Positions 1-64,000 of a stretch of 64,000 nt of DNA are shown here, piece by piece. The notes under the pieces were generated by a model. That model did not search any database and was not told where the DNA came from. It saw only the letters and a list, made by a program, of their open reading frames with translations. The translations under genes and the position numbers were made by a program. Within the stretch, counting starts at the first letter, position 1; every line of letters begins with the position of its first letter. This DNA comes from Mytilus edulis (lineage: Eukaryota), in contig NC_092353.1 of the NCBI RefSeq assembly GCF_963676685.1, positions 60,078,001-60,142,000 on the forward strand, in the 5' to 3' direction.

Positions 1-169
1 TTGGTCTTGAGTGCTGTGTTGGATCCCAAGGCATACCATATGTTATGAAATTAGTATTAGCTGTTTTTACCTTCTGAATAGAATTCAACATTTAAAATTA
101 TAACACGAGGCAAACTGACATAAAATCAAAATAATGTTTCAATGCAGGGTTACATAACTGAAAGTGACC

Positions 170-430
170 TGCTGATTAGACTATTTACTGGTTTTGTAAT
201 AACATAAGCAACACGACGGGTGTCACATGTGAAGCAGGATCTGCTTACCCTTCCCGAGCACCTGAGATCACTCCCATTTTTGAGTGAGGTTCCTGTCGCT
301 TAGGTTTTAGTTTTCTGTGTTGTCTATTATATGTCTGTTTTTCTTTTTCTTTTTTAGCCATGGCGTTGTCAATTTTATTTTATATCTATGAAATTGAATG
401 TCCCTCTGGTATTTTTCGCCCCTCTTTTAC
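170..430 (+). repeat. Interspersed SINE-like repeat
   Basis: GCAACACGACGGGT...GCAGGATCTGCTTACCC...; related pieces recur at ~46790-47010 and in reverse at ~27750-27780. Confidence 0.5.
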
Positions 431-719
431 ATCAATTACATAACTCAGGTGTGCCAGAATGTTTAAAAAAAACCAAACATCTTGAAATGTTTGTGGTATA
501 AGGAATATTGTAAATATTTCATAATTCATATCATATGAATTTCTTAATGATACTTAGAATATTATGGTAAAGAAAATACAGTTTCATACAGATTGCCATG
601 CTATTTGTCATTAATATATATAAACCACCTTTATAGCCTAGTGACTGTGACAAAAATGGGAAAAAGTGATAGAAAACTTAGAAATTGAATATTAATCATG
701 CTTATAAACTTAAAATAAA

Positions 720-990
720 ATAAAGTATATTAAAACAAAATATTTCATAAAAAAAAATATTTTTAAACAACATATTTCATCATTTAAAGAATGTTAAAAC
801 AACATATTTCAGCATAAAGTATGTTGAAACAAATGTTTCAGCAAATAAATATGTTAAAACAAAATATTTCAGCAAATAAAGTATGTTTATACAAAATATT
901 TCAGCAAATAAAGTATGTTGAGTCATCATATTTCAGCAAAAATATATGTTGAAACAAAACATTTCAGCAAATGAAGTACTTTGAAACAAA
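720..990. repeat. ~30-bp minisatellite (AACAAAATATTTCAGCAAATAAAGTATGTT-like), ~8 degenerate copies
   Basis: Recurring ATATTTCAGCAAATAAAGTATGTT at ~30-bp spacing. Confidence 0.8.
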
Positions 991-3021
991 CCTATGATAC
1001 CTTCAGTTGCGAACGACTGCAATGAAGTGGATAGACTTATACCAAGCCTTCTGCAATTAAATATGAAGCAAAAACTAAACAGAGCAATAAAAATGTACTT
1101 TGCTTTGTTGTACTACTGGTGTAATATCTCTTGCTTTGGACATCTTCTGTCCTGTATACAGCCGTTGTTTAAGAATTGACCATTATTTCATTTAATACTA
1201 CAGCTTTTACAATGGTTTTGCAAGATCTATGATCACAATATCATCACTCAAAATTTCCTTTGAATGTTTTCCTATTTTCTGCTTCTATATAATTTAAGTT
1301 TTATCACATTTGGCTGCTAAAGGCTTTGAGTGTAATCCATAAATGTTACTGGAACACAACACATATGTTTGGTGCTTTATACTGCATATCTTAATAATGC
1401 TTTTGCTTATTATTCACAGGAGTTACTGAGGTGCACAATATTGGTAATAGTATGGTTAGAGGCAAGATCAGATAGTGATGAATTTTGTAATACTCTCAAG
1501 TGTAATAAATGCTAAATTCTGTGATTTATTTTGAAACAACAAACTTGAAAATATAAAATATTTTGTTATTTAATTTACTTGACATAGAAGAATTACTTCA
1601 AAAGAGATTAAAACATCATTTTTGTACAAGTGTTAATCATTTAGATTAGTGTATTTTAAATAGCGAAGTGACTTTTAGTTTTTGGTGATGTATTTATTTA
1701 TTTATTATTTATTTGTTTTTATATCAGAATGTTCATGTTTATCATTACAAAATTGTGTCTCAATAATACTCTATCAGTACCTTTGTATTGGAGCATTTAT
1801 TTCAATGATAAAGTATAACTGATAAATCTGTTAATTTTCATGATAGTTCAAATATATCAACATATTACATAACTACTTTTGTATAAAATTATACAAGTTA
1901 AAAATTTAAATTTCATAATTTTTTTTTTCAAATTGATTTACATCAAAAGAACAGATTTTTGTTACTGTTTACAAAATAATAATCATTATTCAATCATCAA
2001 AAATGTTGTTTTTTAGATAGAGATATTGTCCAAAATTGTTGTATATTACACATTAAAGGTTTAATTATTGGCTAGATTTTGTCCTTGTCTCCTAAATTGA
2101 TTTTTTTTCAATTATCACTGGTGTTGTTTTAAAGGGGCACATTTTGATTAAAGTTAATATGGCAGGATAAAATTCATGTACTTATTTCCATTTATTTTAT
2201 ATTCATTTTTTGGTATTCAAGTGTATATATTTTCACCAAAATACACCCACCACCAAAAACATAAAAACTAATACACAGGGATAATTTACATGTTATACAG
2301 TACTGAAACGTTGTGCATAATAATGTGCTATTTATTTTTTAAAGAAGTTGACTTGATACAAATTAAATGTGTTCTTCAGTTCATTAGTATCTGAATTTGC
2401 CAGATCTGAAATAAGTTTATAATACTAATAATCAAGATTATTCTTATATACCATGCATGTATACTTTAAATTCGGAAATTATGTGTGAAATTTTTTGGTT
2501 GAGATTCAAATTGCAAGACCATTTTTATTTCAGGAAAAGTTGTATACTGGTTTAGCTGTTAAAAGGAGTGATGTTTTGATTTTGTGTGAACCAAATCACT
2601 TTGAACTTTTTGCAACAACAGCACAAATAATTTCTGAATTGGCAAATAATAATGTCTGAAACAAATATGGGAGACTTTTGTTTAAACTCTGTTTCTTCCT
2701 ATTCTTGATCTTAATTTTCTGCTTGCTTTATGTCTACTACTAGTAATGCTTGTTTCTGCAAGAATTGTTCTGTTTTTGGGACATATTGATATAGAATGAA
2801 CATTGTGTGGTTTTTATTTTGTAAGCTAAAGTTTTGTGGATCTAATTCAATTCATAAACATGAAGCTAAAAGGCATCAAGATAGACCAGTTAAAACTGAC
2901 CAATTAAGAAAAATCTTGCTCTTTTACTTTCATTAATTTATAGTTGCTAGTTTCATTTTATATTTACAGTTAATAAGTTTTTGAGAAGTGCCATTTCTTT
3001 TAGCCAGTTGAATTTTATTAA

Positions 3022-3294
3022 GGTGGTACCCAACACTTTCACTGAAATTAATTTGACTCGTTTAATTTTCTTAAAATTTTGACAAAGTATTTACTTTGAC
3101 CCTTTTACAAAAATATAAAAATTTCAAAAAATTTGAACCAACCGTTTTATCAGAAAAATTACACTGGTTATATAGCAGTTTGACAAACACCAATTTTGAT
3201 CATTGAGAAGCTTAATATTCCTTTTACAACACTACGTAATTAAAACGTTTAGCTGATTTTACAGAGTTATCTCCCTGTAGTGTTAGGTACCACC
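3022..3294. mobile_element. Kolobok-type MITE
   Basis: TIR GGTGGTACC(C/T)AACACT, flanked both sides by TTAA (3018-3021, 3295-3298). Confidence 0.8.
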
Positions 3295-3477
3295 TTAATT
3301 TTTGAAAAGTACATGTCACAAATAAAGATCTGATGTATCCGTCCTTTTATTGCAGATAAAATATTGACATATAATGGTGCTTAACACAAACTTTACAAAT
3401 ATTTTTAAAGATTTCTACTTATCTTAAAATTATGGAAATGATATTAGTTATCAAAAGTACCAGGATTATAATTTTAT

Positions 3478-3523
3478 ACGCCAGACGCGCGTTTCGTCTA
3501 CATAAGACTCATCAGTGACGCTC
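3478..3523 (-). ncRNA. Type I hammerhead ribozyme, copy 1
   Basis: Minus strand: GAGCGUCA-CUGAUGA-GUCU(uaugu)AGAC-GAAA-CGCGCG-UC^-UGGCGU. Stem I GCGUCA/UGGCGU, palindromic mini stem III; predicted cleavage between 3484 and 3483. Confidence 0.88.
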
Positions 3524-3832
3524 AGATCAAAATAGTTAAAAAGCCAAACAAATACAAAGTTGAAGAGCATTGAGGACCCAAAATTCCAAAAAGTTGTGCC
3601 AAATACGGCTAAGGTAATCTACTCCTGGGGTAAGAAAATCCTTAGTTTTTCGAATAATTCAAAGTTTTGTAAACAGAAAATTTATAAAAATGACCATATA
3701 ATTGATATTCATGTCAACACAGAAGTGCTGACTACTGGGCTGGTGATACCCTCGGGGACGAAACGTCCACCAGCAGTGGCATCGACCCAGTGGTGTAAAT
3801 AGTTATCAAAAGTACCAGGATTATAATTTTAT

Positions 3833-3878
3833 ACGCCAGACGCGCGTTTCGTCTACATAAGACTCATCAGTGACGCTC
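3833..3878 (-). ncRNA. Type I hammerhead ribozyme, copy 2
   Basis: Same sequence as copy 1, +355 bp. Confidence 0.88.
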
Positions 3879-4187
3879 AGATCAAAATAGTTAAAAAGCC
3901 AAACAAATACAAAGTTGAAGAGCATTGAGGACCCAAAATTCCAAAAAGTTGTGCCAAATACGGCTAAGGTAATCTACTCCTGGGGTAAGAAAATCCTTAG
4001 TTTTTCGAATAATTCAAAGTTTTGTAAACAGAAAATTTATAAAAATGACCATATAATTGATATTCATGTCAACACAGAAGTGCTGACTACTGGGCTGGTG
4101 ATACCCTCGGGGACGAAACGTCCACCAGCAGTGGCATCGACCCAGTGGTGTAAATAGTTATCAAAAGTACCAGGATTATAATTTTAT

Positions 4188-4233
4188 ACGCCAGACGCGC
4201 GTTTCGTCTACATAAGACTCATCAGTGACGCTC
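4188..4233 (-). ncRNA. Type I hammerhead ribozyme, copy 3
   Basis: Same sequence as copy 1, +710 bp; the array ends right at the stem I boundary. Confidence 0.88.
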
Positions 4234-4281
4234 ATTTGAAAAATAATTATTGTTGCTTGAAATTTAATCGCATACTATTAA

Positions 4282-5004
4282 GGTAGCACAATACAAAGAT
4301 TTTATAACTCCAACTCCCAAGTTTTAAAATGCTGTAACTTTCTTAAAAATACTTGAAAATTTATAAAAGTGGTAGTTTTGGATAGCTAACAGATTACTCT
4401 TTCAAATAAATGCAATGTTAGTATTATGCAACAATTATGTAACCAATTAAAATGTTAACTGTGTCTAAAATATTTTTCACCAAATTTCCACTTTCAAATG
4501 AAATTAGCTTCTGCATAGGTATCCCTAGAGGGTTGATTTTATTATATGTTGTTCCTATGGCCATTATCTACAAAAGGGTGTCTCATATTTCGGATAGAAT
4601 GTATAGAACAAATTTTACACCTAATTGAACATTATCTTCTTTTATGTGTTTAGGATGTTTACACTAATTAGAGATTTATGAGCGAATGGAACACCATAGA
4701 GACAATTTGAGACACCCTTTTGAAGCCCATGATGTGTTGATTAAGATTCCGTTAAAATTTTCTGTATAGTTTAAGAGATGATAGAGCTAATTTCATTCAA
4801 GTGAACTTACCCAGATTTTGCCACTAATTACATAACAATTGATTACATAATGATTGCATAATAAAAATATTGCATTCATTTAAAAGATTAATCTTGTATC
4901 TATCTATATATACCTCTTTTATTATTTTCTATGCATTCATAAGAAAGTTACAGCATTTCAAAGGTTAGTGATTGGAATTAAAAAAATCTTTGTATTGTGC
5001 TACC
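4282..5004. mobile_element. Kolobok-type MITE
   Basis: TIR GGTAGCACAATACAAAGATTTT plus a longer imperfect inverted extension; TTAA on both sides. Confidence 0.85.
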
Positions 5005-6388
5005 TTAATTCACAATTTAGAGTAAATTTATCTACCAATTTTTGTATTGGTAAATAGCTAGTACATGTATTCATTTAAAACTTGATTTTGATAACAAAAT
5101 TCTTTCTCACATTAACTGCCCATAGTATATTGTGTTCAATGTTGTTCGTTTTAAATTGTTGTATTTTATAGATGTTGTACAAATTTAGATTTGACAAATG
5201 CATTTTTCCTATCATGAAAATGCTTCATACAGAAATTAATCTGAAGGTAAATTTGAAAATATGATTTTGAATATTGGATATATCAAAGATTTTTCTTAAT
5301 CGTAATTGCATATATATTTCAGGTGTCATTTTTGTTGCAAGTAAAATAAAAGAGCCCAAAGTATATTCCAGGGTTTAAATTGTTGAAAAGTGTCATTGGA
5401 ATTAGTTTAGATTGTTCTTCATATTAACTGTTGGATATATATTTTCAATATACTGAATCATAAATCAGTTTTCGACAAAAAGGCATCTTGAAACATATAT
5501 AAATGGATACACAAGTTTAGAATTATGACACAATGCTGTTGCAATACAAAACAATAATGTGAATTTGAGTAAAAATCATGTCCTTTGTAACGTACTGATA
5601 GCAAAATAATTTATGGGGAAGGGACATTCCTATTCATGTAAAACTAGCTTTATCTTTTACTTAATTGAGCCATTTGAACTTAACGTGACATATTTCTTGT
5701 ATTTTTTTTCTTTGCTATTGTTAAGTGCTAGTCTGTGACTGTTCACCTTTTTTTCATTTTTATTTGTTAATAAGTTTTGTAAGTGTCAGATGAACTATGT
5801 GTTATATGTCTTTAATTTTATTGAGCCATTTGATTTTGAAATAACTTCCAAACAGCATATTAATGGCAATTCTTGCTTATTTCTCTCTTCACTTTTGTTT
5901 AATAAGTGCTTGTCTCTGACTGTTTGCATTTTCATTGTTATTATTTATTATTTAACAAAATTTAGTGCTGACTGAACTATATGTTTTTATCTTCAATTAA
6001 AAGTAAATACATTTGTTTATGCAACTTATATTTTATTTTGCTAGTGCTATGTATAAAAAAATTAAAAGAGGTTGTAGTTTATATTTTATTTCAGGCCATG
6101 TTCAGTCATAATTGTGATAATCTCTCTACCCAAATTCCATATAAGTATAGTTTTCACCTATCAAGCTTTGTTCTATTAATGTAAGAAATATATTTTAAAG
6201 CATGTGTCATAAGAATTCTGATAACATTAGAGCCATATATCCAGAGATATATAATTTCTACCTATTTGCCACATGTGCAATCTTTCAATCGGTCCTTAGT
6301 TGCTATCTGCCATATTCGGTCTCGTTTAATGTATTATACAAGTTGAAACGTTTAACTTATTTGATTTGTTTTATTTTATGTTATGCTG

Positions 6389-6661
6389 TGGCCATATATA
6401 GCTTACATTAGTATGTGTCTTGCTCATATGAACCTAGTTTCTAATGTAAATGATGTGCATCTTGTTATGTGCGGAAAGAATTAAAAACTCCACCAATCAT
6501 ATGCCATTAGTGTATGATACTCAATGGCCATCTATAGCTTACATTAGTATGTGTCTTGCTTATATGAACCAAGTTTCTAATGTAAATGATGTGCATCTTG
6601 TTATGTGCCGAAAGAATTAAAAACTCCACCATTCATATGCCATAAGTGTATGATACTCAAT
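6389..6661. repeat. Tandem duplication, 2 x 136 bp
   Basis: TGGCCAT(A/C)TATAGCTTACATTAG...GATACTCAAT starts at 6389 and 6525, with few mismatches. Confidence 0.9.
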
Positions 6662-8015
6662 AACTTATTTCAAAAGTGTATGAATACTAGTAACCTCTTA
6701 AATTATTCCATGAGAGTTACAAAACGTACCATGATAACAGATGTATAATTTTCATTCAGACTTCAAAATAATCATCAGTGGTGCTCCAAGCAAAATGATT
6801 TGACAGCACAACCAAGTACGAATTTGAAGGGAACCAAAAGTACCTCAACGTGCCAAATATCGATAAATGTCATCTATGCTTGAGGTAGAAATCAGAAGTG
6901 TTGTGTGCAATAAGTATGATTATTATTATCTATCAACTGTCAAAGTTATAAACTAAATAAATGTGAAATGTGGACCAAGACGATTTCCACGCTTGCATAT
7001 AACGTTTAAAAGAGACATAACTCAAGAACGCTAAAAGTGACACCAATTTGTATTGATTCTAAGTTTGGTGATATTTAGCATTATATACAAGTTTCATAAT
7101 ATTTGGTTCTGGCAAACTAATTTAGAGAACAGAAACATATCTCGGAATGGACCTACAGACGGACCAGGGTAAATCGTAATGACCCTCTGATACGGCAGGG
7201 GCATACAAAATGAATATCTACCAATAATCTCGTAGATCGTATGCCATATGTATATAATTTGCCACTTACATCCCTGCAATTTGTTTGACCTCTGATGCAA
7301 AACGCTAAAAGGACACGAATAATCTCCAAGACAATGGGCATACAAACCCTATCTTATTTACAGGGATAAAACTGTAAAATGGACTTTGGTGGTTGTAATA
7401 TTTCTGAACTTTAGAATTATTTATGAAACTCATATTTCCCCAAAAATATAGTATACCCTGGCATTCTATTCTGTAGGGTATGTTGTACTTTTTGTAAAGT
7501 GTAATTTAGAGTTAATGATATAAGTTTAGGTAATGCAAGAGTCTATTTGGTAATGTTGCAAGTCGAGAGCTATTTTATCTGCTGCATAACTTTTTTAGAT
7601 GATGGTTTTGCGTTGATTTCAAGGACTTTAACGCTTCAACAATGAATTTCGAGTTTCCTTTACCACAACATTAATGTATTTTCTCTTACATCTAACACTT
7701 TACTTTGAAAATACAAAAGTTGAAATTGTAATGGTTTCATCTGTTTGTCCTATAGTAATTGCTAAAAAAATTTCAAGTAAAAACAAACCAAGAGGGTGCA
7801 TTCGACATACACAACTCAAGATTTTGCTGAATAGGACATTTGTTCGACCCTCATTCGTACATCTTTATGTAATGAGCAAAGAACAACATCTTATAAAATA
7901 TTTTAATTATTCTTTTTTTTTATATATTTTTTATCTTCTTGGAATTGTCTGAATTATGTTTGTCGATAATGGCTTATGAAATTAACATAAAATAGTAGAA
8001 TCATTTCACGGAATG

Positions 8016-11000
8016 TCAAATTTTATCCAAAAAATTCGTTAAAGCTGGTATAACTAGGTTCATTCCTTTTCTCTTCCTGACTTCACCCACTACAGTTGTT
8101 GCTCTTGATTCTGTTTGGGAATCTAGCGGTTCTCCAGGTAAATATTGCCAATGATCAAACACACACTGTGGGAAAGCTTGTCCTCCTGTCTGGCCTCGAA
8201 GATCTTCTGTGAAACCTAGAATATATTTGTAAACAGTAAATATTTGTTTAAACTATGGTCTTCGTAATTTGTTTGGTTTATTGTTTTTCTCCCCGATTTA
8301 ACTAGATATAAAATGTGTAATGAATTGGGATTGCAATCTGGTGAATGTTGGAAACTAAGGTCTTTTGAGGAACTTTACTGTTGTATTTCACAAAACAGTG
8401 TATTGGATTCCATTTTTATAATTTTTCGTATCATTTTGGGAAAAAACATATATTTAAGAAATATTATACAAAACCAGGGCCAATATTGAAATTATATATG
8501 CATAAGACAAGACTTCGGATATTTGAATATGAAGCATATAATGGACTTTGAATAACTATATTATTATTCTTACCAAATGATTCGTTAACTGGTAGATAAG
8601 CTTTTATTTGATGTAAGGGAACACCTTCCTGTTGAACTGCATCAATAACATGTCCTCGTCTCTTCGAAAGTACATTGTAGACTCCTCCCATTTCTGTTGA
8701 GGGAACCTGTATTAAGAGGAAAAGCTTAGATATAACTAAAGTTGTATAGTAGATAATATGATGTATAAAATTTATTATGTTGTCAGGTATGTAAAAAACT
8801 ATCATTATAATGCAACGAATGCAAATAAGGACCGGCTAAATAGGACTGCTTAAATTGTCACTATTGCCTGAAACCTTATCACATCTAAATTACTAGTACG
8901 AATTTAAATAAAGTAATTATTGAAGTGCACTCAAATCCAATTGTACATTTGAAATTAAACAAAAACATTAAAGAAGGCAGAGGAGAATAGAGAAAGGAAA
9001 TTCAACTAACCTGGATTTCGACGAGGTACACAGGTTCCATAATTCTTGGTTTGGCTGTTAGCATTGATGCAATCATAGCTCTTCTTACAGCTGGCATAAA
9101 CTGACCACCCCCTCTATGACTTGGGTCACCATGGATCTTCATGTCATGTATATCGAAACGGACACCACGTAAACTCTCTTCACATAAAATGCCCTGAAAA
9201 TTAATAGTATCACAAGTTAACAAACTTTTCGTGCTGGTTAACATTTGTCAATTTCCTTGAAATTTTAACCAAAGGTATGGCATTTTTAAGACTTAAGTTA
9301 ATGCAAACAATTATTTGTCCATATTTTCTGTTAAAGAGGTTAACAAATGTCTATATATTATTTTTAGAAAATATTTTATATTAGTGATATATTATAATTC
9401 GTCTTATTTATAACTTCAGTTCTTCATTCATAACTTAACTGCCATCACTCACAATGGGGGGGGGGGGGCTGGGGTATGGTACGGAAACACTTTTGAATAG
9501 AATTAATAAATGTTTACTAAGCAGACGATTGTGGTTCTCTTTTAATCATAATAAAAATATATGAACTAAATTACTAACCTCCCCAGACGCCCACTGGAAG
9601 CCTGCTACTATAACGTCCTTGATGTCATGAAGATTCTGGACTCCTTTGGTGCAGTCTACCAGCATATTAGGACCAGAATTGGATGGTCCAAAACACCAGA
9701 TTTTCTTGGCCTGCATTGGATCAAAGTCATACTTGTCGACCAGATACCTTGTTCTTTCTTTAACATCTTGTGTGGCTGTTACTTTGCCCTGTAATCATAA
9801 ATATTAAACATGATTAAGACTTTGACCGGCTATGATGATATTTAATATACTTCATTATAAGTCCTTTAAAATTATGCAAGATAATAAATACTACTACTAG
9901 GAAAGATGTGATTTTGGTTTATTAATTTATGACAAAATCCTTCAAAAAAATGGCCCTTTCATTGCCATTATTTATCTCCAGCGAAGTATTAACTGGGCAA
10001 CACACTAATGTGGAGAAAAGCTAACCCCACCGTCACTCCAAAAATTAACAGCTGGCCTAAGGGTGTGAAATTGTTTTATATATGTTCATTGCTCACATCT
10101 GAATTAAATTTAACTATTGCACAATAATACGTTATCAAATAAACACTTACACTTTCAATATCAATAACGAGACCATCAGGTAGAGGTGATGCTGTCATGT
10201 ATATCCTGTTGAGTTTGTTTGCTGTCTTTGCCAGACATATCTGTTCAGATGTTGTGCTTACTGTCTCTCTGTAAGTGACTACAGGTTGAGATACCTATAT
10301 TCAGAAAACAATATGTTATTTAATATATATATAACCAATAGTACATGTAGAAATCACGATCTTAACTGAATGGAAATTAATGTACACTATTGTAAATATG
10401 TGGCCTGAAATTTCAAAATCGTATTTTTCGTTTTATTTTCGGTAATGAATGAGACCATGGCTGTTAAGAGATTATCGGAATTAATAGTTAACAACAGTAA
10501 CTTGTTGCAAAAGATTATATAGCAAGCATAAAATGCAATAACTACCTTTAGTGGAACACATGCATGTTCAGTTTCAAGATCTTTCAGACATATTTCCAGG
10601 TGTAATTCTCCAGCTCCAGATACAATGTGTTGTCCACCCTCCAGACCACACTGGACCAAAGGGTCAGACTTGGCAAGTCGCTTCATGCCTTCTACAAGTT
10701 TAGGTAAATCTGCTGCATTTTTAACCTCTACTGCTACTCTTACGACTGGACTAACTGAAAACTTCATTACCTGTTGAAACAATTTATTTTATAAAAAGAG
10801 TGTTAAAACTCTGTAACCGTTCTTTGATGGTATTAGCTGTGGACGGTTTTTTTTTTGGTATTATCTGTTACTGTTCTAATAAGTATTAACTGTTGCAGTT
10901 CGTAAAAACAGTTTTGTTGTGATATACTAGAGTAATCCCAATCCAATGTTATTCCACAACAAAAACATGGGGTCAACTTACAAAACGGACACTTAACATG

Positions 11001-14000
11001 CTTAATTTGGTATCAAAGTTTGCAAAATGTGAAATGCAAGATTATCGTTTTATTTCAGTTAATATATCGCAGAGAATTTTCCAACTTTATATTAAAATAT
11101 GAGTACTGCAATAACTAAAACTTTTAACCCAACTTCCAAATTTAAATTGTGAGGATTTGAATTACTTATTATATTCGTATCATACCTTCATATTGTGGGC
11201 ATGCTCATAGGTTGATATGGTTCCTGATCGTAGAAGGAATTTATCAATGCCAGACAGACCGACAACATTACCACAAGGTACGTCATGGATACCACCTGAG
11301 ACACCGAAACCCATCATAATCACGGTGCTGAAAAATAAAATAAAAATATATAAAAATAAATACTGTAGGTTGTTATCAGGGAACCAACTATTGCCCAAAA
11401 TTTCGTCCCGTTAATGGTTCCTTTTAAAGCTCACTTTACTCTTCGATATGGGTTTATTCAAATTGTTAACTTGCGACCGTATTCATCTGTTTTGTTAAAT
11501 AATGTTTCAATCTTCGTGCAAATAATAATTTGGAGAGTCACTTATTTGATTAAAGCCTGGTTTTGGAACATTGAACTCCGTTGTTTTACCTAGTGAGTAC
11601 CTAGTGAGTTTGATTGTCCATAAAAAAAAATTCAGGAAAAATCAAAAAAGACCTCATGACTGAGCAACTAGAACATCACACAAACCTGGTGTGAAATAAG
11701 ATTTATTTGCTCAACTAAAAAACTTAGCTCTGATGATTGAAGTAAATCTATCCAGACAGTGCTTCAAATTAGAAATCAAACTTGTGTTTCATTTGATTTG
11801 TAAAATTATAAAACCATTACCTTGGTATCTTCTTGACATACAGATCCCGTGTTGTGCCAGGTGTGTAGTCTGGGCCCATGATTCGTACCATTTGACCTGT
11901 ACTAACTGTGCCAGAGAAAACTCTACCAAAAGCATAAAAGCGTCCTTTGTTCAATGCTGGTACCATCTTCGAAATATACAACATCAAAGGTCCTTCGGGA
12001 TCACATGTTTTCATTGCTAAAATAGAATTTTGACATTGCCGTAAGAGAAGATGATTCAAAGCCCTTATAAGTTGTTTTTTTCTTTCTAAATAAAACAAAA
12101 GAGTTAACGTTGCAATGCCTCGGGTTGAGAACACAAAATAAAAACATCATTTATCTATTTTTAAATGCGATTTTGAATTATTATAGTATTACACTATCTG
12201 TTTTGAAATTGAGTACATATATGGTTGACCAAGAAACACTGTACCTACCTACTGCTGCTTCGTCGTCTTGTGGGCCTTCATATAACAATTCTGTTCGGTA
12301 CCTTTGGGCAGTTATTGGAGAAGGCAAATGAACTACGAACATTTCCAACAAAGCATCATCAACAGGCAGCCATTTCTTCATGACGGTTCTCATTAGGGTC
12401 TTGCCTTCGGTTTCTTTTTCCTCTGTTGATAATTTAACACCTATTTTGTCTACCAGTGTTAACAACTCCGCTTTATCCTGAGCTTTTGTCGAATGAAGAA
12501 CCTATAAATAAATACAAATATAAACGTATTGTCACGTTAAAGAAAAATGATGACATATTTTAAAATTTTTCAACAATGTACATTTAAATGAATTCGAAGA
12601 TGTTCAATGAAAATATGATCACCCTGTTGAGAATATAAATCAGGGCCAATTGGCTGAGTTCTCCAATATTACACATCTTTCATGCATGGTACATAATTAT
12701 AACTTAATAACTTCACTTGATAGTGTCCTGGTGTCCTCGAGTACAATTTAAACTTAGCGTCGAATCTAAGGAACTTTGATGTAGCAGATTCAGAAATTTT
12801 CATAAGGAGGCGCTAGGGGGTGGGGGTCCTTATTTATAGGAAGCCGCTCCAGTCATGCTTTTGGGATTCCCTGAAATAATCAACGAAATGTTTCAAACAA
12901 AAGATGGCCCGAGATCCCTGTTCCCTTAAATCCGCCTCTGCGTATTTCTGGTGTTTAAATTAATATTAAGAATAATAAATTCACACAGTTTTGCTTACCT
13001 TGTATAAAGGTTCCACAACAAACTTGTTAAAACCGCGGACACAATTTTCCTCTTGCGTTTTGTGCCATTTTTTCGTCTCTGGGTTGTAAAAATTATTTCC
13101 CCATAACTTCGCCAACATCTTGTCTTCACTGACACCAAACTTTTCAGCGTACATTTTTGCAAACCGTCGGAGGGTGAAACCCCAACGGTGCAAACCAGAT
13201 CCAAAAGCAACATTACATAGTGTTGGATCGACCTATAACAAGAATTAAACAATTTAAAAGACGAGTATAACACGGATTGATTGATTGATTGAGCAAAGTG
13301 ACTGTTTTTGACTGATTGATGTGACTTATTCATTAATACGAATCATTTTGTTTTTTTCATTATTAAAAAAAAGGTTATCAGAAAGAAAACAAAAACTTCT
13401 AAGACTCCAAGATGTCAAAAAACAACGCGCGCTTTTTCCCTTGTTTCAGTCATTTAAATTTATTTTAAATAAGTACATGTTTATGAATTATTATCATTAT
13501 TTACCATGATGTCTCCCATAGCGTCATCTGAGTATGTGGCCACCAAAACATTAAATCTCTCGACAACGCTCCTTAAACTTTGATAAAGTTCCTCTGGCTG
13601 CAACTGTGTTTCAAATACACATCTGTCTATCTTGTTAATCATCAAAACTGGTTTGATTCGCTCGCCTAAAGCTTGCCTCAACACTGTCTCCGTCTGCACA
13701 CAGACACCTAAAAGTACAAAATGTATTAAATGTTTGAATGTTGTTTACTTAACGTCCAGTGGCAAATGTTTCAAGTATTATTAAGGAACTCGTATATAAA
13801 ATTTTACGAAGTGACAAACAGATTTTCTAATAGACATGTTGGAAATGAATTCTGCGTTTATTCTTAACATTCAGTGTCTAATATCAGAGTTACAGTAAAA
13901 ACCACCAGTGACAACTATTAGAGGTAAGTAAACAGTACTTTATCGTTAAAATGTTACAATTTTTTGTAATAATAGGAAGTTAAATCAATTATCGGAGCAT

Positions 14001-15695
14001 ATTGTGAACTCACCACTAACACTGTCTACTACTACCAGTGCCCCGTCAGCTACTCTCAACGCCGCCGTCACTTCAGAGGAGAAATCCACGTGACCAGGAG
14101 AATCAATCAAATTGACGATGTATTCGTGAGACTCCTCCTTCTGGTGACTGGCGGGGAGGATCTTTGGATCGACTTCGTACAGTAAAGATACAGCACTGAA
14201 AATTGAAAAAAAGTTACCAGTTATTTATAAGAATAAATTGGTACAGAAATTCGGGGAGAGTGAAGGTGGAAATAACATTTCCAAAACGTTCAATTAACAA
14301 TAGGTTTATGATTGTTTTTGCATAAATGCTTTTTGCATTTCCCCTAGCTTCAAACCAATACATTTCAACATCTTTGACCTCTTTAAATTTAAGACTGATC
14401 CTTTTTCACAATCCCGAATCATCCCCCTCCCCCCTAAAAAAAAATGAAAAGAAAAGATATAAGAAATTATATTTATAAAAAAACAGCAACAACCAAACAC
14501 ACACATTTTGTAGAACATACGTTATTAATAACAATATAACATAATTCAGTATTCATTTTCAACCAGTGGCTGTGTCTGTTGATTTAGACAATCCCCCCTT
14601 TTTCGTCCGGTAAAAGTATTCTAATATGTTTTAAAATTGTAAAAAAACAAGACTCAACCATTTAACATGCATAGGCTTTTAGAATCCCGTAATAAAGATA
14701 GTGACTTATAGCTGTTACAGTAGCTATTTTGTTATTTTCGTAATTTTATATATATATCTTCAGTCTAAGAAAAAAAATATTTGCTAGACAGCTTTTTTTT
14801 CTTCGTCTCTCGATATATAAATATCAGGGGCGGATACAGACATTTTAAAAATAGGGTTCCCAGTCTAGGAAAAAAGTGGGTTCAAACCATTTATCCCCAT
14901 TCAAACGCATTGTTCGTTTAAAAAAAGGGGGTTCCAATCCCCAGACCCCCCTTTTGAATCCTCCACTGGGTATGTAAACTAACAACTTACGTCGATTTGA
15001 TTGTAATTCCCTTCTCCTGTTCATCTTTCCTGGTATCCATGGCACACTTGTCCCCTGCCTGGTGGGCTGCAATAAAGCCCGCTCGGGCAAGGAGGGAATC
15101 AGTGAGAGTGGTCTTGCCATGGTCAACATGGGCAATGACTGCCATGTTGCGGACATTGTTTGGGCAGTCCATGGCCCCTCTTAATTGTTCTATGGTGAAG
15201 TTTACCTGTAAAAGGGCGAAGTGTTGCATTTCAAGTATATATATTAAACTAATTTGACATTAACTTTTCAAATTTGCTTAATGTTAAAGTTCAAAATTTT
15301 AATATTAAAGTTAAAGGATATTTCCTATTCTGTAAATTTGAAATTGAGAAAGAATTTTCTGTAATGAAAGCTTCTTAGAAATTAATTTAAACGACTTACG
15401 GTATTATAGATTGAAATTAAAAATTGAAAAAAAAAAAAAAAAAAAGCAAAAACAAAATTGTTCCATCCTAAGTAAAGCCCGATATCCCTACCTTTTTCTG
15501 TTCTTGAGACCTACTTTCTTATATACTTCGTTATTTTCTTTATTGAATAAATCATTAACAATCAGTGTTGAAAAAATAAATGTATTTATCTTTGAAATCA
15601 TTAAACTGTTGTTTTTTAATTCAATTATTGCATCTTGAAATATTTATGCTATTGAAAAATCTATCATTCAATTTAAAAGTATATTCTCTTACCAT
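8016..15695 (-). CDS. EEF2: Eukaryotic translation elongation factor 2, divergent paralog (840 aa, 14 coding exons)
   Basis: Exons (minus): 15693-15695 (ATG only), 14991-15205, 14014-14195, 13505-13707, 12999-13232, 12249-12501, 11821-12016, 11186-11327, 10546-10770, 10151-10294, 9579-9788, 9011-9193, 8574-8706, 8016-8215. All introns are GT-AG with consistent phases; total 2523 nt, no internal stop. Motifs: [96 protein letters not shown]. Confidence 0.96.
14825..14968. mobile_element. Short hAT-like MITE in eEF2 intron 2
   Basis: Ends CAGGGGCGGATAC...GAATCCTCCACTG with G/C tracts; decayed relatives at ~12781-12940 and ~16355-16501. Confidence 0.55.
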
Positions 15696-15797
15696 TTTTC
15701 TTTTTTTCTATTCTCCTCTGAACTAGGCAACTAGGCCCTGTATGGGCTAAAATTTACTTTTCTCTCTTCAACGATAAGCTAAACGCTCACATTTCTA

Positions 15798-15833
15798 TAA
15801 TGACATAAACCCGCCAAACGGTAGCTATTTATA
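15798..15833 (-). promoter_or_regulatory. Core promoter of the eEF2 paralog: TATA box + Initiator
   Basis: Minus-strand TATAAATA at 15833-15826 and Inr-like TCATTA at 15803-15798 (A+1 at 15801). The 32-nt spacing is canonical, and the site is ~105 nt upstream of the ATG. Confidence 0.65.
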
Positions 15834-15919
15834 CCGTGTGTATTTCGCAATAAAATGAAATTGCACCATCAGTAGACATAGGTATTTCCCCAATTCAGAA
15901 ACTTAATTCATTCGAAATA

Positions 15920-15934
15920 CTTCTAGAATGTTCT
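15920..15934. promoter_or_regulatory. Perfect 3-unit heat-shock element (nTTCnnGAAnnTTCn)
   Basis: cTTCtaGAAtgTTCt, about 120 bp upstream of the predicted eEF2-paralog TSS. Nearby are a C/EBP-like ATTTCGCAAT (15842-15851) and a kB-like GGGGAAATACC (minus, 15881-15891). Confidence 0.55.
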
Positions 15935-16727
15935 TTCGTGGTAACGTAAATTATTTCGGAACGTATCTGTGGTTTACTTCAATTGACTCGTATCGTCTGC
16001 TTCTAAATTTAAAGAATGCGGCAATTATTGATTTCAAGTCTGTTTATTATTTTGTTGTATTCGTGAATTTAAAGTACAACGTAGTATCAATCCTTATGGG
16101 TGTTGTGTTAATGCAATAAATAGATGAAAATATGTAAACATTATATACGTACTAATCTAGTCGCTTTATAAAAATAAATATACATTGTACTTAAAATATA
16201 GGTATTTTTTGGTTCAGAGACACTCTGAGAGAGACAAGTTCTTGTGTCGTGTCTGCAAAATAACCTATGTATATTTTTATGAACTTCGCATTAGGGGTCG
16301 CTTGAAGATATAGAATATCGGTTACCTTAGTGGATAAATTAACTATGATATGGACCAATACAGCCATTTTAATAAGAGGGGTTCCCAACCCCGGATCAAA
16401 AAGGGAGGTCCAACTATATGCCCCATTTATGCATTTATCGTCTAAAAGGGGTTTACAACCCCGGACCCCCCCCCCCCCCCCCCCCACTCGGTCCGCCACT
16501 GTAGTACATTTCTTTTTCAAATAGACTGAAAGGTTTTTTCTTTAATTTTCAGCCTGTTACTTTTGTAAATGCCATTATGGTGTGTGAGACACGAACTCTC
16601 GTGTGTAATGTGCAGTCCAAAGCCAATATGTTGGTTTGTGAGTTTGAAATGAACACAATTTTTTCAGAGCATCCAGCTGTGAAATAGATTTGAATGTTCA
16701 GCAAAAAATATCACAGGCAAATATTTT

Positions 16728-17540
16728 AGACTCGGATCGACGTTCGACCTCTTATCGACGTCCGATCCTCAAATCGACGTCCAAATCGGATGTCACATTC
16801 ACAAATCGACGTCCAATATTTTGATACTCTAATCAGACGTCATCATCATGCATTGCTAAAATGGCGTCCGATTGATTGTAGTCTCCTTTAACCCGTACGT
16901 GTTCAATATCAAGATATCAGAATAAATTACTGGACTTAATTTACACTTATACATTTTTCTCCATTTGAATAATGCCTGCACCAAGTCAGGAATAAGTCAG
17001 ATGTTGTTCATTCGGTTGATGTGTTTTATCAGTTGATTTTGCCATTTGATTCGGAACTTTCCGTTTTGAAATTAATTTTTTTTCCTCGGAGTTCAGTATT
17101 TATTTTGTGATTTTAATTTTTATTATAATTGCTCACATCCACTTTATTTGAACTCTGGTGTATATTTTGTCGCATTGGAAATAATTCCACATCTCTTTAT
17201 TTTCATGTAAATTAAAAAATTGATATTACAACCTGTTTACATACTAATATCAGATAAATTTAAAAAAAACAAACATTTATTTTTAAATATTCGATCTTAA
17301 ATCACAAATATGTTTAAAGGTCTAAGGTTTCAGTTGCTATCGGTTCGGTTCAATTTTGTATTCTGTGTCCAAAACAGACGTCAAATAGAGAGGCTAAAAA
17401 GAGGACGTCGATTGAGAATGCCAAAATATGGACGTCGATTAGATAAGCCTAAAATTGGCCGTCGATTTGTAATGTTATTTTATTGTGACGTCAATTTGGG
17501 GAACGGACGTCGATTAGAGACTGGACGTCGATCTGAGTCT
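16728..17540. mobile_element. Degenerate TIR element with ~21-bp periodic ATCGACGTCC subterminal repeats; contains a SINE-like fragment (~16970-17200)
   Basis: AGACTCGGATCGACGT... at left is the inverse of ...ACGTCGATCTGAGTCT at right; no clear TSD. Confidence 0.65.
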
Positions 17541-18196
17541 TACATATATGTTATAGATTTAGTAAAATTGAATAGTCTTAACTAAAAAGAAAAATGTCTC
17601 TCTTTATCTCGTGCAAATTCGATTCGTACACAATGAAATATTTTAGAATACACTGATTAATTTTATGCACTTTGCAATAATTTGCAGTGCTTTAAATTCA
17701 CAGTTTTTAGTGAAATTATCTCCAAGTTATCAATTGTCCTCGGTGATTAACTCAGGGGTCTAAGTACATAAACTTTAGTTAACTCTGGGAACAGTATATC
17801 TGACATATATATGTTCCTGGTTAACTGTAATTGTTGAAGAATACAACAAATCACTTCTGAGAATTGTAATGATCTACCAGCTAGCTGATTGTCAAATAGT
17901 TTCAAGCTATTTGAAACGAAATGGACTTACACACAATTCTCTTGTCGGAAACTTCAGACATATTAAATCTGCTCAGACTATCGTTTTTAGTTCATGATTT
18001 GTATTTCAAAATTACTGTTAATTGGGCCAATACTGCAGAAAAACGGACCAAACTTGAAAAAAAGAATATAGAGAATAATGGTTTCTGTGTAATCATGATA
18101 ATCATTATATTTTATAATATGCATAACAAACAGAGAATACGATAATATAAAATAGTAGTTAAAATATATGTATCATTTATTTTGTATCATTACGGC

Positions 18197-18563
18197 CACA
18201 GGTATTTGGGGAATGGACCCCCCCTTTTTTTTTGACCTCACTAAAATAAAATTTTGGCGTTTTTTTTATTCATTTACAATTTTCTACAATGTATAAACAC
18301 ATATCAAGTCTCAACAATCCATTGCTAGTCGATTACAATAATTTTTTTACTATCCATACGAGCCCCAAGTGAAAAAAGCTTCTTTTTTCACTTGGGGCTC
18401 GTATGGATAGTAAAAAAAATATTGTAATCGACTAGCAATGGATTGTTGAGACTTGATATGTGTTTATACATTGTAGAAAATTGTAAATGAATAAAAAAAA
18501 CGCCAAAATTTTATTTTAGTGAGGTCAAAAAAAAAAGGGGGGTCCATTCCCCAAATACCTGTG
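18197..18563. mobile_element. Fully palindromic 367-bp foldback element with 8-bp TSD
   Basis: 182-bp arms (18197-18378 / 18382-18563), 3-nt loop, ~2 mismatches; ATTACGGC duplicated at 18189-18196 and 18564-18571. Confidence 0.92.
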
Positions 18564-19381
18564 ATTACGGCGATGATTTATGTTTTCGCTAATAATCGGT
18601 AATCTAGCTGAACCGGGATGAAACAAAACAAGGTAACTCAATTATGGTGCACATGTTGTGCCTTATATGGATGAAAGTACGTTGAAGTTTAACTTTTCAC
18701 TACTATTCATGATCCAAAATTCTTGAATTGAAAATGCAAGTTCTGACTGATGTTATCTAACGGAAAAGACCGAATGCACACGGACATCGATCGTGCAAAC
18801 TGGGTCATCAAGCCGGTAAACAGGATACACAGGTAAGCTGCAGTCATTTCAGGAGACAGATTGTCAGGTTCGTATGGAACATGTAGAGTATTTCTTATTT
18901 CTTTTGTGACACAATGTTCGCGATTTAAACACTTTAATAGTAGTCTGATCTTTTAGGCGAACTTGTCTTTTAAATGTCCTAAATTATGAACCAGGTCATG
19001 GCCATCATTTTTTTTATTGACTAATGTTTTGCGAAAGGACGAGATATTATTAAGATATTGTCACTTTCTCCTATTTCGAAGTTATGAAGCGTTGTAAAGT
19101 GGCAAATATTGAAAGATGACTTCTCAAGAAATGAATTAAATCTCGGAGTTTTTTTGTTCTTTAAAAAGGGGGGGGGGGGGGGGTGCATAAAAAAGGAGTG
19201 GATCACTGATCATCACTCAGTATGTAAAAATGTACATGTCATGAGCAAAATTTATAAAGAATAGAGAAAAAAGGCTCAAAACCCCAACGTGTCATGTACA
19301 AATTGAAGGACCCCCCCCCTCTCCTTTAAAAAAAATTCCAGATCATCATGAGATGATCATAATATTTTATAAACCATTTAT

Positions 19382-19601
19382 GAGGGTCTGGATGGGGGGT
19401 GGTCTGTTATTCTGTAAACATTTAATTTTCACCCCTTTTTTCTCTAATATGCTAATCTTCAAAAAATTAACCCCTTTTTTCTCTAATCTTCAAAAAATTA
19501 GACCATGCATTTCTCTAATCTTCATTTTTTTGCCCGTTATTCTCTAACCTTCATTTTTTAAGGGCATTATTCTTTAATCATTTAACCCCATCCAAACCCT
19601 C
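19382..19601. mobile_element. GAGGG...CCCTC MITE with 6-bp TSD
   Basis: TIR GAGGGT(C/T)TGGATGGGG; ATTTAT duplicated on both sides; internal TTCTCTAATCTT repeats. Confidence 0.8.
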
Positions 19602-19947
19602 ATTTATCATGTTTATAAATGGAACTGATTTTTTTCTTCAAAGAAGCATGTTAATAACCTGAATGTTAAACTAACGTGAAAGGAGGTTTGAAGGGGACAA
19701 AGTTGGCAATGACCCCACCCCCTAAAAAATCTCCAAAACTTTTCAAAAATACTTTTTGGCATGAAAAAAATAAAGTGGAAACTGACTTACTTCCTTGCTC
19801 CATCTACATGATCTAGTTGTATCCTTCACTACTTGTACTAGGATATAAAAATATTTCTATGTAATAATCTGGACATAGCTTACAGCAAATAATTCATGTT
19901 CTATACATGTATATCTTTACATTTTAGATACACAATAACTATCAAAG

Positions 19948-22900
19948 ATGCCAACACTAGTATACTTTCCAGTTAGAGGTAGGTATATATAATTATTTAA
20001 CTATGGTTTCCTTTTTTAATATTAAGGTTATTAAAATAACAATTGATTTTCTCATTCCAGTGTATGTTCATTTCTTTTTGTTGTTTTTTTAAGCCTTAAA
20101 TCCACTCAAATTAATGTTTTGTTTTTGTTTTATGATATTCTACATGTACACTCAAATGTTTTTTTTCTGAATTATTTTAGGTATCTTCTATAATAGGAAT
20201 ACTTTCAATTCTTTTAATTTTATACATGTAACTACTTCATTAATTGATTTCTGCTTTCTTTTCCTTCTTACTCAAAACATTTTTATGCAAAATTGATGGT
20301 TAAGATTGTAGTTCTCAGGTAATATTGATAATTTGATCTACAATATCATTTATCAAGCTTTAATATTTTGTTATTCAGGCCGAGCTGAAGCTATGCGCAC
20401 ATTGTTGACTGATCAAAACATAACATATGAAGAAGTAAATGCAGGACCCAGAGAAAATTGGGTAGAAAACTGGAAACCAAAGATGGTAAGCATAAAAAAA
20501 TGACATTTGACTTTTTAAAATCTGTTTTTGTACATGCTGTATAAACAAATTAAAGGAACACAATTTGTTTAATTTTTTTTTCTTCAATCATAAAACTCTA
20601 CACATTAAACTGAACAATGAGCAACCAAAACCCCAACAAAAAACTAGAGATGAATATGCTTGATTTAAATCTTTCTGTCCAAGTGTTCGCTTATAGAATA
20701 CATTATACATTTCGTTATTTGTGCATTTGATTGACATACAAATCTACAACAGTACAAATGTATGTTTAGCATAGATCCCAATAGGGGCAATATGCATATC
20801 TTAGCTTAAATAATTCTGTATATTAAAAAAAACCTCATAAAAGATACCAGGCTTATGATTATGTACACCAGACACATGTTTGGTCTACAAAAAACTCAAA
20901 TTCATATTCAAATTATTTATTCAAGAAAACTCACAAAGAGCATAAAATGAACAATATAAATGCATATGTACATAAATATTGAGAAAGAGTTATAGCTGAC
21001 AAAGAGATCTAATACACACATAAAAAAAAAGGAAATATTATATTATATGGTATGATAAATATCAAGGGAGACAACCCTGTTCATAATCTTACTAAACAAT
21101 ACATTGTAGTTCTAATTGGCTTTAAAAACCTTTGAACATGGAAGCTTGAGCACTCTGTATTTTGTCAAATGACATTTCTTTAAACATGTTAAAAAGAAGA
21201 CAAAAATAGAGATTTTTTTCCTTTAAAGTAGGACATTTCATCTCTCTATCATATGATTGGTCTTGATAATTACTTGAGTAATCCAGTTTAAAAAAAGATC
21301 ATTTTAGTTGACATCTTAACCATGCTTAAGATTATACAATCTGCAAATAAAAGCCCAATAAAGCATGTTAAGTGTCAGATTTCAATTTATGGTTGGTAAA
21401 TGAGGGCCCTCATGGGGTTTTTGATTATGTGATTACTTGGCCGTTTTTTTAATGATTATTTGATTATTAAGCCAAATATTTCATGATTATTTGATTACCT
21501 AGGACTGTATTTTTAGTTTATGATTATTTGATTACTAAAGATAAGCAAATATTTAATGATTATGTGATTATATTGGCAAAAAAATGGTGATTATGTGATT
21601 ACTAGGACACCCCCCCCCCCCCCCCCCCCCCCACCCCCCCATGAGGGGCCTCGTAAATCAAATCAAACAAACAAGATTGACCTTTGAAACAAACTCTGCA
21701 AGAATAGATTTGATTACCCTGCTGTTTGAGAGTCATTTAATAATTCAGGATGTATCTGATTTCAGCAATTTGGCCAGTGTCCATGTTACACAGATGATGA
21801 CGGTTTCCAACTGGTGCAGTCTAATGCAATACTGGCATATCTTGGCAGAAAATATGGTAAACTTATAATTATCTACATGTTTTGATGCCTGCAAATAGTA
21901 GAAGAGACGGGGCATTAAGGTTTTTATGCTCCATCTGAACAATATTAAAGAGGGCATACTGTTTTTGTTTCTAACCATAGCTGTAGTGGAGGGGCATTAT
22001 GCCCCACCTAAATGAGTAGAGAGACAATTTATTTTCTTTCTGGTCAATCTTTCATGTACATTTTGTATCGTGTTAAAGTTCTTGGTTATTGTAGTTTACA
22101 ATGAAATTGTGGTCGATTGACTGGAAATGACTGGATCAACTTGAAAACAAAATCACCTTTATATTTTTATTCGAACTGTTTATTTATTAGGTGGTTCTGT
22201 TGTAATTCACTCTTGCTGGTGTTAAAATAAATCAGAGTTAAACAGGGTGCATGAATGCAAGTAATTTTAAGTATGAATGTTCTGATTTATGACCTGTAAA
22301 ATCACCAAATGAATATATCCCTACATGTCCTTTTATTGAATTTGAAATACTAATGATATTTTTCATTTTCAGATCTTTATGGGTCAGACATTAAACAGGC
22401 ATCAATATTAGACATGATGAATTCTGCTGTAGAAGATCTCAGAGGAGCTTACGTTAGAATGATTTATCAAAACTATGTAAGTAAATCCTATCAATAAAAG
22501 GAGATGTGTGTTCATCTTCACTACCAAAAAGGGGAAAGTACATGAAAAATACTACACTTGAAAAATAATTGGATAAAAGAATTTTTTTTTTATAAAAACA
22601 AAACCAATATCCTACATTCTCTTGTTTTTACCATGTCAAACAAGATGTGGAAAGCAGATTTGACATGACTTGATGGAGTTGAATGCAAAATACATATAGC
22701 ATAATAAATGAGAACAGACTTCAAGTGGTTCATCAAAGAACAGTTGGATTCATATGATCAGAGAAAAAAATCAGTTTGACCAAACAATTATTGGTTCATG
22801 GTAGATGTGCTGTTCTAGAGTTAAGTACAAAATGTATATTATTTGCGTGTAATATACATAAATGTATATTGTAGGAAGCAGGAAAAGAGCCATTCATTAA

Positions 22901-25133
22901 AGAACTACCTGAAAAATTTCAACCATTTGAGGTATGTACTTCTAATACAAGTAACTTACAATCAAGGGGATTCAGTTAAAATCCCTGTCACTGGTGACAG
23001 TTGAATTACTGTCATGACTGTAAAGTGTGATTTCAGGTCAAAATACAGTAAGATATTTGAGAGTGAATCTCAACTTGAGATTCACCACCAAAAGTGATTT
23101 AGAATTACCATGTAAGAACTTTTTGCCATTTGCTTGTGCCTACCAGGTAAACAAGCATTATAATGCAGCTATTTTGTATCAATGGTTCTGATTGAATGAC
23201 AGTAAGCGTAAAATTCTCTATCTCCTTGTGGTTCCAGTCATTTTGAATTGCTTAATGTATTGACATGTAATTTCTACAATAGTAAGCCAAAAACTCACAT
23301 GTTGCACCTAAAAATCTTCTTTTTATCAAATTTTATTACATTCTGAAGCGACACAGAAGCCAGAAAACGCCCTGTGTTTATGTTTGACGCCGGAAGCATA
23401 CCTATGACCTCATCTAGTGTAGGGACCAAAGAAGATAACATCTTTTGGGGAATTTTCTTTAATGAAGATTTTAAACTGAAATAATGATTGTAATTTAATT
23501 ATGAACTTGTTTTGCATTAGAATAGAGATAACTGTATTTTATTTGAAGCTTTTCGGACGTCCATCGGTAGTTTTACTGTCGCAAATACCTGTTTACCTGT
23601 CTCCGCTACACGTCGCCAGGTAAACTAAATTTGCTACAGTAAAACTACTGATGGACGTCCTTAAAGCTTCAAATACAAATCAGTTATCTCTTAATTATCT
23701 GCCAACTACTAGTTTTAAAAAAAATATGAAAGTGTTTTCATTTAATAGAATGAAATATTTGTGAAGAAATCAACAATCAGTCAATCCATGGGCAATTTTG
23801 CATATTTTCCCTGTATCCCTGCAAATCATTTTCTTGTAATGAATATGTATGAAATATTTTTCACTGGACATAAAGAAATGAATCTCTCAATTAGTAAATC
23901 AATTATGCTTTTATACCTATTTAAGCAGGTATTTTGCAACTAAGAACATAGAATCTGAGTTTGACATACTCAGTACGACACCATTAGATTGCTATTAACA
24001 ATTGTTGATCTTTTATTGATAATTAATTATTACCTGTATTTATTTCTTTTCAGAATCTCCTGAAACCAACCAAGGGTTACATTCTTGGAGAAAAGGTATG
24101 TGTTAATACACTCTCATAAAAAAAGTGTCTTAAAATTAAAATAATCAGTGGCTCAGTGGTCTAAGTAGTCAAAATACTATATCACAAGCCAGTCAACACT
24201 GAGGTTTTGAGTTCAAATCCTTCACAGGACCGTTGAACTAGACTCTTGATTATAATTGGCTAGGATTGTGAGTTTTCCTACCAAAGGTTGTGGTAATATC
24301 TCTACTCTCTGGCTTCAACCACCCATAAAAACGTATGATGGGACCACCGCTAAATAACACAATAGTTTTGAATGAGGCGTTAAACACCAATCAATCAGTC
24401 TATCTTAAAATGAAAATAACTCTGCCTTGTGTTCTATATTCACCTTCATCATGAACAGTCAAGTTTAACCCTTTGAAAGCCAGTGATGCATAAACATGTA
24501 GAAATTGAAGAAGTAATATGACAAAATGGCACATAAAAAAAGAATAACTATTAAACTTCAACTTACTGGTAATATTTTTTAGAAAAAAAACCAGTTAAAT
24601 GTGTTACTGTAAATTCAGAAATTATTGCGATGTTTTTATTATTGCAAAAAATGTAACAGGGTTATAATTGCAATAATTTAAATTCGCATTTTGAAATATT
24701 TTGTTTAAATTAAATAGGATTTTTCTCAATATTGCAAAAATTACAATAGCATTTTAGTCTAAAATGACAAAACACAATAATAAATGCATGCAAAAATTTC
24801 TGAATTTACAGTACTAAGTAACAATTGTATTGCTTGGATTTTATATTCATGCAATATCTTACAAGTGTATATCTTACATATCTTATCTTGCAAAAATTGC
24901 TTTATTGATATTTTGACTGATATTAGTTCTTTTCTTACCGTCAGATATCCTGGGTAGATTACAATTTATTTGATCTGTTGGACATCCTAATCATTCTCTC
25001 ACCTGGATGTCTTGATGCTTTCCCAGCTGTCAAAGCTTTCTATGAACGAGTGTTGGCTAGACCAGGAGTCCAGAAAAGAAGACAAACTGACCACTTCAAG
25101 AATATGCCTGTAAATGGCAATGGAAAACAATAA
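19948..25133 (+). CDS. GSTP: Glutathione S-transferase, Pi class (206 aa, 7 coding exons)
   Basis: Exons 19948-19978, 20379-20485, 21766-21856, 22373-22476, 22875-22931, 24054-24095, 24945-25133; 621 nt, GT-AG introns. Sequence MPTLVYFPVRGRAEAMR (catalytic Tyr), FGQCP, QSNAIL, LYG...VEDLR, ISWVDYNLFDLL, and the Pi-class C-terminus PVNGNGKQ. Confidence 0.95.
21402..21652. mobile_element. GAGG...CCTC MITE with 6-bp TSD in GST intron 2
   Basis: TIR GAGG(G/C)CCCTCATGGGG; GTAAAT duplicated (21396-21401, 21653-21658); internal TGATTA repeats and poly-C. Confidence 0.8.
23525..23690. repeat. Long imperfect hairpin (foldback end of a non-autonomous element)
   Basis: AGAGATAACTG...GAAGCTTT...GGACGTCCATC...TTTTACTGT pairs with ACAGTAAAA...GATGGACGTCC...AAAGCTTC...CAGTTATCTCT. 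Confidence 0.75.
24146..24398 (+). mobile_element. tRNA-derived SINE in the last GST intron
   Basis: A box TGGCTCAGTGG, B box GAGTTCAAATCC, 3' end GGCGTTAAACACC(AATC)n. Confidence 0.7.
24605..24813. mobile_element. Tc1/mariner-type MITE
   Basis: TACTGTAAATTCAGAAATT...AATTTCTGAATTTACAGTA with TA ends; decayed copy at ~2462-2640. Confidence 0.8.
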
Positions 25134-26589
25134 ATCCCTATAGAGGGAGTGGTGAACATTCCACTTGTTTGGGGACACAGGCTTGCAGCTTTGTAAATGG
25201 CAGAACTTCTTGTACGCTTTGTAGATGGCCTGAACAATTAACTTTTATAATGATTGATGAATATTGCAATCATGTGGAGGAGAAATTAAAATATGATTAA
25301 TTTTCAGTGTGTTCTTGACCTTTTTCTTAATTTTATAAGTTTTTGAAGCTTGATGAAGGCAGATTTTCATGCCTTCATAATATTCAACAAAAAAAATCAT
25401 ATTTGATATATTTTTACCAGAGGATGTTTATTTTACATGCGCTCATGGTAGTATTCAGAATATCTACAAATGTATATAACCATGGGAGACTTCTATGTAA
25501 TTAACTAGGAAAATTTACTGTAATACACTCAACAAACAGAACAAAGAGATATAATTTAACTGTATGTATAGTGAGATGTACAGTATTATTCAGAAATTCA
25601 GAGCATTAGAGTTATGAGATATCTGGATTTTTACATTTTTTGTTTTAAACAACCGGTGTTTATATATTTAAAATAAGAGATTATCTCTAATGAATATTTG
25701 GTGTGAACTTTAAAACTATGTGAAAACAGTTTTACCATTGCTTTATATAGTCATGGTCATAGATGATGACAGTTTGGTGTTTAGTTGAAATAAGAAGATG
25801 TGGTATAAGTGCCAAAGAGACAACTCTCCATTCAAGTCACAATGTGTAAAAAGTAAACAAGTATAGTCTTCAGCAACGAGTCTTGTCTCGCATCTAACAG
25901 TGGTCAGTTGCAAATATTACATGAACCCTGCTTTGTAATAGACCTACACTCTGAGACATATTTTTAATGAAAGAGTTCAAAAGATAAATTCAGCAGGAAG
26001 CCAGACATTAGACTGGTACCTGACTGTTTTTTAACAAGTTTGGCAATATTGTTACCATAATACAGGTATAGATATAAGAAGATGTGGTATGAGTGCCTTT
26101 GAGACAACTTTACATCCAAGTCGCAATTTGTAAAATGACAACATATGATTGAAAGCCCCTCGTTCTAAAAGTGACTTAAGCCACCGCAGAAATGTAATGG
26201 CAGTGGCTATTTGACTGGCACCGGCTAAATAGCAAATTTGCTATTTGACCGGCACCGGCAAAATAGCAAATTTGCTATTTAGCCGGCACTGAATAATTTG
26301 TATCTCAATGGAATTAAAATGTAAGAATAATAATTAAATATCAAAATTATATATTTAAAAACTTTTGTAACTGTTACTCATATAAACACTTAAACTTTTA
26401 ACTATCAAATTAAATATATTTTAAAAATTAAAATACAAATACATCCGAGGAACAAGTTGAAGCAAGATCTGATCTTTTAACTGCCTCTTGTTTGGACTCA
26501 ATATTGTAAACATTGATTTATTCAAAAAGTATTGTCACAAAGATGCATGGGGAAGCTATTAAGAGCGTAAAACTATATAAAAAGAAGAA

Positions 26590-26755
26590 AAATAACCCTA
26601 TCTTCATATGCAACATATGCACACATGGTACAGATTCAAAGGAAGCCAGTGTTATGTGTAGTTCCTGTTTGGAGTGGCAAAATTTATCTTGTGCTAGATT
26701 AAAACAACTTCTAAAAGGCAAAGATTTGGTTTAATTTGTAACAATTGCAAATGTT
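26590..26755 (+). pseudogene. Frameshifted PHD finger remnant (transposase-associated)
   Basis: ICNIC...VMCSSCLEWQNLSC, followed out of frame by W...CNNCK; the conserved His is lost. Confidence 0.6.
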
Positions 26756-27080
26756 AAATCATGTATCCTTTTGAAATTCGTAGCAAACAACTTTTAATAT
26801 TGTCTTTTTTATGATGTGCGTAGTTTTACATAACACTATTTTTATCGCATGGCAGGATATTTAAATCATAGATTTTACACAGATTTGGACAACTACTTTT
26901 TATCTTACCTGACCTGAAAGGTCAAGTGAGCTTTTCTCATTACTTGGCGTCTGTCGTCCGTCTACTGGACCAATTTAACAGAACTTTGCCACAATCATCA
27001 TTATGGTATCTAGGTTTAAAAATGTGTCTGATGATCCGGCCAACCAACCAAGATGGCGGCCATGGCTTAACATACATGTA

Positions 27081-27320
27081 GTAAGTTTGGATGTTATTGT
27101 AAGATCAGCTGACTTTTTATGTTTTTTGTACAATCTGTCACGGCGTTTTATTAGTTTGCGTACTGATGGTGTGAGCCAAGACGGGCTGTCTTTTTGTTTT
27201 GCGGTTTTGTGCGGGGTGTGATTTGCCACACTCTGGTTTAAGTTGGTCTTAAAGACTAACCAGAGCTCCTCGGTTGAACTGCAGTTTGCAGCTAGTTCTT
27301 TGATCTTTTGATGGTGTTTT
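27081..27320 (-). mobile_element. LINE ORF2 fragment (EN-RT linker)
   Basis: ELWLVFK...SPSWLTPSVRKLIKRRDRLYKK, the W-centred linker motif of CR1/L2-group ORF2. Confidence 0.65.
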
Positions 27321-29214
27321 CATGCTTTTAATTAATATTATTAAGTTATAAATTATTTATTTATATGAACAATTAAAAATAAAATATTAAAGATGTTCAT
27401 CTTTAATATTTTATTTATATGAACATCTTTAGTATTTTATTTTTTATTGTACTGTATTTTAATGCTTGATATTGTGATAAAATGATTTTAAATTATTATT
27501 AAGCTTTTTTATTTTCTACTAACATGACTAATCACATCAATGAACAATTTTATTCAGTGCCGGCTAAATAGCAAATTTGCTATTTTGCCGGTGCCGGTCA
27601 AATAGCAAATTTGCTATTTAGCCGGTGCTGGTCAAATAGCCAAATGTAATACAATGTAATAAGAGAATTTTATGCTCAGTGAAAACAGCCTCAAATATTA
27701 GTCCCTGAGCAAAGATGACCTGCAAAATCTGGATGTCAAATTCTTGTGCTCTGGACGGGTAAGCAGTTCCTGCACCAAAACGAAATGGAATATGGTATCA
27801 GCTAAGAGATGTATATCCTATATGCAGATTCTGGTAACATTTACTTTGATTACTGATCACATCGATGTAATAAATAAATTTGAAAGATGTTTCTTGGAGC
27901 ACTTGAATTGGTGGACTTAGCTCTACAAAGTTGCGTGTATGAAACATTTCTAACTTTCCTGTCCATCTACAGCAACTGGAATAATATTAATCAAGTACTA
28001 GACTAAATATTCCCAAAACCATGACACTGGAAATCATTCCTCCCCCCTAAAAAATAATAATAATGAGTGCATATAAATTAAAAGGGGTAGCCAGATAAAC
28101 ATAGGATGGTAATAATGTGGCTACAAAAAAAACCCACCGAAAAACAAACTACCTTTAAGGATCAGCATCCTTGTTGTACTTTAAAATATTTTTGAGTTCC
28201 AATAGAAAATCAACACCTTAAATGATGTAATTTAAAAAAAATCTTAACAATAGATCTTCTTCGAAAGTTTAACAAAAATCGTTGTAAGATGAAATGTTTT
28301 CAATGAAAGCAACAAGTAATCAATCAACATTTTGATGAAAATTTTAAGATTTGCTTTAATTTTTTTTTATGGTTGTAAAAGCGTCGAGCTTGCGGACATT
28401 TTTAGATACAAAATGTACTTCGGGCCAACGCTTTTACGCCCTCATGCCCTCAATAAATTTACAAAAGTCATTCAATTCTTAAATAAAATCAATACTTTTC
28501 CCCTCTAGATTTTTGAATAAAATATCAATGTTAATATTTAAGAAAAAGTTTTGCATCGATCACTCTCGCAAAATTCTTACTAAGCATGCTCCATAAATAT
28601 AAAAGACGTCCATTGTCATTAAGGGTGAGTTTCAGTATTTTCAACCAATCATACATTGAAATATATATTTAGTATATGTCGTGAATTTTTTTCTCTGCTT
28701 ATTTTTGTTTATTTCCATTGGTATAGTTTAATATAGGACATAATGCAAGTGCCTGTCCCCCAAGTCAGAAATTTTCATTTCGAGTATTTATGTTGTTCGG
28801 TTGCTGTCTAGTTGATGTTCATTATAACTCACACTTTTAAGGGTGATCATTACCCATGGTTGCTTGTACTGTTGTATTTTATAACTACTACTAACAAAAA
28901 TTTGACAGAATTGCATCCAGTCTTCACTTGTGTAGAACCTGAGCAGGGTCTTCAAGATGTTTCCTGAATTTGGGGTCGCCACGATATTCCGACACCCCGT
29001 TAGTCCGACACCCCATTGGTCTGACACCCCAATAGTCCGACACCCCATTAGTCCGACACCCCACTAGTCCGACACCCCGTTAGTCCGACACTTTTACCAT
29101 AGATTATGACATTATATATAACTATGCAAATGCTTGAAATACTGAAAGACATAATTGCAAACTGCATTCGTCGTACATTAAAAGATATATAAAATTTACA
29201 CGCTAAAAAATCTG

Positions 29215-29697
29215 TTCCTAGTGTCTATTTCTTGTTGGGATGTACAAGTACCCGGCCACGTCTACTTGTATTTTTGTCCATTTGATGAGTTAAGTCATTT
29301 TTAACTGATTTGTATAGTTCGTTCTTATGTTGTACTGTTATACATTTGTACCACTGTCCCAGGTTAGGGGGATGGTTGGGATTTTGCTAACATGTTTAAT
29401 CCCGCCACATCATGTATGTATGTGCCTGTCAGTAGCCTAGAATGCAGTGGTTATCGTTTGTTTATGTGTTACCTATTTGTTTTTCGTTCATTTTTTTTAA
29501 GGATAAGGCCGTTAGTTTTCTCGTTTGAATTGTTTTACATTGTCATTTCGGGGCCTTTTTTAAAATTAAAAGCTGACTATGCGGTATGAACTTTGCTCAT
29601 TGTTGAAGACCGTACGATGACCTATAGTTGTAAATTTCTGTGTCATGTTGGTCTCTTGTGGAGATTTGTTTCATTTGCAATCATACCACATCTTCTA
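29215..29697. repeat. SINE-like interspersed repeat
   Basis: Ends in ...CATTTGCAATCATACCACATCTTCT; the same tail recurs at ~17170-17200 and ~47260-47295 and reversed at ~25795 and ~26077. Confidence 0.6.
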
Positions 29698-30007
29698 TTA
29701 AAACAACGTCATTACACAATTTTAGGGGAAACAACTTCCATTTGATTTCAGGGATCGCAATTGACTTATAAATTCCTAAAAGGTGTTTCATATATCCACT
29801 TGTTGATGCCTTCTTAAAATTAGCAAAATCATAAAAACTTTAATTGAGGAACGTCGATTTTGTTACAGTACTATCTTCTGATTTCTTAACTTTTACTTCA
29901 AATTATTATTTATGTTATCAACTACTCCTTAATTATATTCAATGATAATCAAGCTGTTCATTAGACTCCGTGTAATATGACTATCATATGCTAATAAATA
30001 GGTACAG

Positions 30008-30375
30008 TTTTAGCTCACCTGACTTGAAAGGTCAAGTAAGCTTTTCTCATCACTTGGCGTGCGGCGTCCGTCGCCTTTTTTCGTCGTCGTCTGTTCACTT
30101 TAACAAAAAGATTCTCTGAATTTAATGGCCAAATTTTAACCAAACTTGGCCACAATCATCACTAGGGTATCTAGTTTAAAACATGTGTCCAATCGATGAC
30201 CACGCCTGCCAACCAACATGGCCGACATGGCTAAACATAGAACACAGGGATAAAATGCAGTTTTTGGCTTATATCTATGAAACTATTTGCATTTAGAGCA
30301 AATCTGACATGTGCCAAAAAGGTTTATTGGATTTAGATTTATCTGCCTTGACACTTTCAGACGAATCCGACAACC
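30008..30375 (+). mobile_element. Helentron-associated (HINE/DINE-like) element, partial
   Basis: TTTTAGCTCACCTGAC...GTCAAGTAAGCT hairpin followed by a (CGT)n/GTCC microsatellite; a sister copy is at ~26898-27070. Confidence 0.65.
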
Positions 30376-30812
30376 CTCTAGTTGAATTATATAATGTACA
30401 GTCATGAGATGACAGTATATATTGCCTATGTATGTTATAAAACTACTAGGTAAAAAACAACTGGTGATAGTTTTCAAAAGGAAAATGCCTGTATAAGTAT
30501 GTCCGTAATATTATGTTATTAAGGAGAATGCATACAATTCTTCTAATGCATTCGCGTGCATTATGGCAAATAAGACGACCCATGTATCTAGGTACCTGCG
30601 AACGCTATTATGGGTTATATTATCATGACTATGATACGCATGCTTTTTACTGATATATATTTCTCAAGAAGTTTGAACATTTTGACAAAGAAATGCTGTT
30701 ATGCTCTTTGATTGGGTGGTTGTCTCTTTGACATATTCCCCATTTCCATTCTCAATTTTATTAAAACAAATATACTCTTGAAATTTCATTGGTTATATTA
30801 ATATACCATGTA

Positions 30813-31019
30813 TACCGTATAGCGGGTTATTTTCGCGGGTGTAACAATTCACGATTTTCATTGAAAATGAATATACATGCGAAATATTTTGGAAGTTATT
30901 ATTTTGGCGGATTCATAACTTTTATCATACCTTTGCATAATCACTTGCGGAATTTGATTTGGAGATTTTATTCTATTCGCGAAAATTTACACCCCGCAAA
31001 AACAACCCGGTATACGGTA
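30813..31019. mobile_element. Tc1/mariner-type MITE
   Basis: TACCGTATAGCGGGTTATTTTCGCGGG...CCCGCAAAAACAACCCGGTATACGGTA, flanked by TA. Confidence 0.8.
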
Positions 31020-31184
31020 TATGAAGCGATAAAGAACTCCATTTTGCATTCGATGACATCAGCGTATGTAGATATATGCGCAGCAATACTTGTTTAATGA
31101 ACAGCTGCGCCATTAACGCATGATACGTCCGTCGTCTTGTGTGTGAACTTTTATGCAATAATCATAAATTATAGTTTCATACCT

Positions 31185-31751
31185 ATGGGGTGACATGTGA
31201 GAACCCCCCTTTTTTATAAAAAAAAATCAATTACTCTAAAATAAAGTTTGAATCATCACCAAAAAGTATACAGATCTTAACATTAATATAACTAAGAATT
31301 GTATAAAGTTGTAAGCAAAAATCATAAATTGTTTTTGAGATACGGCGCGACATGTGACCCCCCCCCCCCCTTTTATTTTTACAAAAAAAAAACATAAAAA
31401 TAAAATTTTCAATCAAAACCAAAAAGTATATAGATCTTTAGAATAATAAAACTAAGAAGTATGTTAAGTTTTAAGCAATAATCATCAATGGCTTTTGAGA
31501 TACGGCACGACATGTGAAAAAATAACACCCCTGTTTTAGTTACAAAGTCCCGTAACTCAAAAAGTTTTAATCTTATTGTCATCAAAAAGTATACAGATCT
31601 TTTGATTATCATAAAAAAACAACTATGTTAAGTTTCATGAAATTTGGATGAGTCGTTCTCAAGTTACGATGCGACATGTTTACGCCGGACAGACAGACGG
31701 ACATTTGTATACCATAATACGTCCAGTCAAAATTTTGACGGGCGTAAAAAA
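31185..31751 (-). mobile_element. HINE-like element with ~170-bp internal tandem repeats
   Basis: Repeated AAAAAGTATA(C/T)AGATCTT units, a GACA/GACG microsatellite, and a terminal hairpin CGTCCAGTCAAAATTTTGACGGGCG + A run. Confidence 0.65.
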
Positions 31752-32674
31752 ACAAACACAGAACTGCCATAACATTACATTCAATATTTGAACCTGCATT
31801 TATTTTGTTGATATTTTGATACCTTGCCTAGCTAGATGATTTTGTAACAATATACATGTACGTGGTTTTTTTTTTTCTTGGTTCCACACAATCGAATACC
31901 GGTAACAAGTAGAATATAACGATCTTCTGATGAGACTTTCTTTGTAGTGTTGTTAATATCCTTCCAGATCACTTAGTTACATTTCAGTTTGTGAGTGCGA
32001 GTTTTTGTTTTGAACAACTTTTATCTAATAGTGCAATTGAGCATGGAAATGGGAAATGTGTCAAAGAAACAACAATCAGACCAAAGAACAGACAACAGCC
32101 GAAAGCCACTTATGGGTCTTCAATGAAGCGAAAAACTCCCGCACTCGGAGTCGTGTTTCAATTGGCCCCTAAACAATACTGTTTAGGGATTGTTTTAATT
32201 GAACATTTGTATTGCCCTATTTTCTTATATACTTATAGGTCGATTTTTTTGTTGCCTTTTATATAGATATTCTAGGGGTACCCTGGATCTAAGTCGCAAA
32301 ATTCCTGAATTTGTGTTCACTTTTATTTCAAATACAATAGATCTGATAGGACAAACAATAAACAATCAAATAAATACGGAAAGAACTCATGTAGTTTTCG
32401 GTTTCGGTCAAACTAACCAATGAATGCATATATCTTTAATCAACAATATTGAATCAATTCATTTACGAATAAAAGAGTTGAAGTTGAAGATTGTTGTTTG
32501 CATCTCCCGCAATGGAGGGGTGAGGGGTAATTAAGCAAATCCGTTCGGATAGCGGGTTAATTGACAAGTTCATTGATGTGGAAAGTGTGTGTTTACAGTT
32601 TCGGTATGCAAGTTATCTTATGTTGTTCCTCGTAAAGATAAACATTTACATAATAGTCAGGGCCGTAACTACCT

Positions 32675-33144
32675 TAAACTGGTCCGCCGTTCTATCTATA
32701 GCTTCGCACCGAAGGAACGGGTTGGAGCTATTGTCACATTGGCATTAATTGGATGAGTCTTACAAATTCAACGATTCGCTAATAAAATTGGCCAATTAAA
32801 GTGATAAGAAATTGACCTCAAATGTTAATACTGCGATGCCGCAAAATAAACAAGTATCTGTTAATTGACCCGATGGTAGTAGAGCAGATAAATGACCAAC
32901 GAGCGTGTTAACATGTTCTCGACAAACTGAGCCGGTATCTTTTATTCCCTTAAGAACTCAGTAGGGTAATAAATGTGCTAATTTTTCTTTGATTTGCTAT
33001 CAGTTTAATACATAATCAAACATAGCCCATGATGTACTAGTCTCGTCGAATTATTAAATCCCGTGGTCAGAATTCTGACCACGGGATTTAGGCCATACCT
33101 GTTGTCAGTGTAGCGATATGTGAACACAACAGGAGTCCAGTTTA
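32675..33144. mobile_element. 470-bp unclassified TIR element with 9-bp TSD, inserted in the left end of the hAT-like element
   Basis: TAAACTGG...CCAGTTTA; TAACTACCT duplicated (32666-32674, 33145-33153); internal perfect 36-bp palindrome at 33055-33090. Confidence 0.8.
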
Positions 33145-33671
33145 TAACTACCTATGAGGCAGGGGAGGCAGTCAGGGGAGGCAACCCTGAATTTTCTACA
33201 CCAATTTTTTTTTTGAAGTAAAAGAATAAAATATTGACAATATGTATACATGAAGAACTTGAATTTATATTATAAACAACACAAGTTAACAGTTTTAACA
33301 GTGTTATCATGATACGTGATATGTCTGTCATTTTTCGGATTTTTGATCGAAAGTAAACCGTTTTAGTATTTGGTTTTTTTTTTCGTGTGGCCGTCCGTCT
33401 GTTATTTAGTATTGAGGGGGGTCAGTATTCGTATGAAAACACATATGAAACTTTGATTTCGATAATTTTGAATAAAAACTTAACTATTCACATTTATTTG
33501 GGGGCTCATTTATTTAAGCAGAGGAAGTTCCTTTTGTGTTGTGAATCTTTTAAGATATCGGAAATTCGTTACCGGCTGAATCAGCTGTTGGATCGTTTTT
33601 TTTAAGTTTCCCGATCGTACGAGAACATTATGGTCAATGCCTTAGTAGGTAAACATTCCCATTCGTTGTAG

Positions 33672-33721
33672 CAGGGACTTTCTATACTAAGTATATACTA
33701 GACTAGTATAGAAAGTCCCTG
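33672..33721. mobile_element. 50-bp micro-MITE with 7-bp TSD
   Basis: 18-bp perfect TIR CAGGGACTTTCTATACTA; GTTGTAG duplicated on both sides. Confidence 0.8.
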
Positions 33722-34668
33722 GTTGTAGTTATATACATGTCTGTTCAGCTTTCAACAATATTGAAATTCAAGATCCTTGATAAAAAAAAAATATCTTGCG
33801 TTTTAAAATCGTGCTTTATATGTTTTTTAAACTTACCAGTTTCTAAAAAAAAATATCTTTAAATACAGAAAATACAGATAATAATTGTTTGCATGAAAAT
33901 TGCTCCAAGGATCCAGCAAAACTGATCTTTCTGAAGGAAAACGGGTAATTTCGGGCCATATCATTTGAGAAAAAAATCCACGGTCACAATGTATTTAATG
34001 TTAACAATTGTAGGTCAAAGTACAGCCTTCAAGACGGAGCCTTGGCTAATCGCGAACAGCAATCTCAGCTTGTTTTTGCATAAAAGTTGCTTCCAGGTTC
34101 AAGCAATACTGATGTTTCTTAAAGTAAGGAAATCGAGGGGAAACGGGAAATTTTTGCAAATGACTGAGAGAAAAAAAATCGGTGGGGGGGGGGGGGGGGG
34201 GGCTGCGCCCCCTACCCTTGACTCAATCGGCGGCCCCCAAACCCCTGCCTCCCCTGAATTTAGACCCTAGTTACGGCCCTGATAGTACTATCGATGTGTC
34301 CCTGATTGCTCTCTAAAAACTGGTCTAACACTAGGTTCACAAATTAGTAAGTTTCTGTGTATCAGCTTACTACTGTTGGTCGGGATTAATTGTATTGTCG
34401 GACTATTGGTGTGTCGGATCAATGGGGTGTCGGACCAATGGGGTGTCGGACTAGTGGGGTGTCGGACTAATGGGGTGTCGGAACATCGGGGCTGCCCCCC
34501 TGAATTTCAGCTTGAAACTGTAACGGTTACTAAGGCGCAGAAAGGAGACGACAATACAAACTTTACATGTGTATCTTTAAGTCTATGGCTCTAAATCGGC
34601 CGTAGTTAAAAATAATAAGTTGTGCAGTAGTCTAGCGTTAACCTTATAAACAGGTTATTATATATATA

Positions 34669-36312
34669 TGTTAGCGGCAATAAGTGAAATCAGGCATTAA
34701 GCTTAAATCCTAGGCAATAAGCTAACGCCTAGGCATTAAGTTATTGCCTGAAATTTTCAGGCATTAAGCTTATTTCCTGAAATCTGATGATGATTATTCA
34801 ACCTATTGCCGAACACAGTTTTAGGCAATAAGGGAACTCTGGAATTTATGTATATTCTGTGATTTATTCTTTATATAAAATAGTTTCTTCATTATACTCC
34901 TAATATTACATGTATTACTATACATTCATTAGACAGATCTTCAAATTTTATTTAGTAATTTTAATAGTTTAAAAAAAACAGAATTAAGAATGTATTCTTC
35001 TGACGTTTTAGTCACGTTGAAACCTCGTAATGAAATTATTTCCAAAACATGTGATACTAGTGGAAAATATCAATTAATTTAAAAAAAAAAATGTAATAAT
35101 CAAACTTAATTCTGTGAAAAATTGTGTATTTATAATAAGATGTTTTTGAGTAATACATTTTCAAATTTCATTATCAATCAAGTCAGTATGTTTAGCCAAA
35201 ATTTTGAGAAAACGGGTAAGGGGTACAAACAATAATTCTACCAGAAACATGAACAAAAGTACATCCCATATCACTTTTTTCTTTTCAAAATTCTTAGATA
35301 TGTAATTCTTCAATCATTTATAACAAAGAAGTTGAAACTATATGCATTTAGTGCTAAAAAAATCTCTAATTTACAAAATTTATTGACAGCATGGGAAATT
35401 TGACACGAAAAGCCTCAAAATATGATAAAACTTTCTTATATTAACACATATAGTTTTCTTAAATGTATTCAGATTGTTCCACTTCATTTTCATTGAAAAA
35501 ATGAAGAAAAAAATGTTGGACTGTGAATATTTCACGTAATTAGACCAAAAATAGGTAAAAATTGAAGAAAAATGGGAAAATCATCCAAATTGGGTACTTT
35601 CAAAGGGCCGTAGCATAAAAAAGGAGTGCACCACCATAAGATTTTTTCTTCATCCATTATTGTTTACAGTCATATAAATCCCCAAATCAGGTTAAGAAAA
35701 AAGTTTAATTCTAGAAGTGTTTGGCTAAAATAAAAAAGTTTTAAAAAAAGTGATTGTATCAAAAAAAAGGGGTGGGTGGGGGAGATTCTGTAAAATAGCT
35801 AATATATTTTTTTGAAATGTTCTACCCTTCACTAGTCGAGCTGCTTTGAATTGATAAAAAGTAAACATTATTAAGATATGGTTTTTTGCTCACACCATTT
35901 TCCAATTTTTATAATTGGATAAGTAAATTTTCTATGTTAACAGTTCCACAACTTGTGATAACAAATGATTTTAACACAAATTTGTATCTAGTTTTCATTT
36001 TTTCTGCAGTTTTATTTGATGAGTTTTGATATAAATAACATATTTTAAAAGTGATTTTAATCCAGTAGATTACATTTTAAACTTAATCAGTTCTTATAAT
36101 GTTATTTAAATGAATAAATTTCTTTTATTTACTCGCATTTTTATTTTAGGCATTAAGCTTAATGCCTGCACACAATTTTCAGGATTTAAGCTTAAATCCT
36201 AGGATTTAAGACTAATTCCTAACATTATTTAGGCAATAGACTTACTGCCTAGGCGTTAGCTTATTGCCTAGGATTTAAGCTTAATGCCTAATTTCACTTA
36301 TTGCCGCTAACA
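34669..36312. mobile_element. Ginger-like (TGT...ACA) non-autonomous element inserted in a (TA)n tract
   Basis: TIR TGTTAGCGGCAATAAGTGAAAT..., >100 bp of inverted 20-bp AGGCATTAAGCTTAAATCCT repeats, (TA)n on both flanks; no ORF. Confidence 0.8.
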
Positions 36313-36605
36313 TATATATATATATAAAATAGGAAGATGATTCGGTGGCGGATGTTTTTTGGAAGGGGTCCGTTTGTTGCAATCTAACCTTTTTATATGA
36401 CTTGTTTGTGTTGGAATCCCATTTTATAGATGACTGGAGCCGTGCCTTGATCTTGTGTTCTATGATTTCCAATTTAGAAAACACTCCAAGAGAGACCATG
36501 CAAAATGACATACAAGTTTACAACTATGAGCTGGGACTATTATACTAGTCCCAGCTATAAGTCACCGTTAATAATGAGAAAACCCATACCGCATAGCATG
36601 TTTTA

Positions 36606-37069
36606 GGTGTCAGACCACCAATTACTCCCTCCAATTTAGAACGTAGAAGTAGCCCTACTCTGACACAAAATAGTGCTTTTGGTGTCCTTGTTTTCTTAAA
36701 CTAACCAACAAATTTGCAGAAATGAAACTTTTGGTGAAAGAGAAATATATGTAGATCATTTTGAGCCAAAATTTACTTGTCTATGAGTTTGCATTAAAAA
36801 TTGAGGATTAATGCGCTCCATAGTATACTAAGTTTAGATTTCCAGAAAACCAGGTTTTTGTTTTGGAGTACTTCTGTTTAATGGTCAGTTATTTTGTTAG
36901 AAGGCTTTAAAGGTATGGTGAAAATTGGCATGTAGAAAGCTGATACATGTACAATTAAGGATATACCTAGTTTCTATGAAGTTAAACTTAAGGTAAAATA
37001 TTTAGAAAGCTGTGAAAATTGCAAAATTTGGTTGAACAGATAGGGATTTTTAATTGGTGGTCTGACACC
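36606..37069. mobile_element. Kolobok-type MITE
   Basis: 19-bp TIR GGTGTCAGACCACCAATTA; flanks TTTA / TTAT (degenerate TTAA). Confidence 0.75.
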
Positions 37070-37473
37070 TTATAACAGGTCCAAAATAGACCAGTCATTT
37101 GACATGTTCCTGACTTGGAAATAGTTGGTGAACATGTGACTGACTTATATAATAATGTTTTCTCTGTTTACTTCTAAACTCAATCAGTGAAATAACAAAA
37201 GGAATCCGACCGTGCAAGACCATCGTGGGAAGTCAAAGTAGTTAAACCTCCCTCGTTTTCGTCGACAAAAAATACCTTCTAGAGCGTATGCTCAAATTAA
37301 TCCAGGAAAATAATATGAACGCAATAATAACGGTACGTATGTGTCTATCCTTTTTTATTTGCACGTCGTGTTAATCTCAAAACAGACGCTAATACATTAT
37401 ATAGCTATCTATAAATCATATGGCATTATTGATAGTAAGTTGCAGAATGCACGATAATCATGAAACAAAGATT

Positions 37474-40400
37474 CTAATTATCACAATCCCAATTTTGATA
37501 TTCATAATTGTATTTAGAGTTGTACACAGCAAAACCAGTGATGTCCAGTTCCTTTCCAAGTTGATTATTGTTGTAGTCCGAACTTTTTGCAGCATCAGGG
37601 ACTGCTGTTTTTGTCCCGATTGCTCTCCAAGCTTCTTTCACTTTTCCAATAACTTGTTTTGCAAGATAGACAGTCGCCAACTGAAACATGGAATCCTGAA
37701 AGCACAAACAATCATGAATGGTATATCTTCAATGTTCATATTCCATTTTTTTTGTCTAAAAATTATCAACAAGGATTTTTGACCTCCTTTTGTAAGCATT
37801 AAGTTTGAATTCATTTTAATCTCGTCAACAAATGATAAAGCCGCAATAAAACCGATTGAAATATTTTATTTGTGTGCTATAATTTTTTTTAACGTCCAGT
37901 GGCAAATATTACATGCTAATTCCGTCTGTAAACCAAACAGCAATAACTGTTACTTCAATAATTTGTGTGGCCGGAATGAAGGACAGGTTGCGTTTTACCA
38001 GCGGAACCCGATTTGAAAGAAAGAGAGCATTTAGCTTTGCACCAGGCATATCAAGAACTCCTTAAATAGTTGTGACAAGGTTACTTATTGCAGTCACAAG
38101 TCATAATATAAAAGACAGGACTAAAAAGGTGAAGCCAGGCATTCTTTGCTCTTACTTTTAAATGATAGAACAGCAAGCTATAGAGGACACAAAAACGATT
38201 AATCTGTGAATATTATATGTCACTGATAGTGAATACATGGTCTATATACCATGATACAAAGTTACTAGCTTACCGTTTCAAAGCCATAAAGTGAAAGACT
38301 CTTCTGCATTTTACTTAAGTCAAGGGACTTTTCTAATTCATCAAGACCCTGTGTAACACTTTCATTGAGATTATCTCGTCTAAAACTTGTAAACGAAGTT
38401 TCTCGACTGTAACTGTATAAACCTCCAAACCACGTGACGCTAGTATCCAGATATTTTTGGAACTGAGATACGTTTGGTGAACTTGTTTCATCTAATGAAC
38501 TGAATGGATCAAAATGGTTATTTGATAAATTGGAAGCATCTTGTTCTCCTGGAATACTCATTGAACTTGTATTGCTGATGAAACTTGAACTTGCACATGG
38601 TGGCCCTAATTCATTGCAGTGGTTATCGTCATCTTGCATTAAATTATCGCCTGCTTCTGCGTTACTATAGCCACCATCGTGGTAAAGGTTTTCCACGTCA
38701 GCATCATCATCTTTACCCACCTGCAAACATTGAAAGTTGTCGTCCAAGTGCTCAAGACCAAACGCGTCTGCATCACAAACAAGCTTTGGTCCATATTTCT
38801 GGATACTCTGATGAGGATGTTCCGTACATTGCGGTCTAACACAAAGCAAGGTACTCATAACATTGTCTGGAACATCGCCACGAGCTCTTAAGTCAAACAC
38901 GCGGAGGGATTTGGATGGTATTCCGGATCTTACTGATACAAGTTTGCAGCTCTCTTCGGTTAAAACATTAAAACATCCATCTCCCGACGAATGATGCATC
39001 TTCTTTAAGACGAGCATTCCTTGTTTTGAAATAATATGTTTTTGTGGTTTCTTTATCTTTCTGAGTTTATCCATCCAATCTATATCTTTTGGCTGTTTTT
39101 GTGAGAGGATTGACTTTTCGGTGTTTGAGCTAGACCCGATGTGTCTTCTGTTTTTATGCTTTTCAGGAACATGCTGTCTGCCTGTCGGTACGACAAGAAA
39201 ATGATAAAAAAATAAATATTGTTAAATTTTGAAATCGAAATTTATAACATATATAATAACTAATTGGGCTACACATGGCTTTTTCCTAAAAAGTTTGAAA
39301 CAGTGAACTAGCATGATTCCTTCGTGCGAAACGGGTAAAGATATTGCTTACAATCCGTTACAAAATTTTAATTTATTGCTTCAAGGGTTCGGAACCCTCC
39401 ACAGTTTCGGTTATGGGTACGCGTAGTGATCCTTTTTATTCACTACTGCAGGTTTAATAGCTTATGTGATTGTATGACAAGAATGCCCACGCATGCAGTG
39501 TTATTAAGAAACTCAGCTGTAATTCTTGACAGAAACATAGGTCGAAGATGCATTACAATTAAAAGCAGACATTGTCATCTGTTCTTCAGACTTTTTATGA
39601 CGTGTTTATGCTAACGGATAATCTCTTATAATATATTAGTGTTTTACTATTGTTTTTATGTAAGTTTTTTTTATGCTTCGTGCCGATTTTATGAGTAAAC
39701 CCATTTCCAAATTTTTTAATTTCCCAATTTGTTCTTATGTTGTGCTGTTCCACTAATGTCCCAGATCAGGCGGAAGCTGAGCGCTCACGAAAACATGATT
39801 CACCATGCCAGGATTGCTTCAGGAAGTTTTAAAGATAACGGTTTGTGTTTTTATGCCCCACCTACGATAGTAGAGGGGCATTATGTTTTCTGGTCTGCCT
39901 CCGTCAGTTCGTCCGTCCGTGCGTCCGTTCGCTTCAGGTTAAAGTTTTTGGTCAAGGTAGATTTTTTCTTATTGTTGAGAACCGATCGGAGACAAATATT
40001 TGCTTATATCTACGTCATTTGAATATGTTCATTGCCATTAAATCACATCTGCTTACTTTGGTTGTTGATAATACACCCAATATTTAAACACATACACGAA
40101 AAAAAGCCAGATGATGGAATTTCAGTTGAACGACAAAACATAAAATATACCAATTTCTTAGTGGCTGACATACACAAATTTAATATGCAGATTGACTTGA
40201 CTTGCAAAACATAAAACATTTTCTGTATTACTTTTCTTTGTACGTATAAATGAATGAGCTGTTGTGACGAAAAACCGTTTATATTAAGAGAACAGTAGGG
40301 AACGTAGGTAAAATGTCTACCACCGGAAAAAAACATTTGGTATGCGCGAAAATTTCCAAATATTCAGAAAGTGTATTATATGATATTGATTACCTTTAGA

Positions 40401-43400
40401 GGACATATTTTTGGCAGTTTTTCTAATTACAAAAACCAGTATAAAGACTGCAAAAGATACAGTGAGATAGAATCCATAACTTTCTTCCTGTAGCGTCCAT
40501 TCACTTATTGGTGCAAGCTTGTCTGAAACTAAAGATATAAATAAATTTGTAAGTGTGAAAACTAATGGTTTGATTTTATTAATGGATATGATGCTCAGAC
40601 ATGATGGAGCTTTTCCAAAGTTCGAATAACTATACATGATGTATATCCAAATCACTAACTACCCCCCCCCTTTTTTCCCCCAGAAAAAAATTTGACGGTC
40701 TTGTCCAAAATAAAAATTTCGTCATGATATGAATGTTATGTTTGACAATGCACGCTGTAAACACTAATTACCTTGAGGCTTCAAAAAATAAGTTGATACA
40801 TAAATAAATAATAAATACAAGTATACTTTTATGTAGGTATTCTGCTATCGTATGCAAATAGATTTGGGTGTCTGACAACTGCTGATCGATTTCATGTGAT
40901 TCTCTCAACCAATCGTCGCAAAGTTTGCACGTAGACGTTGGCTCCACATTGTTGCACAGTTTACATCCTGGCATGGAATCCAAACCAAATATCGACAGGA
41001 ATAAATTTTCTCCCAATGTGTCATCTTCTGAGCTAAAAAAAATAATGGTTGTCAATATAAGATAGAGAGATAAATTAATGTTTGCGACAGTTATGGACCG
41101 TTCAATATTTATCAAATGGATGGGCCGGTGCAAAATGGGGCGGGGCAAGCACTTTTTTGGTGGAAATATTTGGATGGGCGGGAACTTTTTTTAATATATA
41201 TAGTGGATGGGCTAGAACTTATTTTATTTGAAAAAAATTTGCTTTCAATTTTATCGGTGTGTAGGAAATTCCTTTTGCAGGCACAAAAAACATAAGGGAG
41301 ATGGTCTCTACAATAATTTTCAGTTTAGGCCAAATCCAGATAGTCATCTTTAAATTTTTTTATAACTTTTTCAAATCAACATGGATTTTCAAAAAACTCT
41401 ACAATTATTTCATTTATATATTGATCTTATAGAATACCAGGTTGTTTGGTAGTTTGGTGTATTGCTGTCATTCTATGGATTTAATATTAGGTTAAAAAAA
41501 GCTAAAGTTTTCAGTTTTGGCTAAATCCAGATAGTCATTCTTAATTTTTTCATAACTTTTTCAAATCAACTGGCATTTTCATAAAACTCTACAATTATTT
41601 CATTTATATATTGATCTTACAGAATACCAGGTTGTTTGGTAGTTTGGTGAATTGCTGTCAATCTATGGATTTAATAGAAAGGTTAAAAAAGCTAAAATTT
41701 TCAGTCTAGGCTAAATCCAGAAAGTCATCTTTAATTTTTTTTATAACTTTTTCAAATTAACATGAATTTCCATAAAACTCTATAGCTATTTCATATATAT
41801 ACTGATCTTACAGAATACCAGGTTGTTTGGTAGTTTGGTGTCATTCTAATGGATTTAATAAAAAGGTTAAAAAAAGCTTAAATTTTCAGTTTAGGCCAAA
41901 TCATTGAATAGTCATCTTTAAACTTTTTTATAACTTTTTCAAATCAATTTAGATCTTCATATAACTCTACAGCTATCTCATTTATATATTAATCTTACAG
42001 AATGCAAGGTTGTTTGGTGTTTTACTGTCAAATGTGCGGAATTAATTAATACATGTAGGTGAAATATGGTGCATCAAAGTCAAAAATATGTCTGCCTAAA
42101 TTGCTTAAAAAGACCATAATTTCTTTTTTGAAAAGATTAGATAAAGGGACATTGGTATTTGAACATTTAACATGCTGTGTTATTAAGACAATAATTAGTA
42201 ATTCGGCATATGATATTATTTTTACTAGTCCAAGAGTTATTGTCCCTTAGTTTAAATTATTTCCTTTATTTTAAATCAATATTGTATCTGAGGCTGCAAA
42301 TGTAAAATCAAATATATACATGCATATATATTCATACTGGTTTTAAAAACAATAAAATGTATGGTTCTGATACACACATACATATTTATAAAATGGAATT
42401 TACAAGCACATTTTAAATTTTGTATTTACACCAAAGTCTATTCTTTGATTGTAAAACATAAACTTGCAAACTTTCAAATAGAAAAAGAAATTTAATATAT
42501 TTTGATTGTCTTAAGCTTTAGAGGGGCAAGGACTTTTTTTTATAGATTTTTTTAGATGGGCGAGGACTTTTTTTCAGAATTTAAAAGGATGGGCATTAAC
42601 TTTTTTAATGAATCAATATTAAGAATGCACCGGCCCATCCATCTGATAAATATTGAACGGTCCCTTATGCTAATTATTATACATGAATGTCGATGAAGAT
42701 TTTCAACGTTTCTGAAATTGAAACCCCTCTGAGCTGTTAAATATTCGAATACTATTACAATCTGTCGTATGATTTGGAAGCAAAATTAACAAATTAATTG
42801 TGCAGTGGATATAATTCTGCAACTGGGTTGATACCATTGCTTAGTGTTTATTGTTGACAATACATGTACTGCCGTAATGTTGTGCTATTTTGACCCAAAA
42901 ATATATAAGCGTATCATAAGCGAGTAGATTCGTGAGTTAACACCCTTCTTTATTTTTAGGGTCCTTGCACTTTTAGAACTATCGTAATTAAACTCTGACC
43001 CTACATAAGAAGGACCCCTTTTTAAGGTTAGTAAAGAGATTAGGATTGATGGCCTGAATTTCCGATTTAGGTCAAAAACCGACATTTTTTCTGCTCTTTT
43101 GTCGGGCTGTTGTCTCCTTACACATTCCCCATTTCCATTCTCAATTTTATTCACAATTTAATTTAAAGTTTACTAACCCTAGTCAATGCATGATCAACTT
43201 AAACCTCTTTATAGGGCTATACGCAATGGGTTGGTACCCTTGAAATATAAGCGCTTACATAAATATTTACATATATCTTAAACATAACCCACACTTAAAC
43301 AGCGAAATACATTTTGTGTCCCCACACCCTTTTACCAACAATCAGTACTGAAAATGTAATATGTATCACATGTACAGATAAAGTCTGCTGTACATGATTG

Positions 43401-44085
43401 CACAATTGGTAATCGCAAAGGCAGACAAAAATGTTCTGTATATGATATCCAAAACAAACGTTTTTAATGGTAACCGGGAAAACAAATTAAAATATATTTG
43501 TCGTGCTGATAAACGGTATAAGATGTGCGGGAAAACAAATTTAAATATATTTGTCGTGCCGATAAACGGTATTAGATGTGCGGGAAACAAATTCAAATGT
43601 ATTTGTCGTGCCGATAAACGAATAGGTGTATTTGGGCAAAATATATTGGGCCTTCTTTTACTTTAAGGGTCCCAATACTTTATAGAGTTAAGGTTCATTC
43701 ATGGTTACGGTTATGTTAGGGGATGTTTTTAGGTTAGTGTTAGGTTTTATGGTAAGCGCTAGTGTTAGGTTTTATGGTAAGCGCTAGTGTTAGGTTTTAT
43801 GGTAAGCGCTAGTGTTAGGTTTAGGTATGGGTTAGGGTAAGGTTTGGGGTGAAGCATAGTTTAGTATAGCTCTTTTCTGGGTTGGAACCCCTAAAGTAAA
43901 AGAAGACAACGTCGGAATTGAATGAACGATTTTCTCGCTTACAATCTAATTTGTACTTATAACAAAAGATGTGAGTTAGATTTGCTCCGTCGTTTTTTCT
44001 TCGATTTTTGGTACGTTTCTTACCTGTAACCGGTAAATAGTCCTAGTAATAATATAAAGGTATACAGAGAAAACTGCAAATTCAT
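37474..44085 (-). CDS. Uncharacterised single-pass type I membrane protein (~510 aa, 5 exons)
   Basis: Exons 44024-44085 (signal peptide MNLQFSLYTFILLLGLFTGYS), 40827-41032 (CKLC-x8-CKLC; donor uncertain), 40394-40528 (TM YGFYLTVSFAVFILVFVI then RKTAK), 38274-39181 (contains the 269-aa ORF; basic then D/S-rich), 37474-37695. Phases are consistent; 1533 nt. Confidence 0.6.
41094..42664. mobile_element. PIF/Harbinger-like non-autonomous element carrying a ~190-bp satellite (~3.7 copies, 41317-42020)
   Basis: ~38-bp TIR (G)GGACCGTTCAATATTTATCA(A/G)ATGGATGGGCCGGTGCA; TTA on both flanks; lies in intron 1 of the membrane-protein gene. Confidence 0.82.
43476..43620. repeat. ~52-bp tandem repeat x3
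   Basis: GGGAAAACAAAT...ATTTGTCGTGC(T/C)GATAAACG repeated. Confidence 0.85.
43652..43905. mobile_element. Small inverted-repeat element with internal (TAGTGTTAGGTTTTATGGTAAGCGC)x3 and TTAGGG-like tract
   Basis: CTTCTTTTACTTTAAGGGTCCCAA is the inverse of TTGGAACCCCTAAAGTAAAAGAAG. Confidence 0.65.
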
Positions 44086-44583
44086 TTTCGTGTTTTCTTC
44101 TTGAGCAGTCTATCCTTCATGATCTAAAACGTCGTCTTCCATCTTGCTTTTTCCATGACGAAGTAGGAAAGCAAGTCCTTGGAAACGTTCGTTGTGGTCT
44201 AATCCCTATAGAACTTTTTGTGACGTTGTCGTGATTGTTTTCAAAGCGACGTTTGTCAGAGCATTATTTTCTTTTTATCACGTTAGACAATAATTATAAT
44301 AAAAGTAAAAATAAAAAAAGCAATGATAAAAATGATAAATAATAAATAATAATATTAACAAAAATAATAAAATCAGAAGCCCTTGCGTGCATAAATTTCG
44401 ATTTATGATGAATAGACAAAAATGCGAGATTAATTATGACGATACCAAAAAAATCTGCTAACAGATATATATTCTGACGTCGGGCTCGGCCTTCTTTTAA
44501 ACTGAGCTTTACTGTGCGTATTATTGTGTGTTTGTTTTTTTCTACCTTGGCCAGAGATTTTGGGGGCGTATTGTCTGAGATAT

Positions 44584-45059
44584 AAACAAGAATGTGTCCA
44601 AAGTACACGGATGCCCCACTCCCACTATCATTTTCCATGTTCAATGGACCGTGAAATTGTATAAAAAATATAATTAGGCATTAAAATTAGAAAGATAATA
44701 TCATAGGGAACATGTGTACTAAGTTTCAAGTTGATTGGACTTCAACTTCATCAAAAACTACCTTGACCAAAAACTTTAACCTGAAACATGCACTTTCATT
44801 TTCTATGTTCAGTGGACCGTGAAATTGGGGTCAAAAGTTTAATTTGGCTTTAAAATTAGAAAGATCATATCATAAGGAACATGTGTACTAAGTTTCAAGT
44901 TGATTGGACTTCAACTTCATCAAAAACTACCTTGACCAAAAACTTTAACCTGAAGCGGGACAGACGGACGAACGGACGAACGAACAGACGGACGGACGAA
45001 CGGACGCACAGACCAGAAAACATAATGCCCCGCTACTATCGTAGGTGGGGCATAAAAAA
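44584..45059 (-). mobile_element. HINE/DINE-like (Helentron non-autonomous) element
   Basis: Two ~170-bp tandem units, a GACG/GAAC microsatellite, and terminal hairpin ATGCCCC...GGGGCAT + A run; a partial inverse copy is at 39848-39960. Confidence 0.75.
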
Positions 45060-45314
45060 GCACGTTTAACTCCGCCACATTCTTCTTTTTCTTCTTAGAT
45101 ATAGAAGTTAAACTCAATAATGAGTACTCAAAACTTGTGCGTTACGTAGGTGTTGGTAATGTCTATTTACAATAAAAGATCAAAGATAAAAAAAGAAAAG
45201 AAAATACGGTGCATGCTGAACAGTTGGTGCAGGATAAAAACATTCCATCATCTAGGTAACCAGTGTCTTGAAAGCTTCGATAGTGGGAGCTTTCACTGTC
45301 GGTTTCGGTTATTT

Positions 45315-45660
45315 TTTTCCAGGCTATTACTGTTCTTGGAAAGAATGAGCATTTGTAGTAATCATGTCTTGGGCTGAAGATGGTGTATGCCACGGTATTG
45401 TAGTGTCTTGATGTTCTATTTAGTGGAATGAGGTAAGTATCTGTTGGAATTGCTACCAGTCCATTTACAATTTTGTAAAATATGCATAATCTGATGTTCA
45501 CTCTTCGTTGGTAGAGAGGTATCCAGTTAAGCTTGCTTATCATGCTTGTGACACTCGATTCGTTACTGTAGTCGTTGAATATATAGCAAGCTGCTCTTTT
45601 TTACCCGCTCTATTTTGTCAATATTTTCTTGCGTATAGGGATCCCATATGGCTGCGCTAT
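45315..45660 (-). mobile_element. 5'-truncated LINE (CR1/L2 group) ORF2 C-terminal remnant
   Basis: AAIWDPY...IDKIERV, then (frameshift) SVTSMISKLNWIPLYQRR...FYKIVNG...SFFPRTVIAW. Confidence 0.8.
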
Positions 45661-45930
45661 ATTTTTGCGCCTGTCCCAAGTTAGGAGCCTTTGGCCGTTG
45701 TTAGACTTGTATGATTTTTAATTTTAGTTTCATTTATATAATTCGGAGTTTAGTATGGCGTCCATTATCACTGAATTAGTATACATTTTTGTTTAGGGAC
45801 CAGCTGAAGCACTCCTCCGGGTGCGGGATTTTCTCGCTGCAATGAAGACCCATTGGTGGCCTTCGGCTGTTATCTGCTCTTTGATCGGGTTGTTGTCTCT
45901 TTAACACATTTCCCATTTCCATTCTCAATT
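45661..45930. repeat. SINE-like interspersed repeat
   Basis: CCTGTCCCAAG...GGTTGTTGTCTCTTTAACACATTTCCCATTTCCATTCTCAATT; partial copies at ~30700-30760, 32030-32175 (reverse), 43090-43152 and 52185-52260. Confidence 0.7.
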
Positions 45931-46329
45931 CTATATATGGATTAAATCAGAATGAGAGTTCTTATTATTTCGATACTGCACCCAGGCGTATTATTTGCAA
46001 TAATAAAATCCTCGCATCAGTTGGTAGAAATACGTCTAATATTTCTACTATTGGCGACTTAGAATGAACATCATGTTTGAATAAGCAGCGATTTACTTGT
46101 GTTGGGCTTTTGTTTAAACTAACACGAACTGTTGATATGATATTTGGAGTTGGATATCATGTCGACGGAACGGCTGGAATACGGAAGTGAACAAGATGGT
46201 CAACTTGTTGGAAATTAAGAACATTTTTAGTGATGTGTCATTAAGTACAAAAGTAGCCATGAAAAAAGTCACTAAACATGTTAACATCCTAAATAATCTA
46301 GAATGTTAACGATTACGGAAAAGACAATG

Positions 46330-46570
46330 CAAATACCTTTTGAAGACCGTTTATGTGTTTATTGCTCTGACAATAGTGTTGAAACTGAGAAACATTTTTT
46401 ATTGAACTGTTGTCTATATAATGACTTAAGATTTGACCTTTACTTAGAATGTTTACAACATATTTATAGTTTGGAGAATTTGAATGACGATTTAAAATCT
46501 ATACAAAGCATGAATTGCTCCGAGATTCAGCCAATTTTATGTAAAAGTATACATAAGTTTTTTTTATGCG
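46330..46570 (+). mobile_element. LINE ORF2 3' remnant with CCHC zinc knuckle
   Basis: PFEDRLCVYC...VETEKHFLLNCCLYNDLR. Confidence 0.7.
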
Positions 46571-49500
46571 ACGTAAATTATTTACATAATTTTTATTGTT
46601 TTTCATGCGACATAAATTGTTTGCTTAAGTATTTTGCTGGTTTTATTTGCCATGTCAAAAATGTATTTCATTTTTCATTTTATATAATTTTGTAGTGTTT
46701 TATCTGTGTGAATTTTCTTTACGCTGTTTTAAGAAATGATTAATGTCCTCTTTTCTTGTATACGAATTACAAACTAATTTGCACTTATAACAGCAACACG
46801 ACGGGTACAAAATATCGACTATGAACTCCCCTCTCCCCATCCCCACTTTGGTGGTGTTAGTGATGCTAAATCGTCAGTTATCAGTGTAATGTCGTGTTGC
46901 TGTTGTAAGTCTTCTCGTTGTTTTCGTTGTTTTGTTTTTGAGGTCATGTTGATGTCGTTTATATAGGTTTTGAAAATTTCGATTGCCTCCTTGGCATCTT
47001 CCCTGTCTCTTTAAAAGACTGTGGCACTTCTTGAATATTTTTGCAATGCATTTACTTGTTTTTAATATATATTGTATGTGACTGTCCCAAGTCAGGAGGA
47101 TGTAATCCAGTGCATGGTGGTGTTGGTTGCTGTCTGTCTGTCATGTTTGGTTTTTGGTTTTCTTTTTTTGTTTCGTGAACTTCATGCTATGTAGTTTTTC
47201 TCATTTCAGGCCGTACGTTGACATGCTCTCCGCTTCATTTGAACTCTAGAAGACAGTTGTCTCATTGGCAATCATATTTCCACATCTCCTTATTTTTATA
47301 AAAGTCACTGGACATTTTGTTTTCGACCTCATCGACACAACGACATGAGGACATTTATACTGCAACTACGTTATTTGCGCGATTTAGGTGGTATTTGAGT
47401 TTAAATCAAAAATGTTAGAATTTGTTCATACTTTGCAAAAACGTAGATATATATTCAGAAAAATAATAAAAATGATAGGTCACAGCGCATGTTTCAAGTT
47501 ACATGCAGGTTGTGACAAAATGACAAAAAAACCCCATCATTATGTGATTAGAAGCTAAACTGAACGATAGAATTGAAAATCAAATACGAGAAGATAGCTT
47601 TTAGAAAATGCTTTGAGAAATTCAAAAGAAAATATAGGGTAACCGTGCGTTTTTCCCGGCCAAAATACAAAACAGCAAAATTCCATGTATATACAAATGT
47701 AGTATATTGTGTTGCATTGTAAAAATTACAAAAACGAATAAATGCCACCAGACGCTTGGACTTGGTAGTTCTCTTATTGATGATACTAGCCAAGACAATT
47801 TTATCACTTCGAAATAAAAATATTAACGGAGTACTACGCGATAGCATTTTTAAGTGTACGCCCGAACCTCGTACAGGAGTCTGGGGACCATCACCAAGTT
47901 CAGGTCATAGATCTTTGAAATAGATCGAGAGGACGAAGCACCAGAAGCTTACGAGTTATCAAGAATGAGATATCCTTTTTGTAATAAATAGCATTAACAC
48001 ATTTAACTCATCAATAGAAAGATACTTGACTGTCTTATTTGTGTATTTTATGTTATTTTTTTCATTGTGTTGATTTGGAATCTAATGGGCCTTGGTTTTG
48101 GAGAAAAATGTCCAAACCAGTCGTGAGATATTGTAAAATATGTTCAAAAGCAGACGTTTGATAAAAAGAAATCGACAGAAAACCCAAAACTTCAGAAATA
48201 GGAAAAAGCAAGTCCACATTTCAATGTTAATATTTTTTTTTTTTTTTTTTACTATTTGTCTAGTTTTCACCTCATTTTTTTGGTTCAAATTTCGTTAATG
48301 ATCGGAAACATGAAACAACTAAATTTTATGGATGTTCAGGTGTAATATGAACATTCATAAAGGGTTCCCTGGAACGTATAGTCCCGCCTGGGATTGCCAT
48401 AATGATTGTAAAAGTGTATTGTTGACAGAAAAAAAAAAGCCAAACATCTTAATATGTAGATATTATTTTTGATCTTACGTATTTATGAGCTTCTGTCCAA
48501 GTTTCATGACAATCTATACACTGTCAGGTTGATATAAAAAAATATTTGCAAAGAGGTAAGTCCGTTTATAAGTATTATATTCTTAAAAAAAGAAAGAAAT
48601 ATACTTTTAAAATTTTGCCTCAGATATTATTCATAAAAAAACTTCTATTAAAGTTTCATAAATTCGATGAAAGTTTTGACAAAGTAATTGATGCTTAAAA
48701 ACTTATACGCCAAACTGTAGTCTCGCCAACCGCAAAACCAGTTTTCTTTATTAGTAAGTACGGGAAAATTATAAACACGTATTCCCCATTTAACTCTGGA
48801 TTCTTTTTATCATACACAGTTTTTACTCAATTTCCGTGAAATTTCTGGAAGCTTTGCAAACGGTATCGAACCTGAATGTCAAACGGAATATATGATTGAT
48901 ATGTCCCACTTTTGAACCGGGAAAACCAACGGTCTAATCTATTATAATAAACGCGAAACGAGAAACACTTATGAACCACACCAACAAACGACACAAAAAG
49001 AACATCAGGTTCCTGAAAGATACAACCTTGGCAGAAAATGAACATAATATGTAATATGATACAAGTTGATTGAAAACAACTACAAGCCAGGGAAAGAATT
49101 GCAAAGTTGTTCCTATTTAATTTACTTTGATGAGAATAATTTTCTTTAAATCATTGTCTCTATTTCTCAATGGAATCTACATATTAGTTGAAACGCGGAC
49201 CGCGAAGATGACCCATAAATGAACTGGTTAGGAAACTGACGTATACATATTACCGCTTGCTCAACATGGAACTGAGGTAACATGATACTTTATTTGCACA
49301 AGTACACATAAAGCAAAAAAACTATTTGTATACCTGTTATTTGTACAATAGTTGGCTAATTGCAGGATAGATAATTAGGTATGATAATCCGAAATCAATT
49401 CTTAAAGAAGTATGATATATCAAAAATGTAATGAATTACAGAAACAATGAAAATGATATGGCAGATTAATTTATTTTGGCCGAACAGCAATTTCTGATGT

Positions 49501-50483
49501 GCTGCCGTGCTACTCCACTGCTCTACGACAATGTTTATGTCACTGAAAAATTAGTAACACATTAAAGATATTCATTTGAAGGTGTACCGTCTTAGATTTA
49601 AATTGATTAAGTTAAAACAATTGCAGAATTTAAATATGTTCATAAAGTGGCTGCACAAACTAAATGGAATGATATTAAACCTGTCAATCGGTTATTATCC
49701 ATAATAGATTCGTGATAGATCGTTGTGATACTGATAGTTTGGATAGAAATATACATAATTTACATGTACATACCAAGTAGGGGTTTGCCAGGGAAATGGT
49801 GGATACAACATATATATTTTTAATTCATCGCAGAATAGAGTGAGTTGAATACTGAGATATAAGTCGAACTTTGCGACACATAGTTTAAATATGTAATACT
49901 ATTATATGATTTCTGTGCGTACAAATACATGTAGTGTTTTCATGTTGAACAAATAAATGGAATGCATTTTGTGTTACAGACAATTTATATAAAGATGATT
50001 TAGCATATAAAACACCAACCGTGATAGAAACTTAGCAGTACGATGCTAACAATTTTAATATAAGGGTTTTCAACTGCCAGTGGATAAACAAGCATGCACG
50101 TAAGTAATTTCAAGCAATTTTCCCTCTGTTAGATAAAGTATGAACATATATATATATAAGAAATAGAAAATGAACAACTGCAGAATCAACACAGATTTGA
50201 TTTATAGCAGTTCCCGAGTTTAAGGCTGATACAATAATTCCCTTTGTTAAATATCTAGAGTTAATAAAAGAAACAAAATGTTTTCTAGCTTATATCAAAT
50301 ATCGTGTTCAACCTTGGCATACACTAATAATAATGATATGGTAAAAACACATGAAACTGGCCGAATTTCATGACCTTATACATGTTCTATTTGAGCGATA
50401 CCGGTTAAGCGTCTCCTACTTTTTATGCGCTTACGGCCATGCAAATTAATTTCAGTCAAAATGTCAAAATCTGTAATAGGACT

Positions 50484-50909
50484 CATGGTGAATTTATATT
50501 TGATTGATTGTTGGTTGCTTAACGTCCATGGTGCACTTATAATTGATGGATTGTTGGTTGCTTAATGTCCATGGTGAATTTATAATTGATTGATTGTTGA
50601 TTGCTTAACGTCCATGGTGAATTCATAGACCTGCCGACCATTCTGCTACGATTAAGCGTTTTGATTTAAATATTGAATAGAAATATATTTGGAATTCCCC
50701 TTTACTATTTATGTTCATAACTTTATAAGTGATAAGTATTTTATGGTCAACCAATGTAACGTTCATGGTGAATTTATAGACCTGCCGACCATTCTGCTAC
50801 GATTAAGCGTTTGGATTGAAATATTGAATAGAAATATATTTGGAATTCCCCTTTACTATTTATGTTCATAACTTTACAAGTGATAAGTATTTTATGGTCA
50901 ACCAATGTA
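50484..50909. repeat. Compound tandem repeat: 43 bp x3, then 151 bp x2
   Basis: CATGGTG starts units at 50484, 50527, 50570, 50613 and 50764. Confidence 0.85.
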
Positions 50910-51365
50910 TTTACAATGTATCATAGACCAGTCCAATTAACATAAACTTTTAAAAAAATATTGTGCAATTGTTATTTCGTTTTGCAATTCAGAGATTTCC
51001 ACTCGCAAAACATTAGTTTTTTTCAATATTTACTCTTCATCTTCTACATGTAACCTTTTTATACAACATTGGTCGACTTCATCTCAGTGTCATTCTGAAT
51101 TTGAATAAAATATTTGCACCCTGAATGGTACACATACATTTACATCAACAACCGATCATTTTTTTCATTTTTTTTCTCCTATTTTTTTTTCGCAATTTAG
51201 TTTCTTACCTCTAATAGTACTTTTGATTGAAAAGGTGTTTGAGTGTTTCTGCAATATACAGTTTTGTGTCAACAGAAAATGATGATGAGTTTTTGTAAGT
51301 TTTTTTATTACAATTTCTTATGTTTATTTCTGTCTCGTACAATAATAATTTATTACTTCGTAGGT

Positions 51366-54300
51366 ATGAAATTATTCTCGGAGTATACAGATCGGAAGAT
51401 GTTTTATAAAATTGTTTTTACCACAATACTAGGAATAGCAGTAGTTCGTTTATATATATGGAAGTTTAGAGGTAAGACATATTAGTATATACATAATATG
51501 CACTTTGTTTTTTTGCACCTGCATGATCTGTTTATCATTATAGATTACAAATTAGTTAAAATTCGTTCTTATAACAATATGGTATACTATACATGTATGT
51601 ATCATAACGAGTGAAAATGGGATATTGCTTGATATCAACTCGCATTTTTTTTATTTCAATATAATAATTAACGAGCCTAAGGCGAGTTAACTATTACTTT
51701 TCATATCAAATAACGTGAGTATCAAGCGATATCCAATTTTCACTTGTCTCAACCCTATTTTACTTACTTGTAAAATTAATATTCCGCGAAATGTTGCACA
51801 TGTAGTATGACGTCAATTCCATTGCAACTGTCGACCCTTTACTATAGGAAATATTCGTGTCAGATTCATCAAATGAATTATGTTAACGTCCCAACAGAAA
51901 TGGGATGCAATGTTTAAATGTATACCGTTTTTAATCACTTAAAATATTTAAGATACTAAGTTTCTTAAAAACATTTTGATTTCATTTTGTCATTGTTTTC
52001 GGTAAATGAAAATGTTACCAATTAGGAAATGTCTACATCCTTATGATACAACAAAAACACAAATGATAAGAAATTCAGGAATACAAGGAAAACCCTTAAA
52101 TGAACTAATTATATAATGACTGTACACAGAGTTTTGTGAAATTTGATCTTCTTATATTAAAAAAAACTATTATTAATATACATTTCAGACCTATTGGCGA
52201 CCTTCTGCTGTTGTCTGTTCTATGGTCGGGTTGTTGTCTCTCTGACACATTCCCCATTTTATTTCAAAATTTTGGGGCTTCCATCAAGTTAGTTTGTAAA
52301 TGCAAGTGGTTTTATTGCTCAATAAAGGCAACAGTATTACTACCGGTGTTCAAAAGGCATAAATCGATTGAGAGAAAGAAGTTAAATCTGTCTCATTTCG
52401 TGGCATCCAATTATTATTTAAATTCATTGCTGCTTGTCTGCTAGAACTGAAATGAAACATTAATTTGAAATGACTGAACTTACATTATTTTGAATAATAT
52501 TTTTAATCATAAAACGCAATTGAAACTTTCAAATCCCGTAATTGCACTATGTGACGAATAATTGATATATATATATATATACTGCAGCTGTGCTATTTGA
52601 GCAGTCAAATTGCATCATGACCGTATATTCATATGTGATATACAGTCACTGACCGTATATCGCCTTGTTTATGACGTTGACAATGCGTTTCCGTAGAGTT
52701 TAATTTATGATGTTGACAATGCGTTGTCGTAGAGTTTAATTTATGACGTCAGTAAAACATACAGGTTCGTGGAAATTTTACGTCTTCCGCTCAAAATTAA
52801 AAATGATGGCTTTTACCAAAAAACTTCATTTAGAACAGTTATAAGAGTTGCAGTATATAAAGAATAACCATACATTGTCTCGAAATATCAATATTATTTG
52901 TACTCGGCTCGAAACAGGTAGAAATGCTCGGCTTTCTATCTGTTTCTAAGCCTTGTACAAATAACCTTAATATTTCGAGACAATGTATGGTTATTCTATA
53001 TATAGGAAGTTGCTGAACGTCAAGCAGTACATACTAGTATTACATATTGCATATTGATATTCAGGACGAAAACATGTCCATGTGATATGGTGTGTACCTG
53101 ACTTTGGACTAGACTTATACACTACATCCGTCAAGTAACAGTACAAAAAATACTTTTCATTTCAATCACATAAAATATTCAGACTCTGAGCTGTCACGTC
53201 TTCGCATGATGCTTCTCCTTACCACTGCGTGCCACAGGAAGCGTTCACTTTTATATGCTTAGAAAATTTGCTTAAGACGATTTGATAAAGGTTCCTTTCA
53301 ACTTTTTAAATAGACTGAAAATAATGTGCTCAAATTGTACACCCTTTAAATATAATCTGCATATGAAACTTGAGCATTTTTGCTGTATAAAGTATGCTTG
53401 AGAAGTTGATGAACTACCTGACAGCACTACAAGCTATTAACGATGCGATGCAGTGAATTATTTGAAATGATTTAAAAAGGACAGCAGTGTACAGAAATGA
53501 GAACATATATGAATGATTTGTTGAGGTCGATGGCTGTATGTATTGATTATTAATTGACTACACTTTTATTGGACTTAATATAATGAAAACTGTCTATGCA
53601 ATATAAGGTGTCAACTCGGCCGGATCAGAACTCGGCCAATATAGATTTTTTTCTGTATTGGCCGAGTTCTGATCCGGCCAATACAGGATTTCGGAACGTC
53701 TCTTGATTTTAGATCGAAAATCACGATAAACACAAACTGAAAGTAAACAGTTGTTTGGAAGACGCAGTTTTCATAAACTCACCATAAACACACCTCAGGC
53801 CAATACAGCAAGCCTCGAACCAACAACAAGGACAATACAGAAATACTTACGTAATACTATCATATTATAACATGCCCTTTTCGATTATGACCCTGGAACA
53901 GGGGTCGAATTTAAGGTTCATGTGGACCCTATGGCTAAAATGGCCGTATTTTCACCTCAAATTTTACTCTGAGTACAGGCAAACCTGTGCATCTGGAAAA
54001 GTTTCCCTAGATAAATAGAAATCAAATGCATTGTATGATTTAGAAAATTCATAACTTAACTGGATTTTGCCGTACACTTTTTTTCGTCCCTGCAGAAGAT
54101 GATTAAATTGACAAACAGTTGAGTTTACCTTGATATGGTCCACTCAGGTACACAGTTTAAATAACCAATTATTGTCATGTATCTATTGTCCATCTCATGT
54201 CCATGTCAAGCAATACAGCTCACTTCAATTATTACCTGTGGGGAAGTTCTCAAACCTGTTTCCCAACTTAGTTTATTTTGGCACCTTCTGGAGGAATGAA

Positions 54301-57300
54301 AAAAAGTGTACGGCAAAATCCTGGTAAGTTTTTATTTTTCTAAAACATAAAACATATTTGAAATTTATTTATCTAGGGCATGCTATGCCTGAATTTTTTT
54401 ACAGGTGCGCAGGTTTGTCTGTACTCAGAGTAAATTTTGAGGTGAAAATACGGCCATTTTAGCCATAGGGTCCACATGAACCTTAAGCTTTTTTGCGTAC
54501 TGGCCAGCCGGACCAGTGGACTGAAAACTCTACTGGTCCGGCTCCAAATCTACTGGTCCTGCAAAAATGACATTAATTTGACAAACACTAATATAAATTT
54601 TTCACATATTGTACAGTTCATTAAATTCCGATCTACTATATAATGCAACCATTCACGATCTTTTTCCCATGATTTTTGGTATTTGCGTTTCCTTTTGTCA
54701 CTTTCGTATACTTTATTTCGATCTTCCTTTTGATTTTCAGTTATCTTAATTTTTTTGTCCGACGGTTTAACTCCTTTCAAAAATTTCCACATTTTATATT
54801 GTTGTGAAGGACGCTCACCCGAGATATTAATTAACTTGATCAATTGTAATACCCCCAGTACCGTGTAATTGATTTCACAGGTAAATTGTTTTGTAAACAA
54901 ACGGAGATTGCGATGCAATCAGTGATTTTTATCGACAAATTTCTACTGGTCCGCCGGACCACTAGCTGACAAAATCTACTGGTCCGACGCAAATTTTACT
55001 AGTCCCGGACTACCGGACTAGCGCTAATTTCGACCACTGCCCTGGAATCATCCCTCCACCCTTATCAGCCCTCGGCTAAACTTTAAGGCCGATATTGGAG
55101 TCTCGGGATGATACCAGGGCAAACACGGAAAAGACATTTTTTAATCTACTTATCACATATCTAAGTTCTGCAGAAAAGAGAAAAAAAGTTAAATTATAAC
55201 AATTTAATGAAACATAACAGGTAAAATCTTAAATTTCTTATCACAAAAGTGTTATCAATTGTCGTTAAGGATGCATTACCGTCACGTCATTCGAAATCAG
55301 GGCACAATAACCTAAAACCTTTTTTTTTCACCGGACAATTTTGAGGTAACTACATAAAAAAATATGCAAAACCCAACGTATTCGTAACAAATATGTAATA
55401 AAAAGTATTATGAACTCATATAAGTCTTCGAACGAGTGATTGTGATCATCTGGTTGGAGACAACTACATAATACCTATTAAAGTATTAAATCATTATTAT
55501 CTCTTCCAGGAAACGTTTCTAAACTGTTAAATCAAGAAGAAATAAACTTTCTCCGGATTTATTTACTTTGTCAGAAGCATGCGACGGATGCCTTAAGATT
55601 TATTTTCGATACGCATGTTCCGAAATCATTACTCACATCGCATCTAAGTAAATGTAGTACCTTTTTTTGGAGAAAAGACGAAAAAATCATTCTTTTTCCA
55701 GGTATGTATCAATATATAGACTTGTGTTTTTCTTCCAAATTTTAGTATATGTGTGCAATACTTTATTGCATTCTGTTGATAACGAACACAAATACATTAA
55801 TTTCTTTCGAGATAAAGCTTTGCTGTATAAACTATTTCATTATTTAGGTTCCTTTTTTATACTTTGTTTTTCACATTTGATTATTGTTGAACGAGCTTTA
55901 AGTGCGCATTGAGAAATAATATTGTGTGATCAATTTGTATCATATTTAATATGATTATTTTTTTATATACCAGTTTCAGGTGGCCAAGTTAAAAGTACTG
56001 ACTTTGACTCGTCATTGCTATATAAACTAATCAGGAATACCCTCAATCACAAAATTGCTCCTCCAACGAGTGGATGGGGAACAGAACCATTACCTGGAGA
56101 TCGATCCGAAGCAGATGATATTGAAAGAATCCGTTGCTATAGAAACAAAATAGCCCATAACACAGAATTCAAGATATCTAATAAACAATTTTTGAAACAA
56201 TGGGAAGACCTTTCTAAGGTATTATATTATTTTAGATGTTCAAAAGCATTTGTTCTTAAATAATTGTTGTAAATAAATTGGTATGTCCTCTATTTAAGAT
56301 AAAGATAGAAGTTCGACCAAGAAGCTGTGGGTCCAATCGTAAGCCTTGTAACCTTGAAAGTTAATAATATGCAAGAAACGGTAAATTGTTTGATGTCACA
56401 ATACTTTTAAAGATTGTTAAAAAATAACACTTTATCAGTTTCGTATATCAATATATTTGATTTCAATCTTCATACACGTCAAAAGTTCAATATTCAATGC
56501 CGAATAGACACGTTTTGAGATTGTGTCATTAAAATATGAGCTTATACCTTGACTAAAATGCATCAAGCTTCAAGGTGTCTTTCACAAGTAAAGTCACTAT
56601 TCTAATGTGAACCAACTGCAATTTAGGAATTATTTAAATTATAGTTTTTACTTGGGAATATCAGTTCTGATGTCTTTATTGCCGAAAGTTGTTATAAATT
56701 TCTTGATCTTCAACTTTTCAATGTTGTTCGTCCAAAGCCTTTCGAGGATATTGAATGGTTTGAACTTTAATATATTAGATATTATGATTGTGTATTAGGC
56801 AAGGCCTTGATCAATTATCTATCATAACAAATGTTAAGAAATACGAAAAATTGCTTTGGTCAAATATTTGATAGCTTAGGATTGACAATATCAAAGTTTA
56901 CAAAAAAAAAATAAAAAAAATAGCCGAACAATGTTTTGCATAATTTAACAAAGACAATTTAATCAATTGCACTTGGGCAGATAATTCTCAATACAACTTG
57001 CAAAAAAGGAATATAACAATTTATTGGATTAAAATCTGGATAGGTCTTTTATCGCTGCTCGATTAAAAAGACGAACCGTGGTTAAAAATCAAAAATGACG
57101 ATATCACAAAGAACAAGACCAGGTGCATGGACAAAGTATGGGCATTTTACCAAGGTACGGGCCTGTACCAAGTCAAGAATATGACAGTTGTTATCCCTTC
57201 GTTTGATGTGTTTGAGCTTTCGGGTTTGTCATTCGATTAAGGACTTTCCGTTTTGAATATCCCTCGTTGTTCAGTGTTTTTGTGATTTTACTTTTTACTA

Positions 57301-60300
57301 TAAATGGTTCCCCTGTCAAACTAATTATAAATGTAACATAAAGAATGGGACAAAATCAATAAAATTACATATACGATGACTTATCTGGTATTTCAAGTAT
57401 TACACAAATGAAGGATTACTAAATCATATCACTGATGAGTCTAGACAGTTTAAAATCGTGTTATGCAAGCAATGTACAAACATATTTAAAATACGCGAAC
57501 ACCAAGTAACATTCTTCGATGGTTTAAATAACAAATGCATGAAAAAAATATATGTACACGAAAATTAACACCACAAAGCAGTGGTAAGTTTAGTTAAGCA
57601 ACGTCACCATTGTTGCAGAGTTTGTTCCTAGTCGACGCGTCGTTCATACTTCTATAAAACAGCCACACGATTACAAACAGAAACCCTTCTAACCAAACAT
57701 TGTAAGGAATCCCTAATGAGTTTATTCATGATAACTATTATATATATAAATAGAACGTGTTATTATAGGCTGTTAACAGATTGAACCAAGGAGCTAAGAG
57801 AACCGAAATAGAATCACTAAAATGCACTCAGTTCAATGGATCTCAGAAAAATGAAATAGAATGTATGAAAAAGAATATTTTCAGAATGAAAGATGAGATA
57901 CATGAACTACAAAATGAACTATTTTCCTGTCAGGATGAAATAAAAGATATAAAGGATGCTGTTATTGACTGTAGAAAGGATATAGAAGAAACAAATGAAA
58001 AACACATTCCTCATCACATATTTAAGATTAGATAAATCATTCCTTTGCTATATATTTATAAATATGCATCGGTTTGATTTCAAAATCATTAAAAAAATGA
58101 TAATTCTTGAGCAACAAAATACGTAAAATATAATGAGTCGACATTTCATGACAATCAAACAGAGCGAGTTTATGATGAAAACTGAAATTAAACAATTGTT
58201 TGAAATTTAAATTTATTCATCTCGGGTTTTCGAGCGTTGTTCATATGACCCCAATTTTTATGTTTTAACATTTTTATAAACATGTTAACATGTTTCAAAC
58301 AGAATACATAGACACAATTTAATTAATCTTTAATTCTCAGCAAATCACCTTTCGCATATGCTTCATTTGACACCAGAAATAACATTTTATAATCGTAAGA
58401 ATCTTATTTCACTTATTTCATTTGTTCAAGCTTAAACTTTACAACACATTTATGACTCAATTTCGCAACACCCGTTTAAATTGTTGAAAGTTGTAAAAGT
58501 AGTTACTAAAATGTCCCTTTTTCAAATAAACCTTAATATTTGTTTAATCAGGGTTAGGGTGGCTATCTTCTGACACCGATGTACCGTTTGAGTCCTTCTC
58601 CTTAATAGTATTTGTTCATTACAAAATCTGCGGAACGATCTTTATTGCCCTCAGAACATGTGGTCTTTATTCAAATACAAACTATGAAATATACAAATAT
58701 AAATCACGCATATTTTTTTTTATTATTTAAGAATGTCAACTTAGAGTTTTGGAAGATTGGAAAAGACAGGATATTGTATTCTGTGATGAAACACAGGGAT
58801 ACAGAGAAGCATTTGAAGAGGCTAAAAAACATCACATAGTGACAATTATCGGCGGTCCTGGTTCCGGTAAAACAGCAACAGCAAGACATATAGCACTACT
58901 GTTCGAAAGGCTTGGGTGGGAGGTTGTCCCTATATGTAAAGAAGAGGAAATACTACGATATGGAAACTGTCATATTCGACAAGTGTTTCTGTTAGATGAT
59001 ATCCTAGGTTCTTTTGCTGTAGATATGAGCAGATTTAATAATATAGTTTCATGCGAGATAAACATAATAAGATCACTTAATGATAAGTCAAAACTTTTGC
59101 TCACATGTCGAAAGTCAGTTTATAACGAGGCTATAATATCAAAACCATTCGTGCTTGAAAATATTGTTGACTTAGAAAGCATGACCAGCGTGTTAAATGA
59201 AATAGAAAAAATGAAAATTCTTACAAATCATTGTTCAGCGGCAGACGTCGACAAAAAGTTTTATAATAAGTTATCTTTAAAGAATACAAAAATTATGTTT
59301 CCATTTTTGTGTCAATTGTTTGCAGCTAATGTAGAATATCAGATGCTTGGCTCAAATTTTTTTGAAAGGCCATTTGAATATATAATTGAAGAAATGAGTA
59401 AACTACAAAAGACAAATACCGCGCAATATGTGTCTTTGGTGTTATGTCTAGTCAACAACAAACAACTATCCAATGAAAATATGCCTTCAAATCATGTAAA
59501 GAAAAGGATTTACAACTCTTGTGGATTAGATAGAGGAACAGCAGATAGAAAGATTTTCGATGCTTTGTCTAATATTGAAGGTACTTTTGTAATGGAGATA
59601 GGACATGACTATTCGTTTATTCATGATTCAATTTACGAAGCCATTGCTTACCACTATGGGCAGGAATTTCCGGAACAGATACTGGAATTCATGCCAAGTA
59701 ATTTTATATTAAATAAAGTGATTGTAGTTGGGAGTCCTACGTTTAATGATTTAAACATTAAGATAAAAGAAAGTCATTTTCTAAAACTAGCCGAAAGACT
59801 GTATTTGGATCTAGAATCAAACAAACTGTTTGATGTTTTTATGAACAAGGCTTTAACATACCAGCCTTTCCTTGAAGTGTTCATTGAACTGATCAGGAAG
59901 AAACCGTACGAGGATTTTAAGTTTACATTTTTAACTCCACGCATTGGTAACAGTGATCATTTAATAAATTATGATGACCTAGGTGAGAGGAAATTTGAAG
60001 ATATTTACCGTGATGAAACAATAAGAAGAGAACTATTAAACGATAAAAGGGAACGAGAATCACTTGAAGGCAAAATAAGTCAATATGTCACACATTCGAT
60101 CAGATTGATAAGTTGGGTTGTTTATTACGGGCACACTCGTCTTTTACAAGAAATTGTTAATCATGTTCTTGATCATAACGATTCTACTGACATCGTCTTC
60201 GGTTCAAATATAGAAGAACAAGCCAGACTACTATTATTGTCCGTTTACAATGGCGATCTATGCTTAATAGAACTAATTATTAGGTATGTAAATAAAGAGA

Positions 60301-61742
60301 GCCTAGGCGCTACACCCTTGTATATGTCCGACGGTTGCCTGGAGTCTAATTATCATAGAACTCTTGATCCTCTAAATGCAGCATGTTACTATGGTTTATT
60401 ACAAGTTGTAGAACTATTAGTACAGTCTGGTATTGACGTCAATTTAGACAACTATCATGAATTTCCAGTGTATGTTGCAACATATAATGGATATTATGAG
60501 ATCGTAAAATACTTAGCTGAAAACGGAGCAGATGTCAATGCTTTTAAATCCGGATTTACAATCTTAAATCCCAGTGTACCACCCTTATATATAGCATCAA
60601 TAAAGGGATATTCCGCTATAGCTAAATGTCTCATTCAAAACGGTGCAGACGTGAATATACCTTTACATAGTGAAATGACAGCTTTATTTAGAGCTTCAGT
60701 AGGGGGTTACATAGAAATTTTAAAAATGCTTGTAGAAATCGGTGCAGACGTCAACTTTTGCAACTTTCGTAACAAATCACCACTGTGTGCTGCTTCAGAA
60801 GAAGGCCATTTAGATATTGTTTTGTATTTGATACAGAGCGGTAGCGATATCAACTTGTGTGACGTGTATGGCAAATCACCACTTTTAGCGTCAATAGAAA
60901 CTGGTCACTTTGATATAGTAAAGCTTTTGGTGGACTATGGGTGTAAAATAAATTCTCAGTTAACTGGTAACATTTTGCCACTTACCTCTGCATTAATGCA
61001 AGGAAATGTCGAAATAGCAACCTATCTTATCCAAACGGGTGCAGATTATAACATGCAAAATGAATATGGAGTGACGTCTATACAACTTGCTCTATGGAAG
61101 AATCATACAGAAATACTGCACCATATTATAGCACTTGAAAACAAAAATAAACCGCAAAGTGGCAATCTCAAATTATATCAGCTGTTAGTAAACATGCATA
61201 AGTTTGAAATATATCCGGAGACCGTTCCTTGTACAAATGAATGCGTCAAAGCCGAAGGACTGAACTATAACGAGCATCGTCTAGCTCTTCTATCATTCAT
61301 TTCAAGAGGTTCTAATGGGGATGATTTAAAGCACTTATTAAAGCTTGGACTAGGCAGTAAATTTCATGCTGAAAAGTTAGACTCTCTCCTATATTATATT
61401 ATAACGGAGGCAGGCGTGACAAAACGTGTTGATAAAGTGCAATCATTACTTGACTTTGGCATACCATCAGATTTTTGGGATTACATATATGTATTTCTTT
61501 TAAAACAAGCAACAACAGTTTTTGAACAAAAGAAAACGGTTTGGAATAAAATATCCTTGAAGTGGTTAAACAACACTAAAGAAATGTTGATGACGTTCGT
61601 TCTGGATATTTCACGGGGTGGACCAAATTCAATTTCAAGGAAGCATCTACATGACTGCAAAATGTTTGAATTTGATGTCGAAGTATATTCTTCCATAATT
61701 TCTTTACTTAAACAACGGACAAGAAGATTATCTATTAAATAA
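51366..61742 (+). CDS. TM anchor - DZIP3-like HEPN - coiled coil - STAND (nSTAND3-type) NTPase - ankyrin repeat protein (~1270 aa if fully spliced)
   Basis: Exons 51366-51471 (hydrophobic helix; joining inferred from phase), 55510-55701 (EEINFLRI...ALRFIFD...ILFP), 55974-56218 (DFDSSLLYKLIRN...PPTSGW...DIERIRCYRNKIAH...FLKQW), 57769-~58030 (heptad coiled coil), 58732-61742. The donor of the coiled-coil exon is not canonical (see findings). Confidence 0.7.
51610..51745. repeat. Imperfect hairpin repeat
   Basis: AGTGAAAATGGGATATTGCTTGATA pairs with TATCAAGCGATATCCAATTTTCACT. Confidence 0.6.
52854..53003. repeat. Imperfect hairpin repeat
   Basis: AGAATAACCATACATTGTCTCGAAATAT pairs with ATATTTCGAGACAATGTATGGTTATTCT. 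Confidence 0.75.
53899..55039 (-). mobile_element. Internally deleted hAT transposon (ZNF862/TTF-zinc-finger type N-terminus)
   Basis: TIR CAG(G/T)GGTCGAA(T/A)TTA; 8-bp TSD CCCTGGAA (53891-53898, 55040-55047); TACTGGTCC subterminal repeats; ORF remnant MWKFL...RKRKYQKSWEKDREWLHY...MNCTIC. Confidence 0.88.
53915..54482. mobile_element. Kolobok-type MITE nested in the hAT element
   Basis: Long TIR GGTTCATGTGGACCCTATGGCTAAAATGGCCGTATTTTCACCTCAAAAT; TTAA on both sides. Confidence 0.88.
58732..61742 (+). CDS. Terminal exon: P-loop STAND NTPase + winged-helix region + ~8-10 ankyrin repeats
   Basis: Uninterrupted ~1000-codon frame after acceptor ttaag. Walker A GGPGSGKT (58851-58874), Walker B VFLLDDILG, LLLTCR, FPFLC, FIHDSIYE. 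Ankyrin units PLNAACYYG, PVYVATYNG, PLYIASIKG, ALFRASVGG, PLCAASEEG, PLLASIETG, PLTSALMQG, SIQLALWKN. Confidence 0.92.
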
Positions 61743-62994
61743 TATCTTTTATACGTTGCAATCTACACGATCAAAATTGATCTTCTTCTACTTTCAAGTC
61801 TTCGTCTATTTCGGCTACTAGTACAACAAGTTGCTGATAGTTATAATACTACTATGATTACTACTACTTCTGAAACTTATACTAAGCGCAGTGCTACTTC
61901 TCCAAATGCCTATACCTACAACAATTAGTACTAATAGAATGGTGGAATGCAGACTATGTAAGCGTTTGAAACCAGTTTGATTCATAACTGTCCAACCAAA
62001 TCACATTTTTATAATATTTTATCTTTCACGTTGCAAAGATAAAAACACGCCAGCTAGTTCTATATCAACAATATCAGAGGAATTCGAAATTCAGTTCATA
62101 TTACTTGTAGAATGAATAAAAAACTAAAAAATCAAATATAGAAGATTAATAAAAATTCTTATACCTTACATATATTATAAACAATTCTCTTTGGTTAAAA
62201 GTGATCACGTGACATTGAATAAGTCAGTTAAATTTCATTCAATTGCAAGGAAAGTCGAATAACTTAAAAAATTTACACCAGCGATAAATAACCTTATTAT
62301 TCACCGAATAACCTTTTTCAGTTTTTTGATTTTGTTTTGATGAAAATGACGTCACAGACGCAAATAAACAAAATGGCAACGTTCCAGTTACAGGTTACAC
62401 ATTGATCGAGAGAAAACGAAATATGGGGTTTGACATGCATCTTGTGGCGATGATATCTCTAATTACGGTCCTTTACAGGGTAATCACTATTTTACCAAAA
62501 CAAATCTACCTTTGCTGTACATACGAGAATTCTAAGACATATTTAAATTACAGGTATTTTTGAGCGTCAACTTATGTTTGTTATAGACTTAAGAAGGGGA
62601 AAGTGCTGTTACAATGATTCAAAATACCCTTCCCCTGTCAGTTTAATATAATGAAGAAGTTGTGGTCCCTTAGAAGCGATGACTATCCGAAATTGACAAC
62701 ACTAAGTGAAATAATCTTCTCGAGTTGACAATTTTGGATATTCACCTTTTTAACGGGCTATAAATGTATTAAATTCAAGAATTCAGAATTGTTTGATCAC
62801 GAGTTAAATACTGATTAATATTCAATTGTTTTGGGGTTATTTTTTCATGATATCGACAATGAAATTTTAAACAGAAATGAACAGGAACATGAAGGAAAAT
62901 TGTCTCTTTAACAATTTTGATTTGTAGTCATCGACAACTTCATGACAAAAGAAGAGCAAAATTATCGAATTTATTTCACATGTGAAATCATAGG

Positions 62995-64000
62995 TTTTTG
63001 TCGAGCCTGCAACTTTTGTTGCAGAAAGCTCGACATAGGGATAGTGATCCGGCGGCGGCTACGGCGGCTACGGTGGCGGCGTTAGCTAACTTCTTAAAAG
63101 GTTTATATTTTAGAAAGTGAAAGACCTGGATGCTTCATACTTTGTATATAGATGCCTCATGTTACGAAGTTTCCGTCAGTCACATGTCCAATGTCCTTGA
63201 CCTCATTTTCATGGTTCAGTGACCACTTGAAAAAAAAGTTCAGAATTTTTGTAATGTTGAATTCTCTCTTATTATAAGTAATTGGATAACTATATTTGGT
63301 ATGTGCGTACCTTGCAAGTTCCTCATGCCCGTCAGACAGTTTTCATTTGACCTCGACCTCATTTCATGGATCAGTGAACAAGGTTAAGTTTTGGTGGTCA
63401 AGTCCATATCTTAGATACTATGAGCAAAATAGGCTAGTATATTTGGTGTATGGAAGGACTGGAAGGTGTACATGTCCAACTGGCAGGTGTCATCTGACCT
63501 TGACCTCATTTTCATGGTTCAGTGGTTATAGTTAAGTTTTGTGTTTTGGTCTGTTTTTCTCATACTTTATGCAATAGGTCTACTATATTTGTTGTATGGA
63601 ATGATTGTAAGGTGTGCATGTCTAGCGGGCAGATGTCATGTGACCTTGACCTCATTTTCATGGTTCAGTGGTCAAAGTTAAGTTTTTAAGTTTTGGTCTT
63701 TTCATCTAATATTATATGCCAAAGGTCAGCTATATTTGGTGTATGGAAATATATTATGATCTATATGTCAGTCCCGCAGGTTTATTTGACCATGACCTCA
63801 ATTGCACGGTTCATTGCACAGTGTTAAGTTTTTGTGTTTTGGTCTATTTTTCTTAAACTATAAGTAATAGGTCAACTATATTTGTTGTATGGAAGCTTTG
63901 TTAGCTGTACATGTCTACCTGGCATGGTTCATCTGATCTTGACCTCATTTTCATGGTTCATTGGTCTTTGTTTAGCTATCTTGGTTAATGTTAAGTTTAT
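62995..64000 (+). mobile_element. HINE/Helentron-type element with ~147-bp tandem array (runs off the window)
   Basis: TTTTTGTCGAGC...GCTCGACA hairpin, a GGC microsatellite, then GACCTCATTTTCATGGTTCA repeated at ~63200, 63355, 63502, 63648, 63794 and 63941. Confidence 0.8.

Follow-up and report, generated by a model that had tools for sequence, protein, structure and literature searches.

Few animal proteins are as conserved as eEF2, whose diphthamide loop is regarded as invariant across eukaryotes. Diphtheria toxin, Pseudomonas ExoA, and Vibrio cholix ADP-ribosylate the diphthamide carried by the target His of this loop, and because these toxins copy the grip of the ribosome on the loop, the loop is not free to change. 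Yeast mutants of the domain IV tip, altered at H694, D696, I698, or H699, were reportedly described by Ortiz et al. in 2006, and Zhang et al. are said to have carried out an alanine scan of the diphthamide-containing loop in 2008. The CHO variant G717R is reportedly a toxin-resistant form of eEF2.

The residues that neighbor the target His are described as critical for diphthamide formation (PMC2830473). The original prediction, made from the letters of the DNA studied here, held that substitutions at yeast Ile698 impair diphthamide formation and give toxin resistance. Part of this was borne out: PMC6193676 reports −1 frameshifting for I698A as well as for H694N and P580H and cites Ortiz 2006, a paper with diphtheria toxin resistance in its title.

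Natural departures from the canonical tip have also been described. The archaeal protein aEF-2p is a second EF-2 found beside the canonical one and has noncanonical domain IV tip loops; both loops are unconserved, including the His, and the genomes lack dph genes (PMC6143161). In parabasalids, the sole eEF2 has an altered diphthamide loop with Asn in place of the Gly that follows His-Arg, and dph genes are absent (PMC6143161). Within eukaryotes, the cytoplasmic EF2 family is held to consist of eEF2, Ria1, and Snu114 only, with no eEF2 subfamily of the kind presented below (Atkinson 2015, PMC4342817), and no account of one turned up in the literature that could be searched.

Here, we describe an eEF2 paralog encoded in a 64,000-nucleotide stretch of Mytilus edulis DNA (contig NC_092353.1), hereafter the window. 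Like canonical eEF2 (human 6Z6M, yeast 1N0U, and the species' own canonical copy), it has the five domains, the G motifs, the HxDxxHRG motif with the target His, RGGGQ, and the conserved C terminus. It differs from canonical eEF2 in its overall sequence (∼61% identity), in a Pro-Ser pair before the His, in FM-P-A after the loop's Gln, in its second (TANKLN) and third tip loops, in a Met at position 56, in some intron positions, and in its nonconstitutive expression. Like one of the yeast tip mutants, the paralog is substituted at the counterpart of Ile698, but the yeast mutants were made in the laboratory by point mutation and grow poorly, whereas the change in the paralog is natural, family-wide, and accompanied by Pro at −2 relative to the His and by changes in other loops. 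Unlike aEF-2p, the paralog keeps the loop anchors and the His and is encoded alongside Dph1/Dph2, and it is not a member of the aEF-2p family. In contrast to the parabasalid protein, its altered residues precede the His, and its lineage retains the diphthamide pathway and a canonical copy.

Structure, identity, and expression of the gene

The paralog gene lies on the minus strand and comprises 14 exons and 13 introns, all of them GT..AG, with an 840-codon open frame free of internal stops. The exon lengths, taken separately and summed to give the CDS, add up to 2523 nt, or 841 codons. Exons 4 to 14 were joined at the predicted sites in spliced RNA-like contigs, and the 13 introns rule out a retrocopy. 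The features of the gene are collected in Table 1.

Table 1. Features of the eEF2 paralog gene (positions in the window)
Feature	Position	Strand	Evidence
Exon 14, conserved C terminus; stop TGA at 8016-8018	8016..8215	minus	Spliced contigs, canonical comparison
Exon 13, domain V	8574..8706	minus	Spliced contigs, Pfam
Exon 12 (183 nt, 61 codons), end of domain IV, holds the diphthamide loop	9011..9193	minus	Flanked by GT..AG introns, with the two joints present in spliced contigs; PF03764, 35.7 bits
Retained target His (CAT)	9116-9118	minus	Counterpart of human His715 and yeast His699 (alignment to solved structures)
Pro-Ser replacing Ala-Ile (CCA + AGT)	9122-9124 + 9119-9121	minus	Codon reading; canonical exon panel
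Exon 11, domain IV; third tip loop at 9612-9641	9579..9788	minus	Spliced contigs, canonical comparison
Exon 10; second tip loop at 10199-10234	10151..10294	minus	Spliced contigs, canonical comparison
Exon 9, domain III	10546..10770	minus	Spliced contigs, Pfam
Exon 8	11186..11327	minus	Spliced contigs
Exon 7, domain II	11821..12016	minus	Spliced contigs, Pfam
Exon 6	12249..12501	minus	Spliced contigs
Exon 5	12999..13232	minus	Spliced contigs
Exon 4, G domain, NKID motif	13505..13707	minus	Spliced contigs, Pfam
Exon 3, G domain, DSPGH motif	14014..14195	minus	Boundaries set solely from splice signals and reading frame
Exon 2, P-loop AHVDHGKT; Met at 15038-15040	14991..15205	minus	Boundaries by splice signals only
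Putative start codon ATG, directly followed by donor GTAAGA; exon 1 would end with the ATG	15693..15695	minus	Inference

Profile and sequence searches, made exon by exon, recovered the five-domain architecture of eEF2 (GTP_EFTU, domain II, EFG_III, EFG_IV, and EFG_C), with Pfam scores of 64.5 and 33.1 bits for PF00009, 49.9 bits for PF14492, 44.1 and 35.7 bits for PF03764, and, in two separate exons, 25.1 and 20.1 bits for PF00679; PF03144 scored 30.0 bits, slightly below its cutoff. The G1 (AHVDHGKT), G3 (DSPGH), and G4 (NKID) motifs are all present, in exons 2, 3, and 4, respectively. Snu114/EFTUD2 and Ria1/EFL1 are members of this superfamily with a related domain IV, but identity with Snu114 or EFL1 was ruled out by lower scores, the loop exon reaching 88 bits against solved eEF2 and 55 bits against Snu114. 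A protein cluster search returned generic EFG_IV clusters only.

In the M. edulis genome, only the paralog, the canonical gene, and one distant match were found. An identity of ∼61% to the canonical copy, together with differences in some intron positions, marks the duplication as old.

Three RNA-like runs, representing as many related organisms and studies, contained spliced contigs of the paralog; the runs are taken as RNA by inference, and their tissues and conditions are given as codes. The contig depth was ∼1300 to 2700 in run X5, and in run X6 it was ∼120 to 135, versus 2805 for the canonical transcript. In raw RNA run X21, we found no reads of the paralog, and 346 canonical eEF2 reads touched a conserved 33-nt part. 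The absence of the paralog from X21 and its presence in the other runs indicate that its expression depends on condition or tissue. Between congeners, the exons diverge by 0 to 3% and the introns by 5 to 6% plus indels, and each of the four differences in exons with the best support is synonymous, showing that the paralog evolves under constraint. The original prediction of an eEF2 paralog with a remodeled loop thus concerned a gene that is real, intact, and expressed.

The diphthamide loop and the other changed sites

The loop of the paralog spans 17 residues on the minus strand (window:9089-9139:-), and the plus-strand reading of 9086-9145 makes no sense. In the canonical eEF2 of the same genome (contig C4) and in solved human and yeast eEF2, the loop reads TLHADAIHRGGGQIIPT. 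Translation of the paralog gave Pro-Ser in place of Ala-Ile, and alignment to the solved structures placed the Ser at Ile714 (human) or Ile698 (yeast) and the Pro at Ala713 or Ala697. The paralog retains the HxDxxHRG motif as defined in PMC6143161, in the form H-G-D-P-S-H-R-G, and departs from the canonical eukaryotic loop H[A/T]DAIHRGGGQII. The loop keeps its H, D, H, R, G, and Q; after the Gln, the canonical II-P-T is replaced by FM-P-A. An RNA-like contig, probably from the same species, showed no difference over 9008-9192, and exon 12 in ORF P0001 of a public contig was identical in sequence to that of the window. Translation, structure alignment, and independent contigs therefore agree that, as originally predicted, the target His is kept and the preceding Ala-Ile has become Pro-Ser.

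The prediction would have been refuted by a loop no more divergent than the rest of the protein, and here the outcome was mixed. Raw identity of the loop to the canonical sequence (9/17) is similar to that of the whole protein (∼61%). By contrast, among the canonically invariant sites of exon 12, 7 of 16 were changed in the loop stretch against 1 of 16 in the remainder of the exon (Fisher p=0.019), and the same enrichment over the C-terminal half with a wider panel was marginal (p=0.056). The changes in the loop cluster on normally invariant sites beyond chance.

The other two tip loops are also altered. In the second, canonical SKSPNKHNRL (SPNKHN) has become TANKLN, which departs from SP(H/N)KHN: the Lys is kept, and the Pro and His are replaced by Ala and Leu. 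In canonical proteins, this Pro/His pair positions the tRNA-contacting Lys, and the Glu of the third loop forms a salt bridge with the Arg of the diphthamide loop (PMC6143161). The third loop of the paralog departs from canonical VQYLNEIKDS, its Glu, located by counting, being replaced by Asp. At the site of Thr56, the target of eEF2 kinase, the paralog has Met. Alpha-kinase genes are present in the genome, the match being at the level of alpha-kinases as a class. The alterations in the other two tip loops and at Thr56 point to a wider functional shift, and the changes in three tip loops and at Thr56 look like the coordinated remodeling of a specialized translocase.

The variant-loop family in other assemblies

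Searches of other assemblies yielded 19 distinct variant exon sequences with H-x-D-[P/R]-x-H loops, versus 119 of canonical type. At −2, the variants have Pro (14), Arg (4), or Ser (1), whereas 117 of the 119 canonical sequences have Ala; at −1, where 118 of 119 canonical sequences have Ile, the variants have Met (6), Ala (5), Ser (3), Pro (2), Asn, Arg, or Val (1 each). When the 51 columns were ranked by variability within the family, −1 came second and −4 sixth and the anchors were fixed, a statistic that is partly circular for the loop because the variant class is defined by it. Judged by these exon sequences, the hallmark of the multigenome paralog family is this loop, in which Ala-Ile gives way to Pro or Arg and then to a highly variable residue. 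Seventeen of the 19 variants have retained the target His over the long term, a sign of its continued importance, possibly through modification. Some members have Cys or Gln instead, suggesting that the function of the family does not strictly need diphthamide.

The variant sequences group together even with the loop columns masked. Over the 33 nonloop columns, on which orthology rests since the family members are exon-sized fragments, the variant label required 5 changes versus 18.1 with shuffled labels (none of 500 shuffles was as low), and the best tree found held all variants together (p-AU 0.57). A search of representative sequences returned almost exclusively exon-sized fragments, with no full-length paralog among the matches, and a word search with the second-tip-loop exon (exon 10), a query too short to be informative, gave no match.

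Function of the paralog

We favor, tentatively and with a probability of about 0.45, the reading that the paralog is a second functional eEF2, a specialized translocase with a rebuilt decoding tip, whose insensitivity to toxins would be a by-product of this design. Because the GTPase motifs and the decoding-center tip residues are kept, the protein would still translocate, and it would do so with an altered tip surface. As Dph1/Dph2 and the ADP-ribosylating toxins would read that very surface, the paralog probably receives little or no diphthamide and is probably less toxin sensitive; the yeast mutant literature makes both effects plausible. Combined with the change of Thr56 to Met, this would yield an eEF2 beyond the reach of both known off-switches, used in particular tissues or conditions. 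Natural, expressed paralogs that rewrite the loop and keep its anchors amount to a ready-made experiment on the residues needed by Dph1/Dph2 and by the toxins. The family could also reveal how reading-frame maintenance depends on diphthamide and the tip, and whether a second route of elongation operates in animals, free of control by Thr56 phosphorylation and ADP-ribosylation.

The extent to which the paralog is modified separates this specialized translocase from a reading in which the tip was remodeled for translation (decoding, frame maintenance, or speed) in a tissue- or stage-specific manner, with diphthamide still made and toxin sensitivity preserved. Dph1/Dph2 are encoded in the M. edulis genome (PF01866 matches at two loci, C1 and C6), and the PF01866 search found no extra copy there to serve the paralog, in line with the specialized translocase. 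The presence of both enzymes agrees with continued modification, as does the retention of these six residues (H, D, H, R, G, and Q), and the Pro found at −2 in 14 of 19 variants speaks for a new constraint and not for decay. Moreover, diphthamidated EF-2s do not all share the same residues at the x positions of HxDxxHRG, which differ between archaea and eukaryotes (PMC6143161), so that Pro-Ser need not block Dph1/Dph2. However, Ala-Ile is essentially invariant in eukaryotes, the neighboring residues are called critical for the modification (PMC2830473), and some family members are missing the His; in our view, continued diphthamidation is less likely than its reduction or loss. The opposite departure, a protein that no longer translocates and acts in hibernation, rescue, or back-translocation, as proposed for archaeal aEF-2p, would suit the alteration of three tip loops, including the Pro/His pair that positions the tRNA-contacting Lys (PMC6143161), and the identity of only 61% to the canonical copy. 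We think it improbable, as the loop anchors, the second-loop Lys, the G motifs, and the conserved C terminus are kept, unlike in aEF-2p.

As in toxin-resistant eEF2 variants, substitutions in the paralog lie at or adjoining the target His (Ser for Ile at −1, Pro for Ala at −2), and, in line with the original prediction, the paralog might have been selected as a resistant backup translocase against cholix- or exotoxin A-like toxins of filtered bacteria, with an arms race at the His-adjacent sites. Such a history would fit the high variability of −1 and −4 beside fixed anchors, the nonconstitutive expression, the tie between yeast tip mutants and diphtheria toxin resistance in the title of Ortiz 2006 (cited in PMC6193676), the block of protein synthesis by cholix in crustaceans and mammals (PMC4549722), and the occurrence of chxA-positive V. 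cholerae in marketed bivalves (PMC13762650). Relaxed constraint, however, explains the variable positions equally well. Loss of the His, the simplest escape, was taken by a minority of members only and not by the window paralog, and the changes at Thr56 and in two other tip loops are unneeded for toxin evasion; selection for toxin defense is, in our judgment, unlikely. A broader version, an ancient "unswitchable" eEF2 family that animals such as mussels would maintain as translation insurance and that would evade both eEF2 kinase and the toxins of aquatic bacteria through its changes at Thr56 and around the diphthamide His, with the hypervariable flanks as the trace of an arms race, is a long shot. 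The original prediction also offered a toxin-absorbing decoy, a weak candidate that we rejected because the toxins are catalytic and a substrate decoy cannot neutralize them. Finally, fast evolution relative to canonical eEF2 and silence in one RNA run could be expected of a decaying duplicate or an assembly artifact whose loop differences reflect neutral drift. This explanation is largely refuted and scarcely credible, since the 840 codons are open with all splice sites intact, spliced transcripts occur at considerable depth in three organisms, related copies exist in many assemblies, and an independent contig carries the identical exon; the open frame, the spliced transcripts, and the purely synonymous differences seen between congeners rule out a pseudogene or artifact.

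The second eEF2 gene and its remodelled loop

The diphthamide loop was read at window 9089-9139 of the minus strand; translating the plus strand gives no meaningful sequence. The loop is remodelled with the target His retained, as the original prediction had it. The canonical loop, TLHADAIHRGGGQIIPT, was found in the other eEF2 gene of the same genome (contig C4, hereafter the canonical copy). Against solved structures, the loop exon scored 88 bits with eEF2 and 55 bits with Snu114 (phmmer), and in the phmmer alignment the target His fell on human His715, equivalent to yeast His699. Therefore, Ser replaces Ile714/Ile698 at position -1 and Pro replaces Ala713/Ala697 at position -2, counting back from the His.

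Features of the paralog, in window coordinates
Feature	Position	Strand	Remark
Inferred ATG	15695-15693	-	gene start
Met at Thr56 (eEF2-kinase site)	15038-15040	-	DKCAMDTR vs canonical ETRFTDTR
Second tip loop	10199-10234	-	TANKLN vs canonical SPNKHN (within SKSPNKHNRL)
Third tip loop	9612-9641	-	differs from canonical VQYLNEIKDS
Exon 12, holding the loop	9011-9193	-	gene of 14 exons
Pro codon CCA, position -2	9122-9124	-	direct reading
Ser codon AGT, position -1	9119-9121	-	direct reading
Target His codon CAT	9116-9118	-	direct reading
Stop codon	8016-8018	-	gene end

All introns of the paralog are bounded by GT..AG, and its exon lengths, summed with the exons unjoined, total 2523 nt, or 841 codons. 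Searched exon by exon, it matched GTP_EFTU, domain II, EFG_III, EFG_IV, and EFG_C, and the GTPase motifs and conserved C terminus are present. No eEF2 genes beyond these two turned up in the genome; one distant match is taken to be a putative Snu114. Paralog and canonical copy are identical at 496 of 808 positions compared exon-wise (61%), and several intron positions are not common to both; the duplication is therefore old, and a retrocopy origin was ruled out. The differing positions further imply that introns were gained or lost after duplication. Paralog exons 10546-10770 and 12249-12501 each correspond to two canonical exons (among L005 to L007, contig C4), and canonical exon sequence spans the paralog exon 9/10 boundary.

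The claim that the loop is more diverged than the rest of the protein failed by raw identity (9/17 in the loop versus 61% overall) but stood on canonically invariant sites, of which 7/16 were changed in the loop versus 1/16 elsewhere in the exon (p=0.019). Across the C-terminal half, the corresponding counts, from a small panel, were 6/15 and 21/117 (p=0.056). Two further domain-IV tip loops have been set out by Narrowe et al. (PMC6143161). The second retains its tRNA-contacting Lys in the paralog, while the Pro/His pair said to position that Lys (PMC6143161) has become Ala and Leu. In the third, 4 of 10 positions are changed, all four invariant in the canonical panel, and Asp replaces the Glu (placed by counting positions) that is presumably the one said to salt-bridge the loop Arg (PMC6143161). 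The Thr56 site is Met; the genome contains several alpha-kinase-domain genes, assigned at the domain level with none singled out as eEF2K.

A family of variant loops

Relatives were gathered in three ways: the loop exon as query in a word search, a profile word search, and an exhaustive profile search. These yielded exon-sized ORFs from many assemblies, which de-duplication reduced to loop exons of the canonical type (119) and the variant type (19). Canonical exons carry Ala at -2 (117/119), Ile at -1 (118/119), and the target His (119/119). The variants carry Pro (14), Arg (4), or Ser (1) at -2 and Met (6), Ala (5), Ser (3), Pro (2), Asn, Arg, or Val (1 each) at -1, which ranks second in variability among 51 columns. 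The first His, Asp, Gln, and Pro of the loop are invariant across the 19, and 17 also have the Arg that follows the target His. The target His itself is kept in 17 and is Cys in 2; one further fragment beyond the 19 has Gln. Family members without this His cannot carry diphthamide. Four exon ORFs from other assemblies that lost it (P0203, P0207, P0215, and P0218, reading HSDPACRK, HSDPAQRK, or HQDPACRK) also have Lys in place of the first Gly.

Since the variant class is defined by the loop itself, kinship was tested on 33 non-loop columns. The variant label required 5 changes on the resulting tree versus 18.1 for shuffled labels (0/500 as low), the nearest rows to the window sequence were all variants, and the best likelihood found belonged to a tree with all variants as one clade (p-AU 0.57). 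These results are consistent with a single old origin of the family, of which 33 columns fall short of proof. We found no comparable eEF2 paralog described from any animal in the searchable literature, and the Atkinson classification recognizes only eEF2, Ria1, and Snu114 in the eukaryotic cytoplasm (PMC4342817).

Diphthamide and possible roles

The anchors are fixed, Pro at -2 is a new constraint, the surface positions vary, and all three tip loops and the kinase site of the paralog are changed together. Such a pattern would be expected of a paralog that is specialised but still active on the ribosome, and is unlike that of a decaying copy. Diphthamide on the paralog is probably reduced or absent, and its toxin sensitivity hence lower. 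This prediction draws on the residues around the target His, critical for diphthamide formation according to PMC2830473, on the perturbed frame maintenance of I698A (PMC6193676), on the His-less relatives, and on the lack of an extra Dph1/Dph2 gene in the genome. The main counterpoint is that the paralog retains the HxDxxHRG motif, whose x positions differ between archaea and eukaryotes (PMC6143161).

The original prediction was that the paralog may be a toxin-resistant substitute or a decoy. Toxin defence as the selective cause is ecologically plausible and nothing firmer: cholix toxin affects crustaceans (PMC4549722), and marketed bivalves have yielded a chxA-positive V. cholerae (PMC13762650). 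A substrate decoy is mechanistically weak, as the toxin is catalytic.

Transcription and constraint

Fourteen contig sets, small and RNA-like and drawn from seven studies, contained about one-third of the words sampled from window 8000-13999, a share close to the exonic share of that interval. Four runs were compared with the paralog stretch: three contig sets (X4, X5, and X6; organisms B, C, and D; three studies), whose RNA nature is a guess and whose tissues are known as codes, and one raw RNA-seq run (X21, organism A). Each of the three sets had contigs in which the junctions of exons 4 through 14 fall as predicted, at rough depths of ~150-180 (X4), 1300-2700 (X5), and 120-135 (X6, where canonical eEF2 reached roughly 2805). 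Yet the ~6% of X21 that was read contained no paralog reads, while 346 canonical eEF2 reads touched a conserved 33-nt part. Expression of the paralog is therefore real but not constitutive. In what is probably the window's own species the loop exon was identical, and in organism C it had two differences. Congeners diverged by 0-3% in exons; their introns differed by 5-6% and also by indels. The four best-supported exonic differences were all synonymous, at third positions.

Some 2,800 raw X21 reads matched a ~40-nt element at 13734-13773, which lies in the intron separating exon 3 from exon 4; the flanks on both sides were unrelated. The element is either a short repeat, expressed at a high level, or a piece of a mobile element, and the reads do not represent expression of the paralog. 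Elsewhere, two identical 80-codon ORFs (3560-3802 and 3915-4157), 355 bp apart, form a tandem repeat. The eastern oyster gene LOC111103490, annotated "elongation factor 2-like" and a possible orthologue of the paralog, is listed as ~4.5-fold higher in larvae under experimental acidification (PMC9498863, Table 1).

Follow-up and report, generated by a model that had tools for sequence, protein, structure and literature searches.

When energy stress, hypoxia or calcium signals slow elongation, they do so mainly through phosphorylation of eEF2 at Thr56, a brake that is usually seen as acting on one essential factor. A mouse T56M knock-in lacks it; the engineered allele, otherwise wild type, replaces the only eEF2. 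These mice are viable and grossly normal, and they show increased translation with an eEF2 that is non-phosphorylatable (PMC12112062). Phospho-Thr56 eEF2 has been detected in a mussel, where stress increases it (PMC7711521). At the tip of domain IV, His583 is a member of the histidine-diphthamide triad that touches the codon-anticodon helix (PMC4896748), and the yeast eEF2 variants P580H and I698A give -1 frameshifting (PMC6193676). As for duplicates of eEF2, a survey of translational GTPases reported only Ria1 and Snu114 and does not cover the eEF2-like clade described below (PMC4342817). In Archaea, EF-2 paralogs have been described that, like the gene reported here, form a second copy beside a bona fide EF-2 and have a changed domain IV tip, and that are devoid of key translocase residues (PMC6143161). 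In the literature searched on eEF2 paralogs, mollusc eEF2-like genes and Thr56 variants, we found no description of our gene or of its clade.

The window analysed here is the whole stretch of 64,000 nucleotides of Mytilus edulis DNA. It contains an intact minus-strand gene of the eEF2 family (8016-15205) with 14 exons and 840 amino acids (Table 1), hereafter the paralog. Its coding part consists of 13 exons that amount to 839 codons, to which an upstream exon adds the initiator Met. Val2 opens exon 2 straight after the AG acceptor, as in other animal eEF2 genes. Two sites between 15206 and 21000 have an ATG followed directly by GTA or GTG, and the nearer one, which has the stronger donor (GTAAGA), is the predicted start. 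Nine junctions (exons 2-11) were observed in RNA-derived contigs or reads over 9250-15249, all of them GT..AG on the minus strand. To place the other three, we used GT-AG sites, the reading frame and homology, and for one there is also a contig end that enters the next exon. Stop-free minus-strand segments between ~8019 and 15205 together cover the complete eEF2 sequence, and translation of all coding exons revealed no stop or frameshift in the joined gene. We translated the joined sequence, aligned it pairwise and used it to classify variants; searches were done exon by exon.

Table 1. Features of the eEF2-like gene in the window, listed from the 5' to the 3' end of the gene.
Feature	Position	Strand	Evidence
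Exon 1, candidate initiator ATG (predicted)	15693..15695	-	nearer ATG site, GTAAGA donor; Pecten XP_033741781.1 starts MVNFT
Coding exon 2, N-terminus, P-loop AHVDHGKT (15110-15133), switch I	14991..15205	-	Pfam GTP_EFTU E 2.2e-17; junction 14195>14991 in X14 contig and X24 read
Met codon at the Thr56 position	15038..15040	-	codon read and phmmer alignment
Coding exon 3, switch motif at 14081-14104	14014..14195	-	junctions, GT-AG, Pfam GTP_EFTU
Coding exon 4, G4 motif NKID at 13625-13636	13505..13707	-	junctions, GT-AG, Pfam
Coding exon 5, G' subdomain	12999..13232	-	junctions; at 13055 an allele with 18-nt in-frame KKWHKT duplication
Coding exon 6	12249..12501	-	junctions, GT-AG
Coding exon 7, domain II	11821..12016	-	junctions, GT-AG; GTP_EFTU_D2 E 7.2e-7, 30.0 bits, just under the single-exon cut-off of 30.3 bits
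Coding exon 8	11186..11327	-	junctions: 10 and 3 spliced raw RNA reads (X24) and X14 contig
Coding exon 9, domain III	10546..10770	-	junctions; EFG_III E 3.5e-13
Coding exon 10, domain IV, tip loop AKTANKLNR (10205-10219), Leu 10211-10213 for His583, Ala for Pro580	10151..10294	-	junctions and homology
Coding exon 11, domain IV	9579..9788	-	junction 9788>10153; X14 loose end at 9578 reads into exon 12; EFG_IV E 2e-11
Coding exon 12, diphthamide loop 9101-9133, acceptor His 9116-9118	9011..9193	-	GT-AG, homology, X14 loose end; EFG_IV E 8.2e-9
Coding exon 13, domain V	8574..8706	-	homology and GT-AG; EFG_C E 1.9e-5, 25.1 bits, under the single-exon cut-off of 27.9 bits
Last coding exon, stop codon 8016-8018	8016..8215	-	homology and GT-AG

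In exon 2, which is stop-free and starts VNFTIEQL, the switch I motif reads KCAMDTR. The Met of this motif (CAT on the plus strand, ATG on the minus strand) is residue 57 of the paralog counting Met1, and it occupies the position of the eEF2-kinase (eEF2K) site Thr56 of canonical eEF2. Using phmmer, we aligned exon 2 without gaps over residues 2-73 to solved eEF2 chains of fungi, insects and vertebrates (E 1.5e-27 to 4e-24), with the Met opposite the Thr of RFTDTR or RATDTR. The three preceding residues are replaced as well (Thr53 by Lys, Arg54 by Cys and Phe55 by Ala) and the Thr58 equivalent is retained (residue 59, initiator Met counted). No variant at the Met codon was seen in the RNA contigs or in one covering DNA contig from a related species. 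The initial annotation of the locus, made from the sequence, was thus accurate on the Met for Thr56, the lost Thr53, the kept Thr58 and the gap-free N-terminus, and on the absence of stops and frameshifts. It had also stated that all GTPase motifs are kept. This holds for the P-loop (AHVDHGKT), switch II (DSPGH) and G4 (NKID), and the diphthamide loop is kept too, but the region is not otherwise near-canonical.

All five eEF2 domains were detected in the paralog by exon-by-exon Pfam searches (GTP_EFTU, domain II, EFG_III, EFG_IV and EFG_C). With single exons, GTP_EFTU, EFG_III and EFG_IV pass the Pfam cut-offs, and GTP_EFTU_D2 and EFG_C fall just under them. The paralog aligns over its whole length to the canonical copy of the same genome, which lies on contig C4 and is described below. 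It resembles canonical animal eEF2 (the C4 copy and human, zebrafish and yeast eEF2 in solved structures such as 1n0u, 7oya and 6z6m) in length, in the order of the five domains and in an alignment that is mostly gap-free. It shares with them the P-loop, switch II, NKxD, His694, Asp696 and the diphthamide His, and nine introns with the C4 gene. In the tip of domain IV, His694, Asp696 and His699 are retained, and the loop encoded by exon 12 aligns to HADAIHRGGGQ of solved eEF2 with the diphthamide His and its HRGGGQ context kept. Among solved structures ranked by phmmer for three exons, the closest relatives are eEF2, above EFL1, Snu114 and EF-G; for exon 2 the best scores are E 1.5e-27 for eEF2 and 1.8e-13 for EFL1. 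EFL1/Ria1 and Snu114/EFTUD2 are, like the paralog, eEF2 duplicates with the same domain set (PMC4342817), but they differ from it by large insertions or N-terminal extensions and by far weaker exon matches. The paralog, at 840 amino acids, has no large insertion relative to eEF2 and matches EFL1 much more weakly than eEF2. An EFL1 or Snu114 orthologue was ruled out by the weaker matches and the absence of insertions.

A search of the genome's own assembly (1.37 Gb) with exon 2 yielded a single further locus, which lies on contig C4 and is 68% identical. A search with the domain III exon returned only the two eEF2 genes and one distant relative. The C4 locus (G000:C4:~7172646-7188405) is an intact canonical eEF2 of 842 amino acids that reads AGETRFTDTR. 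Thr56 within RFTDTR, the hallmark of an eEF2K-regulated eEF2, is therefore present in the canonical copy and absent from the paralog, where the motif is KCAMDTR. The genome also has an eEF2-kinase gene, in that an alpha-kinase exon on contig C9 best matches human eEF2K (7shq, E 7.9e-36 vs 1.9e-21 for MHCK A). The two eEF2 proteins are 60.8% identical with few gaps, and their genes have nine intron positions and phases in common, with three found only in the paralog and two only in the canonical gene. This level of identity together with the nine common introns shows that the duplication is old and DNA-level. We ruled out a retrocopy because introns are present and shared with the canonical gene, and a haplotig or assembly duplicate of the canonical copy because of the 61% identity and the different introns.

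Transcripts of the paralog were sought in sequencing runs. Fourteen runs from six studies and under four species labels contain 0.27-0.36 of the words sampled from the 7.2-kb gene, which is approximately its exonic share. Contigs in X14 are spliced at the predicted junctions with a word depth of 770-2982, and an unspliced intron contig in X14 has a depth of only ~30, which indicates that the X14 material is RNA-derived. In the raw RNA reads of X24, coverage of the paralog is low, with 10 and 3 spliced reads at two junctions, and in those of X21 (1.3 billion letters read) none fell on the paralog exons. The paralog is transcribed and correctly spliced, and the coverage in X14, X24 and X21 shows that it is transcribed unevenly between samples. 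Its expression is much less uniform across samples than that of a housekeeping factor.

The paralog is also under purifying selection. We compared the window with RNA contigs and reads of closely related samples over exons 2-11, and among the differences listed (at least 17 in exons) we counted 13 synonymous ones and four conservative replacements (I>V, E>D, R>K and S>N). Relative to 567 synonymous and 1950 non-synonymous sites, the differences listed in exons 2-11 give a pN/pS of ~0.09, and neutrality is rejected (binomial P 3.6e-6). An 18-nt insertion allele in exon 5 is an in-frame duplication of KKWHKT. Three expectations of the initial annotation can be compared with these data. A second eEF2 was to lie beside a canonical one, and the own-assembly search located the RFTDTR copy on C4. 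The paralog was to be transcribed, as the spliced RNA contigs and reads confirm. Finally, dN/dS was not to be near 1, which agrees with the 13 synonymous against four replacement differences listed within closely related samples (P 3.6e-6).

We consider it very improbable that the gene is a duplicate in decay, a product of misassembly or foreign DNA. The sole point in favour of such an origin is how fast it changes, as described below, whereas the 840 open codons, the spliced transcripts in many runs and the pN/pS of ~0.09 (differences listed, exons 2-11) speak against it. Intron positions that match animal eEF2, an orthologue annotated in Pecten and an identity to the canonical copy of 61%, which excludes a haplotig, do so as well. 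A pseudogene reading of the paralog was rejected.

The paralog evolves faster than the canonical copy. With the distant eEF2 P0150 as outgroup, 132 unique changes were counted in the paralog and 46 in the canonical copy at sites where the respective other copy and P0150 agree (chi-square 41.6). Identity to the canonical protein ranges from 51% in the G' subdomain to 79% in domain III. In domain IV, the tip loop SKSPNKHNR has become AKTANKLNR (P580A and H583L in yeast numbering) and the HADAIHRGGGQ loop carries A695G, A697P and I698S, so that the conserved tip formed by the His583/His694/His699 triad, Pro580 and Ile698 is not preserved in full. The picture of a near-canonical eEF2 with one changed site does not survive the 60.8% identity, the 132 vs 46 changes and the lost tip residues. 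Unlike canonical eEF2, the paralog thus combines Met for Thr56 and Lys/Cys/Ala for Thr53/Arg54/Phe55 with five tip replacements, faster evolution and sample-dependent expression. Because the tip has lost His583 and is altered at Pro580 and Ile698, the paralog may not be an ordinary translocase. It could translocate at altered fidelity or speed, or may have shifted to another ribosome-linked task. In the archaeal EF-2 paralogs the diphthamide site is absent, whereas the animal paralog keeps the diphthamide His and its motif (PMC6143161).

These changes raise the question of whether the gene has been neofunctionalised and has ceased to act as a general translocase. In that case it would serve some other ribosome-linked task (stored or dormant ribosomes, quality control or frame-shifting) and the loss of Thr56 would have followed its release from eEF2K. 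A number of unique changes at conserved sites about threefold that of the canonical copy, replacements of conserved tip residues (P580A, H583L, A695G, A697P and I698S) and sharp sample-to-sample differences in expression, unlike a housekeeping factor, all agree with a new function. So does the Met that EFL1 presumably carries at this switch I position. There is precedent in the ancient eEF2 duplicates Ria1/EFL1 and Snu114, both of which left translocation for other roles (PMC4342817). However, the motifs for catalysis and GTP binding are kept, as are His694, Asp696 and the diphthamide His with GGGQ, and the paralog retains 367 of the 499 sites common to the canonical copy and the distant eEF2. 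Furthermore, insertions or extensions like those of EFL1 and Snu114 are absent and strong purifying selection is seen over the whole length covered (exons 2-11). On this evidence we regard a wholly new function as somewhat doubtful.

The closest named relative was identified by HMMER using exon 2 against 1.84 billion representatives. It is a Pecten maximus "elongation factor 2-like" protein (XP_033741781.1, P0002) that is 79% identical over its first 133 residues, the span to which the comparison applies, as the database model is mis-joined or truncated after ~residue 133. It resembles the paralog in the KCAM motif, in GKTT and SLLA(K/R)AG and in its grouping in the tree. Its name is automatic only, and we found no published study of it. 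A word-indexed search with exon 2 detected further exon-sized ORFs from public assemblies, some with KCAM, which have in common with the paralog the signature GKTT, SLLA(K/R)AG and an intron after IKST. Four other searches were uninformative in this regard: the Pecten N-terminus as a protein-search query returned canonical fragments only, the protein search with exon 10 gave no words common with any candidate, a metagenome scan with exon 2 was dominated by prokaryotic GTPases (best identity 60%), and an atlas look-up returned generic GTP_EFTU clusters only. Within their length range, the protein searches gave no full-length orthologue.

Together with its relatives, the paralog forms a clade apart from canonical animal eEF2 (5 rows, support 95/93, 152 columns). 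In a larger exon-2 tree its clade has 24 rows (SH-aLRT 95, 72 columns). Both trees are built on short alignments, with Pecten as the sole member with a named source. At site 56 of the exon-2 tree, most clade members have Thr (KRATDTR, KCAT), the window gene, Pecten, P0268, P0269, P0270, P0007 and P0274 have Met, and P0273 has Leu. With the exception of P0274, the Met and Leu sequences form one subgroup of 8 rows that also includes one Thr sequence (P0333). This distribution suggests that Thr56 was lost later, as a sub-lineage change inside an older eEF2-like lineage, on the branch of this genome and Pecten. Since Thr56 is retained by the majority of the wider clade, in which most exon-2 sequences read KRATDTR, escape from the kinase does not explain the existence of the paralog.

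Met at site 56 appears to be compatible with eEF2 function. Of 134 scored representative eEF2 N-termini, 15 have it, among them that of a Trypanosoma grayi protein automatically named "putative elongation factor 2" (P0236), which reads GDKRIMDTR and has, like the paralog, Met for Thr at the kinase site of an otherwise normal switch I. The mouse knock-in carries the same substitution (PMC12112062); in the paralog, by comparison, the Met is natural and lies in a separate, diverged copy with a phosphorylatable eEF2 kept alongside. Because T56M eEF2 in the mouse is viable and non-phosphorylated, Met at the kinase site plausibly leaves the paralog refractory to eEF2K at the canonical site. The retained Thr58 equivalent could still be phosphorylated. 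The proposal of a kinase-insensitive factor is strengthened in part, by the presence of an eEF2K gene, by the phospho-Thr56 seen in a mussel (PMC7711521) and, by analogy, by the T56M mouse (PMC12112062), but it is weakened by the remaining Thr58 equivalent. Less probably, the new Cys-x-Met pair of switch I may serve as a redox-sensitive substitute for the phospho-switch.

The same observations bear on whether the paralog could simply be a tissue isoform with ordinary function in which the change from Thr to Met is tolerated and essentially neutral, perhaps expressed where eEF2K is absent and with no adaptive link to stress-proof translation. Met is common at this position in the natural eEF2 of other eukaryotes, the site varies within the clade (Thr, Met and one Leu) and T56M mice are grossly normal (PMC12112062), all of which would fit. 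Against this, the window gene and Pecten both keep KCAM, as do roughly six other distinct exon-2 sequences, and the three preceding residues (Lys, Cys and Ala for Thr, Arg and Phe) have changed together with the Met. The conservation of KCAM and this joint change make the motif look fixed and maintained rather than the product of drift, and we find a neutral isoform quite unlikely.

We consider it somewhat probable that the paralog works as a specialised translocase, with an altered decoding tip and out of reach of eEF2K at the canonical site. Its product would be a working ribosomal translocase for particular tissues or states, derived from a pre-existing eEF2-like lineage within which Thr56 would have been lost on the branch of this genome and Pecten. 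Without the eEF2K off-switch at the canonical site, the paralog would go on driving elongation during phosphorylation of the housekeeping eEF2, and the altered tip (P580A, H583L, A697P and I698S) probably changes translocation or reading-frame properties. More tentatively, the lineage may possess two parallel elongation systems: an eEF2K-gated housekeeping eEF2, and an old, separately evolving, tip-remodelled eEF2-like translocase that is free of the kinase switch in the branch of this genome and Pecten. In certain tissues or states, the latter might sustain translation while the main factor is phosphorylated, or might then translate with altered frame-keeping.

If true, a natural, constrained and expressed second eEF2 that lacks the kinase site and coexists with a normal one would provide an inbuilt way round the Thr56 brake, and the question is directly testable in this anoxia-tolerant animal. 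The altered anticodon-mimicry tip also offers a natural experiment on the roles of His583, Pro580 and Ile698 in reading-frame maintenance.

Two elements in introns of the eEF2 paralog resemble repeats. Thousands of partial reads of the raw RNA run X21 match a short stretch between coding exons 3 and 4, as do many contigs from each of the four runs; these always run on into unrelated sequence, which suggests that the stretch is a fragment of a high-copy, transcribed repeat. The intron after coding exon 2, otherwise AT-rich, contains a G/C-rich element (GGGGGTTCC...CCCCAGACCCCCC) to which RNA reads align with several fixed differences (places 14906-14919), and which is probably a dispersed repeat. 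In the coding sequence, the G' subdomain gains a second copy of KKWHKT in transcripts of X14 (RNA-derived contigs) through a tandem duplication that keeps the reading frame; the paralog seems to be polymorphic in length here.

Elsewhere in the window, a Ser/Asp-rich open frame gave zero matches in a Pfam scan. Another feature is a single open frame that combines a P-loop NTPase domain of the nSTAND3 family (E 2.3e-29) at its N-terminus with a long array of ankyrin repeats; it looks like a STAND/ankyrin gene of innate-immunity type. Short open frames in two near-identical sets, including a repeated 39-aa frame, mark a segment that is duplicated in tandem.

Coordinates of the features (window positions unless a contig of the window's own assembly, G000, is named)
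Feature	Position	Strand	Size or spacing
Intronic stretch, exons 3/4	13734-13773		~40 nt
G/C-rich intronic element	14845-14940		
Duplication, coding exon 5	13055		18 nt
Ser/Asp-rich frame	38265-39074	-	269 aa
nSTAND3/ankyrin frame	58749-61742	+	997 aa
Two sets of short frames	3469-4342	-	~355 bases apart
Repeated frame	3712-3828, 4067-4183	-	39 aa
Alpha-kinase locus (L007-L010)	G000:C5:29791824-29792399		
Alpha-kinase locus (L007-L010)	G000:C5:11145277-11145858		
Alpha-kinase locus (L007-L010)	G000:C5:11098895-11099404		
Alpha-kinase locus (L007-L010)	G000:C1253:38192-38701		

Besides the multi-exon eEF2K-like gene on contig C9, the same assembly encodes several further alpha-kinase domains, at loci L007-L010. 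They sit in long uninterrupted open frames (~300 aa) and may represent a lineage-specific expansion of intronless alpha-kinases.

What the first reader, a model, noticed from the sequence alone, without database searches (positions are those of the whole stretch)
51366..61742. Membrane-anchored HEPN RNase - STAND NTPase - ankyrin protein: NLR/Avs-like immune effector in an animal
Seen: effector-NTPase-sensor order, with an intact HEPN catalytic motif R-N-x3-H (RNKIAH, 56141-56158), a coiled coil, intact Walker A/B and ~8-10 ankyrin repeats. The upstream exons are mostly missed by the ORF track. Established: HEPN RxxxxH domains are dimerisation-activated RNases (RNase L/Ire1 KEN, Cas13, bacterial toxins), and STAND proteins oligomerise when the repeats sense a ligand (NLRs, bacterial Avs). 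The architecture family is known from bivalve annotations, but I know of no demonstrated function. Inference: a ligand-triggered RNase that cuts tRNA/rRNA/viral RNA. The putative N-terminal TM helix (KIVFTTILGIAVVRLYIW) would tether it to an organelle membrane, which is unusual for this class.
Basis: partly seen in the sequence, partly recalled or inferred. Interest (0 to 1): 0.75.

Follow-up and report, generated by a model that had tools for sequence, protein, structure and literature searches.

The report
Membrane-tethered mussel RNase sensor, broken allele
This is a real mussel gene, spliced in other individuals, for a protein that likely sits on an internal membrane and likely cuts RNA when its sensor part detects infection; the copy in this genome has lost a splice site and likely makes only a truncated protein.

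Summary
The architecture is real: five exons encode a putative signal anchor, HEPN_DZIP3 with R-N-x3-H, a coiled coil, nSTAND3 and about 8-10 ankyrins. The relatives are Mytilus proteins. The full-length protein is therefore unlikely here. Two tandem paralogues beyond the window carry nonsense codons in their ankyrins. The anchor exon is conserved in all three copies and in a RefSeq model, but its splice to the HEPN exon was not seen for this gene. The genome holds at least 150 HEPN_DZIP3 matches. HEPN-STAND-repeat proteins in bivalves, and the RNase hypothesis, are in print (PMC3710099, PMC9646362). I did not find the nSTAND3 type (the NTPase of bacterial Avs5), or an N-terminal anchor directly on HEPN, in my searches. 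Best reading: an NLR-like, oligomerisation-activated RNase on a membrane, under birth-and-death evolution. RNase activity, ligand and localisation are untested. New variant of a known kind; interest 0.5.

The parts
51364..51471 (+). Exon 1 (first coding exon): ATG at 51366 or, more conserved, 51399; putative signal anchor
   Evidence: AG acceptor and phase-1 GT donor; homologous exon in both paralogues and at the start of M. californianus model P0003; splice to exon 2 not seen
51411..51461 (+). Hydrophobic helix I16-W32, predicted N-out/C-cytosol signal anchor
   Evidence: KD19 1.75; basic C-flank; topology inferred from the positive-inside rule (recalled)
55510..55701 (+). Exon 2: N-terminal helices of the HEPN domain
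   Evidence: 78% and 54% identical exons in paralogues; spliced to exon 3 in 2 of 4 runs
55974..56218 (+). Exon 3: HEPN_DZIP3 core
   Evidence: PF18738 E 1.7e-20; spliced to exon 4 in 3 of 4 runs
56141..56158 (+). HEPN motif R-N-x3-H (RNKIAH)
   Evidence: Sequence; R 70/71, N 69/71, H 70/71 in alignment A2
57769..58019 (+). Exon 4: coiled-coil linker; its last bases and donor are missing in this haplotype
   Evidence: Weak coiled-coil hits; joint to exon 5 carries 5 letters absent from the window in 3 of 4 runs
58016..58017 (+). Site of a 30-base deletion removing the exon-4 end and its GT donor
   Evidence: X4 and X8 carry 30 extra bases here; X1 and X2 match the window
58033..58035 (+). Stop codon reached if intron 4 is retained (product about 269 aa: anchor-HEPN-coil)
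   Evidence: length summed from exon sizes
58732..61742 (+). Exon 5: nSTAND3 NTPase, helical and winged-helix domains, ankyrin repeats, degenerate helical C-terminus
   Evidence: Open frame of 1003 codons; Pfam; AlphaFold2 mean pLDDT 84.3
58851..58874 (+). Walker A GGPGSGKT
   Evidence: K conserved in 82 of 82 rows with a residue
58986..59000 (+). Walker B FLLDD
   Evidence: Both D 83 of 83
59109..59111 (+). Invariant Arg after strand 4 (sensor-1 position, label recalled)
   Evidence: 83 of 83
60354..61163 (+). Ankyrin array (about 8 regular repeats), putative sensor
   Evidence: Pfam; model and fold matches, Z up to 28.6

Best explanation
This is a Mytilus-type gene for an anchor-HEPN-coiled coil-nSTAND3-ankyrin protein that likely works as a membrane-tethered, NLR-like immune RNase, and the allele in this window has lost its exon-4 splice donor and is likely a null. 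Shown: the domains, the conserved catalytic and nucleotide-binding residues, splicing of exons 2-5 in other mussels, and the 30-base deletion. Inferred: the helix inserts N-out, leaving the rest in the cytosol at the ER or another internal membrane; the ankyrins hold the NTPase closed until a ligand binds; nucleotide exchange drives oligomerisation; the coiled coil pairs two HEPN domains into a composite active site; nearby tRNA, rRNA, mRNA or viral RNA is cut, giving translation arrest or cell death. Frequent loss-of-function alleles would reflect birth-and-death turnover of a costly immune gene.
For: Pfam hits over cut-off. One contig (X16 record 9) bridges exons 3-4 (97 letters on the short side) and 4-5 (253). 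M. galloprovincialis P0105 has the same junction peptide. R, N, H conserved in 70, 69, 70 of 71 selected relatives; dN/dS between paralogues 0.17-0.25 for HEPN, 0.20-0.25 for the NBD, 0.32-0.38 for ankyrins, 0.51 for the C-terminus. A model of a 60%-identical HEPN matches Csm6 best (Z 8.6, rmsd 3.0, 107 aligned), with AbiF, LsoA, RnlA and sacsin HEPN in the list. Bacterial Avs5 uses nSTAND3 between an effector and a repeat sensor and needs its Walker motifs. At least 150 HEPN_DZIP3 matches in this genome; the same HEPN is also fused to CARD, SAM and an Ig-like segment. Anchor exon in 3 of 3 tandem copies, in P0003, P0047, P0048 and in one contiguous Logan ORF, P0118. Deletion seen against 2 DNA runs and matched by 2 others; all 5 phase-1 GT or GC sites in exon 4 give a stop with the natural acceptor.
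Against: No activity, ligand, induction or localisation data; 2 papers hold DZIP3 + HEPN + RNase activity, and in the passages read both only predict it. The conservation counts come from relatives found with the motif-bearing query; over all 150 rows a strict R[NDS]xxxH was in 104. Z 8.6 is within the range the tool calls common for helical bundles, and Foldseek found nothing at E<=0.001. The exon 1-2 splice was not seen for this gene, and its helix is the weakest compared. Only 3 of 105 relatives that cover the HEPN start have an N-terminal TM-like stretch (7 pass the hydropathy cut), so the anchor is not essential to the family. In-frame cryptic splices to non-natural acceptors exist on paper, so the allele may not be fully null.
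Confidence: 0.55

Rival explanations
1. The protein is a membrane-bound RNase or RNA regulator of stress or housekeeping (Ire1/RIDD-like decay of ER-bound RNA) triggered by a host signal, not by pathogens.
For: Anchor plus HEPN resembles Ire1 and C6orf70, for which ER RNA decay is described or predicted (PMC3710099 passages). Spliced contigs occur in 3 studies of unknown treatment.
Against: Copy number of at least 150 HEPN_DZIP3 matches, domain shuffling, faster change in the sensor and segregating broken alleles fit conflict genes better than housekeeping genes.
Confidence: 0.13
2. The HEPN domain binds RNA or partners without being the killing output; the protein acts as a sensor or scaffold that signals through other CARD- or death-domain HEPN proteins.
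For: HEPN_DZIP3 also occurs with CARD domains (P0104, P0117). The sacsin HEPN is reported as RNA-binding (search listing). No DZIP3-type HEPN has a solved sequence relative (0 hits).
Against: R, N and H are near-invariant and the domain is under purifying selection.
Confidence: 0.14
3. The RNase-NLR reading holds but the protein is soluble: exon 1 is untranslated, skipped or not a working anchor.
For: Exon 1-2 joint not seen. Short 12-residue uncharged core followed by Arg. 69 of 105 relatives begin directly with HEPN.
Against: Exon 1 keeps a hydrophobic frame and a phase-1 donor in all three paralogues. RefSeq XP_052087894.1 starts with it. Exon 2 supplies no Met before the first HEPN helix. 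P0118 shows TM and HEPN in one ORF.
Confidence: 0.1
4. The whole three-gene cluster is decaying and has no current function in this species.
For: All 3 copies in this assembly carry a lesion; one X17 contig has a further 2-base deletion in exon 3.
Against: Intact exon 4-5 joints occur in runs labelled with both organisms, exon 5 is open for 1003 codons, and dN/dS is well below 1, though that averages over past history.
Confidence: 0.08

Closest known systems
Bivalve and cnidarian HEPN_DZIP3-NACHT-repeat proteins (Takeuchi et al., PMC9646362; Anantharaman et al., PMC3710099)
   Same: Same HEPN family with Rx4H motif, N-terminal to a STAND NTPase and repeats; lineage-specific expansion; RNase and immune role already proposed (passages).
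   Different: NTPase is nSTAND3, not NACHT; sensor is ankyrin; N-terminal anchor directly before HEPN, not described in the passages read.
Bacterial Avs5 (AVAST type 5; bioRxiv 10.1101/2025.07.08.663546)
   Same: Effector-nSTAND3-helical repeats; Walker A/B and a conserved Arg are needed for immunity there (passages and abstract).
   Different: Effector is Sir2 NADase and sensor is TPR/Sel1/PPR; prokaryotic; no Avs model hit in PADLOC, whose best NTPase hit was PDC-S73.
RNase L and Ire1 (KEN-type HEPN)
   Same: HEPN RNase; ankyrin sensor in RNase L; membrane anchor in Ire1; dimerisation-activated (recalled; family table).
   Different: Switch is a STAND NTPase rather than a kinase; domain order is reversed; different HEPN family.
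Flax L6 and M (signal-anchored plant NLRs; review PMC3801107)
   Same: N-terminal signal anchor ahead of the effector domain of a STAND receptor, setting the organelle (passage).
   Different: TIR-NB-ARC-LRR (architecture recalled); unrelated effector; convergent.
Crassostrea receptor-like TM-DED-TRADD-N proteins with STAND, HEPN or ankyrin tails (PMC8195603)
   Same: Bivalve expansion that combines TM, STAND, HEPN and ankyrin modules (passage).
   Different: Those have an extracellular cysteine-rich domain and DED-TRADD-N; here the anchor is N-terminal with no ectodomain.

Membership tests
HEPN_DZIP3 (PF18738) | Profile score over the curated cut-off | tested here: met
   73.7 bits against 27 on exon 3 alone
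HEPN_DZIP3 (PF18738) | Rx4-6H motif, Asn after Arg | tested here: met
   RNKIAH; conservation
HEPN superfamily | HEPN helical fold | tested here: inconclusive
   Model of relative P0101: top hit Csm6 Z 8.6 and several HEPN proteins listed, but Z is in the range common for helical bundles; Foldseek none at E<=0.001
HEPN RNases | Dimer with composite active site | not tested
HEPN RNases | RNA cleavage | not testable with these tools
   Needs an assay
nSTAND3 / STAND NTPases (PF20720) | Profile score over cut-off with intact Walker A, Walker B and sensor Arg | tested here: met
   102.5 bits against 27.2; motifs
nSTAND3 / STAND NTPases (PF20720) | NBD followed by helical and winged-helix domains | tested here: inconclusive
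   Secondary structure of the model fits, but fold searches were filled by ankyrin hits
STAND receptors | Ligand-induced oligomerisation | not testable with these tools
   No ligand known
Animal NLR in the strict sense | NACHT or NB-ARC domain plus LRR sensor | tested here: not met
   No NACHT, NB-ARC or LRR among 14 Pfam families at E<=0.1 for exon 5; repeats are ankyrins
Avs5 (AVAST type 5) | nSTAND3 in an effector-NTPase-repeat order | tested here: met
Avs5 (AVAST type 5) | Sir2 effector and TPR/Sel1/PPR sensor | tested here: not met
   HEPN and ankyrin instead; no Avs model in PADLOC at E<=0.01
RNase L / Ire1 | Kinase domain followed by KEN | tested here: not met
   No kinase or KEN hit in the 5 frames scanned or in P0003
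N-out/C-in signal anchor | N-terminal hydrophobic core with a more basic C-flank and no cleavage motif | tested here: inconclusive
   C-flank more positive than N-flank in 9 of 10 rows (P0118 the exception; exon-only flanks for the genomic copies); window core only 12 uncharged residues; no dedicated predictor run
N-out/C-in signal anchor | Membrane insertion and organelle | not testable with these tools
   Needs cell biology

The most novel reading that the evidence does not exclude
Mussels carry a one-polypeptide 'RNase L': an Avs5-type (nSTAND3) receptor tethered to an internal membrane that, on binding a pathogen ligand with its ankyrins, oligomerises and destroys RNA locally at membrane-bound ribosomes or viral replication sites. 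Its cost is high enough that null alleles segregate commonly, and the deletion allele here may leave an anchored HEPN-coil fragment without its brake.
Probability: 0.25. Interest if true: 0.8.

Novelty: new variant of a known kind. Interest (0 to 1): 0.5.

Why it matters
Animal NLRs are known to signal through adaptor domains. A STAND receptor whose own RNase is the output would bring the bacterial Avs logic into animals and give a function to a family of hundreds of unexplained bivalve genes. This locus is useful because natural intact and null alleles of one gene exist, so genotype against infection outcome can be tested in a farmed genus. The HEPN piece is small enough for a direct RNase assay. 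For annotation, it warns that the reference allele is broken although every domain looks intact.

Tried and rejected
Homodimer prediction of the HEPN domain was not available, so dimer geometry is open. Raw RNA reads X22 (about 6 in 100 read) gave no depth on exons 3-5; this says nothing on expression. No listed holder was on record as RNA; X15-X17 are guessed RNA, supported here only by their spliced joints. Sequence searches of solved structures gave 0 hits for exon 3 and only P-loop-level hits for the NTPase. Fold searches of exon 5 were filled by ankyrins. A tree of 71 HEPN domains did not show significant clustering of anchor-bearing rows (5 changes for 6 rows; 65 of 500 shuffles as low; quick tree only; many unlabelled rows are truncated models). 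A genome search with exon 1 found only itself and one paralogue. Seven other HEPN loci were fetched; no anchor exon was detected by tblastn, which is insensitive for such short exons. Alignment A1 used the wrong strand for the paralogues and was discarded. The Atlas search gave only hits under 0.9, leads only. Three look-ups of earlier findings returned nothing. Rejected: assembly error as the cause of the missing donor, because two runs reproduce it in unbroken contigs (both may be the assembly's source). Rejected: a coding exon upstream of exon 1, weakly, because the acceptor lies in different phases in two copies (35 and 19 bases before the shared ATG, read). Supplements of the papers were not opened and may list this architecture.
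Full report
Observation. The window holds one long open frame, 58731-61742, with nSTAND3 (102.5 bits, cut-off 27.2) and ankyrin families, and a short frame with HEPN_DZIP3 (73.7 bits, cut-off 27). RNKIAH is at 56141-56158 as stated. Splice signals give five coding exons: 51364-51471, 55510-55701, 55974-56218, 57769-about 58019 and 58732-61742. Phases match across the first three introns. The closest proteins are from Mytilus (89% M. coruscus over residues 1-480 of exon 5).

Co-transcription. Contigs of three runs from three studies, guessed to be RNA, show spliced joints. Exons 2-3 are joined in 2 of 4 runs laid and exons 3-4 in 3 of 4, both GT..AG. Exons 4-5 are joined in 3 of 4, but only X16 has more than 30 letters on the short side. 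That X16 contig bridges exons 3-4 and 4-5, so the HEPN exon is on the same spliced sequence as the NTPase exon. The raw-read run gave no depth on exons 3-5. The exon 1-2 joint was not among the 15 of 35 joints shown, though two runs had depth in the bin that holds exon 1.

The allele is broken. The exon 4-5 joint in RNA contains five letters that the window lacks, and the window has no GT at the end of exon 4, unlike both paralogues. DNA runs X4 and X8 carry 30 extra bases behind 58016 that hold those letters and the donor. X1 and X2, one study and possibly the assembly's source, match the window in one unbroken contig each. The deletion is therefore in the sequencing data, and no second allele was seen there (homozygous or hemizygous; not resolved). 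X16 and X17, with the same organism label as X1 and X2, show the intact joint, so the lesion is polymorphic. Intron retention stops at 58033-58035 (about 269 aa: anchor, HEPN, coil). Exon skipping shifts the frame. All 5 phase-1 GT or GC sites in exon 4 give a stop with the natural acceptor. In-frame routes need acceptors inside exon 5. The intact form would be about 1,270 aa by exon sums; M. galloprovincialis P0105 has the same junction. One X17 contig (depth 24.9) has a further 2-base deletion at 56070, before the catalytic motif.

Neighbourhood and family. Two inverted paralogues lie about 16-47 kb beyond the window's end, with all five exons. Each has one nonsense codon in the ankyrin array, at codons 716 and 596 of exon 5; these were not checked against reads. 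The genome gave 150 of 150 scored HEPN_DZIP3 candidates over the cut-off, out of 651 candidates, and 21 of 21 scored nSTAND3 candidates, out of 604. The representative library holds 1,177 relatives at E<=0.001. The same HEPN occurs with CARD, SAM and an Ig-like segment (the Ig label is my reading, with no Pfam hit).

Selection and structure. In 71 rows (65 of 68 short relatives selected from 150 hits, three multi-HEPN rows dropped, plus six Mytilus-like proteins) R, N and H are kept in 70, 69 and 70. Over all 150 hits a strict R[NDS]xxxH was in 104. In 83 exon-5 rows the Walker A Lys (82 of 82), both Walker B Asp and the sensor Arg (83 of 83) are invariant. Pairwise dN/dS against the two paralogues is 0.17 and 0.25 for HEPN, 0.20 and 0.25 for the NBD, 0.32 and 0.38 for ankyrins and 0.51 for the C-terminus. 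An AlphaFold2 model of a 60%-identical HEPN matches Csm6 best (Z 8.6, rmsd 3.0, 107 aligned), with other HEPN proteins lower; this Z is modest for a helical bundle and Foldseek found nothing significant. The exon-5 model (pLDDT 84.3) shows a P-loop domain, helical and winged-helix-like parts and about 8 regular ankyrin pairs.

The anchor. Exon 1 has a homologue in both paralogues. M. californianus RefSeq XP_052087894.1 starts with it and runs on through HEPN, nSTAND3 and ankyrins. Two more Mytilus proteins have anchor, Ig-like segment, HEPN, nSTAND3 and ankyrin, and a Logan ORF joins TM and HEPN directly. The C-flank is more positive than the N-flank in 9 of 10 rows, which by the positive-inside rule (recalled) puts the catalytic parts in the cytosol. 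Against: the window's helix is the weakest, and the anchor is rare, with 3 N-terminal TM-like stretches among 105 relatives, 69 of which begin with HEPN.

Mechanism. Most likely an autoinhibited STAND switch on an internal membrane. Ligand binding to the ankyrins would allow oligomerisation, the coiled coil would pair HEPN domains, and nearby RNA would be cut. The domains, motifs, splicing and lesion are shown; topology, trigger, dimer and RNase activity are inferred from HEPN and STAND biology (confidence 0.55). Rivals are a stress or housekeeping RNase (0.13), a non-catalytic scaffold (0.14), a soluble version (0.10) and a decaying cluster (0.08).

Literature. PMC3710099 (passages) lists DZIP3-type HEPN fused to ankyrin, CARD, NACHT and LRR, expanded in oyster, and proposes RNA degradation linked to NACHT. 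PMC9646362 (passages) reports more than 50 HEPN-NACHT proteins in pearl oyster, 194 of 202 with the motif, with haplotype variation and an antiviral RNase hypothesis. PMC8195603 (passages) describes Crassostrea receptor-like proteins with TM, STAND, HEPN and ankyrin modules. bioRxiv 10.1101/2025.07.08.663546 (passages and abstract) shows that Avs5 uses nSTAND3. PMC3801107 (passage) describes signal-anchored flax NLRs. Searches listed no paper on an animal HEPN-nSTAND3-ankyrin protein or a tested DZIP3-type RNase; only 5 papers hold the word nSTAND3 (4 listed). The library lacks most subscription journals, and supplements were not opened.

Verdict. A real gene of a known, expanded and untested bivalve class, in a variant (nSTAND3, ankyrin sensor, N-terminal anchor) that I did not find described, represented here by a likely null allele. 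It is not an NLR or Avs member in the strict sense but likely works like one. Interest 0.5.

Noticed in passing
G000:C10 about 60,158,200-60,166,600 and 60,178,100-60,186,500 (loci L005-L008, minus strand): Two inverted tandem paralogues with the same five exons and intact splice donors; each has one nonsense codon in the ankyrin array, so all three copies in this assembly are damaged.
   Followed up: partly
window 56070: One RNA-like contig of run X17 (depth 24.9) lacks 2 bases in the HEPN exon and has 14 other differences in 247 letters: a possible second null allele or a converted copy.
   Followed up: no
G000:C11 10,752,689-10,760,700 (L013): A gene with an Ig-like exon followed by the two HEPN exons, close to P0104 (Ig-like, HEPN, CARD).
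   Followed up: partly
proteins P0047, P0048: Mytilus models with anchor, Ig-like segment, HEPN, coiled coil, nSTAND3 and few ankyrins; strongly acidic N-flank and basic C-flank.
   Followed up: partly
L011 3042-4750 (+): Ankyrin-only frames of 174 and 407 aa that overlap in different frames, suggesting a frameshifted ankyrin gene.
   Followed up: no
window 8464-10788 (-): Exons with EFG_III and EFG_C hits: an elongation factor 2-like GTPase gene, ordinary.
   Followed up: partly
window 38265-39221 (-): Open frame of 318 aa with no Pfam hit.
   Followed up: no
window 52187-52259 and 57161-57300: Very high-copy short interspersed repeats in introns 1 and 3 that draw thousands-fold contig depth in RNA-like runs.
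   Followed up: no
window 50484-50909 and 63342-63966: Tandem repeats of period 43 and 151 just upstream of exon 1, and of period 146 downstream of the gene.
   Followed up: no
window 45163-45600 and 46297-46695: Short frames that read like the tail of non-LTR retrotransposon ORFs (my recall; no Pfam hit).
   Followed up: no
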